The notes beneath the pieces were generated by a model. That model was not told the DNA's origin and ran no database searches. It worked only from the letters and a program-made list of their open reading frames with translations. A DNA stretch of 64,000 nucleotides from positions 248,001 through 312,000 of the forward strand of contig MCFH01000030.1 of assembly GCA_002104945.1 (NCBI GenBank). The letters are read 5' to 3'. This stretch comes from Piromyces finnis finn (Eukaryota; Fungi; Neocallimastigomycota). The translations under genes and the position numbers were made by a program. Within the stretch, counting starts at the first letter, position 1; each line of letters opens with the position of its first letter. Shown one piece after another: positions 1-64,000 of this stretch.

Positions 1-3000
1 TTTGTACCACAAATTAAAAGTGAAAATCCCGTTAATGATTTATCTGGGATTAAAAAATCTTCATATAATTTAGCACATGTGATATTTTCTTTTTCTAATT
101 AAAAGAAAATGGTAAATTATCATTTATATTGAAAAATTAACATTAAAAAAAAAATGAATTTTATAAAAAGCTTACTACATTCTTTCCAGATATCAATTAC
201 TGAACATGGGTTTGTTAAGGTTGAATATATCCATATTTCACCATCATATTTCAATATATATAAATAGTCTATATAAATATAAAATTATTAAAATCTTTTT
301 CTAATTTATAAAATGTATATAATAATTATAATAAATATTTACTTAAAGCTGGACTATACAAAACATCTTTTATCACTTCATTATCGATATATGGAATAGC
401 TGTGGTGATAATTTCACCTGTAATTGGGGATATTAATCGAATACCACCATCAAGGGTACGACAGACAACTCTATTTGGGCAATTAAAATTTTTACTAAAT
501 TCTAATGATAATGGTGGTGATCTTTAAATGTAAATTTATTTATGTATTTGAAAAGTTTGTTAATAATTTAATTATATGAAATAAATAAGATGATATAATG
601 TATGTCAGTTCGTAAAAAAAAAGTTATCTACTTTAATGATGTAAAGCAATCTGTAATGTTATTGAAATTCCAGAGGATAACTTCTCTTTCAGAATAAGTT
701 AAGAATTGATTTTCATCAATAATTTTAAGTCCATAAGAAGGTTCTTTTAAATATAATTTATATATTTCTTGAAAATTAACTAAATTAAATAAACGAATTG
801 ATCCATCAAAAGAAGCTGATAAAAATGCTGGTTTTCCTGGAACAATTTCCAATCCAGTAATGGCATTAGTATGATTATTAAACATATGAAGTAAATCATC
901 TGAACTGTTTCTTATTTGAACTATTTTTTTTTAAAAAAATATCATAAGAAAGGAAGAATCATCATAATAATTATACTATAGTTATTAATTACTTGATCCG
1001 TCAGCAATACCAATTATATCATATACAAAAGGATTATAAGAGGTAATACATGTTATAAATTTATTTGATTTATTTTTGAATCGTTTAATTTCTTTTCCTG
1101 TTTCAATATCCACTACCTTTTTATATTTAATTTGCAATAAAAGTTTTTTTTAGGATATATAGATTTATTATTATATATGTAAAAATATTTAATTTAGATA
1201 TTGGTATTGATTAAATATATATATATATGTATTTGTGTATGTAGTTTTTTGTAATTCAATTAATTTTGTTAAAATATTAAATTATTATAGAAAAAAAAAA
1301 GTTCATATTACAATAGCCATTTTTTTTAATATTAAATAAATTTTTGATGTAGGTTCATTTAAATAAACATTTTTAATCCATTCTTCATCTGGTAATTCTG
1401 TATTATATTCTAAACGTAATTTCTGAACTACAATTGTCTGTGAACTTTTTCTGGATTATATATCAAAAATAAAAACATTTTAATTAATTTGTATAAAAAA
1501 TAATTGTACATTTTTTTAAAAAAATATTCTTATATATATCAAAATACCCATTTGTTTCAATATCTAGTGAATAAAACTATTTATAATTATTAATATAAAA
1601 TTAATTTATATGATATTTATATATATATGGACTAAATTATATAATTGAAAATGATTATTTCATTACATTAACTTTATGAGCACCGATAGCAATTAATTCG
1701 TTCCTTGAATTATTATATTTTAAACTTTATCATGAAATATAACAAATATAATATTTTAATAAATATATATATTTATATTTATATTTTTTTTAATATTTTA
1801 GTCTATTAAAAGGTTGTCTATTTGATGTTATACTAACATATATACATTAAATTCTGTATGGAAAAAGGTATTTAGCTCAAATTTCGAATTAAATATCTAT
1901 ATATAAAATATTAATAGATAATAATTATATCAACATTTTTTTTTCTTTCATTCCAATGAATATATTTAATTATGATAAATCAATGTAGCAAAAATAAATA
2001 TATATTATATTTATTATTTACTTCAATCACTGTACTATTGGAACAAACAGCATAATGACCAACTTTTTCTAATAATACATAATTTGATAATTTTTCTTTT
2101 AGTTTTGCAGTTAAAACATGATTAACATTTGATGAACCATCAATATCCATAACATTAACAATATTTGAGTTATTTAAAATAGCCATTGTATAAAGATGAC
2201 GTTTTCTTTGTGTATTTATTAAATTTAATGAACTTTTAATTTCACTTGCGCGTATTTTACCTTCAGTAAAATGTGATGGTAATCGAACATGTTGATCTAC
2301 ATGTAAAATATGGTATTTTGAATAGAATACATATTTAGATATAAATCCATACTTTAATATGTATTGCTCTTGAAAGTTGCTGGCTATCTTTATAATAAAA
2401 CGAATTTGGTCTATATTATTTAGTTGATCTACTTCTAATTCTAATATATTATTATTATCTGATGCATTATTAGCTTCACTTAATTTTAATATAATTCTTT
2501 TATTTCCATTATTAGTATTTTCCTCAACTCCTTCTATTTTATTGATATCATCATTTTCACTTTCATCTTTATTTATTAGCTGTTCATTATTATCTTTTAA
2601 TGATATTTTATTATTTTTGAAATTTTCATCTACTTTAATATCACTAATAGATTTCAAAGATAGATCTTCAGTAATTTCAGAGTTATTGTTAGTTAAACTA
2701 CTTTCCATATTATTATTATTATTAATGTTGTTGTTATTGCTGTTATCATTGTTATCAACATCTTTATTAGTATTCATATTTTTTGATATTTGCTCATAAT
2801 TAATTAATTCTGGTTCATTATTAAAACTGACATTCTGCTTTTTTCTCTTTTCATTATTATTTTCATTTTTTAATTGTTGATTATACTCTGTAATAGCTTC
2901 AGTATCATTTTTATTATTAATATTCACATATAATTTTTCATCACCATTTTTTTCAGTAGAATTTTCATCTATTGATACAATTCTTGTCATATCATTTATA

Positions 3001-3062
3001 GATAATTTATTATTATTAATTCCATCATCGATAGTGTTATAATTATTTAAATTATTACTCAT
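1..3062 (-). CDS. Multi-exon WD40-repeat protein, WDR87/WDR97-like, with Asn-rich N-terminus; 3' end lies beyond window start
   Basis: Exon 1 is ORF 3062->~2022 with a GTAAAT donor. Later exons near 1850-1900, 1670-1710, 1310-1450, 990-1125, 630-920, 345-520, 170-265 and 1-90 translate to WD-type segments (HTNAITGLEIVPGKPAFLSASFDGSIRLFNL; NRVVCRTLDGGIRLISPITGEII; IWIYSTLTNPCSVIDIW). WD40 call is firm; the subfamily is from memory of the animal proteins and is less certain. Confidence 0.75.
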
Positions 3063-3934
3063 ACTTTTTTTTTTAACTTGTTTTAATAAATTCCATTTAA
3101 AATAACATAAAAAAAAGTATAAGAATTTTTTAATGTTTTTAGTATCTTAGTATTATTAAATACAAAAAAAAAAAGAATTTGTATTTTCTTTTTTTTTTTT
3201 CTATCTAAATTATAATAGTTATTTTTTGAAAAGTGATTTGTTATATCATATACAAGTTTAATTATTATTATTTTGAAAGTTTAATAATTAATATATATAT
3301 ATATTTTTACCGAGAAATAAACATTAAATAAAATAAAATAAAAGAAATCAAAAATTAAAATTTAATAATTTTTATATTAACAAAAGAACTATAATTTTGC
3401 TATTCATTTAACTATAATTAAAATTTTAATCTATTTATTAATTTCCGAGTCAAATAATTTTAGATAACTGCTTCTTTTTTTTTTTTTTTTTTTTAATATG
3501 AAAAGGTAGGTTAAACAGTGGTATTGTTGTAATTATATAAACAAATGAAATAACACAATTATTAATTAATAGAAATCTTAAAATTATTTATATGTATGAT
3601 AAGATATTTTATTATAATATATATATTTTTAAAATTTTTGATATTTTGATTTTTATAATTTAAATTCTAGGGTTGTTATAATCTTTATTAATTTCTATTT
3701 CTTAAAAGATAAAAAAATTAATAAATAAAAACATTAATAACAAAAAAAAAAAAAAAAAAAAAGAAATCTTTTTTTTATTATTTGTATTCTTCTTCTTTTT
3801 TTTTTTTTTTTAAACTTATTTTTAAAAAAAAATCTATTTATTAATAATTTGAACATTACTAATTAAAGTGCTATTCTTCTTTTCTTTTTCTTAAAGTAAA
3901 TATTAATATTAATTTTATTTGTTTATGTGCTTTT

Positions 3935-5679
3935 TTATTCCTTATCATTATTATCGCCGCCATGACATAATACTTTTATCAATACTATAAATATAAAAAG
4001 AAGTAAGATAATTCCTAGAGCATATAAGCATATAACCATACTTTTTTGGGTCCTTTTTTGATATTTTGTAGCTTTTGTTAATTGAACAGTAGCTTTTTCC
4101 ATATTAGTATCTACTTGTTCAATATTATAATCAATTCTGTCTAAAATAGTACCTTGATCAATAACCATTGTCTGCAGTTCTCTAAAAATACCTAATAATT
4201 CATTAATTGATTTTGAAATCTCATTTATTTCTTTTTCTCTTTGTGATACTATTTGATCTGTGGATCCTTCTTCCATTAATTGTAATTGATTACTTGATAC
4301 ATACTATTATTATTATTATTATTATTATTATTGATTTATATAATATTTCAAAAAAAAAAAAAAAAATAAAATAAAATAAAATAAAAAATTTATATTAGAA
4401 CTTATTCATTATTAAATATATTATTTAAATCATATATTTACCAATAATCCATCATCATCGTCATCATCATCAAAACCTGGTATCATTTTTTTTGAACTAA
4501 ATGGATCAGTTTGCATTAAACTATTATTTATTTTGGTTTCTTGGTTTCTTAATTCTATTATGTTTTTTTTATTTTGTATTATAATATATTTGAAAATATA
4601 AAATATTAATTATTTTATAATATAATAAGAATAAGATGTCGATATTAGATATTGTTAATAATTAATTATATTTATTATTATATTATAGTAAAAAATTGTA
4701 ATTACTTGATAAATATGAAGATTGTGTTTTCCTGAATATTTGTGATATATCTTGTATTTTAGTAGCTAAAGATACTTGTATATTTTTCTTTAATTTATTA
4801 GATTGAGTATTATCTGTTGTAACACCCATATTTTGGATTCTTCTTTGACACATTACAATATTCTAACATATTTTACAAAAAAAGTTTTAAATAAGAATTT
4901 ATATTTATTCAAGCTTTTTTTTTTCTGTTAAAAAAAATATCCTACAATAAACATACCTGGGTTATTTCATCAGTTTTTTCATTAATTAATCTTTCTTCTT
5001 CATCTTTATTTTCAAAATTTGGTATTAGATGTTTTTTGTGCATATCACTTAAAATATTTACTATTTAAATTATGATTATTAAAATATAAAATTAATATGA
5101 CTTTTTATAAATAAAATTTATCACTCTTTATTTTTAAGATATATTTAAAACAATATTTACTTTCTTTTGTTATGTTATCAACATTTTCATTTATCTATAA
5201 AAAAATGTAAATAATAATAATATTTAATTATGATTAATATATATACAATTTAAAATGAAAATATATTAATATATAATTAATTATATTATAACAAGTATTT
5301 ATTTATATTATACCTCATCAACTAAATCCATCCTTTTGTAATAAATTATCGATAATAATGAATAAGAAAAGAAAAAGAAAATTACTAAATAATTTAATGA
5401 ATTTATTTATTAAATTATTTATTATTTTTATATTAAATACCATAACGGTGGTAATGAACTTAATTCAGCCATTGGAATTATTTCTGGTTTATTACCGGAT
5501 TCTTTTATTATAAAATTATTATCTCTCTTAATTAAACCAACCATTTCTGAATCTATTCCTCCACTTGAATCATAACCTTCATTATTTACCGTAAGAGATA
5601 TAGCACCTGAATTTATTGTATTTTTTGAATATGTATTTCTATATTGGATAAATAATGCTTTTCTTGACCTTGTTGCCAT
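3935..5679 (-). CDS. TLG2: Syntaxin-16/Tlg2 Qa-SNARE (about 6 exons)
   Basis: N-peptide MATRSRKALFIQYRNTY, LPPLW motif, Habc exons (~5160-5210, 4960-5060, 4700-4860, 4440-4555), SNARE motif REKEINEISKSINELLGIFRELQTMVIDQGTILDRIDYNIEQ and C-terminal TM helix. Confidence 0.93.
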
Positions 5680-8366
5680 TTTGTATTATATTGTTAAAAT
5701 GATTATTTATGTTTTTTTTTTGTTTGTTTGTTTTATTTAATTTATTTTAAATTTATATACTGTTTTGTTTTATAATATTGCTTTGTTGATATGGATATAA
5801 TGCAATATATTACAGAAATTTGATTATATATGTAAAAGGAAATGAATGTCTTCGGTATATTTGATTGTTATAAAATAAAATGTTATAATTTTATTTTTTA
5901 ATTTATTGGAAAAAAAAAAAAAAAAAAAAAAGTTTATACAAATTTACTTTTCGTATTATAAAATTATATATAAAATTTAATATTGAATTTATTTTATTGT
6001 TGACATTCACACTCAATATTTTTATTTTTTATTGTTATTATATAAACAATATCTAAAAAAATGTTAATTAATAACAACAAAAATTATACTTTTCTTCTAT
6101 TTTTAAATTTTCTTTTATTATTTAATTGTTATAACTTTATCTTATTTTCATTTATTTATTTATTTATTTATTTATTTAAATATTGATATATAGAAATTAT
6201 ACATATACTAATAAAAAAAGAAAAAGAAAGAAAAAAAAAAACTTTAGATATTTATATATCCCTCTATAAAAATTTAAATCTTTCAAATGAAAAACTTTTT
6301 ATTTTGATAATATGACCATTGAAATTTTTAAAAGTTCAAATAATTATGATTTAATATATATAATATTACACCTTTATTTAAACTTTAATAAATAAAATAA
6401 AAAAATAAAAATATTTATATTTCTTTATTTTATTTACCTTTCTTTCTTTTCTTTTCTTTTCTTTTTTTTTCTTTTATTATTTTTTAATTATAAAATTAAT
6501 CTTTAAAAATATATAATATCTTTATTAAAGAAAAGTATTTATACTTTTATTAATGATTTTATTTATATATTTTTTTTGTAACAGATTAAATTAATTAATA
6601 ATAATAAACAGGATAATCTAAATTAATTTTTCTTTCATATACTGCTTCTGATTTATTCTGCTAATACACAAAATTACTAAAGATTATTTACTTTATAAAA
6701 TATATTATTAACAAATCTTTTTAGTTTTTTTATTTTTATTTTATTTTACTTTTATTATTTTTTTAACAAAATAAAAATTTATATAATTTAAATATTTTTT
6801 TATAAAAATAAAATTTTCAAAAATTTATAATATACATATGTTATTATACCCATTTTTTTTTATTCATTTTTTTAAAAAAGTACTTTTTTAATAGCTATAA
6901 AAACATAAAATATATTACATTAATGAAGTTTCAAAATATATAATATATCATTTTAAAAATAAAATAAAACGTTTATTTTTTTTATGAATATTATATTTTA
7001 TATTCTATATTTATATTGTAAAAAAAAAAAAATAGAATATAATTTTATGAAAAATAATGATTATCATTGTAGTTAATAGTTTCAATAGTAATAGTAGTAG
7101 AATTAAAATTATTGGTTTTTTAAAACAAAAAATAACTTGTCTTAATAATCATTTTTCTTTAAAAAAATAAGAGCAATAATTTTAATTACAATCATCACAT
7201 AATCATTCAACTTTTTTTAAGTAGAACTAATCTATTTTTATTTAACTTATAAAAATGTTTTATTTAAGTAATCTTTCCAAATATAAATAATTATTTTTAT
7301 TTTATTTATTATTATTTACCCAAATATTTATTATTTATTATATATGAATTATATATAAATAGTTTAATTGTTATGTTTATTTTGAATTTATATTTAATTA
7401 TAATGCTTTTTAACTTTATGATTTACTGTTAAGATATTCTTTCTTTTCAAAAAGTATGATATGTATATTATATTTTTTCTAACCCTAATTTTAGAAAAAA
7501 CAACATATTATTAAGCCTAAAAAGGATTTCGTTATAATAATTAAATTATTAAAACTTTTTATATGAAAACTGTATTCAAATAAATGAAAAAATGCCTTTT
7601 TTTCTATTTCAAATAATGCATTCATATTTAGCTTCGATTGGTGAATACTTTATTTACTTTATATAAGTATTTTAATAAACTTTTTTTTTTTTTTTTTTTG
7701 GCTTATAAAAAATAAATATATTTAAGTTTTAATTAAATAGTGCGGATATACCATAGCGGATTATAACGGAGTATTTTAACTATTATTACGCTAAATTTGT
7801 TTTATATACAATACTATAAATATACAATATTTTCTTTTAAAAAAGTATTAATTACTTAATAAACTCTTATTAAATTTTTTTTTTTACTAAAAATATATAA
7901 TACATAAAACTTTTTTTTATAAAGAAGAATCACCATAAACATTTATACTATAAATTTATGAAATTATAAAATATATTATAATATTAATATTTTATGTATT
8001 AAAATATAATTCATTTTAATATTAATTAAAAAAAAAACTATATAAAATATACAAATATTAAAACATAAAATAAAATATAATTAATTTGATTCTTAACATT
8101 TATATTTATAATAATTGAATATAAATGAAATAATCAATAGAAACAATCATAACACTAACTCATTTTTAACTCTCACTAATAATCTTTATATTCAACAATT
8201 TAAAATAAAGCAAGAATTTATATTCACTTAGACCCTGCATTTATTTAAACTTCAAAAAAGAAAAATAACTTTTTAATATAATAAAAAACGGTTTAGGAGA
8301 AAAATATAATACTTATACATAATAATAAATGTTTTATATATAATCTTTATTTTTAAAAAGTGTATA

Positions 8367-8454
8367 AAAACAATGTATAAAAAAAAATTTAATTAGTAAA
8401 TTTTTTTTTATACATTGTTTTAGAGATAAAAAATTAATAATTATATCTCTAAAA
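8367..8454. repeat. Perfect 25-bp inverted repeat (8367-8391/8397-8421, 5-nt loop) overlapping an 11-bp inverted repeat (8418-8428/8444-8454)
   Basis: AAAACAATGTATAAAAAAAAATTTA-attag-TAAATTTTTTTTTATACATTGTTTT, then TTTTAGAGATA...TATCTCTAAAA, read directly from the sequence. Confidence 0.85.
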
Positions 8455-8572
8455 TACTTTTTTTTAATAAGCTTATATAACTTTACTTTATATAGCTATT
8501 AGTTGAATTATTACTCTTTGATTTTATTACATGAATTATTCATTTTAATTATGTATATATATATATATATTA

Positions 8573-8606
<34 letters not shown>

Positions 8607-10556
8607 TTGTATCTTTTATATTTTAATAAAATATTTATATTTCTTGAAATGAAAATAATAACAATAATAAATTCTATCCTAAAATATCATTATAATTGTA
8701 GTTCATTATCTTTTTTTTTTTTGAGATAGTATTATCTTCTGATAAAATATTACATTAATTAAATCAGAAATACCTAAACATTATAATTAATAAGTAGAAA
8801 TATTAAAATAAATGAACATTTTTTTAACATTTAATCATTTCTAATTCAATAAATATAACATTATTATATTATTATAACTTCCTAAGTTTTGAAAAAGTCT
8901 AATTCAATTAAATGTTTATTATAAATTAAAATTTAAAAAAGAGAAATTCTTTGTTATAAATTTTAAATTAATGTAATTTTAATTAATAATAAAATTTAAT
9001 ATTTAACTCTTTAATTTTTAAAACATTTTTAAAAAAAAAAATTTATATTTAAAAAAAAATGTTATTTTTAAGAAATAGGAAACATTAATTATTATAAAAT
9101 TAAAATAAAAATAAAATAAAAACTTTTTTTTATGTATAAGAGAAAAGAAAGAAGAAAAAAATACTTTTATATAAACTCCTCTCTGATTAAGGCTTTTGGT
9201 TCAACCCCACATAAGTTAATTCTACTATAGAAAAGATTTATGGGTACTTACCATATTGTAATAATAAGTAATAATAAGATATTAACATTTTTCTGTGAAT
9301 TACCATTAGAATTGTTCTAATAAATAGAAAGGGTATACTCGGACATTATAATAAGTAAATCCTGATTAATTAATTTTTTCTAATTATAATAACTGGTTTT
9401 AAAAATTCTTTTAATTATTTTTTTTTTTTTGTTTTATTTCTGTTTATACCATTTCTTTTAATCTTTTGTTAAAATAACATATATGATTTAATTATTTTCT
9501 ATTTTTTCTTTTTATTTAATATTTATAATTTGGTAAGTAAAAAAAAAATCCATTTTTATTTAATGGGATTATAGTATATTATTTCTATATTTAGAATTAA
9601 TTTCTATTTTACTAACTAAAAAAAAAAAATGTTTAAAATAAATAGTCTTTTTATGATATAAAAATCTATTTTTATATTTTGATGTTTGATCTATAAATTC
9701 AATGTGGAATACATTACATTCATTAAATGTAAACAACATTTTTATGATCACATGACATAAATCTCATTTTATAACTTTAAAATTCATGGGGTAAACTTTC
9801 TTCTTTTCATTTGAAAAGGCTAATAAATTACTTTTCATTTAAATTTTTTTGCCAAAGTAATTTAATTCAAAGTAGATTATTTTATTATCCTAACATAAGT
9901 TGTTGAAAAATTAATTAAAAAGTAAATTATAAAATTTTTATATTCATAATTTTTTTAAATAATTCTAAACAAATAATAATTGTGTGTATGTGTGTGTGGG
10001 GGGGAATATAAATATAAATATTAGTTAATAAATAAATAAATGAAAATTGAATAATAAACATAAATGGAATTCATAAGAAATTGACATTTGAAATAACAAT
10101 AATGAAAACAGCAATATTAATGATAATAAGTTAAAGATAATTAATAAAGAATATGAATATTAGACTCAGTGGTAAAGAATTAATTCTTTTTTAATTAATA
10201 ATAAAATTAAAATAAAGTAATAATTAACAATTATAACAATTGCAAATGATAAAATAAATAAGAGTTAATAAAGGATAAGTATAAAAAAAATTTTTTTTAT
10301 TTAAATTAAAATAGATTTATAAAAATAAAATATGAAGTTAAATAGTTAATGATAAACAATGCAATGACAATACAATGATTATCAGTATTATTTTATTATA
10401 TAATAATTGCTAAATTAAAAATTATTATAAACATTAATTGAGCTATTATTATTAACTATATTTTTATATATTTTTTTATAATTAATACAATTAATATTGA
10501 AAATAAATGTAAATAAAACCTCTATTATATTAAATCAATAAAAATAAGAAATAAAA

Positions 10557-12563
10557 ATGTCAAAGAAAATACTGGAACCAATTAAGGTTGGAAACATGAC
10601 CTTAAAAAATCGTATCATGTTTCCACCATTAACTACAGGTTATGAAGAAAGAGATGGATCGATTGGTGAACGTAGTTTAGGTTTTTATGAAAGATTAGCA
10701 AAAGGTGGTACATCTTATATTGTTGTTGGTGATGTTGCTCCGGTTAAAACAGCTTCTCCAACACCAAAATTATTTGATGATAGTCAAATTCCAATGTTTA
10801 AAAATTTAGCAGATATATTACATAAATATGATGCAAAGGTTGCTCTTCAAATTTTCTATCCAGAATATGATGTTTTCGGTGTTGGTAAATTAATGGTTCA
10901 AGCTGGTATGACTAGACAAGCTGCTGCTAAAGCAAAAGCAGAGGGTAATGAAGAAGAAGCTTTAAAACAAACACAAATTGCTGAAAAGGTTACTAAAGAA
11001 GCCTATGCAAAATTACATTATGATATGCAACATTTTGTTTCAGAAGCTTCTATTGAGCAACTTCAGCAAATTAAGAAATCTATTGCTAGTTGTGCTACAA
11101 GAGCTCAAACTGCAGGTGTAGATGCAATTGAAATTCATGGAGATAGATTAATAGGATCCTTATGTTCTTCCTTATTAAATCATAGAACTGATAATTATGG
11201 TGGTGAATTTGAAAATCGTATTAGATTTGCTATTGAAGTTGTTGAAGCTATTAAAGAAGCTGCCCCATTACTAACCATTGAATATAAATTACCAATTATC
11301 ACTGTCAATCCAAATGGATCATTAAGAGGTAAAGGTGGATTAGAAGAAGATGAAGGTATTCAATTTGCAAAAATTTTAGAAGCTCATGGTGTTCATATGA
11401 TTCAAGTTGCTCAAGCCAATCATACCGGTAATATGGGTGATACTATTCCACCAATGGGTGATCTTCCATATAATTGGACCTTACCTGTAGCTAAAAGAGT
11501 AAAGGAAGTTGTCTCAATCCCAGTTATTACTGTTGGTCGTATTATTTCAGTAGAAATGGGTGAACGAATTTTACAAAATGATGAAGCTGATATCATTGGA
11601 TTTGGTCGTTCTTCCTTAGCAGACCCTGATATTCCAGTTAAAACCGAAAGAGGGCAATGTATTAGACAATGTTTAAATTGTAATAAAGGTTGTGTGGATG
11701 CTCTTCAAGGTAGAAGATATGTTTCTTGTGTATTAAATGCTGAAAATGGTAATGAAACAACTACCTTTATTACTCCAGCAGAAACAAAGAAAAATGTCGT
11801 TGTTATTGGTGCTGGTATTGCCGGTTTAGAAGCAGCAAGAGTAGCAGCTGTTAAGGGTCATAAAGTTACTTTATTTGAAAAGGAAGATAAAATTGGTGGA
11901 CAAATCAATATTGCTGCCGTTCCACCAAGAAAATGCGAAATTCTACGTTCTATTGAATATTATGAAAAGGTAATGCCAGAATTAAATATTACACTTAAGC
12001 TTAATTCAATAGCTAGCATAGAAGAAATAAATACCTATGATGTATGTATTGTTGCCATTGGTGCTCATAATATGCCACTTCCAATGAAGTCTGAAAATTC
12101 CAATGTAGTTTCTTCTTGGGAAGTATTAAAGGGAAAGGAAGTTTCCGGAGATTGTGTTGTTTTAGGTGGTGGTTTAGTTGGAACAGAAACAGCTGAATAC
12201 CTTGCAACTCATGGTCATAATGTTACTATTATAGAAATGATGGATAAAATAGCTTCTGGTGAATCCGCTACTGTCCTTCCATTAATAATGAAGAGCTTTG
12301 CTAAATACAACGTTAAACAATACGTCAATACTAAAGTAAATGAAATTAAAGATAACACTATCTATGCTACAAACACAACGGATAATACTGATATTGAAAT
12401 TAAAGCAGATACAATCATCAATGCTTTAGGATCAAAAAAGAATTCATTCGATGAAACTGGAATAACTGTTCCATTATTCTATGTTGGTGATTGTTCAGGT
12501 GAAAGAACTTCAGATATAGCTTCTGCTATTCGTTCTGCCTATAAAACTGCTAACAGCATTTAA
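10557..12563 (+). CDS. bilR: Old Yellow Enzyme-family NADH:flavin oxidoreductase, long form (FMN barrel + 4Fe-4S + FAD/NAD(P) domains); probable bilirubin reductase BilR of bacterial origin
   Basis: Intronless 668 aa. N-terminal KNRIMFPPLTTGYEERDG; HGDR at aa 194-197 (nt 11136-11147) within IEIHGDRLIGSLCS; Fe-S motif CLNCNKGC-x11-C; GAGIAG and GGGLVG nucleotide-binding motifs; PEYD, AKLHYDM and QANHTGN segments resemble Firmicute BilR as I recall it. Confidence 0.85.
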   Translation: MSKKILEPIKVGNMTLKNRIMFPPLTTGYEERDGSIGERSLGFYERLAKGGTSYIVVGDVAPVKTASPTPKLFDDSQIPMFKNLADILHKYDAKVALQIFYPEYDVFGVGKLMVQAGMTRQAAAKAKAEGNEEEALKQTQIAEKVTKEAYAKLHYDMQHFVSEASIEQLQQIKKSIASCATRAQTAGVDAIEIHGDRLIGSLCSSLLNHRTDNYGGEFENRIRFAIEVVEAIKEAAPLLTIEYKLPIITVNPNGSLRGKGGLEEDEGIQFAKILEAHGVHMIQVAQANHTGNMGDTIPPMGDLPYNWTLPVAKRVKEVVSIPVITVGRIISVEMGERILQNDEADIIGFGRSSLADPDIPVKTERGQCIRQCLNCNKGCVDALQGRRYVSCVLNAENGNETTTFITPAETKKNVVVIGAGIAGLEAARVAAVKGHKVTLFEKEDKIGGQINIAAVPPRKCEILRSIEYYEKVMPELNITLKLNSIASIEEINTYDVCIVAIGAHNMPLPMKSENSNVVSSWEVLKGKEVSGDCVVLGGGLVGTETAEYLATHGHNVTIIEMMDKIASGESATVLPLIMKSFAKYNVKQYVNTKVNEIKDNTIYATNTTDNTDIEIKADTIINALGSKKNSFDETGITVPLFYVGDCSGERTSDIASAIRSAYKTANSI

Positions 12564-14085
12564 AGAAAAAAAAAAATCTTTTTTCTATAAATCTCTTTTT
12601 TAATTATAATAGAAAATCATTATAATATTTATGATTTATATTAAAAAAAAATTATTGAAATAATAATTCATAATAAAAATAAAATACCAATACTAAATAA
12701 TAATAGAAGTAGTAATTTATATCAAAAAATTATATTATAATGATACCAATACTAATAAATCATCATTATTATCATTATTGCTATATAATAATAATAAAAA
12801 AAAAAGAAATCCTAAGAAATAAGGAATTATTTATAATAGTTAAAATTCAAATATATTAACTATATATATATTTGAAGGCCATTTTATTTTAAATCCATCA
12901 TTTTTTATTATTTCCTTTATGAAAAATATTAAAATTTTTAAAATTTTTTTGATCATAAATGAAAAAGTACTAAAGTTGATGAAAGGTTTAGTATTATTAC
13001 TATTGAATTTATTATTACTATCATATGTACATAATAAATGTTTTCACTGAAGTTTGTTTTATTAAACTTTGTTTTCGAAATAACTAAGCATTATTATAAT
13101 AAAAACATATTCCTATATTATAATAAATACTAATATTGCTGTTCCTTTTCTTAAAAAACTATTAATCTTTTATATAATTCTATATATGACTATTGTTAAT
13201 AAAGGAATGAAGAAGATGAAAATATATTAATATCTATATATATAATCATTAATGATAATACTCTTTCATTCTTCCTATTAATGTTATTTTCAAAAAATAT
13301 TTAATAAATGTTTAATTTTTTTTAGTTCACCAGTAAATCAAATTTAACACAGAAAATATGCAATTTAAAAAAACTCTTAATATAATTCTTTACTATTAAA
13401 ACCATTACTTTAATATATAAATAATATTTATTGTTATAATTCATTATTTAAAAGTTGAAATACAAAAAATTATCATAATTAGAACCATAAAATCTCATTA
13501 AAAATATTACTTTTATTTAAATAATAGTAGTAATATTTCTATTTATCTTGTTTATAATATAAAATTTTTATAATATTTTTAAATTTAGTCTTAATAATTA
13601 ATTATTTTTCAAATACTTTTTCCTTTATTTTTTCTTTAATTCCTAAATAGACTCATATTAAAATTATTTATAACTAAATTAATATGCCAAAAAAGGAAAG
13701 TTTTAAATTGCTTTTTTTTTCATGTTTATTTTTTTTTATCCTATTAATTTAGAGATGCATTTTATTTAGAAATAGATTAAAATTTAATACAATTATAATA
13801 GATTAATTTATTTAATCCTATATTACAATCTAATCAAATTTATATTATAAATAAATTAATTAATTTATAAAGTTATTGAATTATTTTCATTTTGGTAAAT
13901 ATTTACATAATATATTATTATAATAAATATATATTAATTATATATAGTCATAATATAAACCACAATATATTATTTTTAATTTTTAATATTTTATTTTATT
14001 TTTTCCATTCATAAATGATTTTATAATAAATAAACTTTTTTTTAAAAGAGATTAATCCATATAAAGATTCACAAGAATTTATCAT

Positions 14086-14220
<135 letters not shown>

Positions 14221-14804
14221 ATTATATTTTATTATTATATTTATTATAATAAATTTTGAAATAAAGATGAAATATGATTTTATTATATTTACATGAACAA
14301 ATAGAAATAAAATTTATTAAGATAAAATAAAATAAAAAAATTGTTTTTTATGTTCATTTTTTTTTCTTCTTATTTATACTTTTACATTATTTTGCAATTG
14401 TATAATTAATAATAGGAAATTATAAAAAAAAATTCACTGAGAAAAATTAAATTTAGAGAAATTTCACATTAAAAAAAATATTGGTAATATAAACTATATA
14501 TTAAAATTCATGTTATAAATGTTATTAATGTTCAAATATATTTATACTTTATAAAACAATTTTCTTTTTATATAAGACTTCTTAGTTGGTAATACAGAAT
14601 CATTTAAATTCTTAAAAGGCCTTTTTTTTTTTTTTTTTTTTTTCTATCTTTTAAATAATAACAAAATATTGTATTAAATTACAAAAATTTTTTAAAAGAT
14701 TTTTTAAAAAAAAAAGGCTATATTAAATATTGTAAATTATTTTAATAGCAAGTCGAGAAAATAAAATCAATACAATTTATTAATAACAATTTAATATTTT
14801 CAAA

Positions 14805-16650
14805 ATGTCAACAAGTGAACAACCAGAAATTAATGTAACCACAATTCCAGTATCTTTCAATGAAGAAGATGGTACTGATTCAGAATCTGATTCTTTTGTT
14901 TCAATGTCTTCCGCTTCTTCCAATTCTGTAATTGATGATAGTACAAATCAAGATGATAAAGAAGAAAAGGAAGAACAATTAAAATTATTAAAATTACAAA
15001 AAGAACAACAAGAAATGAGAAAAAAAATTATGGATGTTCAAAGAGACCCAAATCTTACTGAATCACAAAAAGCAAAGAAAATTCAAGTAATGATGCATAT
15101 AATTTTTATATATATATATAATTTTATAAAGAATTGAGTATAGATAAAATATTCTATAAAGTATTTAAAAAAATAAATACAAAAATTTTATAACAGAAGA
15201 TAAATTAAATTATTAAAATTTATTTATTACTTTCAATAACATGTAAATCCATAATAATAGGAAATTATGACTTTCCAATATAAAACTATTAAACACATTA
15301 ACACTCATTTAGAACATAAAGATATTGATTTAGATTCACCTTTAACTGATGAGGATAAGGCTCCTACTTATAATGTATTTATATTATTTATTTTTTTATA
15401 TTGCTTTTTCAATATACATACATGAAAATGAAATTTGTGAAAATAAAATTATAATAAAAATTCTTTGTTGAAAATGTATATTAAATTTCAAAATAATTAC
15501 TTTTTTCTATAGGATGAAGAAAATAAAATATTAGGTTGTAAACATTATCAAAGAGCTATCAAGTTCCAAGCTAGCTGTTGTGGTAAATGGTTTACTTGTC
15601 GTTTCTGTCACGATGCAACCTCTGACCATGAAGTTGATAGGTAAATTTAATATTAATTCTATGCATAATATTTTATATTGTATTTTTGATATATACTGTA
15701 GTATAGTTTTTTTTTTAATATATTATAATAATATTAATTTACATATTATTTATTTATTCATTAGAAAAAAAACCACTAGAATGATGTGTATGTATTGTAA
15801 TACTGTCCAACCAGCTGGCCAAAATTGTATCAATTGTGAACGCTGTTTAGCCAAATATTATTGTGATAAATGTAAGTTATGGGACAATGAGCCAAGAAAG
15901 AGCATTTATCATTGTGATGATTGTGGTATATGTAGAATTGGAAAAGGTCTCGGTGAAGACTATTTCCATTGTAAAAAATGCAATGCTTGTTTAGCTATCA
16001 GTTTAAAAGACAATCATAAATGTATTGAACGTAACTTAGAAAGTAACTGCCCAATTTGTGGTGAATATATGTTTACATCTACATCTATTGTTATATTTAT
16101 GGTAAGAAAATAATATTTGTTATTTTATATAATGTATTATTTCAATTTCCAGTTTACCAATTTTTTAATTCATTATTATAATATAAATATATTTCTTTTA
16201 AAGCCATGTGGTCATTGTATTCACTATAAATGTCACCAAGAATATATCCAAACTAATTATCATTGTCCAACTTGCTTCAAATCTCTTGCTAATATGAATG
16301 AGTACTTTAGAAGAATTGATACCATGCTTCAACAACATAAAATGCCACCTGAATATGAAAACTGGCATAGTTATATTTTATGTAATGATTGTGAAAAAAG
16401 AAGTTATGCTAAATATCACTTCTTATATCATAAATGTGCCTATTGTTCAAGTTATAATACGAAGGTTTTAAAAACATATGAAACCAGTAAATCAATCCCA
16501 TCTATCACTGATACTATTGCATTATCTACAAATACAGATGAAAATGAACATTCCAGTGAAAATGCAAATGATGCTTCAACCTCAAATGAAAATAATGAGA
16601 ATAACGGACAAAATTCAAATAACGAAAATACCACCACTAACGAAAACTAA
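14805..16650 (+). CDS. RCHY1: RING finger and CHY zinc finger protein (Pirh2/RCHY1-like E3 ligase), 5 exons
   Basis: Exons approx. 14805-15086, 15260-15373, 15513-15640, 15766-16101, 16204-16650. CHY domain LGCKHYQRAIKFQASCCGKWFTCRFCHD; CPICGEYMFTS...PCGHCIHYKC...CPTC RING; C-terminal zinc ribbon LCNDCEKRS...LYHKCAYCSSYNT. Confidence 0.95.
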
Positions 16651-17323
16651 ATTAAATAAATTATATATTAATAACATCTGAAAAAAATACTTTTTAATAA
16701 AATATTAAATCCATCAATAATTGTTTTTTTTTTTTTTTTTTAATAATTATTATTTCTTAAATCATTTATAATAATTTAAATGTAATTTTATCTATAAAAA
16801 AAGAAGAAAAAACTGTAAAAAAAAAATTATTTAAATAATTTATACACATTTATTTAAAATTTAAATTATATTACTGTTTAATTAAATAAATTTAAAATAA
16901 TAATATTCAAACTTATGTTGTATTTCTTTTTTTTTTTTTTTTTTTTTTTTAATTATAAAATATTAACAAAAACAAAATTCAATTATTAACTATCAAATTA
17001 AATTAAGTTATTTAAATAATTATAAAAAATACTATTAAGAGGAATTATATAATAAATTTAATAGAATAGCAAAAAAAGAAAAAAAGTTTAAATTCTCAAG
17101 TATAATAATTATTATTCTATCAATAAACTTTTTTTAATTTATTATTCATTACAATGTCTTGTTTTTTTATTATAAATAAAAACGTTTTTTTTTTTTTTTT
17201 TTTTTTTTTAATTATATAGTGTAAATCTTTCTTATTTTAATATAGTTAATGTATTAAAATTTAGTGAATATTAAAAAGATAAAAATTTATTAAATATAAC
17301 TTTTTTAGAGTAATCATATAAAA

Positions 17324-17371
17324 ATGAGTGATATAAAGAGTGCTATAAATAATAATATAAACAATAATATA

Positions 17372-17432
<61 letters not shown>

Positions 17433-19048
17433 TTAACAATATAAATAACAACAACAATAATAATAATAACAATAATATATATAATCATTATTACAACAAC
17501 AGTAATAATAACAACAACAACAATATTAACAACATCAATTCTTGTAGTATTTGTAGTAATTGTAATAGTGAAAATTTAGTAAACATTAATGACAAAATCC
17601 AAGTACTTCAAACTCGAGAAAAATCGCTTATAGATCAAAGAATTTTATTAGAACATGTATTAAAGAAACTTATTGAAGAAAAATCGTTAGCTGCTGTTAT
17701 GCAAGCTAATCGTTTTTTTTTAAAACCTTATAGTGTTACTATTCAACAAATTAAAAAGCAAATAAAAGAAATGAACGATGAAATAGAAGATATTGACAAC
17801 TTATTAAAAAATGAATATTATAATCAAGGGTATAATGGAAAAGAAATTATTAATATTCCATATAACTATTCTTATTTACAACAAAAACAATTGAATTGCT
17901 CTATAATTAATTCTGTAATAAAATGGTATTCTAAAATATGTAGTGCTTTACTTTCGTTCAATAATTTAAATTTAGACTCATGGTATCAAGGAATAAATTC
18001 AATTCGTAAATGTTTGAGTTGTATTGGACGTATTGAATTAGATATTATTCATTTTGATAAATATAAAAATAATTCAGAATGTACATGCATTTTCTCAAAA
18101 AATACAAATAATAAAAATGAAGAAGCCAATTCAAATAAAAATAACAATAATTCATCTAATAATTTAAATGGAAACAAAAATAACGAAGGATTGAAAAAAT
18201 CCTATAATGATATTTCATTTAACCTTGAAAATAATATTAATAATATGAATAATGCAAAACTTTATAATTTTAATATGAACGAATCACATAACAGTACAGA
18301 AGGTAATTTATAATAAAATATTAATTTATTTTTTTTTAAAAAAACAATATAAATAGTATACAGGAAATTTATTATTTTTATATTAATATTTTTACTATTA
18401 CATTATATTAATATTTAATCAAAAGAATATACTGATCCAGTAGCAGTCCATCCTTATTACTCAATATTTTTAGAAATATATACAGAACAAATATTAAAAG
18501 CATTATGTTTAATTTCTAAAGCTCTTTTCTTTCACCTTTTTGAAAAACAAAATCAATTATCATCATCAGAAATAAATAATATTTTTACTGTGTATATATC
18601 AGCTATTGACACAATACAAGGATTATATTTATTAAATCAAGGAAATAAAACTAAATTAAATAATAATGAAATTATTACTCTATTAGTTAATACTTTAGAT
18701 ATTAGTGGAAGCAGTTCATTAAAAATTATTGTAATAGAAGCATTACAGGTGATTTCCATATGTTGCAAAAATACAATGCATCTTATTGAACAACTACAAG
18801 GAATAAATAAATTAGTTAGTTTACTAAAAAGACGTGATACAGATGAATATGTTCGTTTAAAAATTATTGAATTTTTATATATTTATTTATCAAATGAGTC
18901 ATGCGAAAATAATGGAGAAATCGTCAATAGAAAAGATGTAATATCTAAATTACTTGGTTCAACTTTTGTTAATAAATTATCTAAAGAAAATGATCTAAAG
19001 AAAATATTTGGAAATAAAGGACAAGAAAATATTTCTCTAATATCATAA
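17324..19048 (+). CDS. Septation initiation network component Cdc14 (S. pombe type, not the phosphatase) with poly-Asn N-terminal extension; one intron 18303-18425
   Basis: GT-AG intron joins the 329-aa and 152-aa ORFs in frame. The C-terminal part has DTIQGLYLL, IEQLQGINKLVSLLK and VRLKIIEFLYIYL, matching the fungal CDC14 SIN family pattern. (AAT)n poly-N tract at ~17378-17530. Confidence 0.75.
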
Positions 19049-19177
19049 AATTAAAGAAGAAGAAAGAAAAAAAATATGATTTTCTTATATATTATCATTA
19101 TTACTAAATAATATTAAAATATAAAAAGTTCTAGATTTATATTTAGTTCAAAATACCAATTTATAATTTAATAAGAA

Positions 19178-19364
<187 letters not shown>

Positions 19365-21395
19365 TTAATAAATGAAAAAAAAATACAAATAGCTAAAAAA
19401 AAAAAAGGTATCTTTAAAATAACATTTAATATATTTTTTATGTTAATTATAAATAAATATTCTTTTTTTTTTTTTTCGTATATATTCCGTTTTTACTGTG
19501 ATAATTTTTTTTAGTTTAAAACATTAAATTTCAAAATTGTTACACAGAATATTTTTTAGGTTGGTTAAAAATATGCAGTAATCATAAAATAACTAAAATA
19601 TAATTCTTGTTATAAAATATATATTATAATTATGATAAAGAGAATTATATGTTAATTATTGAACCTTTTAAAACATATATGCACCTTTTTAATAAAAATA
19701 GGTTAATAATTTTGTTTCAATAAATATTTTCAAAATGAATGGTATCAAACTTTAGATATTATTTTTATTTAACCTTAACATTCAAAATAAACTTTATACA
19801 TTTTTTAATATAAAATTTTAAAAGATTTATATTTAGTATTATACTCTTTAAAATGATATTTTATTATATTTTTAAATTAACATATCTTTCTATAATTACT
19901 TTTAAAAGTAATATTATTTTAACTATATTTGTATGTGTGTAAATAAATATTAATTCTTCATTATTATTGTCTCTAAAGAGAAAAAACTGTTGAGCTTTAT
20001 TTGTTTTTATTGTTTAGAAATGAAATACAAGAACTCAATAATATAAATATTATAATAAATATATACATTGATGTACTTTTATTTTTTTTTAATAATAATT
20101 AAAATTATTATATAAATTATAAACTTTTATAAATTTAAATTGTATTAAAAATACTTTTTTTTAATATGACAATTTTTATAATAAATTAATTTTTTAAAAA
20201 AGAAAAAAGTATTTAATTATATATAATTATATATATATATTTTTTTATTATTTACTTTCAATTAAATTTATTATTTTTTTTTTACTTTCGTAAAAGTGAA
20301 TTGTTAATCTTTGTTGAGAACATTATATATAATAAACATTCACTATTAGAATATAAAATTTATTTTTTTTTTAATTAAAGTTATTAATTTTTAGACAATT
20401 TATTAAACTAATTTTTATTTAAATTCGAAATCATATAAATATAAACCAAAAATTAATTTTCTTTTTATTATTAAAAAAAAATAAATGCTATTTATATAAG
20501 AAAAAATAGATAAAGGTAATTTTTCAACAAATTCAGAATTAGAATATACTTTATAACACAATAATGAAAAGTTGAATGATCCATTGAGTAGATAATAAAC
20601 AACAAGTATATTGATAATAAAAACGAACAACTTATACTTAAATAAATAAAAAGACAAAAGAAGTAATATCAAATTGTTTATTTTATTTTACCAAAAAAAT
20701 ATATATATATATATATTCCAGTAAATAAATATAATAAATGAATTAAGCCTTTTAAATTTACTAAATAAATATAAATATATATAAAATATATTATATTTAA
20801 AATAAAATGAGAAAGGCTTTAAAAGTAACTTTAAACTTCAAATACTTGAAGATTTGAAGTTTATAAATCAACTATTTTATTATAATGAACTAATTAAACC
20901 AATATTATGAACGGTTGAATAATTTTAAAGTACAAAATATTTATAAATAAAAAAAATAAAATAAAATTATACCAAAAATCTATTATAATTAATATAATAA
21001 TAAAAGAAGAAAAAAGGAAAAAGAAAGTATATATATATAAAACCAAGAAAAGTATATAGTTATGAAAAGTATGGAAATAGATATACATAATGAAAATAAT
21101 GAAATAATGGAAATATATTAAAAATTTAAACATACATTATTATGTATTTAAAATATTTATTATTAAAAATTAACATGTCCTCAATTAAGGGAAAATATAA
21201 AATTAGACCATATTATCAAAAATAAAAAATTTATGTTTTTTATTAGAGTTATTTACAATTATATAATATATTTGAAAATAATTGATATTAGGAAATAAAC
21301 TTTAGATATATTTATTTAGATTTTTTTTTTTTTTTTTTTAATATATATTATATTCATATTAATAAAATATCCTTTTTTTTTAATATATAAAGATA

Positions 21396-22883
21396 ATGTC
21401 CTCAGATTCAGGTATAGATATATTTCTTAAATTAAATTATATTCTATCTTTTTTATATTATTCTTTATATCGGTCGGTGTTGATATAATGTTATTAATTA
21501 ATAATATTGATAATAAATAAAACATAAATAGAAAAGGATTTACAAGCTTCAATTAAATTTGAAGACTATTTCAAACCAGAAATTTATGAAATTAATGAAG
21601 AAGCTGAACTTTTAAGACAAAAAGTGAAGGAAGAACAACCTTCAGAAGTAATAAATATATTTTATATTTATAAAAAAATTTTTTTTATTACTTTTTTTTT
21701 TAACTCATTTTATATTATTTTAACTTTATTATCAAAAAATAAAATAACTATTTATATATATAATAGTTGGAAGGTAAATATATATAGTCTCAAATAAAAA
21801 TAATAGAAAAAAATATACTTTAATTTTGGCAAAATATTGTATATCTAATAAATATTATAAAATATAAAATAATTTAAAATATTTAATAACTAAAGCTATT
21901 CATTTTTTTGTTTTCATATAATAGTGAGAGATTTTGCTTATCCTTCAAAAGACCCAAAACATTGGGGTTTAAAATTAGAAGTAAACTTGGAAGAATCAGA
22001 TATTTCATCAGAAGATAATGATTCAGAAATTGATTTCTCCAGTTTTAGTCAATGGGATAATGGTATTTATGTACCTTTTGTTGATATAGATGTTGAAAAA
22101 TTCTTTGATAGTGTTGAAAAAGCTAAACTTATTGAGTATGCTTTTGAAAAACAACAAAAGAATAGTGAGAATAGTGAAAGTCATAGAGGTTCACAAGAGT
22201 TCCATGAAAGTGATTTTGTTAAAGATGAAAGTAGATTAAACTTAGATAAATTAAAATTAAAGATATATAACGCTAAATCTTTATTTGACTTCCGAAAGGA
22301 AACAGAATGGGAAATGTCATTAAATGAAGGTGAAACATTATTTTTAATTGCAACCGAAGATCCAGAAGAAGAAATAGATATTCCAGAGGATTTAAAGAAT
22401 GAATTAAAGAATGATATGAACCAAAATAAAAGTGAAGAATTAAAAAAAAATGAAGTAGAAAATAAAAAGTATGAAAATAATTTAACTTCATTAGTATCCC
22501 AAGTAGAGAACTTAAAAACTGAAGAAGCTAATCTTCAGAGTACCGATAGAATTGGTAGTATTGATGATTTAAATAACGAAGAAGATGAAGATGATCCATT
22601 AACTATTTTATCAAAATCATATGATTTCCCACATCCAGTCGATGTTGAAATTCGTCCACATGGATTCTATTATGATTTATTACAATATATTGAATCTAGT
22701 AGTGATTATGGTAATGGTTGGGTATTAGGTATAAAGGCAAAAATTAGATGTAGAAGAAGATTTAAGAATAAAAAGAGATTAAGAAAAAAGCGTGCTATTA
22801 AAATGAAACTTAGAATTATAGATATTGGATTGATACCCGAAAACTATGTAGAAGTTTGTTCAGATAGTGAAAATGAACTATAA
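21396..22883 (+). CDS. NBP2: Nbp2/Skb5-like SH3 adaptor; exons 21396-21411, 21532-21647, 21767-21773 (7-nt microexon), 21925-22883
   Basis: All introns are GT-AG and phase-consistent. VRDFAYPSKDPKHWG matches the Nbp2 N-terminal motif (yeast IKDYAYADSNPLHYG, from memory). SH3 elements AKSLFDF, EMSLNEGE, GNGWV and GLIPENYV are present but separated by insertions. Confidence 0.75.
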
Positions 22884-23798
22884 AATAATAATTAAAATAA
22901 ATTTTATGAAAAAAAAAATAATTAAAATCTATTCTATAAGAAAAAAAAATAATCCTTAGAAAATAAAAATAAAAAAGGTAAAAGATATATAAATTAAATA
23001 AAAAAAAAGAGAAAAGAAAAATATATTTTTTTTAAAAAAAAATAACTTTATAGTTTTTACTTTTTTTTTTTTTTTTTTTTTCATATTTTCTACTTAATAT
23101 GTTTTGAATAGACATATATGTATATTAAATAGAATAAAATAAAAAAAAACCTGAATAACTTTATGTTTTATATACATCAATATTAATTTTTATTAGAAAT
23201 AGATAAGATTAAATTCAAAATAATATAATAATAAAGAAATAAACATAATAGTATTAATAATTAATAAATTATATATATTATATAAAGAAAATAAGATAAA
23301 AAAAAATAAAAGATGAAATGAACATCTTTTATATGATGTCAAGAAATATATCAAAAAAAATAAAATAAAATAAAAAAAAGTAAAATGATAAATAAATAAT
23401 TAAATAACAATAACAATAATAAAAAAAAAACTTTGGTCATTTGAAATTACTATATTTTTTAAAAAGTAAATTCAAGAAAGAAAAGAAAAAAAAAATTAAA
23501 TATTTATTTAAAATATTCATAGTATCAATATTTAAAATACTTTGATATAGATATATATTTCATATTTATTCCGTCTATTGTATTTTTATATAGCGAAGTG
23601 TATTTACTTCTTCATTTATTAATTTAAAATTTTCTTTTTCTTTCTTTTTTTTTTTTTTTTTATAATTTAATGTATTTAAATATAATGATTAATAATGAAT
23701 AATATATCTTATAAATAATTGAAAAAAAAATAATGTAATATACATATGTATGTTAATGCTTTTTTTTTTTTTTTAAGAAAATTAATTTTTTAATTTCA

Positions 23799-26456
23799 TT
23801 ATATTCTTCTTTTTGGAGGATACATAGTAGATGGTAAAGTTTCTGGTAAAGCAGTACCAGAGTTTGCTAATTCACATAATCTCATAGCAATACAGAATTC
23901 ATCACGATCTAAATAACCATCTTTTGTTATATCAGCTAATACCCAAATCTATTTTAATAATAATTATACAATATAATAATTAATAATGAATAATAAATAG
24001 ATTTTATTTAGTTTTATTGTTTTGTTACTAACCTTTCCTAAAACTTTTTGATCTAAACCGGTTTCTTCTAAGATAGGCTTAGCTGTAGTACCACTCAATA
24101 ATTGATTGATTGTATTTAAACTATTGAATTTTTCAGTATATTTAGATTTATCAAAGGAATCCCATTCAAATATATGTTCACCACGATTCATATCATCAGT
24201 AGTTTCGAATGGGTTCTTCATAATTTCTGGAACCTTTGCATTTCCTTGTGGGAAATCATTCATAATCTTTGGCATATCTACTGTAAGAACCTATTAAAAT
24301 TTCAAAAAAAAATTAATAAAATAAAATAATAGATAAAATTAATAATAAAAAACATATAATTGAATTGTATTATTATTTAATAAAATAAGTAAAAACATTA
24401 AAAATAATATTTTTAAATATTTTATTAATATATATTATATGATAATATATACTTCATCAATAGTAGCCATTTTACTATTACTATATTTATTGAATTTATC
24501 GAAATTATGACTTTTTAATTTTTCTTGAAATTCTTTACAATCTGGGAAATCACTTGGAGCTAATCCATGAATTTGTTGAAGCTTCTTAAAGATTTCTGGT
24601 AAATTATCGATTAATCCTTTTTGTTTAGAATCTTTTTTAAACATTGATGGCATTTCTTTCTTTAATTGTGATATGATAAGTGCATGAACCTTAGCTAATT
24701 TCGCACGTTTAACCATTTCATTGACTTTTCTAATGGCTGCGTTTCTTGGAAGGACTCTCAAATCTTTTAATAAATCTTCTTCTTCTGCCTTAAGTAAAAT
24801 TTCACAATCCTTACATCTTAATTCTTCATCCCAGAAACTACCAATATAAACACGACATACTTCTGGAGTATTTAAAACTTTTCCTAAGGACCACATTAAA
24901 GCACCATAGCTATTTTTTTTTTATTTATTATTATATTTAATATGATTTTTTTAATTTATATTCATAGGTTATCAATTGAAATGAAATTTTTATTTGTATC
25001 AATGATTAACATTAAATATTATTTATAAATAGATAGGTAAATGTTTAAATTGATATAATAATTAATACTATTAATGAGTTTATAGTTAATTATAATGATT
25101 TAAATACAATTTATATAGAAGAACTAATATTTACACTCTCATTAATTGTTGACCATTAACCATATCAGCCTTATTAAGAATAACTCTCATTTTATCTTCA
25201 TGACCCTTTAACATATGAATAACAGATTTAAATTCATCAGAAATATCTAACTTGTGGGCATCAAATAATAATAAAATCAAATCTGCTCTTTCGGCAAACC
25301 ATTTTGCTACTTCCGGATAATCATAAGCTCTTCCAATTGATTGTTTTTCACCAGATAAAACACCAGGTGTATCAATTAAAGTAATATTATCTAATATTGG
25401 AGAATTAACTTCGGAAATCTTTTATTAATTTTTGATTTTAATATTAAAAATTTTTGAAAAATAGAAAGATAAATAAATTATATAATATATATATATATAA
25501 ATAATAAAAAATAAGTATCCACGAAATTTAGTTCTTAATTATATATATATTCATTTATTGATATTATATATTATTTTTACTTGGAATTTGTTTAAAAAGG
25601 CTTGACCAAATCTATTAAGAGCAGTAAATGGTAAGTCTGTTGATACAGCCGCAGCTGAACCTGGAATAATTCTTAATTTATAAATAATATTCAGTATTAT
25701 TTATAAATAATCATTATTGCTGTATTAAATTGATAAAATGTTTATTAAATTTAATTATTTTACCTATCTTCCTTATTTCCTATAATAGCAAAGAAACCAT
25801 CAGTCTATAATATAATATTCATAATTTTATAATATACAAATTTAAAATAATAATATATTATTTTTAATATATAAGTAAATAATTAATAAGTAATAAATTA
25901 TGCATATAATTTATAACTAGATAAATATTAATTACAGTTGGTTCCGGACCAATATGACAACCTGGAAAATCACGGTCTAATATATATTTGATCTATATAA
26001 TAATGTTTTTTATTTAATATAATTATTATATTATCAAAAAAGAAAGATAATTTTTAAAAAAAAAAAAAATAAAAATAAAAGTTTAAGAAAATTGTTTATA
26101 TTAAAAGAAGAAATTTACAAATGTGGTTTTTCCCACAGAATATTGACCAAGAAGTAAAACAGATGGTTTAGCAGAAATATCAGCATCAGTTAATGGTGGA
26201 GAATGGAATGATTCAAATAAATAATGTTCTTCCAATGGTAAAATTTTATCCTTTTAATAATCGTATAAAAATTTTTTAAATTATCAATAATATTATTGTT
26301 TAGTTTTAAAATAATCATAGAATGAAGAATTTTTATCTTATAAATATATCTTATGATTACTTTATAAATTCTTTTTAAATTTTCAACAGCTTTTGAAAAT
26401 TGGTTTTGTTCTAAATCATCTGTTTCAACTTTTTTATTTTTGTCCTTTCTAACCAT
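23799..26456 (-). CDS. EHD1: EH domain-containing dynamin-like ATPase (EHD1/PAST-1 family), about 10 exons
   Basis: P-loop LLLGQYSVGKTTF, HIGPEPTTD, IDTPGVLSGEKQ, LLFDAHKLDISDEF, RVILNKAD, WSLGKVLNTPEVCRVYIGSFW, C-terminal EH domain (IWVLADITKDGYLDRDEFCIAM); stop at 23799-23801. Confidence 0.95.
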
Positions 26457-28107
26457 GTTGATAATTTATTTTATATATGAAAATAAAAACAAATTTAACA
26501 ATTAAAAATAGAAAAAATTATAACTTTACAAAAATAATAAATGAAAAAAAGGTGAAAAAATAAAAAAAAAAAAAAAAAAAAAATTTAAAAAAAACTGATT
26601 TTAAAATTATTAAAATTAAATAAATATTTGTTTATTATAAAACATGATTAATTAGCATATTAATTATAATGCAAGTATAATAATATTAAACTATTATTTT
26701 ATTGTTAAATAATAAAAAATATATATTTTAGAAATTTTTAAAATTTTTAAAGTTAATTTAAATAATATTATTATTTTTGAGTAATATAAACTTTTTTCAC
26801 TTGAAATTATTAATTTTTTTTTTTTTACTTTCATTTATCAATAATAATAATCTATATCATATATTTTCTTATTAATATTCATTATTTTATTAGATAGAAA
26901 ACTATGAAAACACGAAATAAAATATTACATATATTCTTAACATTCTTTAATATATTTATATGTATAATATAAAGTTGAACATTTAAAAAAAATTTAATGT
27001 TTCTTTCATTTATTCTTTTTGTTATTATTATTAACATATACTATTACTATATATGTTAAACATATAAAGAAAAAAAATTAATATATGATTTAACTACGCA
27101 ACTGAAAATTATTTTATTTTTTATTATTTTCAAAAAAAAAAATAAAAAATAAAAAGCAAAAGTAAAAGTAAAAGTAAAAGTAGAAGAAACAACAAATAAT
27201 TGAAATTTTGTATATAAAGTTCATAAATATATGTATACCAACTTTAATTTATTTTATTGAATAGAATTATAATAATAATAATAATAATAAAAAGAATTTA
27301 AAAAGAAAAATTATTAAATATCTTTTATATCTAATACGAATCATATTAAAAATGAAATAAAAATAAATTTGTCTCAATTTCGATATTTATTTAAATAAAA
27401 TATAATAATAATAATAATAATTTTTATGTTGTATTTTCAATATTTTAAATATTCTTGTTTTTTTTTATTTATTTATTTTTAATCTTCATTAAAAATATAA
27501 AAATATAATTTTATTTTTTTGTAGTTACAATTTTATTTTTAATGAATATCTTTATAAACGGACCCTTCACCTTTCACCAATTTTAATAAATTAATTTGAC
27601 ACATAATGCTTATTCTAATATATTAATATGGAATAAAAATATATAATAAATATATTTATAAAAAAAAAACTATTTTAAGCAATTTAAATTTCGACATTTA
27701 TAGTATTTAAAAAATATAATTGTTATAAATACATATAAGTAATACTTATTAAATGATAATATATATTTTTTTTTATTCTTATAAATAAACCAATGAAAAT
27801 AAGAACATATCTATCTTTCTGTTAAAATTATACAAAACGAATCTTTAATATTTTCTTTTAGTAAAAAATTGACATTTTAGAAGAATAATAAGAAATTATA
27901 ATTCATATAAATAATATTCCTCAGATAAAAAATTCAATTTAATTAACATTCAACAAGCTTTTCCAAAATGGAATAATATTAATCATTTATTCTCTATATT
28001 TTATTATTTTATTATTGTAAATAATTTAATTAATTTATTCTTTCTAGGTTAAAAGAATATCAAATTTTCCGCATTTTTATATTAACATTACCAAGATTTT
28101 AATATTC

Positions 28108-28142
<35 letters not shown>

Positions 28143-29105
28143 TTTAAAAAAAAAATAAATAAATTGCATTAACATAATAGTTATTATATGTATTGATTTT
28201 ATTTAGAAATATTATTTTTAATGGAAAAAGAAAATATAGTATCAAATATCTTTATGTTATTAATTTCAACTATGATAATGAAAAATATTTAAAAATATTT
28301 CATTCCATATCAAATACAGTAAATAAAATATGATTAATGTATTAAATTTTAATAAAGTAATGTAAATGTATGATCCACAAAATTCATACATTATTATTAT
28401 ATATTATTTAATAATTTTAAATTCGGTATTTTTTAGTTAAGCCTCATTAATACAAAATATTGAATATTATATCTGTTCACTAAAAAAGAAACTTGTATAT
28501 TAGAAGTAATAATGTATGATCCATACCAATCTAATAATATTATTGGATAAGCTTCAATAATATAAACAATATGAACAAACCAAACTAGAAAATATTGAGT
28601 ATTTTAAAAACTTTTTTTAAAGGTAATATTACTTATTGGAATATAATAAATAAAGTTTATGAAAGTTCTTATAATTTATTATGAAAAAGCTTATATACTT
28701 TAAAGTTATACAAATAAAATCACCTAAAATTACACTTAATTTTGACTTTTTACTTATCCTTTCCGAGGTCACGTGTGGTGCTTCCACAAAGAATTCTTCT
28801 AAAATTGGCAAGGTTCCATCAATATATTAAATTAAATAATAAAAAAAAAAAAAGGAAAATAGATTTTATTTCAAATGTTTTATTTTATTATTCTTTTTTT
28901 AGAAGATAAAATATTATCTTTGTTATTTGAATGATTATTAAATTAACATATTTGAATTTTTTTGATATATGGAGAATTTATTATTAAGACTGTTAATATT
29001 ATTATTTATTTAATATTCTTTTTCTAATCAAAAGTATTTTTATTTTATATTTATTATCTAGAGAGTAAGATCATTAATTATCAATTTATTTAACATGAAA
29101 AAGAT

Positions 29106-32100
29106 TTAAAAATTTTCATTATTTTTTGCTTCTAATTGTTCAACTAACGAATCACATATTTCAACAAGTTCCATATTTTCATTAGTTTTGGTATCATATT
29201 CTTCTTTTAATATTTTATACATTCCTTGTAAGGATTCATTATTTAATTGAGTTTTCCTTATTTTCGCTTCATAAATCGATATTTCTTGATCTCCTCGTTC
29301 TTTTTCTTTATTAATTTCTGAGTGTGCTCTATATTGTTTTTTTTTTTTTTTTTTTTTTTTTTTATTTATAAAAAAAAGGTTTATTAGTTATTCTGATAAA
29401 AAAAAAAAAAAAAGTAATATAAAAGAAAATAATTAATTATTTCTTGTCAATATTAAAGTTATATTTACACTTTTATTTTTGATTCAACATGTTCCAATAA
29501 ACCTTTACATCTCTGATTTGCAAATAATACGTCATTCTGAAGACTATCAATATTATCTTGTAGTATTTTTTTATTCTATTTAAAATGTTATATAATATAA
29601 AATAATTTGAAAATTATAATAATATTTATTAATATTATATTAAATATTAGTATAATCAAATGATATTATATATTATTTGATTATATCTTAATCTTAATAA
29701 TGAACTATTTAGTATTTTTTCATTAATTACCTTTACAAATTGAATGTTTTGTTTATTCATTTGATTATAATGAGATTGGATTTCATTAAAAGCCATTGAC
29801 ATTACTTCAGACTCTCTTTTTAATCTGTTAATTTCATTTACCAAGTGCTCAATTTGAATATTATTTTTCTCTTTTATTTTATTGGTATCATCAATCATTT
29901 GAGTAATGGTAAGTTCATATTCATCAAGGGTATCTTTGATCATTTCCTGTTTGGATAATGATTTATAATAATTTTCTTCAAACTGCATTTTTTTATTTAA
30001 TTCCATTTGTATTTCCTTCTCATACTATCATAAAATAAAATTATATATTATAATAATATATATATATAGATTTGGGTAATAATAAATAAAACTTATTAAT
30101 CTGTTGAGCTTATACTTTTATATATATATATAATATAAAAATTGTATTTTTACCTTTTTTTGAATTTCTAACTTAATTTGTTCTATATAATCATCTGGTA
30201 TTGATGGTGAATCCTTTTTATCTATATCTTTATCATCTTAAATAATAAAATGAAATAATAGGAGTGAGAAAAAAAAAATTTTTTTTTCTAACTATATATA
30301 ATGTAAATAATTACCCAAATTATCATTTTCGACATATTCAACATCACTACTATCTACTTCTAGATTTGGTTCAAATAAGGTAATAACACTATCACTATTT
30401 CTTTCATCATAGCAATTATCAAAAGAATAACTGCTATCATCTATCTCACTAAATGAAGGATAATTAATACTGAAACTTTTTGGTATACTTTCATGAACGA
30501 AATTACTCTTTGGATATAATGATACATTTGAAGAAGAGGATGAACCATTTTTTATTTCTTCTACTAAATTAGTCGAATTCATTGACAAATTATCTTGATT
30601 GATATTAAAACCATTCTCATTCTTTTTAGGAAATTCTACTTTTTCTTCTTTCGGTATTTTAGCATCATTATTTTCAATTATATCTTCTGATATTATATGA
30701 TTTGTATTTATTTGTAATTCCTCTACATCCTGAGCAATAATTTCTTCATTAATTAATTCTGCTTCTGATATAAAATGCTCATGAGCATTATCATCATTTT
30801 TTATATTATTAATTATATTTATTTCATTTTGCTGTAAATTGGAATTACTTTCTGATTGTTCTGTTTTAATATTTTTTGATATAATATTGTTATCTTGAAT
30901 TTTAAACTCATTATTTTCTTCATTTGATTTTTCCTCTTTATCATTAGATTCTACTAATTTATCATCAATAAGAAAATTTGAATTTACTTCATGGTTATCT
31001 TGTTCATAATTATTTAATTTATTTGATTTATTTTTTTGTATTTCAATATTATCAGATTCTTTATGCCATTCAATATCATGGTTTTCTTCTAACTCTTCAT
31101 ATATATTATCATTTTTTCTTAACAATTCTTTTGATTCATCATTTGTTTTTATAATATTTTCCATGATTTCACTTTTATTATCTTTTAATGTTCCCAATTT
31201 ATTTTTCTTATTAGAAACTATTTCACTATTTTCTAATAGTTTAGATTCATCTTTAATTTGATCATTTAACTGTTCACTCAACTGTTCTAATGATTTTACC
31301 TCTTCCTTTGAATTATTATTATTATTAATAATAATACTATTTAATATTAATGATTCATCATTCTTTTGACTTGATTCGTCAGCAAAATATTCATTATTAT
31401 TTTCAATAACTATATTATGATCATTTTCTAGTTTAAACTGTTGAAATTTTTCTTGTATATCTTCTATTTCTTTTGACTTTTCTAAATCTTTCAATTTATC
31501 GTTATTTTGTTTTAAATGATTGGATTTTTCAGGATTTAATGTATTATTTTCACAGTCATCACTATTAATTCTCTTAATAATAGCACTTTCTTTTGCTTCT
31601 TGTACCTTTTCTAAATTATTATTCTTATTATTGTTTTCTTTTTCTTCTATATAATTATCTATTTTTGTTTCAATATCATCATTAATATTTTTATTTTGTT
31701 TATTTTTTATTTTGGTTGTTTTATCTATATCATAATGTTTTGATAAATATTCATTAAATTCTTTATCGCATTCTGAATAGAAATTGTTGACTATATCTTG
31801 TTCTATAGTTTCAATTTTATCTATCTTTGTTTTAAGGACGTTGATTGAAGAAAAATCATTAACAGTTTTAGAATCATAATCTTTAATTTGATTTATTATT
31901 TCATTATTATTTAATTGCTCTTGCATTTCTTCCTCGTTTATCTGACCATCATTTTGTGGCTCATCCAATAGTCCTTCCTTTATAGGAATATCATCTTCAT
32001 TTAAATGATTAATGTTTTGATATTCAGTATTTAATACTTCAATATTATATTCATTTGTTTTATCCTTTTGAATAATTTCTATAAACTTTTGAAATTCAGT

Positions 32101-33549
32101 ATTTCCGCTTAACTGTTTTGAAATATTATTATTTATGTTTTGTTTTTTGACAGTATTTCTAATTGAATTATCTATATTAAATTGTTTTCTTGAACTTTGT
32201 GAATCTGCTATAATATTTTCATCAATGTTAGATTGGCTTTTATCATATTTTACAGTATTAGGATCAATGCTTATGGTTCCACTATTTATACATTCTATTT
32301 TTTCACTGTTATCATTATTATTAATTACTACTACATTTTGACTTTCATCAAACATTCGTGAATTAGTAGCATCATATTTATCATTTGTAGATGCTATTGA
32401 ATTATCTATAGTTATTATTGGAGTATTTGGAGTTTTTTCATAATCGTTTTTATTACTGTTTTGTATGTCAAGATATTTTTCTTTAATGAAACTAATTCGA
32501 TGACTAATATTATTGGAATTTAAGATATCAAATTCAAAAACAGAGTCTGCACTATCAATACTTTGATTCATTTTATTAATAATGGGATCAGTCATTTCTT
32601 CGGTTAAATCTGAAATTTCTTTTGAAATATAAAAAAAGTTTTTATTACTGTAATTATCAAATCTACCACCTGATAACCTAAATTTATTATCATATATTTC
32701 TCTTTCATTCAAGCTATCAAAATAATTAACTGCAGGTTTAAAATTAGGTGTTTTACTAATTTTGGTATTTAAAATTAAATTTTCTTTAAATATACTGTCA
32801 GTTTCAATATTTGGTTCACTTTTACAGCTATGAATGGAAGGTGATTTTTTATGAAATGATGATATCATTGGTTTTAAATTATTATCACTTTCCAAACCAT
32901 CTAAAAATGATGTTTTATTTATTTTTTTCTTAAATAACAAGTCAATATTATCATTTGGAAGAGCATAATTTGATTTCTCATCATTCTCAATAATTTTTTT
33001 CTTACTATCTATTAATGGATTACTATTATTATTAGATATGATTTTACTATCACTTCCTTTTAAATCAGATAGTATATATTTATCCTTTTTTTGTCTATTT
33101 TTCATATTTTTATTGTCTTTTATATTGTTGATTTGAGAAGATAAAAGAAAATTTTCTGTATTTGAAGTAATATTATTGATTGTAATGTCAAAATCAGAAT
33201 GTTTAAGAGTATTATTTTTTAACGATAGAGTTTCATTTATAAATATGTTATCATTAAAATCTGGTTTTTCATAATTACTTGTATTATTGTTTTCATTACT
33301 GCCATCTTCGTAAGATATTATATAACTATTTTCTGAAATATTTAGTGAATTCATTTTATCTGATAAAAATTTATTTATAAAATCATCATTTTCAAATTTA
33401 AAATTTTCATTTCTATTTGAGATTTCTTGTTTATACCCTACATTGTTATTTGAATTTGTTGATGTTCCAATAATATCGTTTGACCTTTTATTTTTATTGA
33501 ATATACTTTTCAATTTCTTATTATCATTAATTTTAATATTTTTCTCCAT
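29106..33549 (-). CDS. TACC-domain (transforming acidic coiled-coil) protein with very long N/E/K-rich disordered first exon
   Basis: Exon 1 33549->30315 (GTAATT donor); further exons near 30155-30240, 30090-30110, 29660-30030, 29460-29575 and 29106-29335. The C-terminus KTNENMELVEICDSLVEQLE matches the TACC C-terminal signature (cf. ENEELTKICDELI), preceded by a coiled coil. Confidence 0.75.
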
Positions 33550-35038
33550 GTTTTCTTTGAATAATATATGTTATATTATGAATGATAAAATATATATGTT
33601 TTAAAATATTTAATCTAAATTTCAATAGATTTAATATATATATTTATGAATAAAATGAATTTGATAATATGATATATGATATTTACATAAATAAATAATA
33701 TTATCATTAATTAAGATTAAATAAATAATAATGAATAAAAATATTTCCTTTTAAATATAAAAAGATATGAGTTTTAAGAAATAAATTAATCAATTAATTT
33801 GAAATCTATTTCCAATAGATAATTAATTTGTATTTTAAAATACAACTTGAAATATAAGTTTTATTTATTTGTTTTTTCCTTTTTTATATTGAAAATTTAA
33901 TAAATTATTTTCCTCTTATCATTGACCTTTTTATTTAAAATTTCATTACTGATTCTTCTTCATCTAAATTATATATTTTTATAAATTTGAAATCTATTAT
34001 ATGCTATATTTTTTTAATAAAGTAATTTTAATTTATAATCTTGCAATTTTTGGTTAAAAAAAAAAAAATTTTTTTTAAATTTTGAATTTTATTATTTAAA
34101 TAAAATTTTATAAATATTGAATTATTTTAATATAAAAAATAAAAAAATATATATTTTTTTTAAATTTATTAAACTATTTAATAAAAAGTTAAAGTTTATG
34201 CATTATAAAAATAAAAATATTTGACACTTTTAAATTGTTGCATTTTTATAATAACTTTAATAATATTTATTATATTGTTATGTTTTCTGAGCTATCGTTA
34301 AAAATAACACCTTTAAATAATAGTCTATTCAATTTTTGAAACATATTTTAGAAAAAGCCACAGTCATTCTTTTTATAATATCATTATCTATTAAATTAAT
34401 TTTTAAATATATATTTAATAAATTAAGATAATAAATAATTAAATCATTAAATAATTAATATTTCTGTTTTTTAATATAACCAATTTTATTTTATAATATT
34501 TTTTTATGTAGCTATTTACAATTATATTTCAAATAATTATATAGTTCTATCATTAAAAGTTTTAAAGTAAATAAATTATTAGAATAACAAAAGTAATAAT
34601 AATAAGAGTAATATAACAATGATTATTGTTTATTTTATTTTTCGTAAATGTCTAAAAATACATTTTTATCATCATAAAATTTTTAATTTATTTTTAATAT
34701 TTTTTTGATGTTTTTTTTATTTTTTAATTTATAATGTATTTTTATGTTAAAACTTAATCCAGTAGATATTAATATTCATCTTTAAAGAAAGGTCTTATTA
34801 AAAAATAGTGTTAAAATATTATATATTTTATCATATCTAATCTTTTTTTATATTAATAATTGTTTATTTATTTAATATAATTCATTTATCCAATAATATA
34901 TTAATTGATTTTAATTATAAATTGATTACTATTAAATATTAAATAATAATTATATTGATATATTTATTTTATTTATCTTATACCTTACATTTATATACAT
35001 TATTTAACATTATTTAATAATGTACATTATAAATTTAT

Positions 35039-35212
35039 TGTATTTTTTTTATATTAGTATATATTATCAAAATTATTATTTATAATGTAATTTTTTTCTA
35101 GAAAAAAAGAACATATACATAATTATTTATATGTATTTTTTTATATTAGTATATATTATCAAAATTATTATTATTTATAATGTTCTTTTTTTCTAGAAAA
35201 AAAGAATATATA
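35039..35212. repeat. ~92-bp tandem duplication, each copy containing a T7-CTAG-A7 palindrome
   Basis: TATATTAGTATATATTATCAAAATTATTA...TTTTTTTCTAGAAAAAAAGAA occurs at ~35039-35120 and ~35131-35212; the second copy has a perfect 24-bp palindrome at 35183-35206. Confidence 0.85.
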
Positions 35213-35957
35213 TATACATATATATATATTTATTTATATATATAATTCATTTTCATTTATATAGAAATTTTTTTATCAAAGTATTTTAATTGAATATACT
35301 ATTTAATATTTTTGCCTCTTTATTTAATTTTGTTACTATTCAAACTACAATTAAATTTATAATAAATGAGTAATCTTAGTTTTTAATTATATTATTTTAA
35401 TAATAGAAATATTTGTTATATAATATCATATCATAATGGCATCAATAAGGATACAATTATTTATAAATTCCAATATATATTTTATATAGTAATGAATATT
35501 ATATTATTGATTTTCATAAATTACATTTAAATTTGGTAAGCAAAATTGTGAAGTAGTATGTTATAAATGTGTAATATATATAGCTAAATGGAATGAATTA
35601 TAGAATTTAATATGATATATCATATTTTTATTTCAAGTTACTTTTAAATATGCTATTTTCTTTAATCTATAATATTATTAACACTCTAATATTATAATAT
35701 TATTCATATAAAACGATAAATTTTAAAAATTAATTACTTTCAAATCATTTCTTATTTCTTAGTTTAATATCTATATAAATTTGTATAAATTAAAATTAAA
35801 TATTAATCCATGTGAAGTAACTAAATATTTTTTCATTTATTTATATAAAAATAATTAAAATTAAATTAAATTATATATTAAGAATTTCAAACCATTAAAC
35901 AAGTATTTATTAAATTATTAAAATGTGATAGGAGAATATTTTATTTAACATATTTAT

Positions 35958-36174
35958 TATTAAGAGTTGTTTAATTTAGGTTTATAATTATGTCAACTTT
36001 ATTAATATATTTTATGATAAAGAACTACTTGCGTTACATTCTTCTCAAACTACATGTATTTATACATTTACATTGTGGCTTAAACATATAATCAAATACA
36101 ATATATACAAATACGTTTTAATACATTTCAATACATTTGAATACATGTGACATAACGTTTCACATATTCTAACA
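35958..36174 (-). repeat. 3' LTR (217 bp)
   Basis: Minus strand 5'-TGTTAGAATATG...CAACTCTTAATA-3'; no differences from 40342-40558 found by eye. Confidence 0.95.
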
Positions 36175-36186
36175 TTCCCCCTCAAA
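36175..36186 (-). promoter_or_regulatory. Polypurine tract (TTTGAGGGGGAA) abutting the 3' LTR
   Basis: Plus strand TTCCCCCTCAAA immediately follows the LTR; typical copia PPT. Confidence 0.9.
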
Positions 36187-36548
36187 CCTAATTTTCTACT
36201 AAGTAAAATTTGGTTTGCTGGTGAATATGTGCATTTTATTATTTCTAAACTATTAACTATAAACTAAATCTAATGTTTAAAATTTTTATATTTCATTAAC
36301 TGGAATTTAAAATATTTCACATATATTATTCACTAATTGCTTTAAAGAATTTAAATATTACCCTATAACTTCGTTTTTATGGATAAACTGAAAACCTTTG
36401 TATAATTGGGTAGTATTAAAGTTTAAAATTTGGATTGGATATTCATAAATTGTTATACCATCCATTAAGGATTGAAAACCCTTCCGGTTTTACATTATCC
36501 TATAAACTATTTTTGGTAATCTCTCTGAGATTTACACAGAATTATAGA

Positions 36549-36743
36549 CAACACATGGTTTATCTCTTTGATTTTACGTCCTTATGACAACGCATGGTTT
36601 ACCTCTTTGGTTTTACGTTTTCTTAACAACTCATGGTTAACCTTTGATTTTACGTCCTTATGACAACACCTATGGATAACTCTTTTTGGTTTTACGTTCT
36701 CTTAACAACCTATGGATAACTCTCTGGTTTTATGTCCTTATAA
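36549..36743. repeat. Five degenerate 37-42-bp tandem units inside the LTR element
   Basis: Units begin CAAC(A/G/T)CATGG or CAAC(AC)CTATGG and end alternately CGTCCTTATGA and CGTT(T/C)TCTTAA. Confidence 0.85.
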
Positions 36744-37129
36744 TTACAATTTTCTTTAGAATATTAGCATAATTGTATTTCAATCTATTTGTAAATACTA
36801 ATTAATAATGGTAAAATTTTAATTAAATTCTTAATAGTTATTTAGTTTATGTATATTGAATTTTAACATTTTCTTTTAGGTGTTTTTCCTTCCTTTTATG
36901 CCTTTTGTATTGATTAATTATTCTTATAATATTTAAGAATATTTTACTTTGTATTTGAAATTTTGTTCTTTTCATTTTTACATATTGAATCTTATAAATT
37001 TTTACAATTTGAATTTCAATTCATTCTATTTATTAAGCCTTAGTTTCTATGCAATGTTTTAGTTATTTCCAATGTTTAACTAGAAACAAAAATTATTATC
37101 TTGAATTTTAAATTTCGTATATTCACTAC

Positions 37130-37141
37130 TTCCCCCTCAAA
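37130..37141 (-). promoter_or_regulatory. Second, internal copy of the polypurine tract
   Basis: Exact TTCCCCCTCAAA, 955 bp from the terminal PPT. Confidence 0.75.
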
Positions 37142-37559
37142 TCTAGATGTTTAGTAATAAATACTAAGATTTGAAAAAGAGAAATTTAAATTTCATAAAA
37201 TTTCATTCATTTTGCATCAAATTTTCATAATAATGAATAATTTTCCATAACATATATGATAAGTATTAATACCTATATAAATAATAAATAACATATTCTA
37301 ATGTTTTCATTCATTTTTCTCAATTGCCTATCCTTTAAAATATAGTGAAATAATATTTTCATGATAATATATTTTAATGTAGTGATAATCATAGAATATC
37401 AAACTAATGAATAAAATATTCCTCAATTATGTATTTCTTTACTTCAAATTAAAATAATTAGATATACCAGTAAAATTATAACAAGTTAATATTGTAAGAT
37501 AATGACATTTAAAATATCGATTGTTGAAGAGAATAAAGTTCTTCTAAATTATATCGAAG

Positions 37560-37800
37560 TCGGCTCGGTTAATTAGAATGTCAGCTAATTGGTCGGCGAT
37601 CACTCACTACGTTGAAAGTGGCGATTTATATATGAGGTTACTAAATCACCATAAATTATATTTTAAAACGGCGTCACAACATTCTTGAATGTTGGTAATA
37701 AATAAATATGATGAATCAATGTCATCTAAATCTAAGGAGCCCTTACTATGAAGGTGCTACATTGTTATTGATGGGACCAAATTAAATATATATAGGTCTA
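37560..37800 (-). pseudogene. Copia-type RNase H remnant
   Basis: Broken frames give IDSSYLFI, IYGDLVTSYIN and ADQLADIL, in the order of the copia RNase H motifs HIDIRYHFI, GDIxVxYI and DQLADILTK. Short, degraded matches. Confidence 0.45.
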
Positions 37801-38689
37801 AAACCATCATTAATAATTATCTATGAATATAACTCATTTCACGCTAAGTTAAATCATGATAAGTTGATAAAATATTATTGAATATACCCATTTCACGCTA
37901 AGCATTTCTAACTTTAATAAATTACCTCATTTGAAATATTTGCTATGTATATTAGCAATAACAGCCTACGGGATGAGCATTTGACCAGTAATATATTTGC
38001 TTTATAGGTAGCAATAATTTAAATAATGCTTTTGAGGCTAAATATTATCTTAAAGTATTGTTATAATGATTTAATTCAAAGAGTAGTATACTGGATTAAA
38101 TTATATAATACTGATTTGAGTGAAATTATCATAAAGAAATTGATTGACATTTTCACAAGGATAGTTTCAATGTTCATTGCATAATTTCATTACAATAGGG
38201 TATTTTATACAAACTTATCAAATAATGTTTAATTATTCTAATTCATGTTTCTAATTGTATAAATTTTATGTATTTTCTTTATGTTCTATCTTTCCTCTAT
38301 GGCGGAAAGAATATTTTCTCATTGAAATAGTAGTAGTTAAAGTATTTGAATATTTCACAAACAATTTATTTACTTGAAATAAATATGTATGCTATGCTTT
38401 CAATAACAATAATGCTATTTTATGAATGTTAATAAAACTAGTTCTTTTGAAAATAAGATGAAATATTGGTAAATATATGTAATTATGTGTTCATGAATAT
38501 TTGTGAATGGATATTTTAATAACTGGATATATGGATATTTAATGTTATTGTATGTAAATTGACATAATGAGTGGATCAATATCAAGTTGAATAATCTTCA
38601 TGCTATATAATAAACTTTATATCTTCCTAAATTATATTTTAACTATTTTCTTGTCAGAAGTGAGTTCTTTGACAAATAAATTTAACAAC

Positions 38690-39425
38690 ATCTATATATG
38701 GTCTTAATAGTTCTGGAACAATTAAAACATTTTCGGTTTGATAGTTTTCGAGAGTACAGCAAAAGGTACGTCCGTTAGCACAAAGAGTACCGTTTAATAA
38801 GTGAACGTAGTTCTTAACATGGGAGTTCATCTTCTTAACACCAAACATGTTACCTAAGTTTCTAGATTGGTAATCAGTATAGTTACGACAACTATCTAAT
38901 TCCTTGTATTCAGGTTGGAATGGAAAATAAGCTTAAAGATCGTGTTTCTTAGTAGCAGCATTGTTTAAGACATCAGAAACAATGGCAATAACGTGATATA
39001 GAAGCTTAAGAGATTGGTAGAAATCTTCAGTAGTACTAATTAATTGTTCTAATTCTTCCCAGCTCTTTTCTGATTGACAAAAATGGATTGCTCAATCTTT
39101 TCGAATTAGTTAATGCTGGAAAAGACCCTAAGTATTTTTTTGCAGTGAGCACCAGCTTTCTTTTTGAAACAAATTGAATAACTAGCATCTCTGGCTAATA
39201 ATTACTTTTCTGGTTCACTGAACCATTTACCACCATAGAAAGTACTGATTGGTTGTTCACTAACATTTTGGTTCTGGATCATCATTAACTTTAGAAACCA
39301 TGTATAATTCTTCATCAATATCAGATAATTGAGCTGTCTTGGTCATAACATCACTCTTCATAAGGAGTGGAATTAAAATCTTTCTGTAACCACGCTTCTT
39401 AAGGAAATATAAACCATATAGGATT
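38690..39425 (-). pseudogene. SES1: Captured, intronless cytosolic seryl-tRNA synthetase catalytic-domain pseudogene
   Basis: Translates across breaks as YGLYFLKKRGY...KTAQLSDIDEELY...SEQPIS...CFKKKAGAH...FEKIEQ...WEELEQLISTTEDFYQSLKL...[37 protein letters not shown]...YVHLLNGTLCANGRTFCCTLENYQTE...VPELLRPY. Collinear with eukaryotic SerRS motifs 2 and 3; at least 3 in-frame stops and 2 frameshifts. Confidence 0.95.
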
Positions 39426-40139
39426 TCTAATTTCATCAGTGTTAAGATCCTTATCGGAGATATTACATATTACAATTTTCAATATATATCATAATTGATA
39501 AATACTAATTTTCATAATTGTGTTCTCATATCCTTTCTTTAGATAATGGATGTAGAGATCTTTATAAAATTTTGCTTTATTATAGAATTAATATGGAATG
39601 CTAGGAAATATTCTTTTTGTTACATAAATTTTAAAATTATCCTGATAAATAATCTAAGCTTAAGGAACTTATTTATTCAAATTTCATATATTATATTCTT
39701 AATGTTAATACTACTATATCATATCTTCTTGAGAATAGAAGTTTTGTTACTATTGATATTATGTCTATATTCAAGGAATATTAAATTTACTGAAAGCTTT
39801 TTGTAGTTTACTATTGACGATTTGTTTTAAGCTACAAAGTTATCAAATCAATATAGTGATATAGGTATTGTTCCTTGGGGGTTTAAGCTATTTATTTATA
39901 TTTAATTTGATTTGTATATTTTCTGAGTTTATTGAATTCAAAATAATTTAAATTTTAATAATTTACTAGTTTTTCGGAAATTTAATGTTTGAATTCTATC
40001 ATTGTAGATTAACTTATATCATATTAGAAAATATACTACTTTCTATGTTTTATTTATCAGATTGATTATTTCCTTATTTTCTATATTAAGTTACTTCGAA
40101 TCTTTTATTTATGGCGAAAATAATATTTCAATCTTAAAA

Positions 40140-40279
40140 TTTTGAAATCTCAAATTTTAGATCTCAAGATAATTTTATCAAACATAGAAAATTTCAGATT
40201 AAATAATTTAGTTCTGATAGTTAGAATTTCCTACAGTTTTCTCCTATGACAAAATGTCATATCCGGCGGTTTGATTCAT
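40140..40279 (-). pseudogene. Copia gag N-terminal remnant
   Basis: ATG 49 nt past the PBS gives MNQTAGYDILS*EKTVGNSNYQN*II*SEIFYV**NYLEI*, resembling the copia gag N-terminal KLxGxNYxxW pattern. Confidence 0.5.
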
Positions 40280-40327
40280 CTTTCAGAGAATCATTTGAGA
40301 ATTAATGAGATTCTCTCTTGAGAGTCT

Positions 40328-40341
40328 TGAGACTCTTAATC
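40328..40341 (-). promoter_or_regulatory. Primer-binding site GATTAAGAGTCTCA, complementary to the tRNA-Lys(CUU) anticodon arm
   Basis: Directly abuts the 5' LTR. The plus-strand read TGAGACTCTTAATC contains the conserved eukaryotic tRNA-Lys(CTT) anticodon-arm core GACTCTTAATC (from memory). Confidence 0.8.
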
Positions 40342-40558
40342 TATTAAGAGTTGTTTAATTTAGGTTTATAATTATGTCAACTTTATTAATATATTTTATG
40401 ATAAAGAACTACTTGCGTTACATTCTTCTCAAACTACATGTATTTATACATTTACATTGTGGCTTAAACATATAATCAAATACAATATATACAAATACGT
40501 TTTAATACATTTCAATACATTTGAATACATGTGACATAACGTTTCACATATTCTAACA
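40342..40558 (-). repeat. 5' LTR (217 bp)
   Basis: Direct repeat of 35958-36174. Confidence 0.95.
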
Positions 40559-41792
40559 TTTATAAATTATTTTATTAAATTAAAATAAGAATTAATATAA
40601 GAATTAATATAAATTTAAGTTAACTATTTGGTTACACGAATAGAAATATTTAAGCATATTTATTAAAAAAATTCCGTGTCTCATAACAATTAATTAATTT
40701 TTTATAAAGAAATTTATAATGAGTGATAAGTAAAAAAATAATAGAATTTTTTATATTTTTATATATAACAGAAATATAAAGGTACAAAAGGATTATAGTC
40801 AGTTTATTTGTTTATTTATATTTCCTCATTTTATATAATATAAATTATTATCAATTCGAGTTTTTTCTTTTATGAACTAATAAATTAATATCTTTTAAAT
40901 TTATTTTTATTAATAATATTAAATGATTTAAATAAAATATTAAAGATTAATTTAATTATTATTATTTAAAATACAGAATAACACTTTTTAATTTTTAATT
41001 TTGTTTTCAAAATAATAAAAATTTTAAATTTTATAGCTTATTTAAACAAATATGAAAGGAAAGGATATTTAACAATAATAAGTTTTTGATTAAAAAAATT
41101 ATAAATTTTAATTAATAATAATTATTAATAATTAAAAAATACCAAATTTAATATAAATTAAATAATATTAATTTTATTAAAATACATATGAATTTTAAAA
41201 CTTATACTTGTGAATATTATTAATAATTCAAAATATTATTTTTTTATTTTTCCTTTTTTTTTTCCTGAATTTTAAATTATAATTATAATATTAAGTTTTT
41301 TTTAACAAATCATTTTTTAATTTAACACACTATAATTAAATTTGTTTCAAAAAAAATTAATATTATAAAAATAATAATAAAAATAAAGGATCAATACTAT
41401 AATTTTAAATAATATTTTTAATACCAAAAACATCGGAATATTAAATTTATACCTACTAAAAATGTAAAAATTGACTTTTTTTTTAATTTAATGATGGGAT
41501 ATTAATTTATAATATTAATTAAATTAATATATTTTTATTAATATTTCTAATATAATTAATATTATAATAAGTAATAAAAAAAACATATATAAAGTTCTTA
41601 TTTTCATTTTTTTTATTGTTATTATTTTATAATATCAATAGTTAGAAAAAAATAAAGAAAAAAAAACAAATATATTTGTTTTTTTTTAAAAAAAAATTGT
41701 AAATAAAATTAAAAAAAAATATTGTAAATAACTTGTATATATTATTTTATAAATAATAATAATTTTACTTTTTATATAATAATTATAAAAAA

Positions 41793-43445
41793 ATGCAAAG
41801 CATTATAGCATTCTCTGAATTAAGATCTTTCATCTATAGTCAAAAGTATGATACTTATCAAACTATAATTGAAAGCTTTATAAGAAATGACTACTTTCCA
41901 TGGGTTTGCTTAATTCTTTTGTTCAATAGAAAAAATTGGAAAAGACCAATTACCATTATTTTAATTGTTCATTGGTTTTTAAGATCCATTGGTGATAGTT
42001 TAAACAATCTCCTTCCATTAAGACCATGGGTTCCAAATACCTACTGGCCATATACTAATGAAAATTGGTTTATTTGTTGTGCATTAGCCAATGTATTTTG
42101 GTTATCTGGTGAAATTGTTGGTGATTGGTATGCTCTTTTAAGAACAAAAGCAGTTACAAATAATAATAAAAAAGTAAGACTTGTTTATGTTACTGTTATC
42201 ATCTACAACTTAGTCAAATGCCTAAATATGTACTGCAATTTCATGGATTTACCTTTTGACTTAAGATTACAAGATGAAGAAGGAAATCTTGTTAAAGATA
42301 TTGCTAGATTTAAAATTCATTGGTGGTCAATTGTTAGTATTATGCAAGTTGCAAGTTTTTTATATGATTTATCAGTCATATTTGCTTTAAAAAAGTGTCT
42401 TTTCAACAAACTAGAACAATATCAAGGTTTCAGTGGAAACACTTTCTTAAATAAATTTAAACAAGTTTCAGAATTCCGTATTATTATCTCAATGATTGCT
42501 TCTATTGCATTTTTACCATTTGTTGGTCTTTTCCTTTATTATGTTATTCATGAATACCATAGTGACAGTGCTGTTAGTTACATTCCTTCTGATGAAACCG
42601 TTGATTATCTCCGTCGTGTGGTTCTTAATTTCAATTACACCTTAATGTATATTGATCAAATATTATTAAAAAGTATCTCTGAATCAAAGTCTCAACCAAA
42701 AGTTTCATATGGTGCTAACTCATCAAACAACAGTTCTTATCATAATATTAATATTAATCAAAATGATTATCGTAAAAATTCAAATTCTAATATATCACCC
42801 CAAAGTATTATTTCTAGTAATAATGCTAGCATATCTGTTCCACAAAAAGTAATTAACAATGAAGTTATTAATACTTTTAATAATAATTATAAAGCCAAAA
42901 ATAGTAACGAAGATTTATCTGGAATGTATTTTAATAATGATAATAATAATAATAAGCTTAATTACTGTCAAGAATATAAAATTAATATGACTTATTCAAA
43001 CAATTTATACTCTAGTACAAATATTAATAATTATAAGTTCCAAAATAATAATATGTATGATATGAATGATAATCAAACTTTTGTTAATGCTGATGATAGC
43101 TACAACCATAAAAAGGTCTTTTATAATGATAATAATATCAATAACAAGCCAAGTAATGCATATTATATAAAATTAAAGAATTCAGAAAATTTAGTAAACA
43201 AAAATAATTACAATAAAGAAGCATCATTATCATCACCTTCTTCATATGAAACATTATATAATGATTCAAATTCTTCCATTAATATTAATGATGATATTAA
43301 TTATATTATGCCTCCTATTAACAATAATATCATTGTTAAAGATAATGGAAACAATAATGATAAATTATTATTTAAAAAAAGAAATGAGAAGTGTGATTCT
43401 ATTTATGATTTATACTCTCAACAATCTCAACAAAAGCAATATTAA
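41793..43445 (+). CDS. Intronless orphan multi-pass (about 7 TM) membrane protein with Asn-rich cytoplasmic tail; GPCR-like topology
   Basis: 550 aa; hydrophobic segments near aa 30-45, 52-70, 92-116, 130-150, 175-199, 230-252 and 277-293; low-complexity N/S/Y-rich C-terminal ~250 aa. Confidence 0.8.
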   Translation: MQSIIAFSELRSFIYSQKYDTYQTIIESFIRNDYFPWVCLILLFNRKNWKRPITIILIVHWFLRSIGDSLNNLLPLRPWVPNTYWPYTNENWFICCALANVFWLSGEIVGDWYALLRTKAVTNNNKKVRLVYVTVIIYNLVKCLNMYCNFMDLPFDLRLQDEEGNLVKDIARFKIHWWSIVSIMQVASFLYDLSVIFALKKCLFNKLEQYQGFSGNTFLNKFKQVSEFRIIISMIASIAFLPFVGLFLYYVIHEYHSDSAVSYIPSDETVDYLRRVVLNFNYTLMYIDQILLKSISESKSQPKVSYGANSSNNSSYHNININQNDYRKNSNSNISPQSIISSNNASISVPQKVINNEVINTFNNNYKAKNSNEDLSGMYFNNDNNNNKLNYCQEYKINMTYSNNLYSSTNINNYKFQNNNMYDMNDNQTFVNADDSYNHKKVFYNDNNINNKPSNAYYIKLKNSENLVNKNNYNKEASLSSPSSYETLYNDSNSSININDDINYIMPPINNNIIVKDNGNNNDKLLFKKRNEKCDSIYDLYSQQSQQKQY

Positions 43446-44647
43446 ATGTTTTTTTGTGATATAAAAAAATGAAAGTATAATTCTATTAATTAAATTATAC
43501 TCTTAATAATTTAAACAAAAGTATTATTATATACTTTAATTTTATAGAGAATAACACTTTAGTGTTATTTATAAAAATAAAATTTATAGATTATAGACTT
43601 TTTTATTTTTCTATTAAAAAATATTTTTATACTTATATAATATTATAATAATTATATTTAAAAGTATTATAATAGAAATAATAAAAATAAACAAATTACA
43701 ATATTCACTTCTAATATATATATACAACTAAAAACATAAATACTATATTTTTTTTATGTGTTATAAGATTATATACTTTTCATTAGCTTTTTTTTAGTTT
43801 AAAAAAAAAATAATCTTGCATTGTTTTAATAACATTAAATAAATAATAAGAATTATAATTGATATTTTAATACAATTATGTTTTGTATTACTAAAATTTA
43901 TTACAATAAGATTATCAGATACTAAGTATAAAAGAAATTATATTCAATTTATTCTCTTTTTTTTTCATTTATTTCAATCTTAATCTAAATCGTATTTTAT
44001 CTTTTCCTAAATAAAAAAATTCTAAAAGGTTAGATTATTCAACAACATAATATAAAAATATTAAATAAAACTGTATATATTTTAGTTTTATTTTTTAATT
44101 TTATATTATATTTTGTAATAATGAAAAGAGTAATATTAATTATAATGTGAATTAAATACTTAATAATAATAATAATAATAATAATATATCACTTTCAATG
44201 GAAAAAGTAATAAATATAATATTTTTTATGATTTCTCTAAAAATAGATTTTAAATAATAATAAAATTTATAAGGTTATGAATAAAATATTATGATGTATA
44301 CTGAGATTATTCCTTTTTTGGAGATCAATAAACTTTAATTCATATTTTTATTTATGTTAATATTTCCAGATTTTCTTCCTTTATTATTAATATAAATCAT
44401 TTAAGATTATAAAGGAAAATTTATGAATAAAATAATATTTAAAGCAACTTATATTTTAAAATTAAAAAATAGATAAAGTAAATAATTATATAATTTTTTC
44501 TCTTCTATTTATCAAAAAAAAAAAAAAAAAAAATTAAAATTATAAAAATAAGAAAGAAATTCAAATCTCTTATTAAAATATAATGAAAATTCTTGAAAAA
44601 ATTAATATAAATTAATTATAATAATATTAAAAAATAAATTAAAATAA

Positions 44648-47600
44648 ATGATAATCAAAGTACTTTTTACATTATTTTTTTTTATAGTAAACATAAATTC
44701 TGAAATTATAAATAATGAGTCAAGTTTAATCAACTTTATTTCGAATGATAAAAATGAAGCAGAAATTAATTTTGATAAAATAATAGATATTTCTAAAAAT
44801 ATAGATATTACTAAATCATTTCAAAAATTATCAATTATTGGAAATTCTATGGAAAATTCTGGTATTAATTTTAAAGCAAAATATCATGGAATAAATTTTG
44901 GTGAAAATGTTAAAGAAATTGAGTTAAAAAATTTGACCATAAACGGATATATTAGGTTTTATAATATAAAAAAAATAACAATTCATAATGCTATAGTTCA
45001 TGGAAATATAGATTCTGATTTCATTGAAAATGATTTTGTAAAAATTTCCAATTTGTCTTATTTACCAACAGCTTATGCAACTGCAAATTGTATTAATTTA
45101 AGTGGAAATGTAGAAATAAGTTATTCTAATTTAAAAGGAAGTTCATCATGCAGAAATAGACTATTAATGTATAATGGAAATAACAAATTTCATATTAAAA
45201 TAAATAATACATCTCTAAGTGGAGAATACAAATGTTCATGTCTTTATATTGATAATGCTATAAATTCTTCAATAGAATATTCAACAATTGAAAAGGGATA
45301 TGGCTCAGAAAATATTAATGGAGGGTATTAATATAAAGAATAATAAATAGAAAACTATTTAAATATGTTTTTAATCTTCAATAAATTTTTAAATTATTTT
45401 TAAATATAAACAATATAAAATAGAGCAGGATTGAATATGGCATATTCTGAAGGTTCAGTAAAACATACCACATTTAAAGACAACTTTTCAATACAAAGTG
45501 GAGGATCAATCTCATTAAGTACTGTATACAACTTTTTGGGGGAATATTTAGAGATATATAATACAACTTCTTTATTAACTGTATCATCAATTTAGAAAAT
45601 ATATATTATCTATATTTTATATATAATTTAATAGACACTAATATTTTTGATTACTTTTTTATTTATTGATAAATGATGCTAATACCAAAAATAATTTTAA
45701 TACATTTTTTCAAAAAAAAGGGAAGTATGGCATATGTAATATCAGATTATAATGTAAATAATTTTATAAGTTTTTCATATGTTAAATTATTTAATGCTGG
45801 TGGCTATAAGGGCATGAAAGGTGGTGGTTTAGTTATATGGTAAATTAAAAGAATATATTATTTAGTAAAAAAATATATAAATGTTGTGAATTTTTATTTA
45901 TAATTGATATTTATTACTAGTGCTGAACAATTTGCTAATGTTGAATTAAAAGATTTTTATGGAGAGAATATAATTAATAATGAATCATCAGGCGGTGCTT
46001 TTATTTTGACTGGTGAAGCAAGCTTAAGTATTAGGTGAATTTAGATATAATATTTCTATCATTAAATAAGTAATGTCCAAATAAACTTATTGTGTTTTTT
46101 ATATTATTTATTTATACTGTATGATAGAAATGTTGAAATTGATAAAATTACCAGTCATTCAATATCAGGGTTATTATTATTTACATATAATGTTGATTTA
46201 GGAAAAAAAGTTGTATTTAATGCCTATAATTTTACTTTAAAAAATTTAAGTGATTTCAGTAGTAGAGCATCAGCTGCTTTACTATGGATGAATGAAAGAA
46301 CTAAAGTTTATATTGAAAAGTAGCTTATATTTTATCTAAATTTTTTAATACTATACTTTTATAAAAATTTAACAATATTTCATATCATCTTTTAGTGGAA
46401 ATGTTCAGAATTTCGAAGGCACATTTGATCAGTTAATAATTAATTGATATTTATAATACTATTAATATAAATTATAAAATATTTTAATATATTATTAATA
46501 CTAACAATATTTAAAAACATAAGTTTAATATATGGTTCAGACTTCTGCAATTTACATATCAATGGATTAATAATAGATAATTTTTATTCAAGAACGGTAG
46601 CAGAGCTAATACACTTTAATTCAATTAATGCTGAAAGTATAAAAAAACTTTTATATAAATATATATTAAGAAATTGTAGTAGAATATTGTTATTGTTCTC
46701 ATAGTAATATTAAAAATTAATATAATTAATTAATTATATTTTTAAGGGATTTTAATTGAAAAAGTTAAATTAAATAAAATTAAATCTCGAGGAGGTAATT
46801 TCTAAAATGACTATTATAAGAAAAAAGTTGTTATCTTAAAAGATCTTAATATAATATATTTTTAATAAATATATTATAAATTTTTAATAGCATTTTTTCA
46901 TTTGGCTCATGGAACAATGAAACTTAATGAAATTGAAGTATATTATTCAAAATTAATTAAATAAAATAATAATATATTTTATTAATCTAACAAAACTCTG
47001 AAATATACTATATTAGATAACAAATTCTCATACATGTGATTATAATAAAGAATGTACAAATAAAAATGATATAGATATCGATATATATGAAAGTGATATA
47101 ATTTCATTAGGAAATGCAAGTGAAGTGACATTAACAAATTCTTATTTCTATAACATTAATGGAAGTAAATATTAAAGTATAATTAAAATTTTATTTTTGA
47201 ACATATAATTAATTTTATTCAAAATAACATCCAACAATAAAGTTAAAGGAATTGTTTCAAATTATGATTCAAAATTTAATTTAAAGAACAATACGTTTAT
47301 TAATTGCAACTTCAAAAACGGTATATATTATGTTGATTATAATAGAAAACTTGGTGGAAGTTATAATGATAAAGACTCGAAGTATATAAATATAAAATCT
47401 GAATATGGATCTATAATAAATATTAAATACATGAAGGAAAGTTCTGAGACCTCATTTGATTTTCGAAATGTATTTTTTGAAAATAATCATGCAAGCAAAT
47501 ATGGTGGAGTTATTTATACTTTGAGCAAATATTCTAAAAGATATATCAATTTAGTAGATTGTAAGTTTAAAAACAATACAGCTTTAAATGGTTATATTGT

Positions 47601-50211
47601 ATATAGTTATAATAAAGATTCAGAGCCAACAATTTCTAATATTAAAGAATTAAGAAAAGAAAAGGGTGCGCTTGCAACTAATCCTACAAAAATTAAATTC
47701 AACAAAAACTCATTATTTGATGTCGCAATTTACTCTGGAGAAAAGCTCCCAAGTGGAATTTCATGTATGTTTTTTTAATTATAAAACTATAATTGCAAAT
47801 TATATTATTATTATTATTATTATTAATAATATTATTAATATTATTATTATTAAAACTAGGCAATATTTTCGATGATTATGATAATCGTATTTAAATAATA
47901 TCAATAATTATAATTATGATTAATAATATTAATAATATTATTAAAACTAAATGTATATAAATTTATTATTTAATTTATTTAATATAGTAATATCTTTTGA
48001 AACAGATATATCGAATATTCAATTTGATGAGTTATTATTTTATAAGTTAGAAATAAATGATACATATAATGCTAGATTGAAAGGACAAACACAATCCTAT
48101 TGTTGGGGAGAATCATGTAATTTCCCTCAAATTAATGGTGTGTAATTATTAATTATTCATTAAAAACTATATTATATATATATAATTTATAATAAAAAGA
48201 AATGATTTATTAATAATATAAAATTTAATATTAATTCAAAATATTTTTACTATATTGTATTAATAGTAATTGGAAATCCAGGAAAATATAAAATAAAACT
48301 AACAATAAATACTTTTGGTAGTTTATAAATATTTAAAAATGAAATAATAAATAAAATAAATTTACATATAATAACATATTTGTTAATGAAATACAGGGAA
48401 ATTTAGTTATTTTGAAAATAATTCCATTGAAAAAGAAATAGAGATTATTGAGTGTAATACTAGTAGTGGTAAATATATATATCAATCAATAGAAAGTTCT
48501 AGATTGAAATCATGGTAAGTAAATATAATAAAAAGAAAACATCTATATAATGTGAATATATTGAATTTACATAATTTATTATAGTTATGAACCATTTTGT
48601 GATCAAGGTTGTAAATCAGGAAAGTGTGTTAATAATAATGTATGTGATTGTGAAGGTACTTTACGTACAGGAAAACACTGCGATGAATATTATAAAATGG
48701 AAAGAAATAAAATCTTGGATAATTTATTTAGAATTATTGGAGTATTAATGATTATTGGCATTATAATAATAATAATTATAACATTAATATTAAAAAAGAA
48801 CCCAAAAATCAAAGGGGGTAAGTTTAATAATAATATGTTAATAATATGTCATAATTTAAATAGATTTCAATATCTAAATAATTTAATAATTAAAATAATT
48901 TGATTAAATAGGAAGTGTTGATTTTTTAATTATTATTTTAATTGGCTCTATAATTAGTGTCATATATATGTTCTATTTAACAATAGAAAGAACAACAACA
49001 AGATGTTTATTTATTTATTTATTTGATAACTTGGTAAATGGATTATATTATATAAATAATTTATTATTATTATTCCTTATACTAATATTATTACATAATA
49101 AATAATATATATAAGGGATTTTCCTTAGTATTTGGATCTATATTAGTTAAAACCTTAAGAATTTACAAAATGTAGTAACATATAATAGAATATTGTTTTG
49201 TTATGTTATATAATAATTTGCTTTTTTTCATTCTTAAATATATATTATTAGATTTCAGGTTACTAAAGGAAGAAATTATGGATTAAAAAGAATCATAATG
49301 TATGAAATTGTTTTTGGAATAGTTTCTTATCATATTGTTGTTTGTGTATTTTGGATCTTAACTAGTAAAACTAATGTTGAATCATTTTTTACTGCTGATT
49401 TTCATTTGTATAAAAAATGTGTATATTCAAAAACAAAAATAATATGGTAATTAATGAATTTAAAAATATATATAAAATTCATTCAAATATTTATTAAAAC
49501 TATATATTACTAACTCTATATTCGTGTACAGTACACTATTGAACTTCTCGATTTTGTTGGTTGGTTGTTTCTTATCATATTCAGTAAGAAATGTACAAAA
49601 GAACTTTAAGGAAGTAAATTTTTTTTTTATTAATTATATATATTAATAAATAAATAAATATACTATAACACTTTTTTTTAATTGTAAATAATATATAGAA
49701 TTTAGTTATACCAGTTTATATTTATGTTTTATTCAGAATTATTACTGAAATGTTTAGTTTACAAGAAGGTATTTCACTGAAAGTTCAAGATTTAATTGGA
49801 TCAATATCCACAATTATCAATATTTCAGTAACTTTATATTATATATTTATAAGTAAATTTTATAATATCTATGAAGAGGCTTATGTTCACAGATTAAGAT
49901 CCACTCCAGGTAGTGCAAATGAATTAAATGCAAATCATATGTATGGAAGCAAAAAAAATCTTATTAATGGATCTAATTTAAATATGTTGAGTAATAATCA
50001 ACTTTATAAATATCATAGTAATAATACTTTAGGAAGTCGAAGTTTAAGTAATAATCAAATTTATAAGCCAATAATTAAAAAAAGCGATAGTAATAGTAGT
50101 TATAATTACATTTTTAATTCGTCTAAATTGGGAATTAATTTGAATGAAAGTAATAATAATCTTTATAAAACTTATAGTAGTTCTGGATTATGTAATAAAA
50201 TATATGATTAA
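44648..50211 (+). CDS. Class C (family 3)-like GPCR with signal peptide, beta-helix/pectin-lyase-like ectodomain and EGF-like module (about 18 exons)
   Basis: Signal peptide MIIKVLFTLFFFIVNINS; repeats such as FKDNFSIQSGGSI and FENNHASKYGGVIY; EGF-like CDQGCKSGKCVNNNVCDCEGTLRTGKHC; 7TM exons including GSVDFLIIILIG and GFSLVFGSILVKTLRIYKI (class C KTxRI motif). Confidence 0.85.
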
Positions 50212-51373
50212 CATGTAAACCATAAAATATATATAACAATAATCACTAATTATCATATATTATATTACTATGCTAATAGTATAAATATCTGTACTATCTT
50301 TTGTAAAATCAATATATGCATATTATATTACAAATACATTTTTAATTATTAGAATATAAAATTTATTTATATGTATATAAATCCATTCATTCATTTATTT
50401 GTTTATTTATATATATTTATTTGTTGTAACAACCACATACACATAAATATATATATATATATATATATATAAAAATTATAATAAATTTTAATTTATAATA
50501 TAATAAAAACATTATAATTTATATTTTAAATTTTTATTATTTTGATTTTCTATTTTCTATATTTTACAATTTTTGTTTTCTATTTACAATTTACATTAAA
50601 ATAGTTATTGTTTATTTATATTTAATGGTAACTTTTATTTTATTAAATTTAAAATTTGTATAAATACTATTAGTTAATAGATTTTGATAAAAAAATTGTT
50701 ATTAATAAAATACTCCAAAATATGAAGATATAAGTAAAAAAATCATATTGAAAATCATTATTCAAATTAGTATTAATATATGGAAAGATAAAATTTAATG
50801 TTTTTTTTTTTATTTTTATTTTATTTTATATTTTTAATACATATTTTATTATATTCAATGAACTATTATAATAAAAAGTGTCACATTTAATATCAAATAA
50901 TTACGTGAAAATTCTTAAAAGTTACTATAAATAAGGTTTAAATATAAATAACCATTGAAAAGCTTAAAATGGAATCAATTGACAACACAATATTAATATA
51001 TATTAAAATAAAATACTTTTTTAAAATTTATATATATTTGAAATTTTATTTATGATGTAATAAATATTACAGTAATTTTTAAATTCTGAATCTTTAATTA
51101 AAAGTACAATTTCAAGAAGATTGTTGCATTTCAACTATCAAAGATAATTTCTTAATTTACATTATTTCAATATTTTATTGCCATTTTATATATATGAAAA
51201 TGTCCATATATTTCATATATGTTTTAACTAAGTTTTAATTTATTTTTATAAACAATAGTATATTCTAGGGAAGTCTTAAACTTCAAAAAAAAAAAAAAAA
51301 GAAAAAGAAAAAGAAAAGAAAAAAAAACATATACATTACAATAAAAAGAAAGTATATTATTTAAAATAAACAT

Positions 51374-54300
51374 ATGCAAGCTGAGATAAAAACAAGACTC
51401 ACCCAATCTATGGGTGAATCAAAAAAGCCAATAATTACTTGTAAATTATACATCTTTTTTTTTTTATTTTATATTATTTTTTTAAAAAACAAACAAACAA
51501 ACAAACAAAAAATAATAATTTATTAATTAAAAATTTATAAATAATATTTAATTTTCAAAATTAATAAAATTAATGGTTACCTATTTTTAATTTATATATT
51601 TAATTTCAATAGATAAGGATGATACAAATATTTGGCAACATATTTCAAAAGAATTAACATCACGATTCCCATTAAAAGATATAGAATGTCGTGGAATTGG
51701 AAATCAAAAAATGAACCGTGTTATTAATTCACTTGATATTGAATGGAAACCGTTTACTGAAGAATGGCAAAATAAAAATGTTTATACACAACTACAACAA
51801 GCTCCATTTTTAAATTTATATTTTTTAAATTGTTCTGTAAGTAAACACTATTAAATTTTATAGAGATATATTGATAGAACAAATAAAAATTTTTTAAATA
51901 TGTTTATCATGTTTAATATTTTTATTTTTTAAAGGATTTGGAACAATATAAAAATACACTTAAAGACAAAATTAAGTATTGGTTAAATATTATCGAATCT
52001 AAAAAAAATCAAGAATGGATGATTATTTGTATTTCAGGAGAAAGTAATACAAAATCAATTTTGGGTATAAGAACATCAATTTATGATAAAATAAAAAGTG
52101 ATTTTAATTTGAGTAAAGATAGGTAAAATAACAAATATTAAGCAACAACAAATGTTGAAACTTTGAAAACCATATTCTAATTTAATATATATTATGAATA
52201 TAGACTTATGTTGGTAAAATTATATTCAGAAGTAAAGGAGGGTGATATGTGGACAGCTGTTGTTAATAAAATAAAAGAAAAGCTTTTATCATGTTTCTTT
52301 CAACAGGTTTTAACTTTACAAGAAGATATAAAACGTTTAGATAGTCAACGTCTTCTTCCTGGATGGAATTATTGTTCATTCTTTATTTTAAAGGTAATAA
52401 TATAAATTTACAATATAAAAGAACTATTAATATATATATTTATATTTAATATAAGAGTAATATAATAATACAATTTTTAATTTTTCAACTTTTTCTCAAT
52501 TTCTAATTAAATATAAAATTAAAGGAACAACTTGCATTATTATATGATACGGTTAATCTTTACCAAGACGCATTAGTGCAATATGATGAATTAGAAGCAT
52601 CATTCTATCAAACATTAGTTGGTAATTGATCTAATATTTTTATTTTTCTAAATATATATTAATATAAATTATATACATTGAATTAATATATAATATATGT
52701 TAATAATTCTTTCAAAAAGAACAAGGTGCTGCTTGGTTTAAATCATTTGGAGGAACAGAAGAAGGTGATGATAGCTTAGATTTTTTGAACCTTAAAAGAA
52801 AGCCATTTAGAGAAATGATTATTCAAAATACAACAACAATTTTCGATTTTAGAATGTATCTTTTTGCAAGACAATGTCAATTATTATTTAGGCTTGATAA
52901 ACCAACAGAGCTTTGTCAAAGAGCTAAGCTTTTTATTTCATCATTTTCAATGACATTAACTGATTATAAGGTTAGAAATTAATTGATAATAAATAAAAAA
53001 AAAAAACTAGAAAATATTCTTTATTTTAATATTAAAAAAAAAGATATTTCAATATACGATAACTTTTCAATTAATATATTTATATATATTTATATTTATT
53101 ATTACAAAATACTATAACATCAAATTATATATAAAATAAATTATAATACAAAAATGAATTAAAAAGGGTGTTTTATTCCCATATTTCAGAGAATCTTGGA
53201 TTTACACAACATGTATGAACATAGTTTCCAGATGTGAAGAATTAGCTTCTATTTCATGGCACAATAACCAAACATTAAAAGAATTTGAAGGAGCTAGTGG
53301 TGAATTATTACATTTAGCTAGATCTCAAGTAAAAATTGATATAATGAAAATAATTAATAAATATATTTATCATTAAATTTTAATATTAAAAATTAATTTA
53401 ATAATTAAACAGCTTGATATTCTCGGTCGTGCTTGTAATTATTTACCAGATAACTTAGATAAACCAACGTATGATCCTGAAAACACAGAAAAAACATATA
53501 ATACTGAAATTTTCGATAAAATTACAAATCAACATTTAAAGAATTTATTAAGTAGTGTTGAATCATTTGATGAAATTTACAATGTAATTATATTTTCAAC
53601 TTAAATATTATTAATATAAATATATAATATTTTGGAAATAATTATTAAAAATTGAATAACAAATTATTTGAATTAAAAAATGTAATTAAATAATATTTAG
53701 TTAATTACATCAAGAGCTATTCATTGCTTTGAAGGTTGTTTAAGACAAAGATCTATTTGGTTATTAAAGAGTGATATTGCAAAATTACACTTGTAAGTAT
53801 AAGCAATATAATATATATTTTAATATAAATCAAATAAAGTAACATTTTAATAATGTAATAATATGATAATATATAATATTTATATCCATTAATATAAGCT
53901 ATCGTGGTCGTTTACAAGAAGCATCAGAAGGCTTATTACCTTTATGTAAACTTTATGCCCAAGAATCTTGGCATAGTATTGAAACCAATTTATTACAAAT
54001 GTTAGCTATTTGCCAAAAACAATTAAATCAATCAATTCCATATTTAGAAACATGTATTACATTATTAGCTAATAGGTCTTATATTGATGAAGAAACATTT
54101 GATAAATATACAGAGGAAATGATAGAAACAGTAAATAAAATAGATGAAGGTATTTATTAATTTATTATATTAAGAAATTTATCTATTGATAATTAATATT
54201 TATAATTAATATTTAAAATATCTATTTTTAATAGAATATGAAAAAGAAATCTCTTCTATATTTAAATATGAACTTAAATCACTTGTTCATCAATTAAAAA

Positions 54301-54817
54301 ATGATAGTGGTATCTTATTTGAAGTTTGTATTATTAACCCATTTAAGAAGGTAATTTTAATATTAATTTTTTTTGTTAATATTAATGTATTATTCTTATT
54401 TATTGATTAATGTAATTAACTATAATATTGTTTTTAGGCTATTAAAATAAAGAATTTGAATTTAGAATTAGTTAGTAAAGAAAATAATAAATTAATATTT
54501 GATTGTGAAGAAGCTGATCTTGAACCAGGAAGAAATACTATTCAACTAAAATGTGAGGTAAGGAATAAAAATAACAAATTAAATAACTTGACTTTCTAAT
54601 TATTAAAAATTAAATAATAATTATATTAAAATATAAAATTTTCTAATTTTAAAATTATCTTAGCATCCAATATCAGGAAAATATAGTGCAGTTGCTATTC
54701 AATTCTCAATTAATAGATTCATATTAAAAAGTGCTATTAAAGAAAGAAGTACTAAAATATATACAGTAAAAGAAACATCTTCAACATTACAAATTAAAGC
54801 ATCTTGTGTACAACCAG

Positions 54818-54848
<31 letters not shown>

Positions 54849-57302
54849 GATATTATTTGTGATATGTCTTTAAAACTTTTTATTAATAATAACATTTTAA
54901 TAAATATTATTTGAATAATATATTATATAAAGTTGAATACGAAAAGCCATCAAACAAACTTTTATTATCTATTTACTCTAAGTCTAATTCAATTTCAAAC
55001 GGTACACTTAATATTACATCTATTACTGGTATAACATTAAAATATCCAGAAGAAATTATTTATAAAATTAAAAAAGAAGGTATAGATATAATTAATTTAC
55101 AATATAATATCGTTATTTAATATTATTAAGTCATATAGTAATAATATATCATACTCTTAAAAACTAAAATTAGAATCAGATGAAGATGAAAGAACTGTTA
55201 CAATAGCATATGATAGTAATAATGATTATATATCATTACCAGAATGTGATGAAAATGAAGTGATTAAATTTGAAGTTCCATATGTTTCAGAAAAATTGAA
55301 TATTAGTATTCACAGAGTACGTATATTCTTTTTTATTTTTATATTTTATATTAAAAATTTATCATATTAAAATAAAATATAACTAATAATTATTTGTGTT
55401 ATTCTTTAGATGACATTTGCATTTGATTACATTATGAAAAATGGAGTTCATCGTTTCCACTCATTATTTGAAAAAGTTAAAATTTCAACACCATTTATAT
55501 ATAATAATAATGTTACTTATAGTCATGATTGGTAATAAATTATTATTATTATTATTATAATAAAATATAGAATGTAAGAAATTTGATATTTATATAAAAA
55601 CTTTATAGTACTATATTACAAATAAACTTTTTCTCCAAAGATCAGGTTCCAATTCGTATTCGTAAAATTGAATTAATTGCTCCAGGATATGAAGTTGAAG
55701 AATTTTTAATAGAAAAACAACAGGTATTGATATTTATTGTTATTTATCCTATATATTATCCTATATAATTAATGATAATAAAAAAATAATTAAATATAAA
55801 TATTTTTTTATTTTTTATTTTTTTTTTAATAATATAAGATTATATTCCAAAATCAAGATGTATCATTAGTTTATTGTTTAAGAAACAAAGATAATGGTAA
55901 TTTAAAATATACTTTTATATATAAATGAAATGATTTTTATTTATTTTATGATAACAAAAACAATTTTAATAATTATTTATAAAAATAATTAAACGAAGAT
56001 AATACAAAGATCGAAGAATTTGAAAAAGATGAACTTGGTTTATATATTGATTATTATTATCTTAATGAAGGTTAATACACAATAAATAAAAAATATTAAA
56101 TTAGTGAAAAAGATAATTATAACACAAGAATTAACTTATTTATATATAAAAAATATTTAATTTCAAAAGAAATTGAAGCTTATATTACTGAAAATGTAAC
56201 AGCAAAATTAAAAGAAAAAAATCTTTCAGAATACTCTGGTTTCTTAAATAAATTCTTAAATTCTAGTTATGAATTAGTTGATTCAGTAAAGTATGGTATG
56301 TATGGTAAAATCAGCTTAAATAATCTTGCAGAAAATTATCATAATGTAGAAGCTATTATTGAAAGTGAAGAATCTACTGCTATGAAAGAAAAAATCGATG
56401 AGGTTGTTGATGAAGTATGTAAAGGTGAAATAACTACAGCTGATAATGAAAATAGTCGTATTCCTCTTAAAACAATGATCTATAAAGTTAAAGTTCCAAA
56501 ATCTGATGTAAATATATTATTCTATAACCATTTTATTTACTCTAATAAAAATTATATGTTGCTAATTAATATATATATTAAATTTTTATTTAAATTCAAT
56601 ATACTCATTATAATATACAAGATTTTACTTGAAGCTGATTTAGAAATGAACCAAGGTAATCCAATTATTGGTATGATTTGTAAGGGTAAATTAAAAATTA
56701 AACAAGTTAAATGGAATTCTGATGTTGATGAGTTAAAATTTTACTATGACATTGCTATTCGTTTTGATAATTGGATGGTATCGGGTCATAAAAAACGTGT
56801 CTTTAATTTAAAGGTATAAAAAATGTATAAATTATATAAAATGTTTTCATAAAATAAAAAATAATAATAAATGATATTATTTAAATATTCATAAATTTAA
56901 ATAAAATATATGTATATATAAAATTTTTTAAACATTCTCTAAATGTATGATTACTTAGTCAAATGAAGAAAAAGAATTTACCTTTGATTTTATACCATTA
57001 AAAACGGGTATGTTACTTATTCCAACTGTCGAAGTTAATTGTATAACTACTGATTCACCAACTATTAGAGTTATTCATACTAGTGATGCTAAACAAATTT
57101 CTGTGTAAGTGTTATATTTCATTAAATATATGTTATTATTAAAAAATATGTAACAAACTAATTAATAAATATTAAAATTTATTTTTTTAAAAAATAAAAT
57201 AAAATAAAATAAAATAGCATTCCAAAAACTCAAAGTAGTACTATATATGTCAATAACTCTGTTTTTGATGCTCCTGATAAAAATAGAAGATCATACGCAT
57301 AG
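51374..57302 (+). CDS. TRS130: TRAPPII subunit TRAPPC10/Trs130 (more than 20 exons)
   Basis: SRFPLKDIE, EWMIICI, KIKSDFN, LPGWNYCSFFILKEQLALLYDTVNLYQDALVQYDELEASFY, IFDFRMYLFARQCQLL and C-terminal DNWMVSGHKKRVF...FDFIPLKTGMLLIPTVEV; GT-AG exon chain ending in TAG at 57300-57302. Confidence 0.9.
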
Positions 57303-57370
57303 AAATATGAGAGTATATAATAAATAAATGCAATCCTTAGTATAATAGAATTATAAATTAACTACATATA

Positions 57371-57465
<95 letters not shown>

Positions 57466-57467
57466 AT
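57371..57467. repeat. (TAAA)n microsatellite
   Basis: Perfect tetranucleotide run downstream of TRS130. Confidence 0.95.
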
Positions 57468-58978
57468 ATATAATATTAAGTAAATTAAAGATAAAAAAAT
57501 AGTGAAAATATATATATATAAATTTTTAATATCTAAAAGAATCACTTTAAAATATATATAGAATACAAATGAAATAAAAATTCATGTAAAATACTTATAT
57601 CTGTAATAAATATCCTTTTTTTTTTATATTATAAATAAAAATAGTATTTCTATAATATATGTATTTCTATATTAGAAATAATAGTTTCAAAAATTTAACC
57701 AATAAATAATTCAGATGTATAAATCAGCAATAAATTTTAGTTTTATATTCATAATATATTATTCATTACAAATTATTTAATTAAATAAATATTTTTGGTT
57801 GTAATAACGTTTTAGCTTAAAAAGGAAAGTGACATCTTAATAGTGTGTAACGTTTAAAAAAAAATTCATGATTCATATTATAAAATGAATATTTGTATTG
57901 CCTATTTTTTTTTTAATTTTAAAAAAGAAGATAACTATTTTAAAAATAATACAGTAGAAAAAAATAAATAATAAAATAGCTAAACTAATTAAATGTATTA
58001 TTATATAATATTCATATATTTTAATTCATTATTTTTCATTTATATGTAGTATTAATAATTGAAATTTAAATTTATTAATCAAAAAATAAAATATATATAT
58101 TATTGTTTATATTAAAAATAAAGGGTTAGTAGTTATGTGCTGTAAAAAAATAAAATTATTTTATTTATATATCCATTTAATTATAGTTATAAAATTATTT
58201 ATATAATATAACATTTATTTATTTATTTTAATTTATATTATTAATATATTGTCAATTAATAGTTTATATTATTAGTATATATATTTAGTTTAAACTAATA
58301 AGTTACAATTTATTTTTATCATAAACTTTTTTTCTTTTAAATTTTTTATCTTGTCTTTTTTTTTTTTAAAAAGATTAGTATAGTTTAATATAAAGTTGAA
58401 AGAAAATAAGAAAGAAAGAAATAAAGGCGAAACGAATAAATAGTAATAATATTTTAAGATATTATTATATAATCATAGCTCATAGTTATCGTTTTCATTA
58501 CATATACATAATTTATATTTTATTTTAATTCAATTTATTTTTAATAGAAGAGACTACTATCAATATATAATAAAACAAAAGCATTCAGTATATTTTTTCT
58601 TATTGATTATATAATATTTATGCATTAAAAAACTTTAGATCAACAAATAAAAATATAAATATATGTAAGTATAAAATCAATAGTAAATTTTTGTTGTTTT
58701 ATTAATAATGTATATATTATATAATTTGTTAATATATTAAATATTATTAATTCATTTATTAAAATTTCATTTTTATAATTACTTTTTTTTTTTATTTATT
58801 TATTTCTGTTTTTCATATATTATTAATAATTATATTTTTAAATTAATTTATTTAATTTTTTTTTTTTCATTACTACTCACTGTACTTTATTGAAATAGAC
58901 ATATTTAAGAAGATAGAAATAATAGAACATACTACAAAAAGACAAAATATAAAAGAAAATTTGTCAAATACTTCAAAG

Positions 58979-61900
58979 ATGGATGTTAAAAAAAATAATA
59001 AAAAGGAAATTAAAAAAGATACTTCCATAAATGATATTTCGATGGAAGAATTAACAGATATTACATTAAATACAGAAGAAATTAATGTTAGTTTAGAAAA
59101 TAGTGCAACAAAGCCAAGAACTCGTCGTCAGCGTAATAGTCATCGTTTTACAGTAATAAAAGGAGAAAAGCCAGGTACAGATGAAATTGAGATGCTTCAA
59201 ACTTCAAGTGAGGACGAAGAAGTTGGTGTACTTGATATACCAGAAAAAGATATATCTGAGGATGTTTCGGAAAAAATTGCAATGTTTGAGGAAAAATCAT
59301 TTCTTTCTAATGCTGATGACTATAATCATGAATTTAGTCATACTGAGGTTGGAGATATTTCAGAAATCCTTAATGTCGATATTGTAACCGGCGAAATTAT
59401 TCCACATTCTGAAATATATGAAAAATCATTTATTAGTGAAAATAATTCTTTTTTACATATTAATGAGAATAATGATAAACCTAAGGAACAAAGAGTAATT
59501 AATAGTTCAAAATCAAAATTATTAAAAAATAATAATAATGAAAATAATAATGATATTTCTCAATCAGATTTAAACAAAACTCAAATAAAAGGAGATGAAA
59601 TAGAAAATGAATTAGAAGAAGTTATTATGAAATCAGAGAAAGAATCAGAATTAAAATCAGAATTCCAACCAATAATAAAAAAAAAGCGTCCTTTAGTAAG
59701 TCTTAAACAAGAAGATGATAAAACTGAATCAGAAAAGTTAAAAGAAATACATCAACCTTCATCGAAATTAAGACGTGTTAACCAAAAAGACGTTCATGAA
59801 GTTATTTCTAATAAAAATCAAATCAATGATGAATTTCAACTTTTATCTAAATTAAAAGATAAATTAGATGAACACAATAATTTAGATACTCAATCTAAAA
59901 TTGAAGAGTATTTAATGAGTGGAGAATTCCAATCTATTGATGATCTAAGACGTAAATTTCAACCTGAAGGTGATCTATTAACCTTCCAATACAAAATAAA
60001 GTCCCCAAAAAAGACTCCAGATAAAAGACCTTATAGTTTAAGACATGTTAATAAATTTAAAGATAATAATCAACCAAAAATCAATATATCTCAATATGAA
60101 ATGAAAAATAAGCATCAAGATGGATTCAAATATCAATATAATTTAAAATATGACGAGAAATCGCCATCTAAATTAACTGAAAAATCAAATACTGAAGTTT
60201 CTCAATCTAAAGTTTCAGATAAAACTAATAATCTAGACAAATCAAAAAATGTTAAACAAGAAGAATCTAAATCTCAAAGTACTGAATTGCAATTTTATGA
60301 ATCCGGTACTAAATCTCAACAAATTGAAATTAAAACACCTTATAATTTAAAAATTGGACATTCATCTCAAATAAAATCACCAACTATAGAAACGAATCAA
60401 ACTCCAGATCATTTTGATAATTTAGATAATTCTCAGTCTTCTGTTTTTTCAACTTCAACTAATTTAATCCAATCTCTTGAAAATATTAAAAATGCCTATT
60501 CTCAAGAAGCTCAAAGTCCAACTTCACCACCAAAACCAAAATCACCAATTTTAAAAACTGATCAATTTATTGATAAAATTGATATGGTAATTACTCAAGA
60601 ACATAACAAACCAATAAGTCAATATAAATCAAAATCACCAATTTCAAAGGGTGATTTATCTGTTGATGAAATTAGAATTTCATATTTACAGGAGAAACCA
60701 GTAACATTATCTAAACCAAAGTCACCTATTTTAAAAGGTGACATATCAGTTAATGATATTAAAATGGCATATACACAAGAAAAACCCGTAACACCATCCA
60801 AACCAAAGTCACCTATTTTAAAGGGTGACATATCAGTTAATGATATTAAAATCGCATATACACAAGAAAGACCCGTAACACCATCCAAACCAAAGTCACC
60901 TATTTTAAAAGGTGATATATCAGTTAATGATATTAAAATCGCATATACACAAAAAAGACCCGTAACACCATCCAAACCAAAGTCACCTATTTTAAAAGGT
61001 GACATATCAGTTAATGATATTAAAATGGCATATACACAAGAAAGACCCGTAACACCATCCAAATCAAAATCACCAGTTATTAAATCAAAACAATCTATAA
61101 ATGAAATAAAAAATATTTATAAGACTCAAAGTTCTACAGCAAAGCCAATTTCACATCAATCAATAGAAAAATCTACGCAGCCTATTGATACATTAAAGAA
61201 CATTTATCAAACTGAAAAAATAGTCAACCAAACTTCACCATTGATTAATAAATCACAATTCCAATCACTTCACAATTTGAAACGTAAATATGAGAAAACT
61301 ATAGATGATGAATCGCAACAAGAATCCGAGTCAAAAAAGGTGAAAATTGAATATCATAATACTAAATCACCAAATCAAATTAAATATAAAAATGACGAGG
61401 ATCAATCTAACTATAATTTAAGCAAAAAAAATCATAAATCATTAGAATCAGAATATGAATCCATATTGGAACCAAAAATTATTAAAAATGTATCAATTTC
61501 ACCTTCAAAATTACCAGCAGAGGTGTATTTACCATATTTAAATAATAAAGGAAAACCTGTTGAATTTAGGTTCCAATATAATTATTTAGAAGAAGCACCA
61601 AAGACTTCACCTTCTAAATTATCAAAAGAACACTATTTCCATCATTACCAAAAAGAAAAACTATTAGAAAATACTTATCAATATAGTGACCAAGAGAAAG
61701 AAAAAGCAAAGCAAGATATGAATATTGATAACAGTAATTTAGAATTGGAATATAAATTAGAATCGGAGACTGAACATGAAGTTAAAGCTCCACAATCCAG
61801 ATTTAAAGCTTTTATATTTGGAAGAAAAACCCAAGCTAAGAAGGAATCAAAATCAGGAGGACAAAATAAAGTTGATAAAGAAGATAGGAAATCATCAAAA

Positions 61901-64000
61901 TTTGGTATATTTTCATTCAATTTATTTAAATCTAAAAGCAATAGTAATGACGTTAACAAAACTAATTCTCAAAGTAAAAATATAACTGCATTCAACTTAG
62001 AAACAGAAAATCAGTCTGAAGCGGAATCCGAATATTTGAATGAAATTGTAAGTGAATCCATAAATGAATCCATAAATGAATCTAATAATAATGAATCTAA
62101 AAATGAATCTGAATCTGTAAGTGAACCCATAAGTGAATTTAAAAATGAATCTGAATCTGTAAGTGAACCCATAAATGAATTTAAAAATGAATCTGAATCT
62201 GTAAGTGAACCCATAAATGAATTTAAAAATGAATCTGAGTCTGTAAGTGAATCTATAAGTGAATTCAAAAATGAAACTAATAATAATGAATCTAAAAATG
62301 AATCTGATTCTGTAAGTGAATCTATAAGTGAATTCAAAAATGAATCTGTAAATGAAGTTCAATATCAAGAAAATTCAAAACCGATGTTTACATTTAAATT
62401 AAATAATAATGTTAAATATAAAATACAGTCGGAATTAAGATATACTATAAATAATAAACCTCGTATCAAACATAGGCATTTTTCATTCCAATTAGCAAAT
62501 CAAGTAAATCCTAAATCAATGATAGATGATAAATGTTTATCAGAATTGGAACCAAAAAATGATTCATTTTTTAAATATCAAAATAAATCCAAAATAGATA
62601 TGAAAACAAAATATAAGCCAAAAACTGGTCTTAATGAAATAAATGATAATATTAAGCAATTTAAATTCCAATCTGCTAATGAGAGAAAATATGATTTTCA
62701 ACATAAATTTGATATCAATAATGAAGTTAAAAACCCAGAATTAAAAATTGAATTTGAAGAAAGTAGTAAAATAAAGTTACAAACAGAAATTGATTCTAAA
62801 GAAAACAATCAACAACAAATTAAATCAGAAATTGAACAACAACAAAGTAAATCAGAAACTGAAATTGATTCTGAAAAATATGAGCAACAACAACTACAAC
62901 AAAATAAATCAGAATTTGAAATTGAATCTGGAGAACATGAGCAACAACAAAATAGATTAGAATCAAAAATTGAAACAGATACTGAGAATTATTCTAAAGA
63001 TAATATATTAAATTCTAAATTAGATTCAGAATCTGAATCTGAAACATATGTAAATGAAATTGAACATGGAAATAAAGTTCAATCAAAATTAGAAGATAAC
63101 GAAATTCAATCTCAAATTATAAAAAAAGCATTTAAATTTCAAGAAAAAATTCAGAATAACCAAAATTTTAAACCTGATACTATACGTGGCGGAAAAATTG
63201 AATCCAAATGTAATTCTAGATTTAGCTTCTTTTCGTTTAATTCTTTTAAGTCATCTATTAAATCACAACCAAATTTAGAAAAGGAAAAATATCAATCCCA
63301 AATTAAGTCACAGACTAGACCATTTAATGAAATTACTAAAAAATCACATTCTAAGCGTTTTACATTTCAAGCTGCACCAAAACAAAAGCAACAATCAGAA
63401 TATGAATTAAAACCTCATTTTAAGTTCAATCAATTTAATCGTATGCCTCAGAATAATTATGAAAATAAAAAATTTTCATTTCAATCTGTTGTAAAGCAAC
63501 AAAACAAGCAAGATGACAAACCAGAAGAAAATTTTAATATTGATTCTATACATAATTCAGAAAAAGAATATAAAATTAATACTCACATTAAATTCGACTC
63601 AGATTCTGAAATGGAAATTGAAGTATCAAATAAGGAAAATAATAAAGCAACAGAATTGTTGTCAGAATCTAAATTAAAAATTGATGAAACCCTATCAGAA
63701 CCATCAGTTCAACCTGAACAATTAATTGAATTAGAACCATTAAATGAATCAGAGCCATTAATTCAACTAGAGCAATTAATTGAATCAGAGTCATTAAATG
63801 AATCAGAGCCATCAGTTCAACAAGAATCATTAAATGAATCAGAGTCATTAAATGAATCAGAGCCATCAGTTCAACAAGAATCATTAAATGAATCAGAGTC
63901 ATTAAATGAATCAGAGCCATCAGTTCAACAAGAATCATTAAATGAATCAGAGTCATTAAATGAATCAGAGCCATCAGTTCAACAAGAATCATTAAATGAA
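58979..64000 (+). CDS. Large (>1670 aa) low-complexity, probably disordered S/E/K/N-rich protein with three internal tandem-repeat arrays; runs off window end
   Basis: Not in the ORF track. The same reading frame holds at 58979, 60602, 61982 and 63662, with no stop noticed in the stretches translated. Small upstream exons (~58546-58590) are possible, so the true start is uncertain. Confidence 0.8.
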   Translation, partial: MDVKKNNKKEIKKDTSINDISMEELTDITLNTEEINVSLENSATKPRTRRQRNSHRFTVIKGEKPGTDEIEMLQTSSEDEEVGVLDIPEKDISEDVSEKIAMFEEKSFLSNADDYNHEFSHTEVGDISEILNVDIVTGEIIPHSEIYEKSFISENNSFLHINENNDKPKEQRVINSSKSKLLKNNNNENNNDISQSDLNKTQIKGDEIENELEEVIMKSEKESELKSEFQPIIKKKRPLVSLKQEDDKTESEKLKEIHQPSSKLRRVNQKDVHEVISNKNQINDEFQLLSKLKDKLDEHNNLDTQSKIEEYLMSGEFQSIDDLRRKFQPEGDLLTFQYKIKSPKKTPDKRPYSLRHVNKFKDNNQPKINISQYEMKNKHQDGFKYQYNLKYDEKSPSKLTEKSNTEVSQSKVSDKTNNLDKSKNVKQEESKSQSTELQFYESGTKSQQIEIKTPYNLKIGHSSQIKSPTIETNQTPDHFDNLDNSQSSVFSTSTNLIQSLENIKNAYSQEAQSPTSPPKPKSPILKTDQFIDKIDMVITQEHNKPISQYKSKSPISKGDLSVDEIRISYLQEKPVTLSKPKSPILKGDISVNDIKMAYTQEKPVTPSKPKSPILKGDISVNDIKIAYTQERPVTPSKPKSPILKGDISVNDIKIAYTQKRPVTPSKPKSPILKGDISVNDIKMAYTQERPVTPSKSKSPVIKSKQSINEIKNIYKTQSSTAKPISHQSIEKSTQPIDTLKNIYQTEKIVNQTSPLINKSQFQSLHNLKRKYEKTIDDESQQESESKKVKIEYHNTKSPNQIKYKNDEDQSNYNLSKKNHKSLESEYESILEPKIIKNVSISPSKLPAEVYLPYLNNKGKPVEFRFQYNYLEEAPKTSPSKLSKEHYFHHYQKEKLLENTYQYSDQEKEKAKQDMNIDNSNLELEYKLESETEHEVKAPQSRFKAFIFGRKTQAKKESKSGGQNKVDKEDRKSSKFGIFSFNLFKSKSNSNDVNKTNSQSKNITAFNLETENQSEAESEYLNEIVSESINESINESNNNESKNESESVSEPISEFKNESESVSEPINEFKNESESVSEPINEFKNESESVSESISEFKNETNNNESKNESDSVSESISEFKNESVNEVQYQENSKPMFTFKLNNNVKYKIQSELRYTINNKPRIKHRHFSFQLANQVNPKSMIDDKCLSELEPKNDSFFKYQNKSKIDMKTKYKPKTGLNEINDNIKQFKFQSANERKYDFQHKFDINNEVKNPELKIEFEESSKIKLQTEIDSKENNQQQIKSEIEQQQSKSETEIDSEKYEQQQLQQNKSEFEIESGEHEQQQNRLESKIETDTENYSKDNILNSKLDSESESETYVNEIEHGNKVQSKLEDNEIQSQIIKKAFKFQEKIQNNQNFKPDTIRGGKIESKCNSRFSFFSFNSFKSSIKSQPNLEKEKYQSQIKSQTRPFNEITKKSHSKRFTFQAAPKQKQQSEYELKPHFKFNQFNRMPQNNYENKKFSFQSVVKQQNKQDDKPEENFNIDSIHNSEKEYKINTHIKFDSDSEMEIEVSNKENNKATELLSESKLKIDETLSEPSVQPEQLIELEPLNESEPLIQLEQLIESESLNESEPSVQQESLNESESLNESEPSVQQESLNESESLNESEPSVQQESLNESESLNESEPSVQQESLNE
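60533..61080 (+). repeat. 87-bp (29-aa) coding tandem repeat, 5 units plus a diverged lead unit
   Basis: KPKSPILKGDISVNDIK(M/I)AYTQ(E/K)(K/R)PVTPS; anchor (G/A)TCACC at 60634, 60721, 60808, 60895, 60982 and 61069. Confidence 0.95.
62045..62350 (+). repeat. 42-bp (14-aa) coding tandem repeat ESVSEP(I)(S/N)EFKNES
   Basis: TCTGTAAGTGAA recurs at 62114, 62156 and onward with 42-bp spacing; flanking units are degenerate. Confidence 0.9.
63730..64000 (+). repeat. 54-bp (18-aa) coding tandem repeat PSVQQESLNESESLNESE, continuing off window
   Basis: CCATCAGTTCAACAAG at 63809, 63863, 63917 and 63971; each unit is built from 18-bp subunits. Confidence 0.95.

Follow-up and report, generated by a model that had tools for sequence, protein, structure and literature searches.

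A candidate bilirubin reductase (BilR) gene of probable gut Bacillota origin in the gut fungus Piromyces finnis

A single unbroken open reading frame of 668 codons, with an ATG start and a TAA stop, was identified at 10557..12563 on the plus strand of the window (the whole 64-kb stretch of Piromyces finnis DNA that was analyzed, part of a contig of 631,782 bp). As the sequence-only reading had reported, its product carries the active-site sequence IEIHGDRLIGS, in which HGDR corresponds to residues 194-197 (nt 11136-11147). Based on the base composition of the flanks, a 668-codon frame would stay open by chance with a probability of approximately 1e-32. From residue 1 through the end, the ORF aligns collinearly with bacterial homologs of 668 aa, and bilR is thus intronless and without an N-terminal extension. 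The following features were assigned:

10557..12563 (+): complete intronless bilR of the BilR-insertion subtype (ORF; NCBIfam NF045599; AlphaFold model, pLDDT 94.1)
10557..11741 (+): predicted FMN-binding TIM-barrel (Old Yellow Enzyme, OYE) domain, residues 1-395 (PF00724 and NF045592)
10914..10997 (+): 28-residue insert, residues 120-147, marker of the BilR-insertion subtype (alignment A1, model)
11136..11147 (+): HGDR active-site motif, H194 G195 D196 R197 (equivalent to R. gnavus H164-R167)
11670..11729 (+): predicted four-cysteine 4Fe-4S cluster motif, C372, C375, C379 and C391 (conservation in alignment A1)
11802..11825 (+): predicted FAD-binding GxGxxG motif, VIGAGIAG, residues 416-423 (conservation; Pfam Pyr_redox_2, residues 413-636)
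12159..12182 (+): predicted NAD(P)H-binding GxGxxG motif, VLGGGLVG, residues 535-542 (conservation; Pfam Pyr_redox, residues 534-601)
10200..10556 (+): AT-rich upstream flank, presumed fungal promoter and 5' UTR, without a Shine-Dalgarno site (sequence)
12564..13000 (+): AT-rich downstream flank, presumed 3' UTR, without a bacterial terminator (sequence)

The surroundings of the gene are those of a fungal chromosome, in agreement with the earlier description of AT-rich host flanks, intron-split neighbors and no bacterial signals. The GC content is 14.5% in the 2 kb upstream and 12.3% in the 2 kb downstream, versus 33.6% in the ORF. The neighbors are eukaryotic genes divided into exons, among them one with a SNARE-domain exon (3935-4276, minus strand), a gene for a CHY/RING zinc-finger protein (15580-16650, plus strand) and, in the same window, TRAPPC10 (56298). 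The 30 nt preceding the ATG are A/T-rich and contain no GGAGG-like Shine-Dalgarno site. Neither an intrinsic terminator nor an Rfam family was found around bilR, and promoter-like matches near it were not in excess of the shuffled expectation. None of the flanking sequence showed mobile-element boundaries, just low-complexity repeats and an (AAAT)n tract, while a tblastn search of the 64 kb revealed no remnant of bilV, the operon partner of bilR in bacteria, nor any other bacterial gene.

Transcription was investigated using four RNA runs from three studies, which span 2016-2022 and were taken together irrespective of library type (poly(A) or not). All four contained 100% of the words of the ORF and 58-65% of those of a 3.5-kb stretch of which the ORF makes up 56%, so that they hold approximately 80-330 nt of AT-rich flank beyond the ORF, summed over both sides. 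Every sampled 31-mer across both ORF/flank junctions was present in a DNA run. With its linkage to the flanks resting on these k-mer shares and on the assembly, bilR is an intact, transcribed nuclear gene of P. finnis, a species which was isolated from horse faeces.

The product was assigned using profile, phylogenetic and structural approaches. It scored 1029.2 bits with NCBIfam NF045599 (BilR long form; cut-off 750) over the entire 641-position model, and 505.4 bits with NF045592 (bili_reduct_N; cut-off 425) over residues 4-394. The E-value of the latter, 8.7e-152, is below the E < 1e-100 of the BilR profile criterion in Hall et al. 2024, here applied with the NCBI model and not with the HMM of that paper. 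Pfam matches to PF00724 (residues 5-366) and PF07992 (residues 413-636) correspond to the expected domains of the BilR long form; the remaining matches were overlapping Rossmann-type models in the same stretch as PF07992. In a FastTree phylogeny of 232 rows, the node uniting all 172 HGDR rows had a support of 100 and a branch length of 0.33. This clade contains the window protein and just four non-HGDR variants, and excludes the AHAH-bearing BilV rows. Two other identities were considered and rejected: the BaiCD bile-acid Fe-S flavoenzyme (NF041087), whose score of 388 bits falls short of the 825-bit cut-off, and BilV itself, based on the lack of an AHAH motif, 30% identity to the operon BilVs and a position outside the BilV clade.

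The window protein retains 240 of the 249 near-invariant BilR columns; the nine changes are all conservative, compared to zero to seven changes in 25 randomly picked bacterial rows. Three of the four cluster cysteines (C372, C375, C391) are invariant in alignment A1, and C379 is nearly so; likewise G418, G420 and G423 of the FAD motif and G537 of the NAD(P)H motif are invariant, with G538, G539 and G542 nearly invariant. The sites for the 4Fe-4S cluster, FAD and NAD(P)H therefore lie on invariant or nearly invariant columns, the FMN site being judged at the level of the fold. The identity proposed by the sequence-only reading, which had pointed to profile models and an OYE-family tree as checks, is borne out by scores above both cut-offs, the HGDR motif and nesting in the HGDR clade, and assignment of the product as a BilR-clade enzyme is supported.

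Where that reading had placed the protein with the fused long form of R. gnavus, a 28-residue insert points to another subtype. Residues 120-147 are missing in BilV and in the non-insertion HGDR representatives (motif at 164-170; alignment A1), whose identity to the window protein is just 36-45%, and in the predicted model they lie in a helical hairpin formed by helices 106-128 and 132-163. BilR-insertion enzymes are distinguished from the basal and short forms by an extra TIM-barrel segment, as the definition of Dufault-Thompson 2024 is relayed in Jiang 2026, and residues 120-147 constitute such a segment.

The closest relatives of the protein are BilRs of gut Bacillota, which are 73-75% identical, mostly from Erysipelotrichaceae and located in bacterial operons. 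In an IQ-TREE phylogeny it was nested among Bacillota BilRs within a clade of support 100/99, with a sister group containing Faecalibacillus (92/81) and a long terminal branch of its own (0.29 substitutions per site). The Firmicute origin proposed earlier thus stands, while the donor is most likely not one of the Clostridia named there but a low-GC gut Bacillota of an Erysipelotrichaceae or Faecalibacillus-like lineage, a placement which is moderately resolved in the trees. All of the nearest bacterial relatives have a bilV-bilR operon with bilV immediately upstream of bilR; the fungus has bilR without bilV within the 64-kb window. Nesting in a bacterial clade, embedding in fungal DNA and transcription, the marks of a horizontally acquired gene in Neocallimastigomycota, were all found (the linkage again from k-mers and assembly).

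Codon usage, which had been described as AT-ameliorated, proved not to be discriminating and was dropped as evidence of transfer. At 0.141, the GC3 of the ORF falls within the values spanned by its closest bacterial counterparts (0.094-0.193), and the AT-rich codons are no evidence of amelioration since donor genes share the same GC3; the fungal bilR could not be separated from low-GC Erysipelotrichaceae donor-type genes. A weak C>G trend at third positions was the sole host-like codon signal.

Searches of protein (5.8 billion sequences), genome (185,579) and metagenome (241 million records) collections revealed no bacterial match above 75% identity (77% over the barrel half), nor a second fungal copy above these values. 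Among the best 120 length-filtered matches to the TIM-barrel half, no fungus-named protein was observed down to 54% identity; a fungal homolog measuring 631-1169 aa with 55-70% identity may have escaped this search. BilR was identified in 2024 and has been described from bacteria only in the literature searched, in which no link of BilR to fungi or any eukaryote was found; nor does the P. finnis gene figure in the searched text of gut-fungal HGT surveys. Within these databases and this literature, it would be the first BilR gene in any eukaryote.

Among known systems the nearest is the Faecalibacillus BilR (F. faecis cluster P0104), a BilR-insertion enzyme of near-equal length (659-668 aa) in the sister group, which is 73% identical to the window protein and has in common with it HGDR, the insert of 28 residues and every cofactor motif. 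Its gene is located in an AraC-bilV-bilR operon, whereas the fungal bilR is monocistronic in AT-rich eukaryotic DNA. The characterized long form from Ruminococcus (Mediterraneibacter) gnavus reduces the methine bridges of bilirubin and shares the OYE/4Fe-4S/FAD-NAD(P)H architecture and HGDR, its D166/R167 corresponding to D196/R197. It is without the insert, since its numbering puts HGDR 30 residues earlier. BilV (bilinoid vinyl reductase) shares the overall fold and domain order with the window protein, but has AHAH in a longer loop in place of HGDR and, at 30% identity, is outside the HGDR clade. The AlphaFold model of the window protein (pLDDT 94.1) matched 2-naphthoyl-CoA reductase and dienoyl-CoA reductase (FadH) with TM scores of 0.82-0.83. 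These enzymes use the same FMN/4Fe-4S/FAD electron path; they differ in their CoA-thioester substrates, approximately 25% identity, lack of the insert and another proton-donor site (Y166 in FadH).

Within the BilR clade, HGDR is "nearly universally conserved" (PMC10769871). The essential arginine claimed by the sequence-only reading is not established for that residue alone, since the published loss-of-function mutant of R. gnavus BilR is the double mutant D166A+R167A (PMC10769871). Reduction of bilins by BilR holds, but not the whole route from bilirubin to urobilinogen. Based on two 2026 preprints, BilR alone reduces just the methine bridges, converting bilirubin to divinyl-urobilinogen and mesobilirubin to urobilinogen, and bilirubin reaches urobilinogen only with BilV in addition. 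Urobilinogen was formed in E. coli carrying the bilR-bilV operon of Faecalibacillus intestinalis, where the whole operon was tested (Jiang et al. 2026). Biliverdin is also accepted by BilR (2026 preprint), and its substrate scope is therefore not narrow.

We consider it likely (probability about 0.7) that P. finnis acquired bilR horizontally from a gut Bacillota donor and that this nuclear gene encodes a bilin-reducing BilR-insertion enzyme. The donor would have carried a bilV-bilR operon from which bilR alone was taken. The product would be a flavo-iron-sulfur BilR-insertion enzyme with three domains, in which FAD of the C-terminal domain takes up electrons from NAD(P)H and hands them on, via the 4Fe-4S cluster, to the FMN of the TIM barrel, from which a hydride is delivered to a bilin C=C bond, with the HGDR-loop pair D196/R197 as the putative proton source. 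Bilirubin, and probably biliverdin too, would yield divinyl-urobilinogen, while mesobilirubin made by bacterial BilV could be converted to urobilinogen by the fungal enzyme. The protein is probably cytosolic because it has no N-terminal extension. The horse hindgut receives bile, and the fungus may benefit by detoxification or through a minor NAD(P)H sink. If this is correct, a eukaryotic microbe is directly involved in vertebrate bile-pigment turnover, and since it took bilR without bilV it would be reliant on bacterial partners to finish the route to urobilinogen. Gene transfer into gut fungi would then not be confined to the digestion of plant fibre but would also concern how metabolites from the host are handled. 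The fungal gene would also provide a natural monocistronic BilR-insertion enzyme, useful for probing the role of the insert.

An expressed BilR-clade enzyme need not act on bile pigments, and a less likely alternative is that its substrates are diet-derived linear tetrapyrroles, such as the chlorophyll-derived phyllobilins or phytochromobilin, or other activated alkenes, with a role as general ene-reductase or electron sink. BilR-insertion accounts for 82-100% of bilR in herbivore guts, yet herbivores excrete little bilirubin; the acceptance of biliverdin, the absence of bilV from the window, the long fungal branch and the presence of chlorophyllase xenologs in other gut fungi point the same way. 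Unchanged chemistry is argued by the 240 of 249 near-invariant positions kept, HGDR included. In addition, no BilR is known to act on phyllobilins, and bile pigments do arrive in the gut of the hindgut fermenter from which P. finnis came. The narrower proposal that the fungal BilR, perhaps together with the whole herbivore-dominant BilR-insertion group, works mainly on diet-derived linear tetrapyrroles, e.g. phyllobilins, is improbable; were it true, the transfer would be an adaptation to plant eating and not to host haem waste.

That bilR is a decaying relic, transcribed into a product which is no longer an active enzyme, is very unlikely. Confinement to a single species, loss of the bilV partner, the long branch and nine changes at near-invariant columns, more than in any of the 25 bacterial rows, are consistent with decay, but the changes are all conservative, the 668-codon frame is open against odds of approximately 1e-32, the catalytic and cofactor motifs are all intact and the structure model is confident. 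An assembly chimera, or a bacterial contaminant joined into the fungal contig, has hardly any probability left: it agrees with an intronless gene, bacterial-type codon usage and the lack of another fungal copy in the databases searched, but not with the missing bacterial neighbor, Shine-Dalgarno site and terminator, an ORF which directly borders DNA of 12-15% GC (the lowest GC at related bacterial loci is 27%), the complete junction 31-mers in DNA, full ORF and flank words in RNA from three studies, or the lack of any bacterial match above 75% (77% over the barrel half), on account of which a culture contaminant would be odd.

Returning to acquisition from gut Bacillota, OYE+Pyr_redox_2 xenologs with the same Pfam architecture as the window protein are known from A. 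robustus and N. californiae (Cluster_480 of Ciach et al. 2024), a cluster in which P. finnis is not included. They are absent from the best 120 matches to the TIM-barrel half (down to 54% identity) and probably belong to another OYE subfamily. These xenologs and other bacteria-derived genes of Neocallimastigomycota are, like bilR, intronless or intron-poor and of gut-Firmicute origin.

The BilR-clade gene (bilR) occupies positions 10557-12563 of the forward strand as one open reading frame of 668 codons, with an ATG start and a TAA stop. In the flanks, 43% of the bases are A and 43% are T; with this composition about 10% of random codons would be stops, giving a chance of about 1e-32 for an open frame of 668 codons. 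The active-site sequence IEIHGDRLIGS was located in the product, residues H194-G195-D196-R197 being encoded at nucleotides 11136-11147. Pfam searches assigned residues 5-366 to Oxidored_FMN and residues 413-636 to Pyr_redox_2. Scores of 1029 bits (cut-off 750) and 505 bits (cut-off 425) were obtained with the NCBIfam models for bilirubin reductase long form (NF045599) and bilirubin reductase N-terminal domain (NF045592), respectively; the next-best family, BaiCD, scored 388 bits, below its cut-off of 825. Published rules for BilR membership comprise a strong profile match, the HGDR motif, and PF00724 with or without PF07992 as the sole domains (PMC10769871), and the protein shows all three.

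A family tree was constructed from 232 rows, 172 of them bearing HGDR. The latter share a single common ancestor (support 100), the window protein lies deep within this clade, and the rows with AHAH, the corresponding motif of the bilinoid vinyl reductase BilV, fall outside it. Both the uninterrupted 668-aa frame with its IEIHGDRLIGS site and the BilR identity, as proposed from the sequence alone, were thus upheld, the first by the read-out of the frame and the second by the two profile cut-offs passed and the nesting in the HGDR clade. At the 249 columns conserved in at least 98% of 200 BilR sequences, the fungal protein retains 240 residues, and all nine changes are conservative. The four cysteines of the cluster, like both GxGxxG motifs, are on invariant or nearly invariant columns. 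Four 50% representatives inside the HGDR clade (P0137, P0140, P0125 and P0135) carry QGDR/NGDH-type variants or lack the motif, and may be members of the BilR clade whose chemistry has changed.

The AlphaFold model of the protein (mean pLDDT 94, pTM 0.90) resembles 2-naphthoyl-CoA reductase and E. coli dienoyl-CoA reductase with TM scores of 0.82-0.83; no BilR structure was found among the PDB sequence or fold matches. A 28-residue insert (residues 120-147) inside a helical hairpin is absent from the non-insertion HGDR representatives and from BilV, which assigns the gene to the BilR-insertion subtype. In gut metagenomes of herbivores, this subtype accounts for 82-100% of bilR (PMC13252198).

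The best database matches show 73-75% identity, and most have a length of 659-668 aa. The closest copies in named genomes belong to Erysipelotrichaceae, Lachnospiraceae, Eubacterium and unclassified Clostridia MAGs, all of animal or human gut origin. All contexts inspected were bacterial, consisting of dense operons with PTS, TetR or AraC genes, with the AHAH-type paralogue (BilV) directly upstream of bilR; among the first 85 loci, an AHAH paralogue stands beside the HGDR gene in 28. Bacterial sister loci (L166 804-5887, L169 1934-6998 and L003 4068-8658) have a conserved AraC-bilV-bilR order, or bilV-bilR-TetR in others. One contig, L011 (CAVESC010000152.1, 33% GC), is filed in a Bacteroidaceae bin, is near-identical to an Erysipelotrichaceae MAG contig (L012), and is probably mis-binned.

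In a 41-row IQ-TREE analysis, the fungal protein formed a single branch of length 0.29 within a Bacillota clade supported 100/99. Its sister (92/81) is a group including a Faecalibacillus faecis cluster, annotated by NCBI as bilirubin reductase long form, and a 59-row quick tree agreed with this placement. This nesting among bacterial relatives gives the direction of transfer as bacterium to fungus, as the sequence-only reading had supposed. The exact donor is only moderately resolved by the tree, and the length of the branch speaks against a very recent transfer.

Contaminant bacterial DNA was weighed as the alternative. The AT-ameliorated codons earlier offered as evidence of residence in the fungus did not hold up: GC3 of the ORF is 0.141 versus 0.094-0.193 in the nearest bacterial genes, the donor lineage also being low-GC, so codon usage cannot separate a fungal gene from a contaminant; the one host-like trait is a faint C>G preference at third positions. 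Against contamination, GC is 33.6% in the ORF, 14.5% in the 2 kb upstream, 12.3% in the 2 kb downstream and 19% in the whole window, and no related bacterial locus comes near the AT-richness of the flanks (lowest GC 27%). The claimed absence of a Shine-Dalgarno site or bacterial neighbour gene was confirmed, as no ribosome-binding-site-like sequence precedes the ATG and neither a bacterial neighbour nor a trace of bilV occurs in the 64 kb. No intrinsic terminator was found at bilR, and promoter-like matches around it did not exceed the shuffled expectation. In a DNA run, all sampled 31-mers were present across a 3.5-kb stretch including both bilR junctions. Four RNA runs of this organism, drawn from three studies (2016, 2017, 2022), contained 100% of the ORF words and 58-65% of the 3.5-kb stretch, of which the ORF makes up 56%; transcripts therefore continue for roughly 80-330 nt within the AT-rich flanks. 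Searches of the protein database, of 185,579 genomes and of the metagenome collection gave no bacterial sequence exceeding 75% identity (77% over the barrel half). Contamination is argued against by the flank GC, the lone gene, the DNA and RNA words and the lack of a closer bacterial sequence. That bilR is a genuine gene of the fungus, belongs to the BilR clade and came from bacteria is strongly favoured, and the full explanation of bilR is given a probability of about 0.7.

The gene is carried on a contig of 631,782 bp, and the neighbouring genes are eukaryotic and exon-split. Features identified in the window were:

3935-4276, reverse strand: last exon of a SNARE gene, with SNARE domain and transmembrane tail
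4683-5679, reverse strand (that of the SNARE exon): small ORFs, possible further exons of that gene
14805-16650, forward strand: intron-split CHY/RING zinc-finger gene, Pirh2/RCHY1-like, about 2.2 kb downstream of bilR
41793-43445, forward strand: 550-aa membrane protein without Pfam domain
56298: TRAPPC10 fragment

The reverse-strand region 3935-5679 is a syntaxin-like t-SNARE gene, possibly of at least three exons. The 550-aa protein is a member of a large family specific to gut fungi and has several paralogues on this contig that NCBI lists under Piromyces finnis; its best orthologue is from Piromyces sp. E2 (62% identity), further relatives occur in Anaeromyces, Neocallimastix and Orpinomyces, and its ESM Atlas clusters fall in Chytridiomycota. 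Its features in the Atlas are similar to those of fungal GPCR or pheromone-receptor clusters. Long Asn-rich ORFs without Pfam match were observed at 30292-33549 (reverse strand, 1085 aa) and 1980-3062 (reverse strand, 360 aa). An (AAAT)n microsatellite at 14085-14225, whose reverse complement recurs near 6142-6191, produces spurious long inverted repeats around bilR.

Gene transfer from Firmicutes into anaerobic gut fungi is common, which makes the mode of acquisition unsurprising; what is new, and easily testable, is the identity of the transferred gene. No link of BilR to fungi or any eukaryote was found in the literature searched, nor any mention of bilR in the consulted portions of the horizontal-transfer surveys of gut fungi. 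No fungus-named protein occurred among the best 120 full-length matches or the best 120 matches to the TIM-barrel half (candidates of 198-630 aa, down to 54% identity). Ciach et al. (2024; supplementary file 1, Cluster_480 and Cluster_54) reported gut-fungus xenologs of two kinds: OYE+Pyr_redox_2 proteins (ORX75477.1, ORY36419.1, ORY11776.1) in Anaeromyces robustus and Neocallimastix californiae, the nearest donor being Lachnospira pectinoschiza, and Chlorophyllase2 proteins with Faecalibacterium-like donors. The absence of the former from the best 120 barrel-half matches suggests that they represent another OYE subfamily. As far as the present evidence goes, the BilR gene is confined to the P. 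finnis lineage.

Judging from the homologous FadH-type enzymes and from published work on BilR, electrons would pass from NAD(P)H through FAD, 4Fe-4S and FMN to the substrate, with D196/R197 as the proposed proton donor. According to two 2026 preprints, BilR converts bilirubin to divinyl-urobilinogen and mesobilirubin to urobilinogen, BilV reduces the vinyl groups, and a short-form BilR also accepts biliverdin. Given this division of labour, a fungus with bilR alone would form divinyl-urobilinogen from bilirubin or would finish urobilinogen from bacterially supplied mesobilirubin. The protein start is in register with those of the bacterial relatives, leaving no targeting extension, and the enzyme is probably cytosolic. 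The source of P. finnis was horse faeces (PMC5168858), and since the horse is a hindgut fermenter, this habitat lies downstream of the bile duct. For the fungus, the gain may be detoxification or a minor electron sink.
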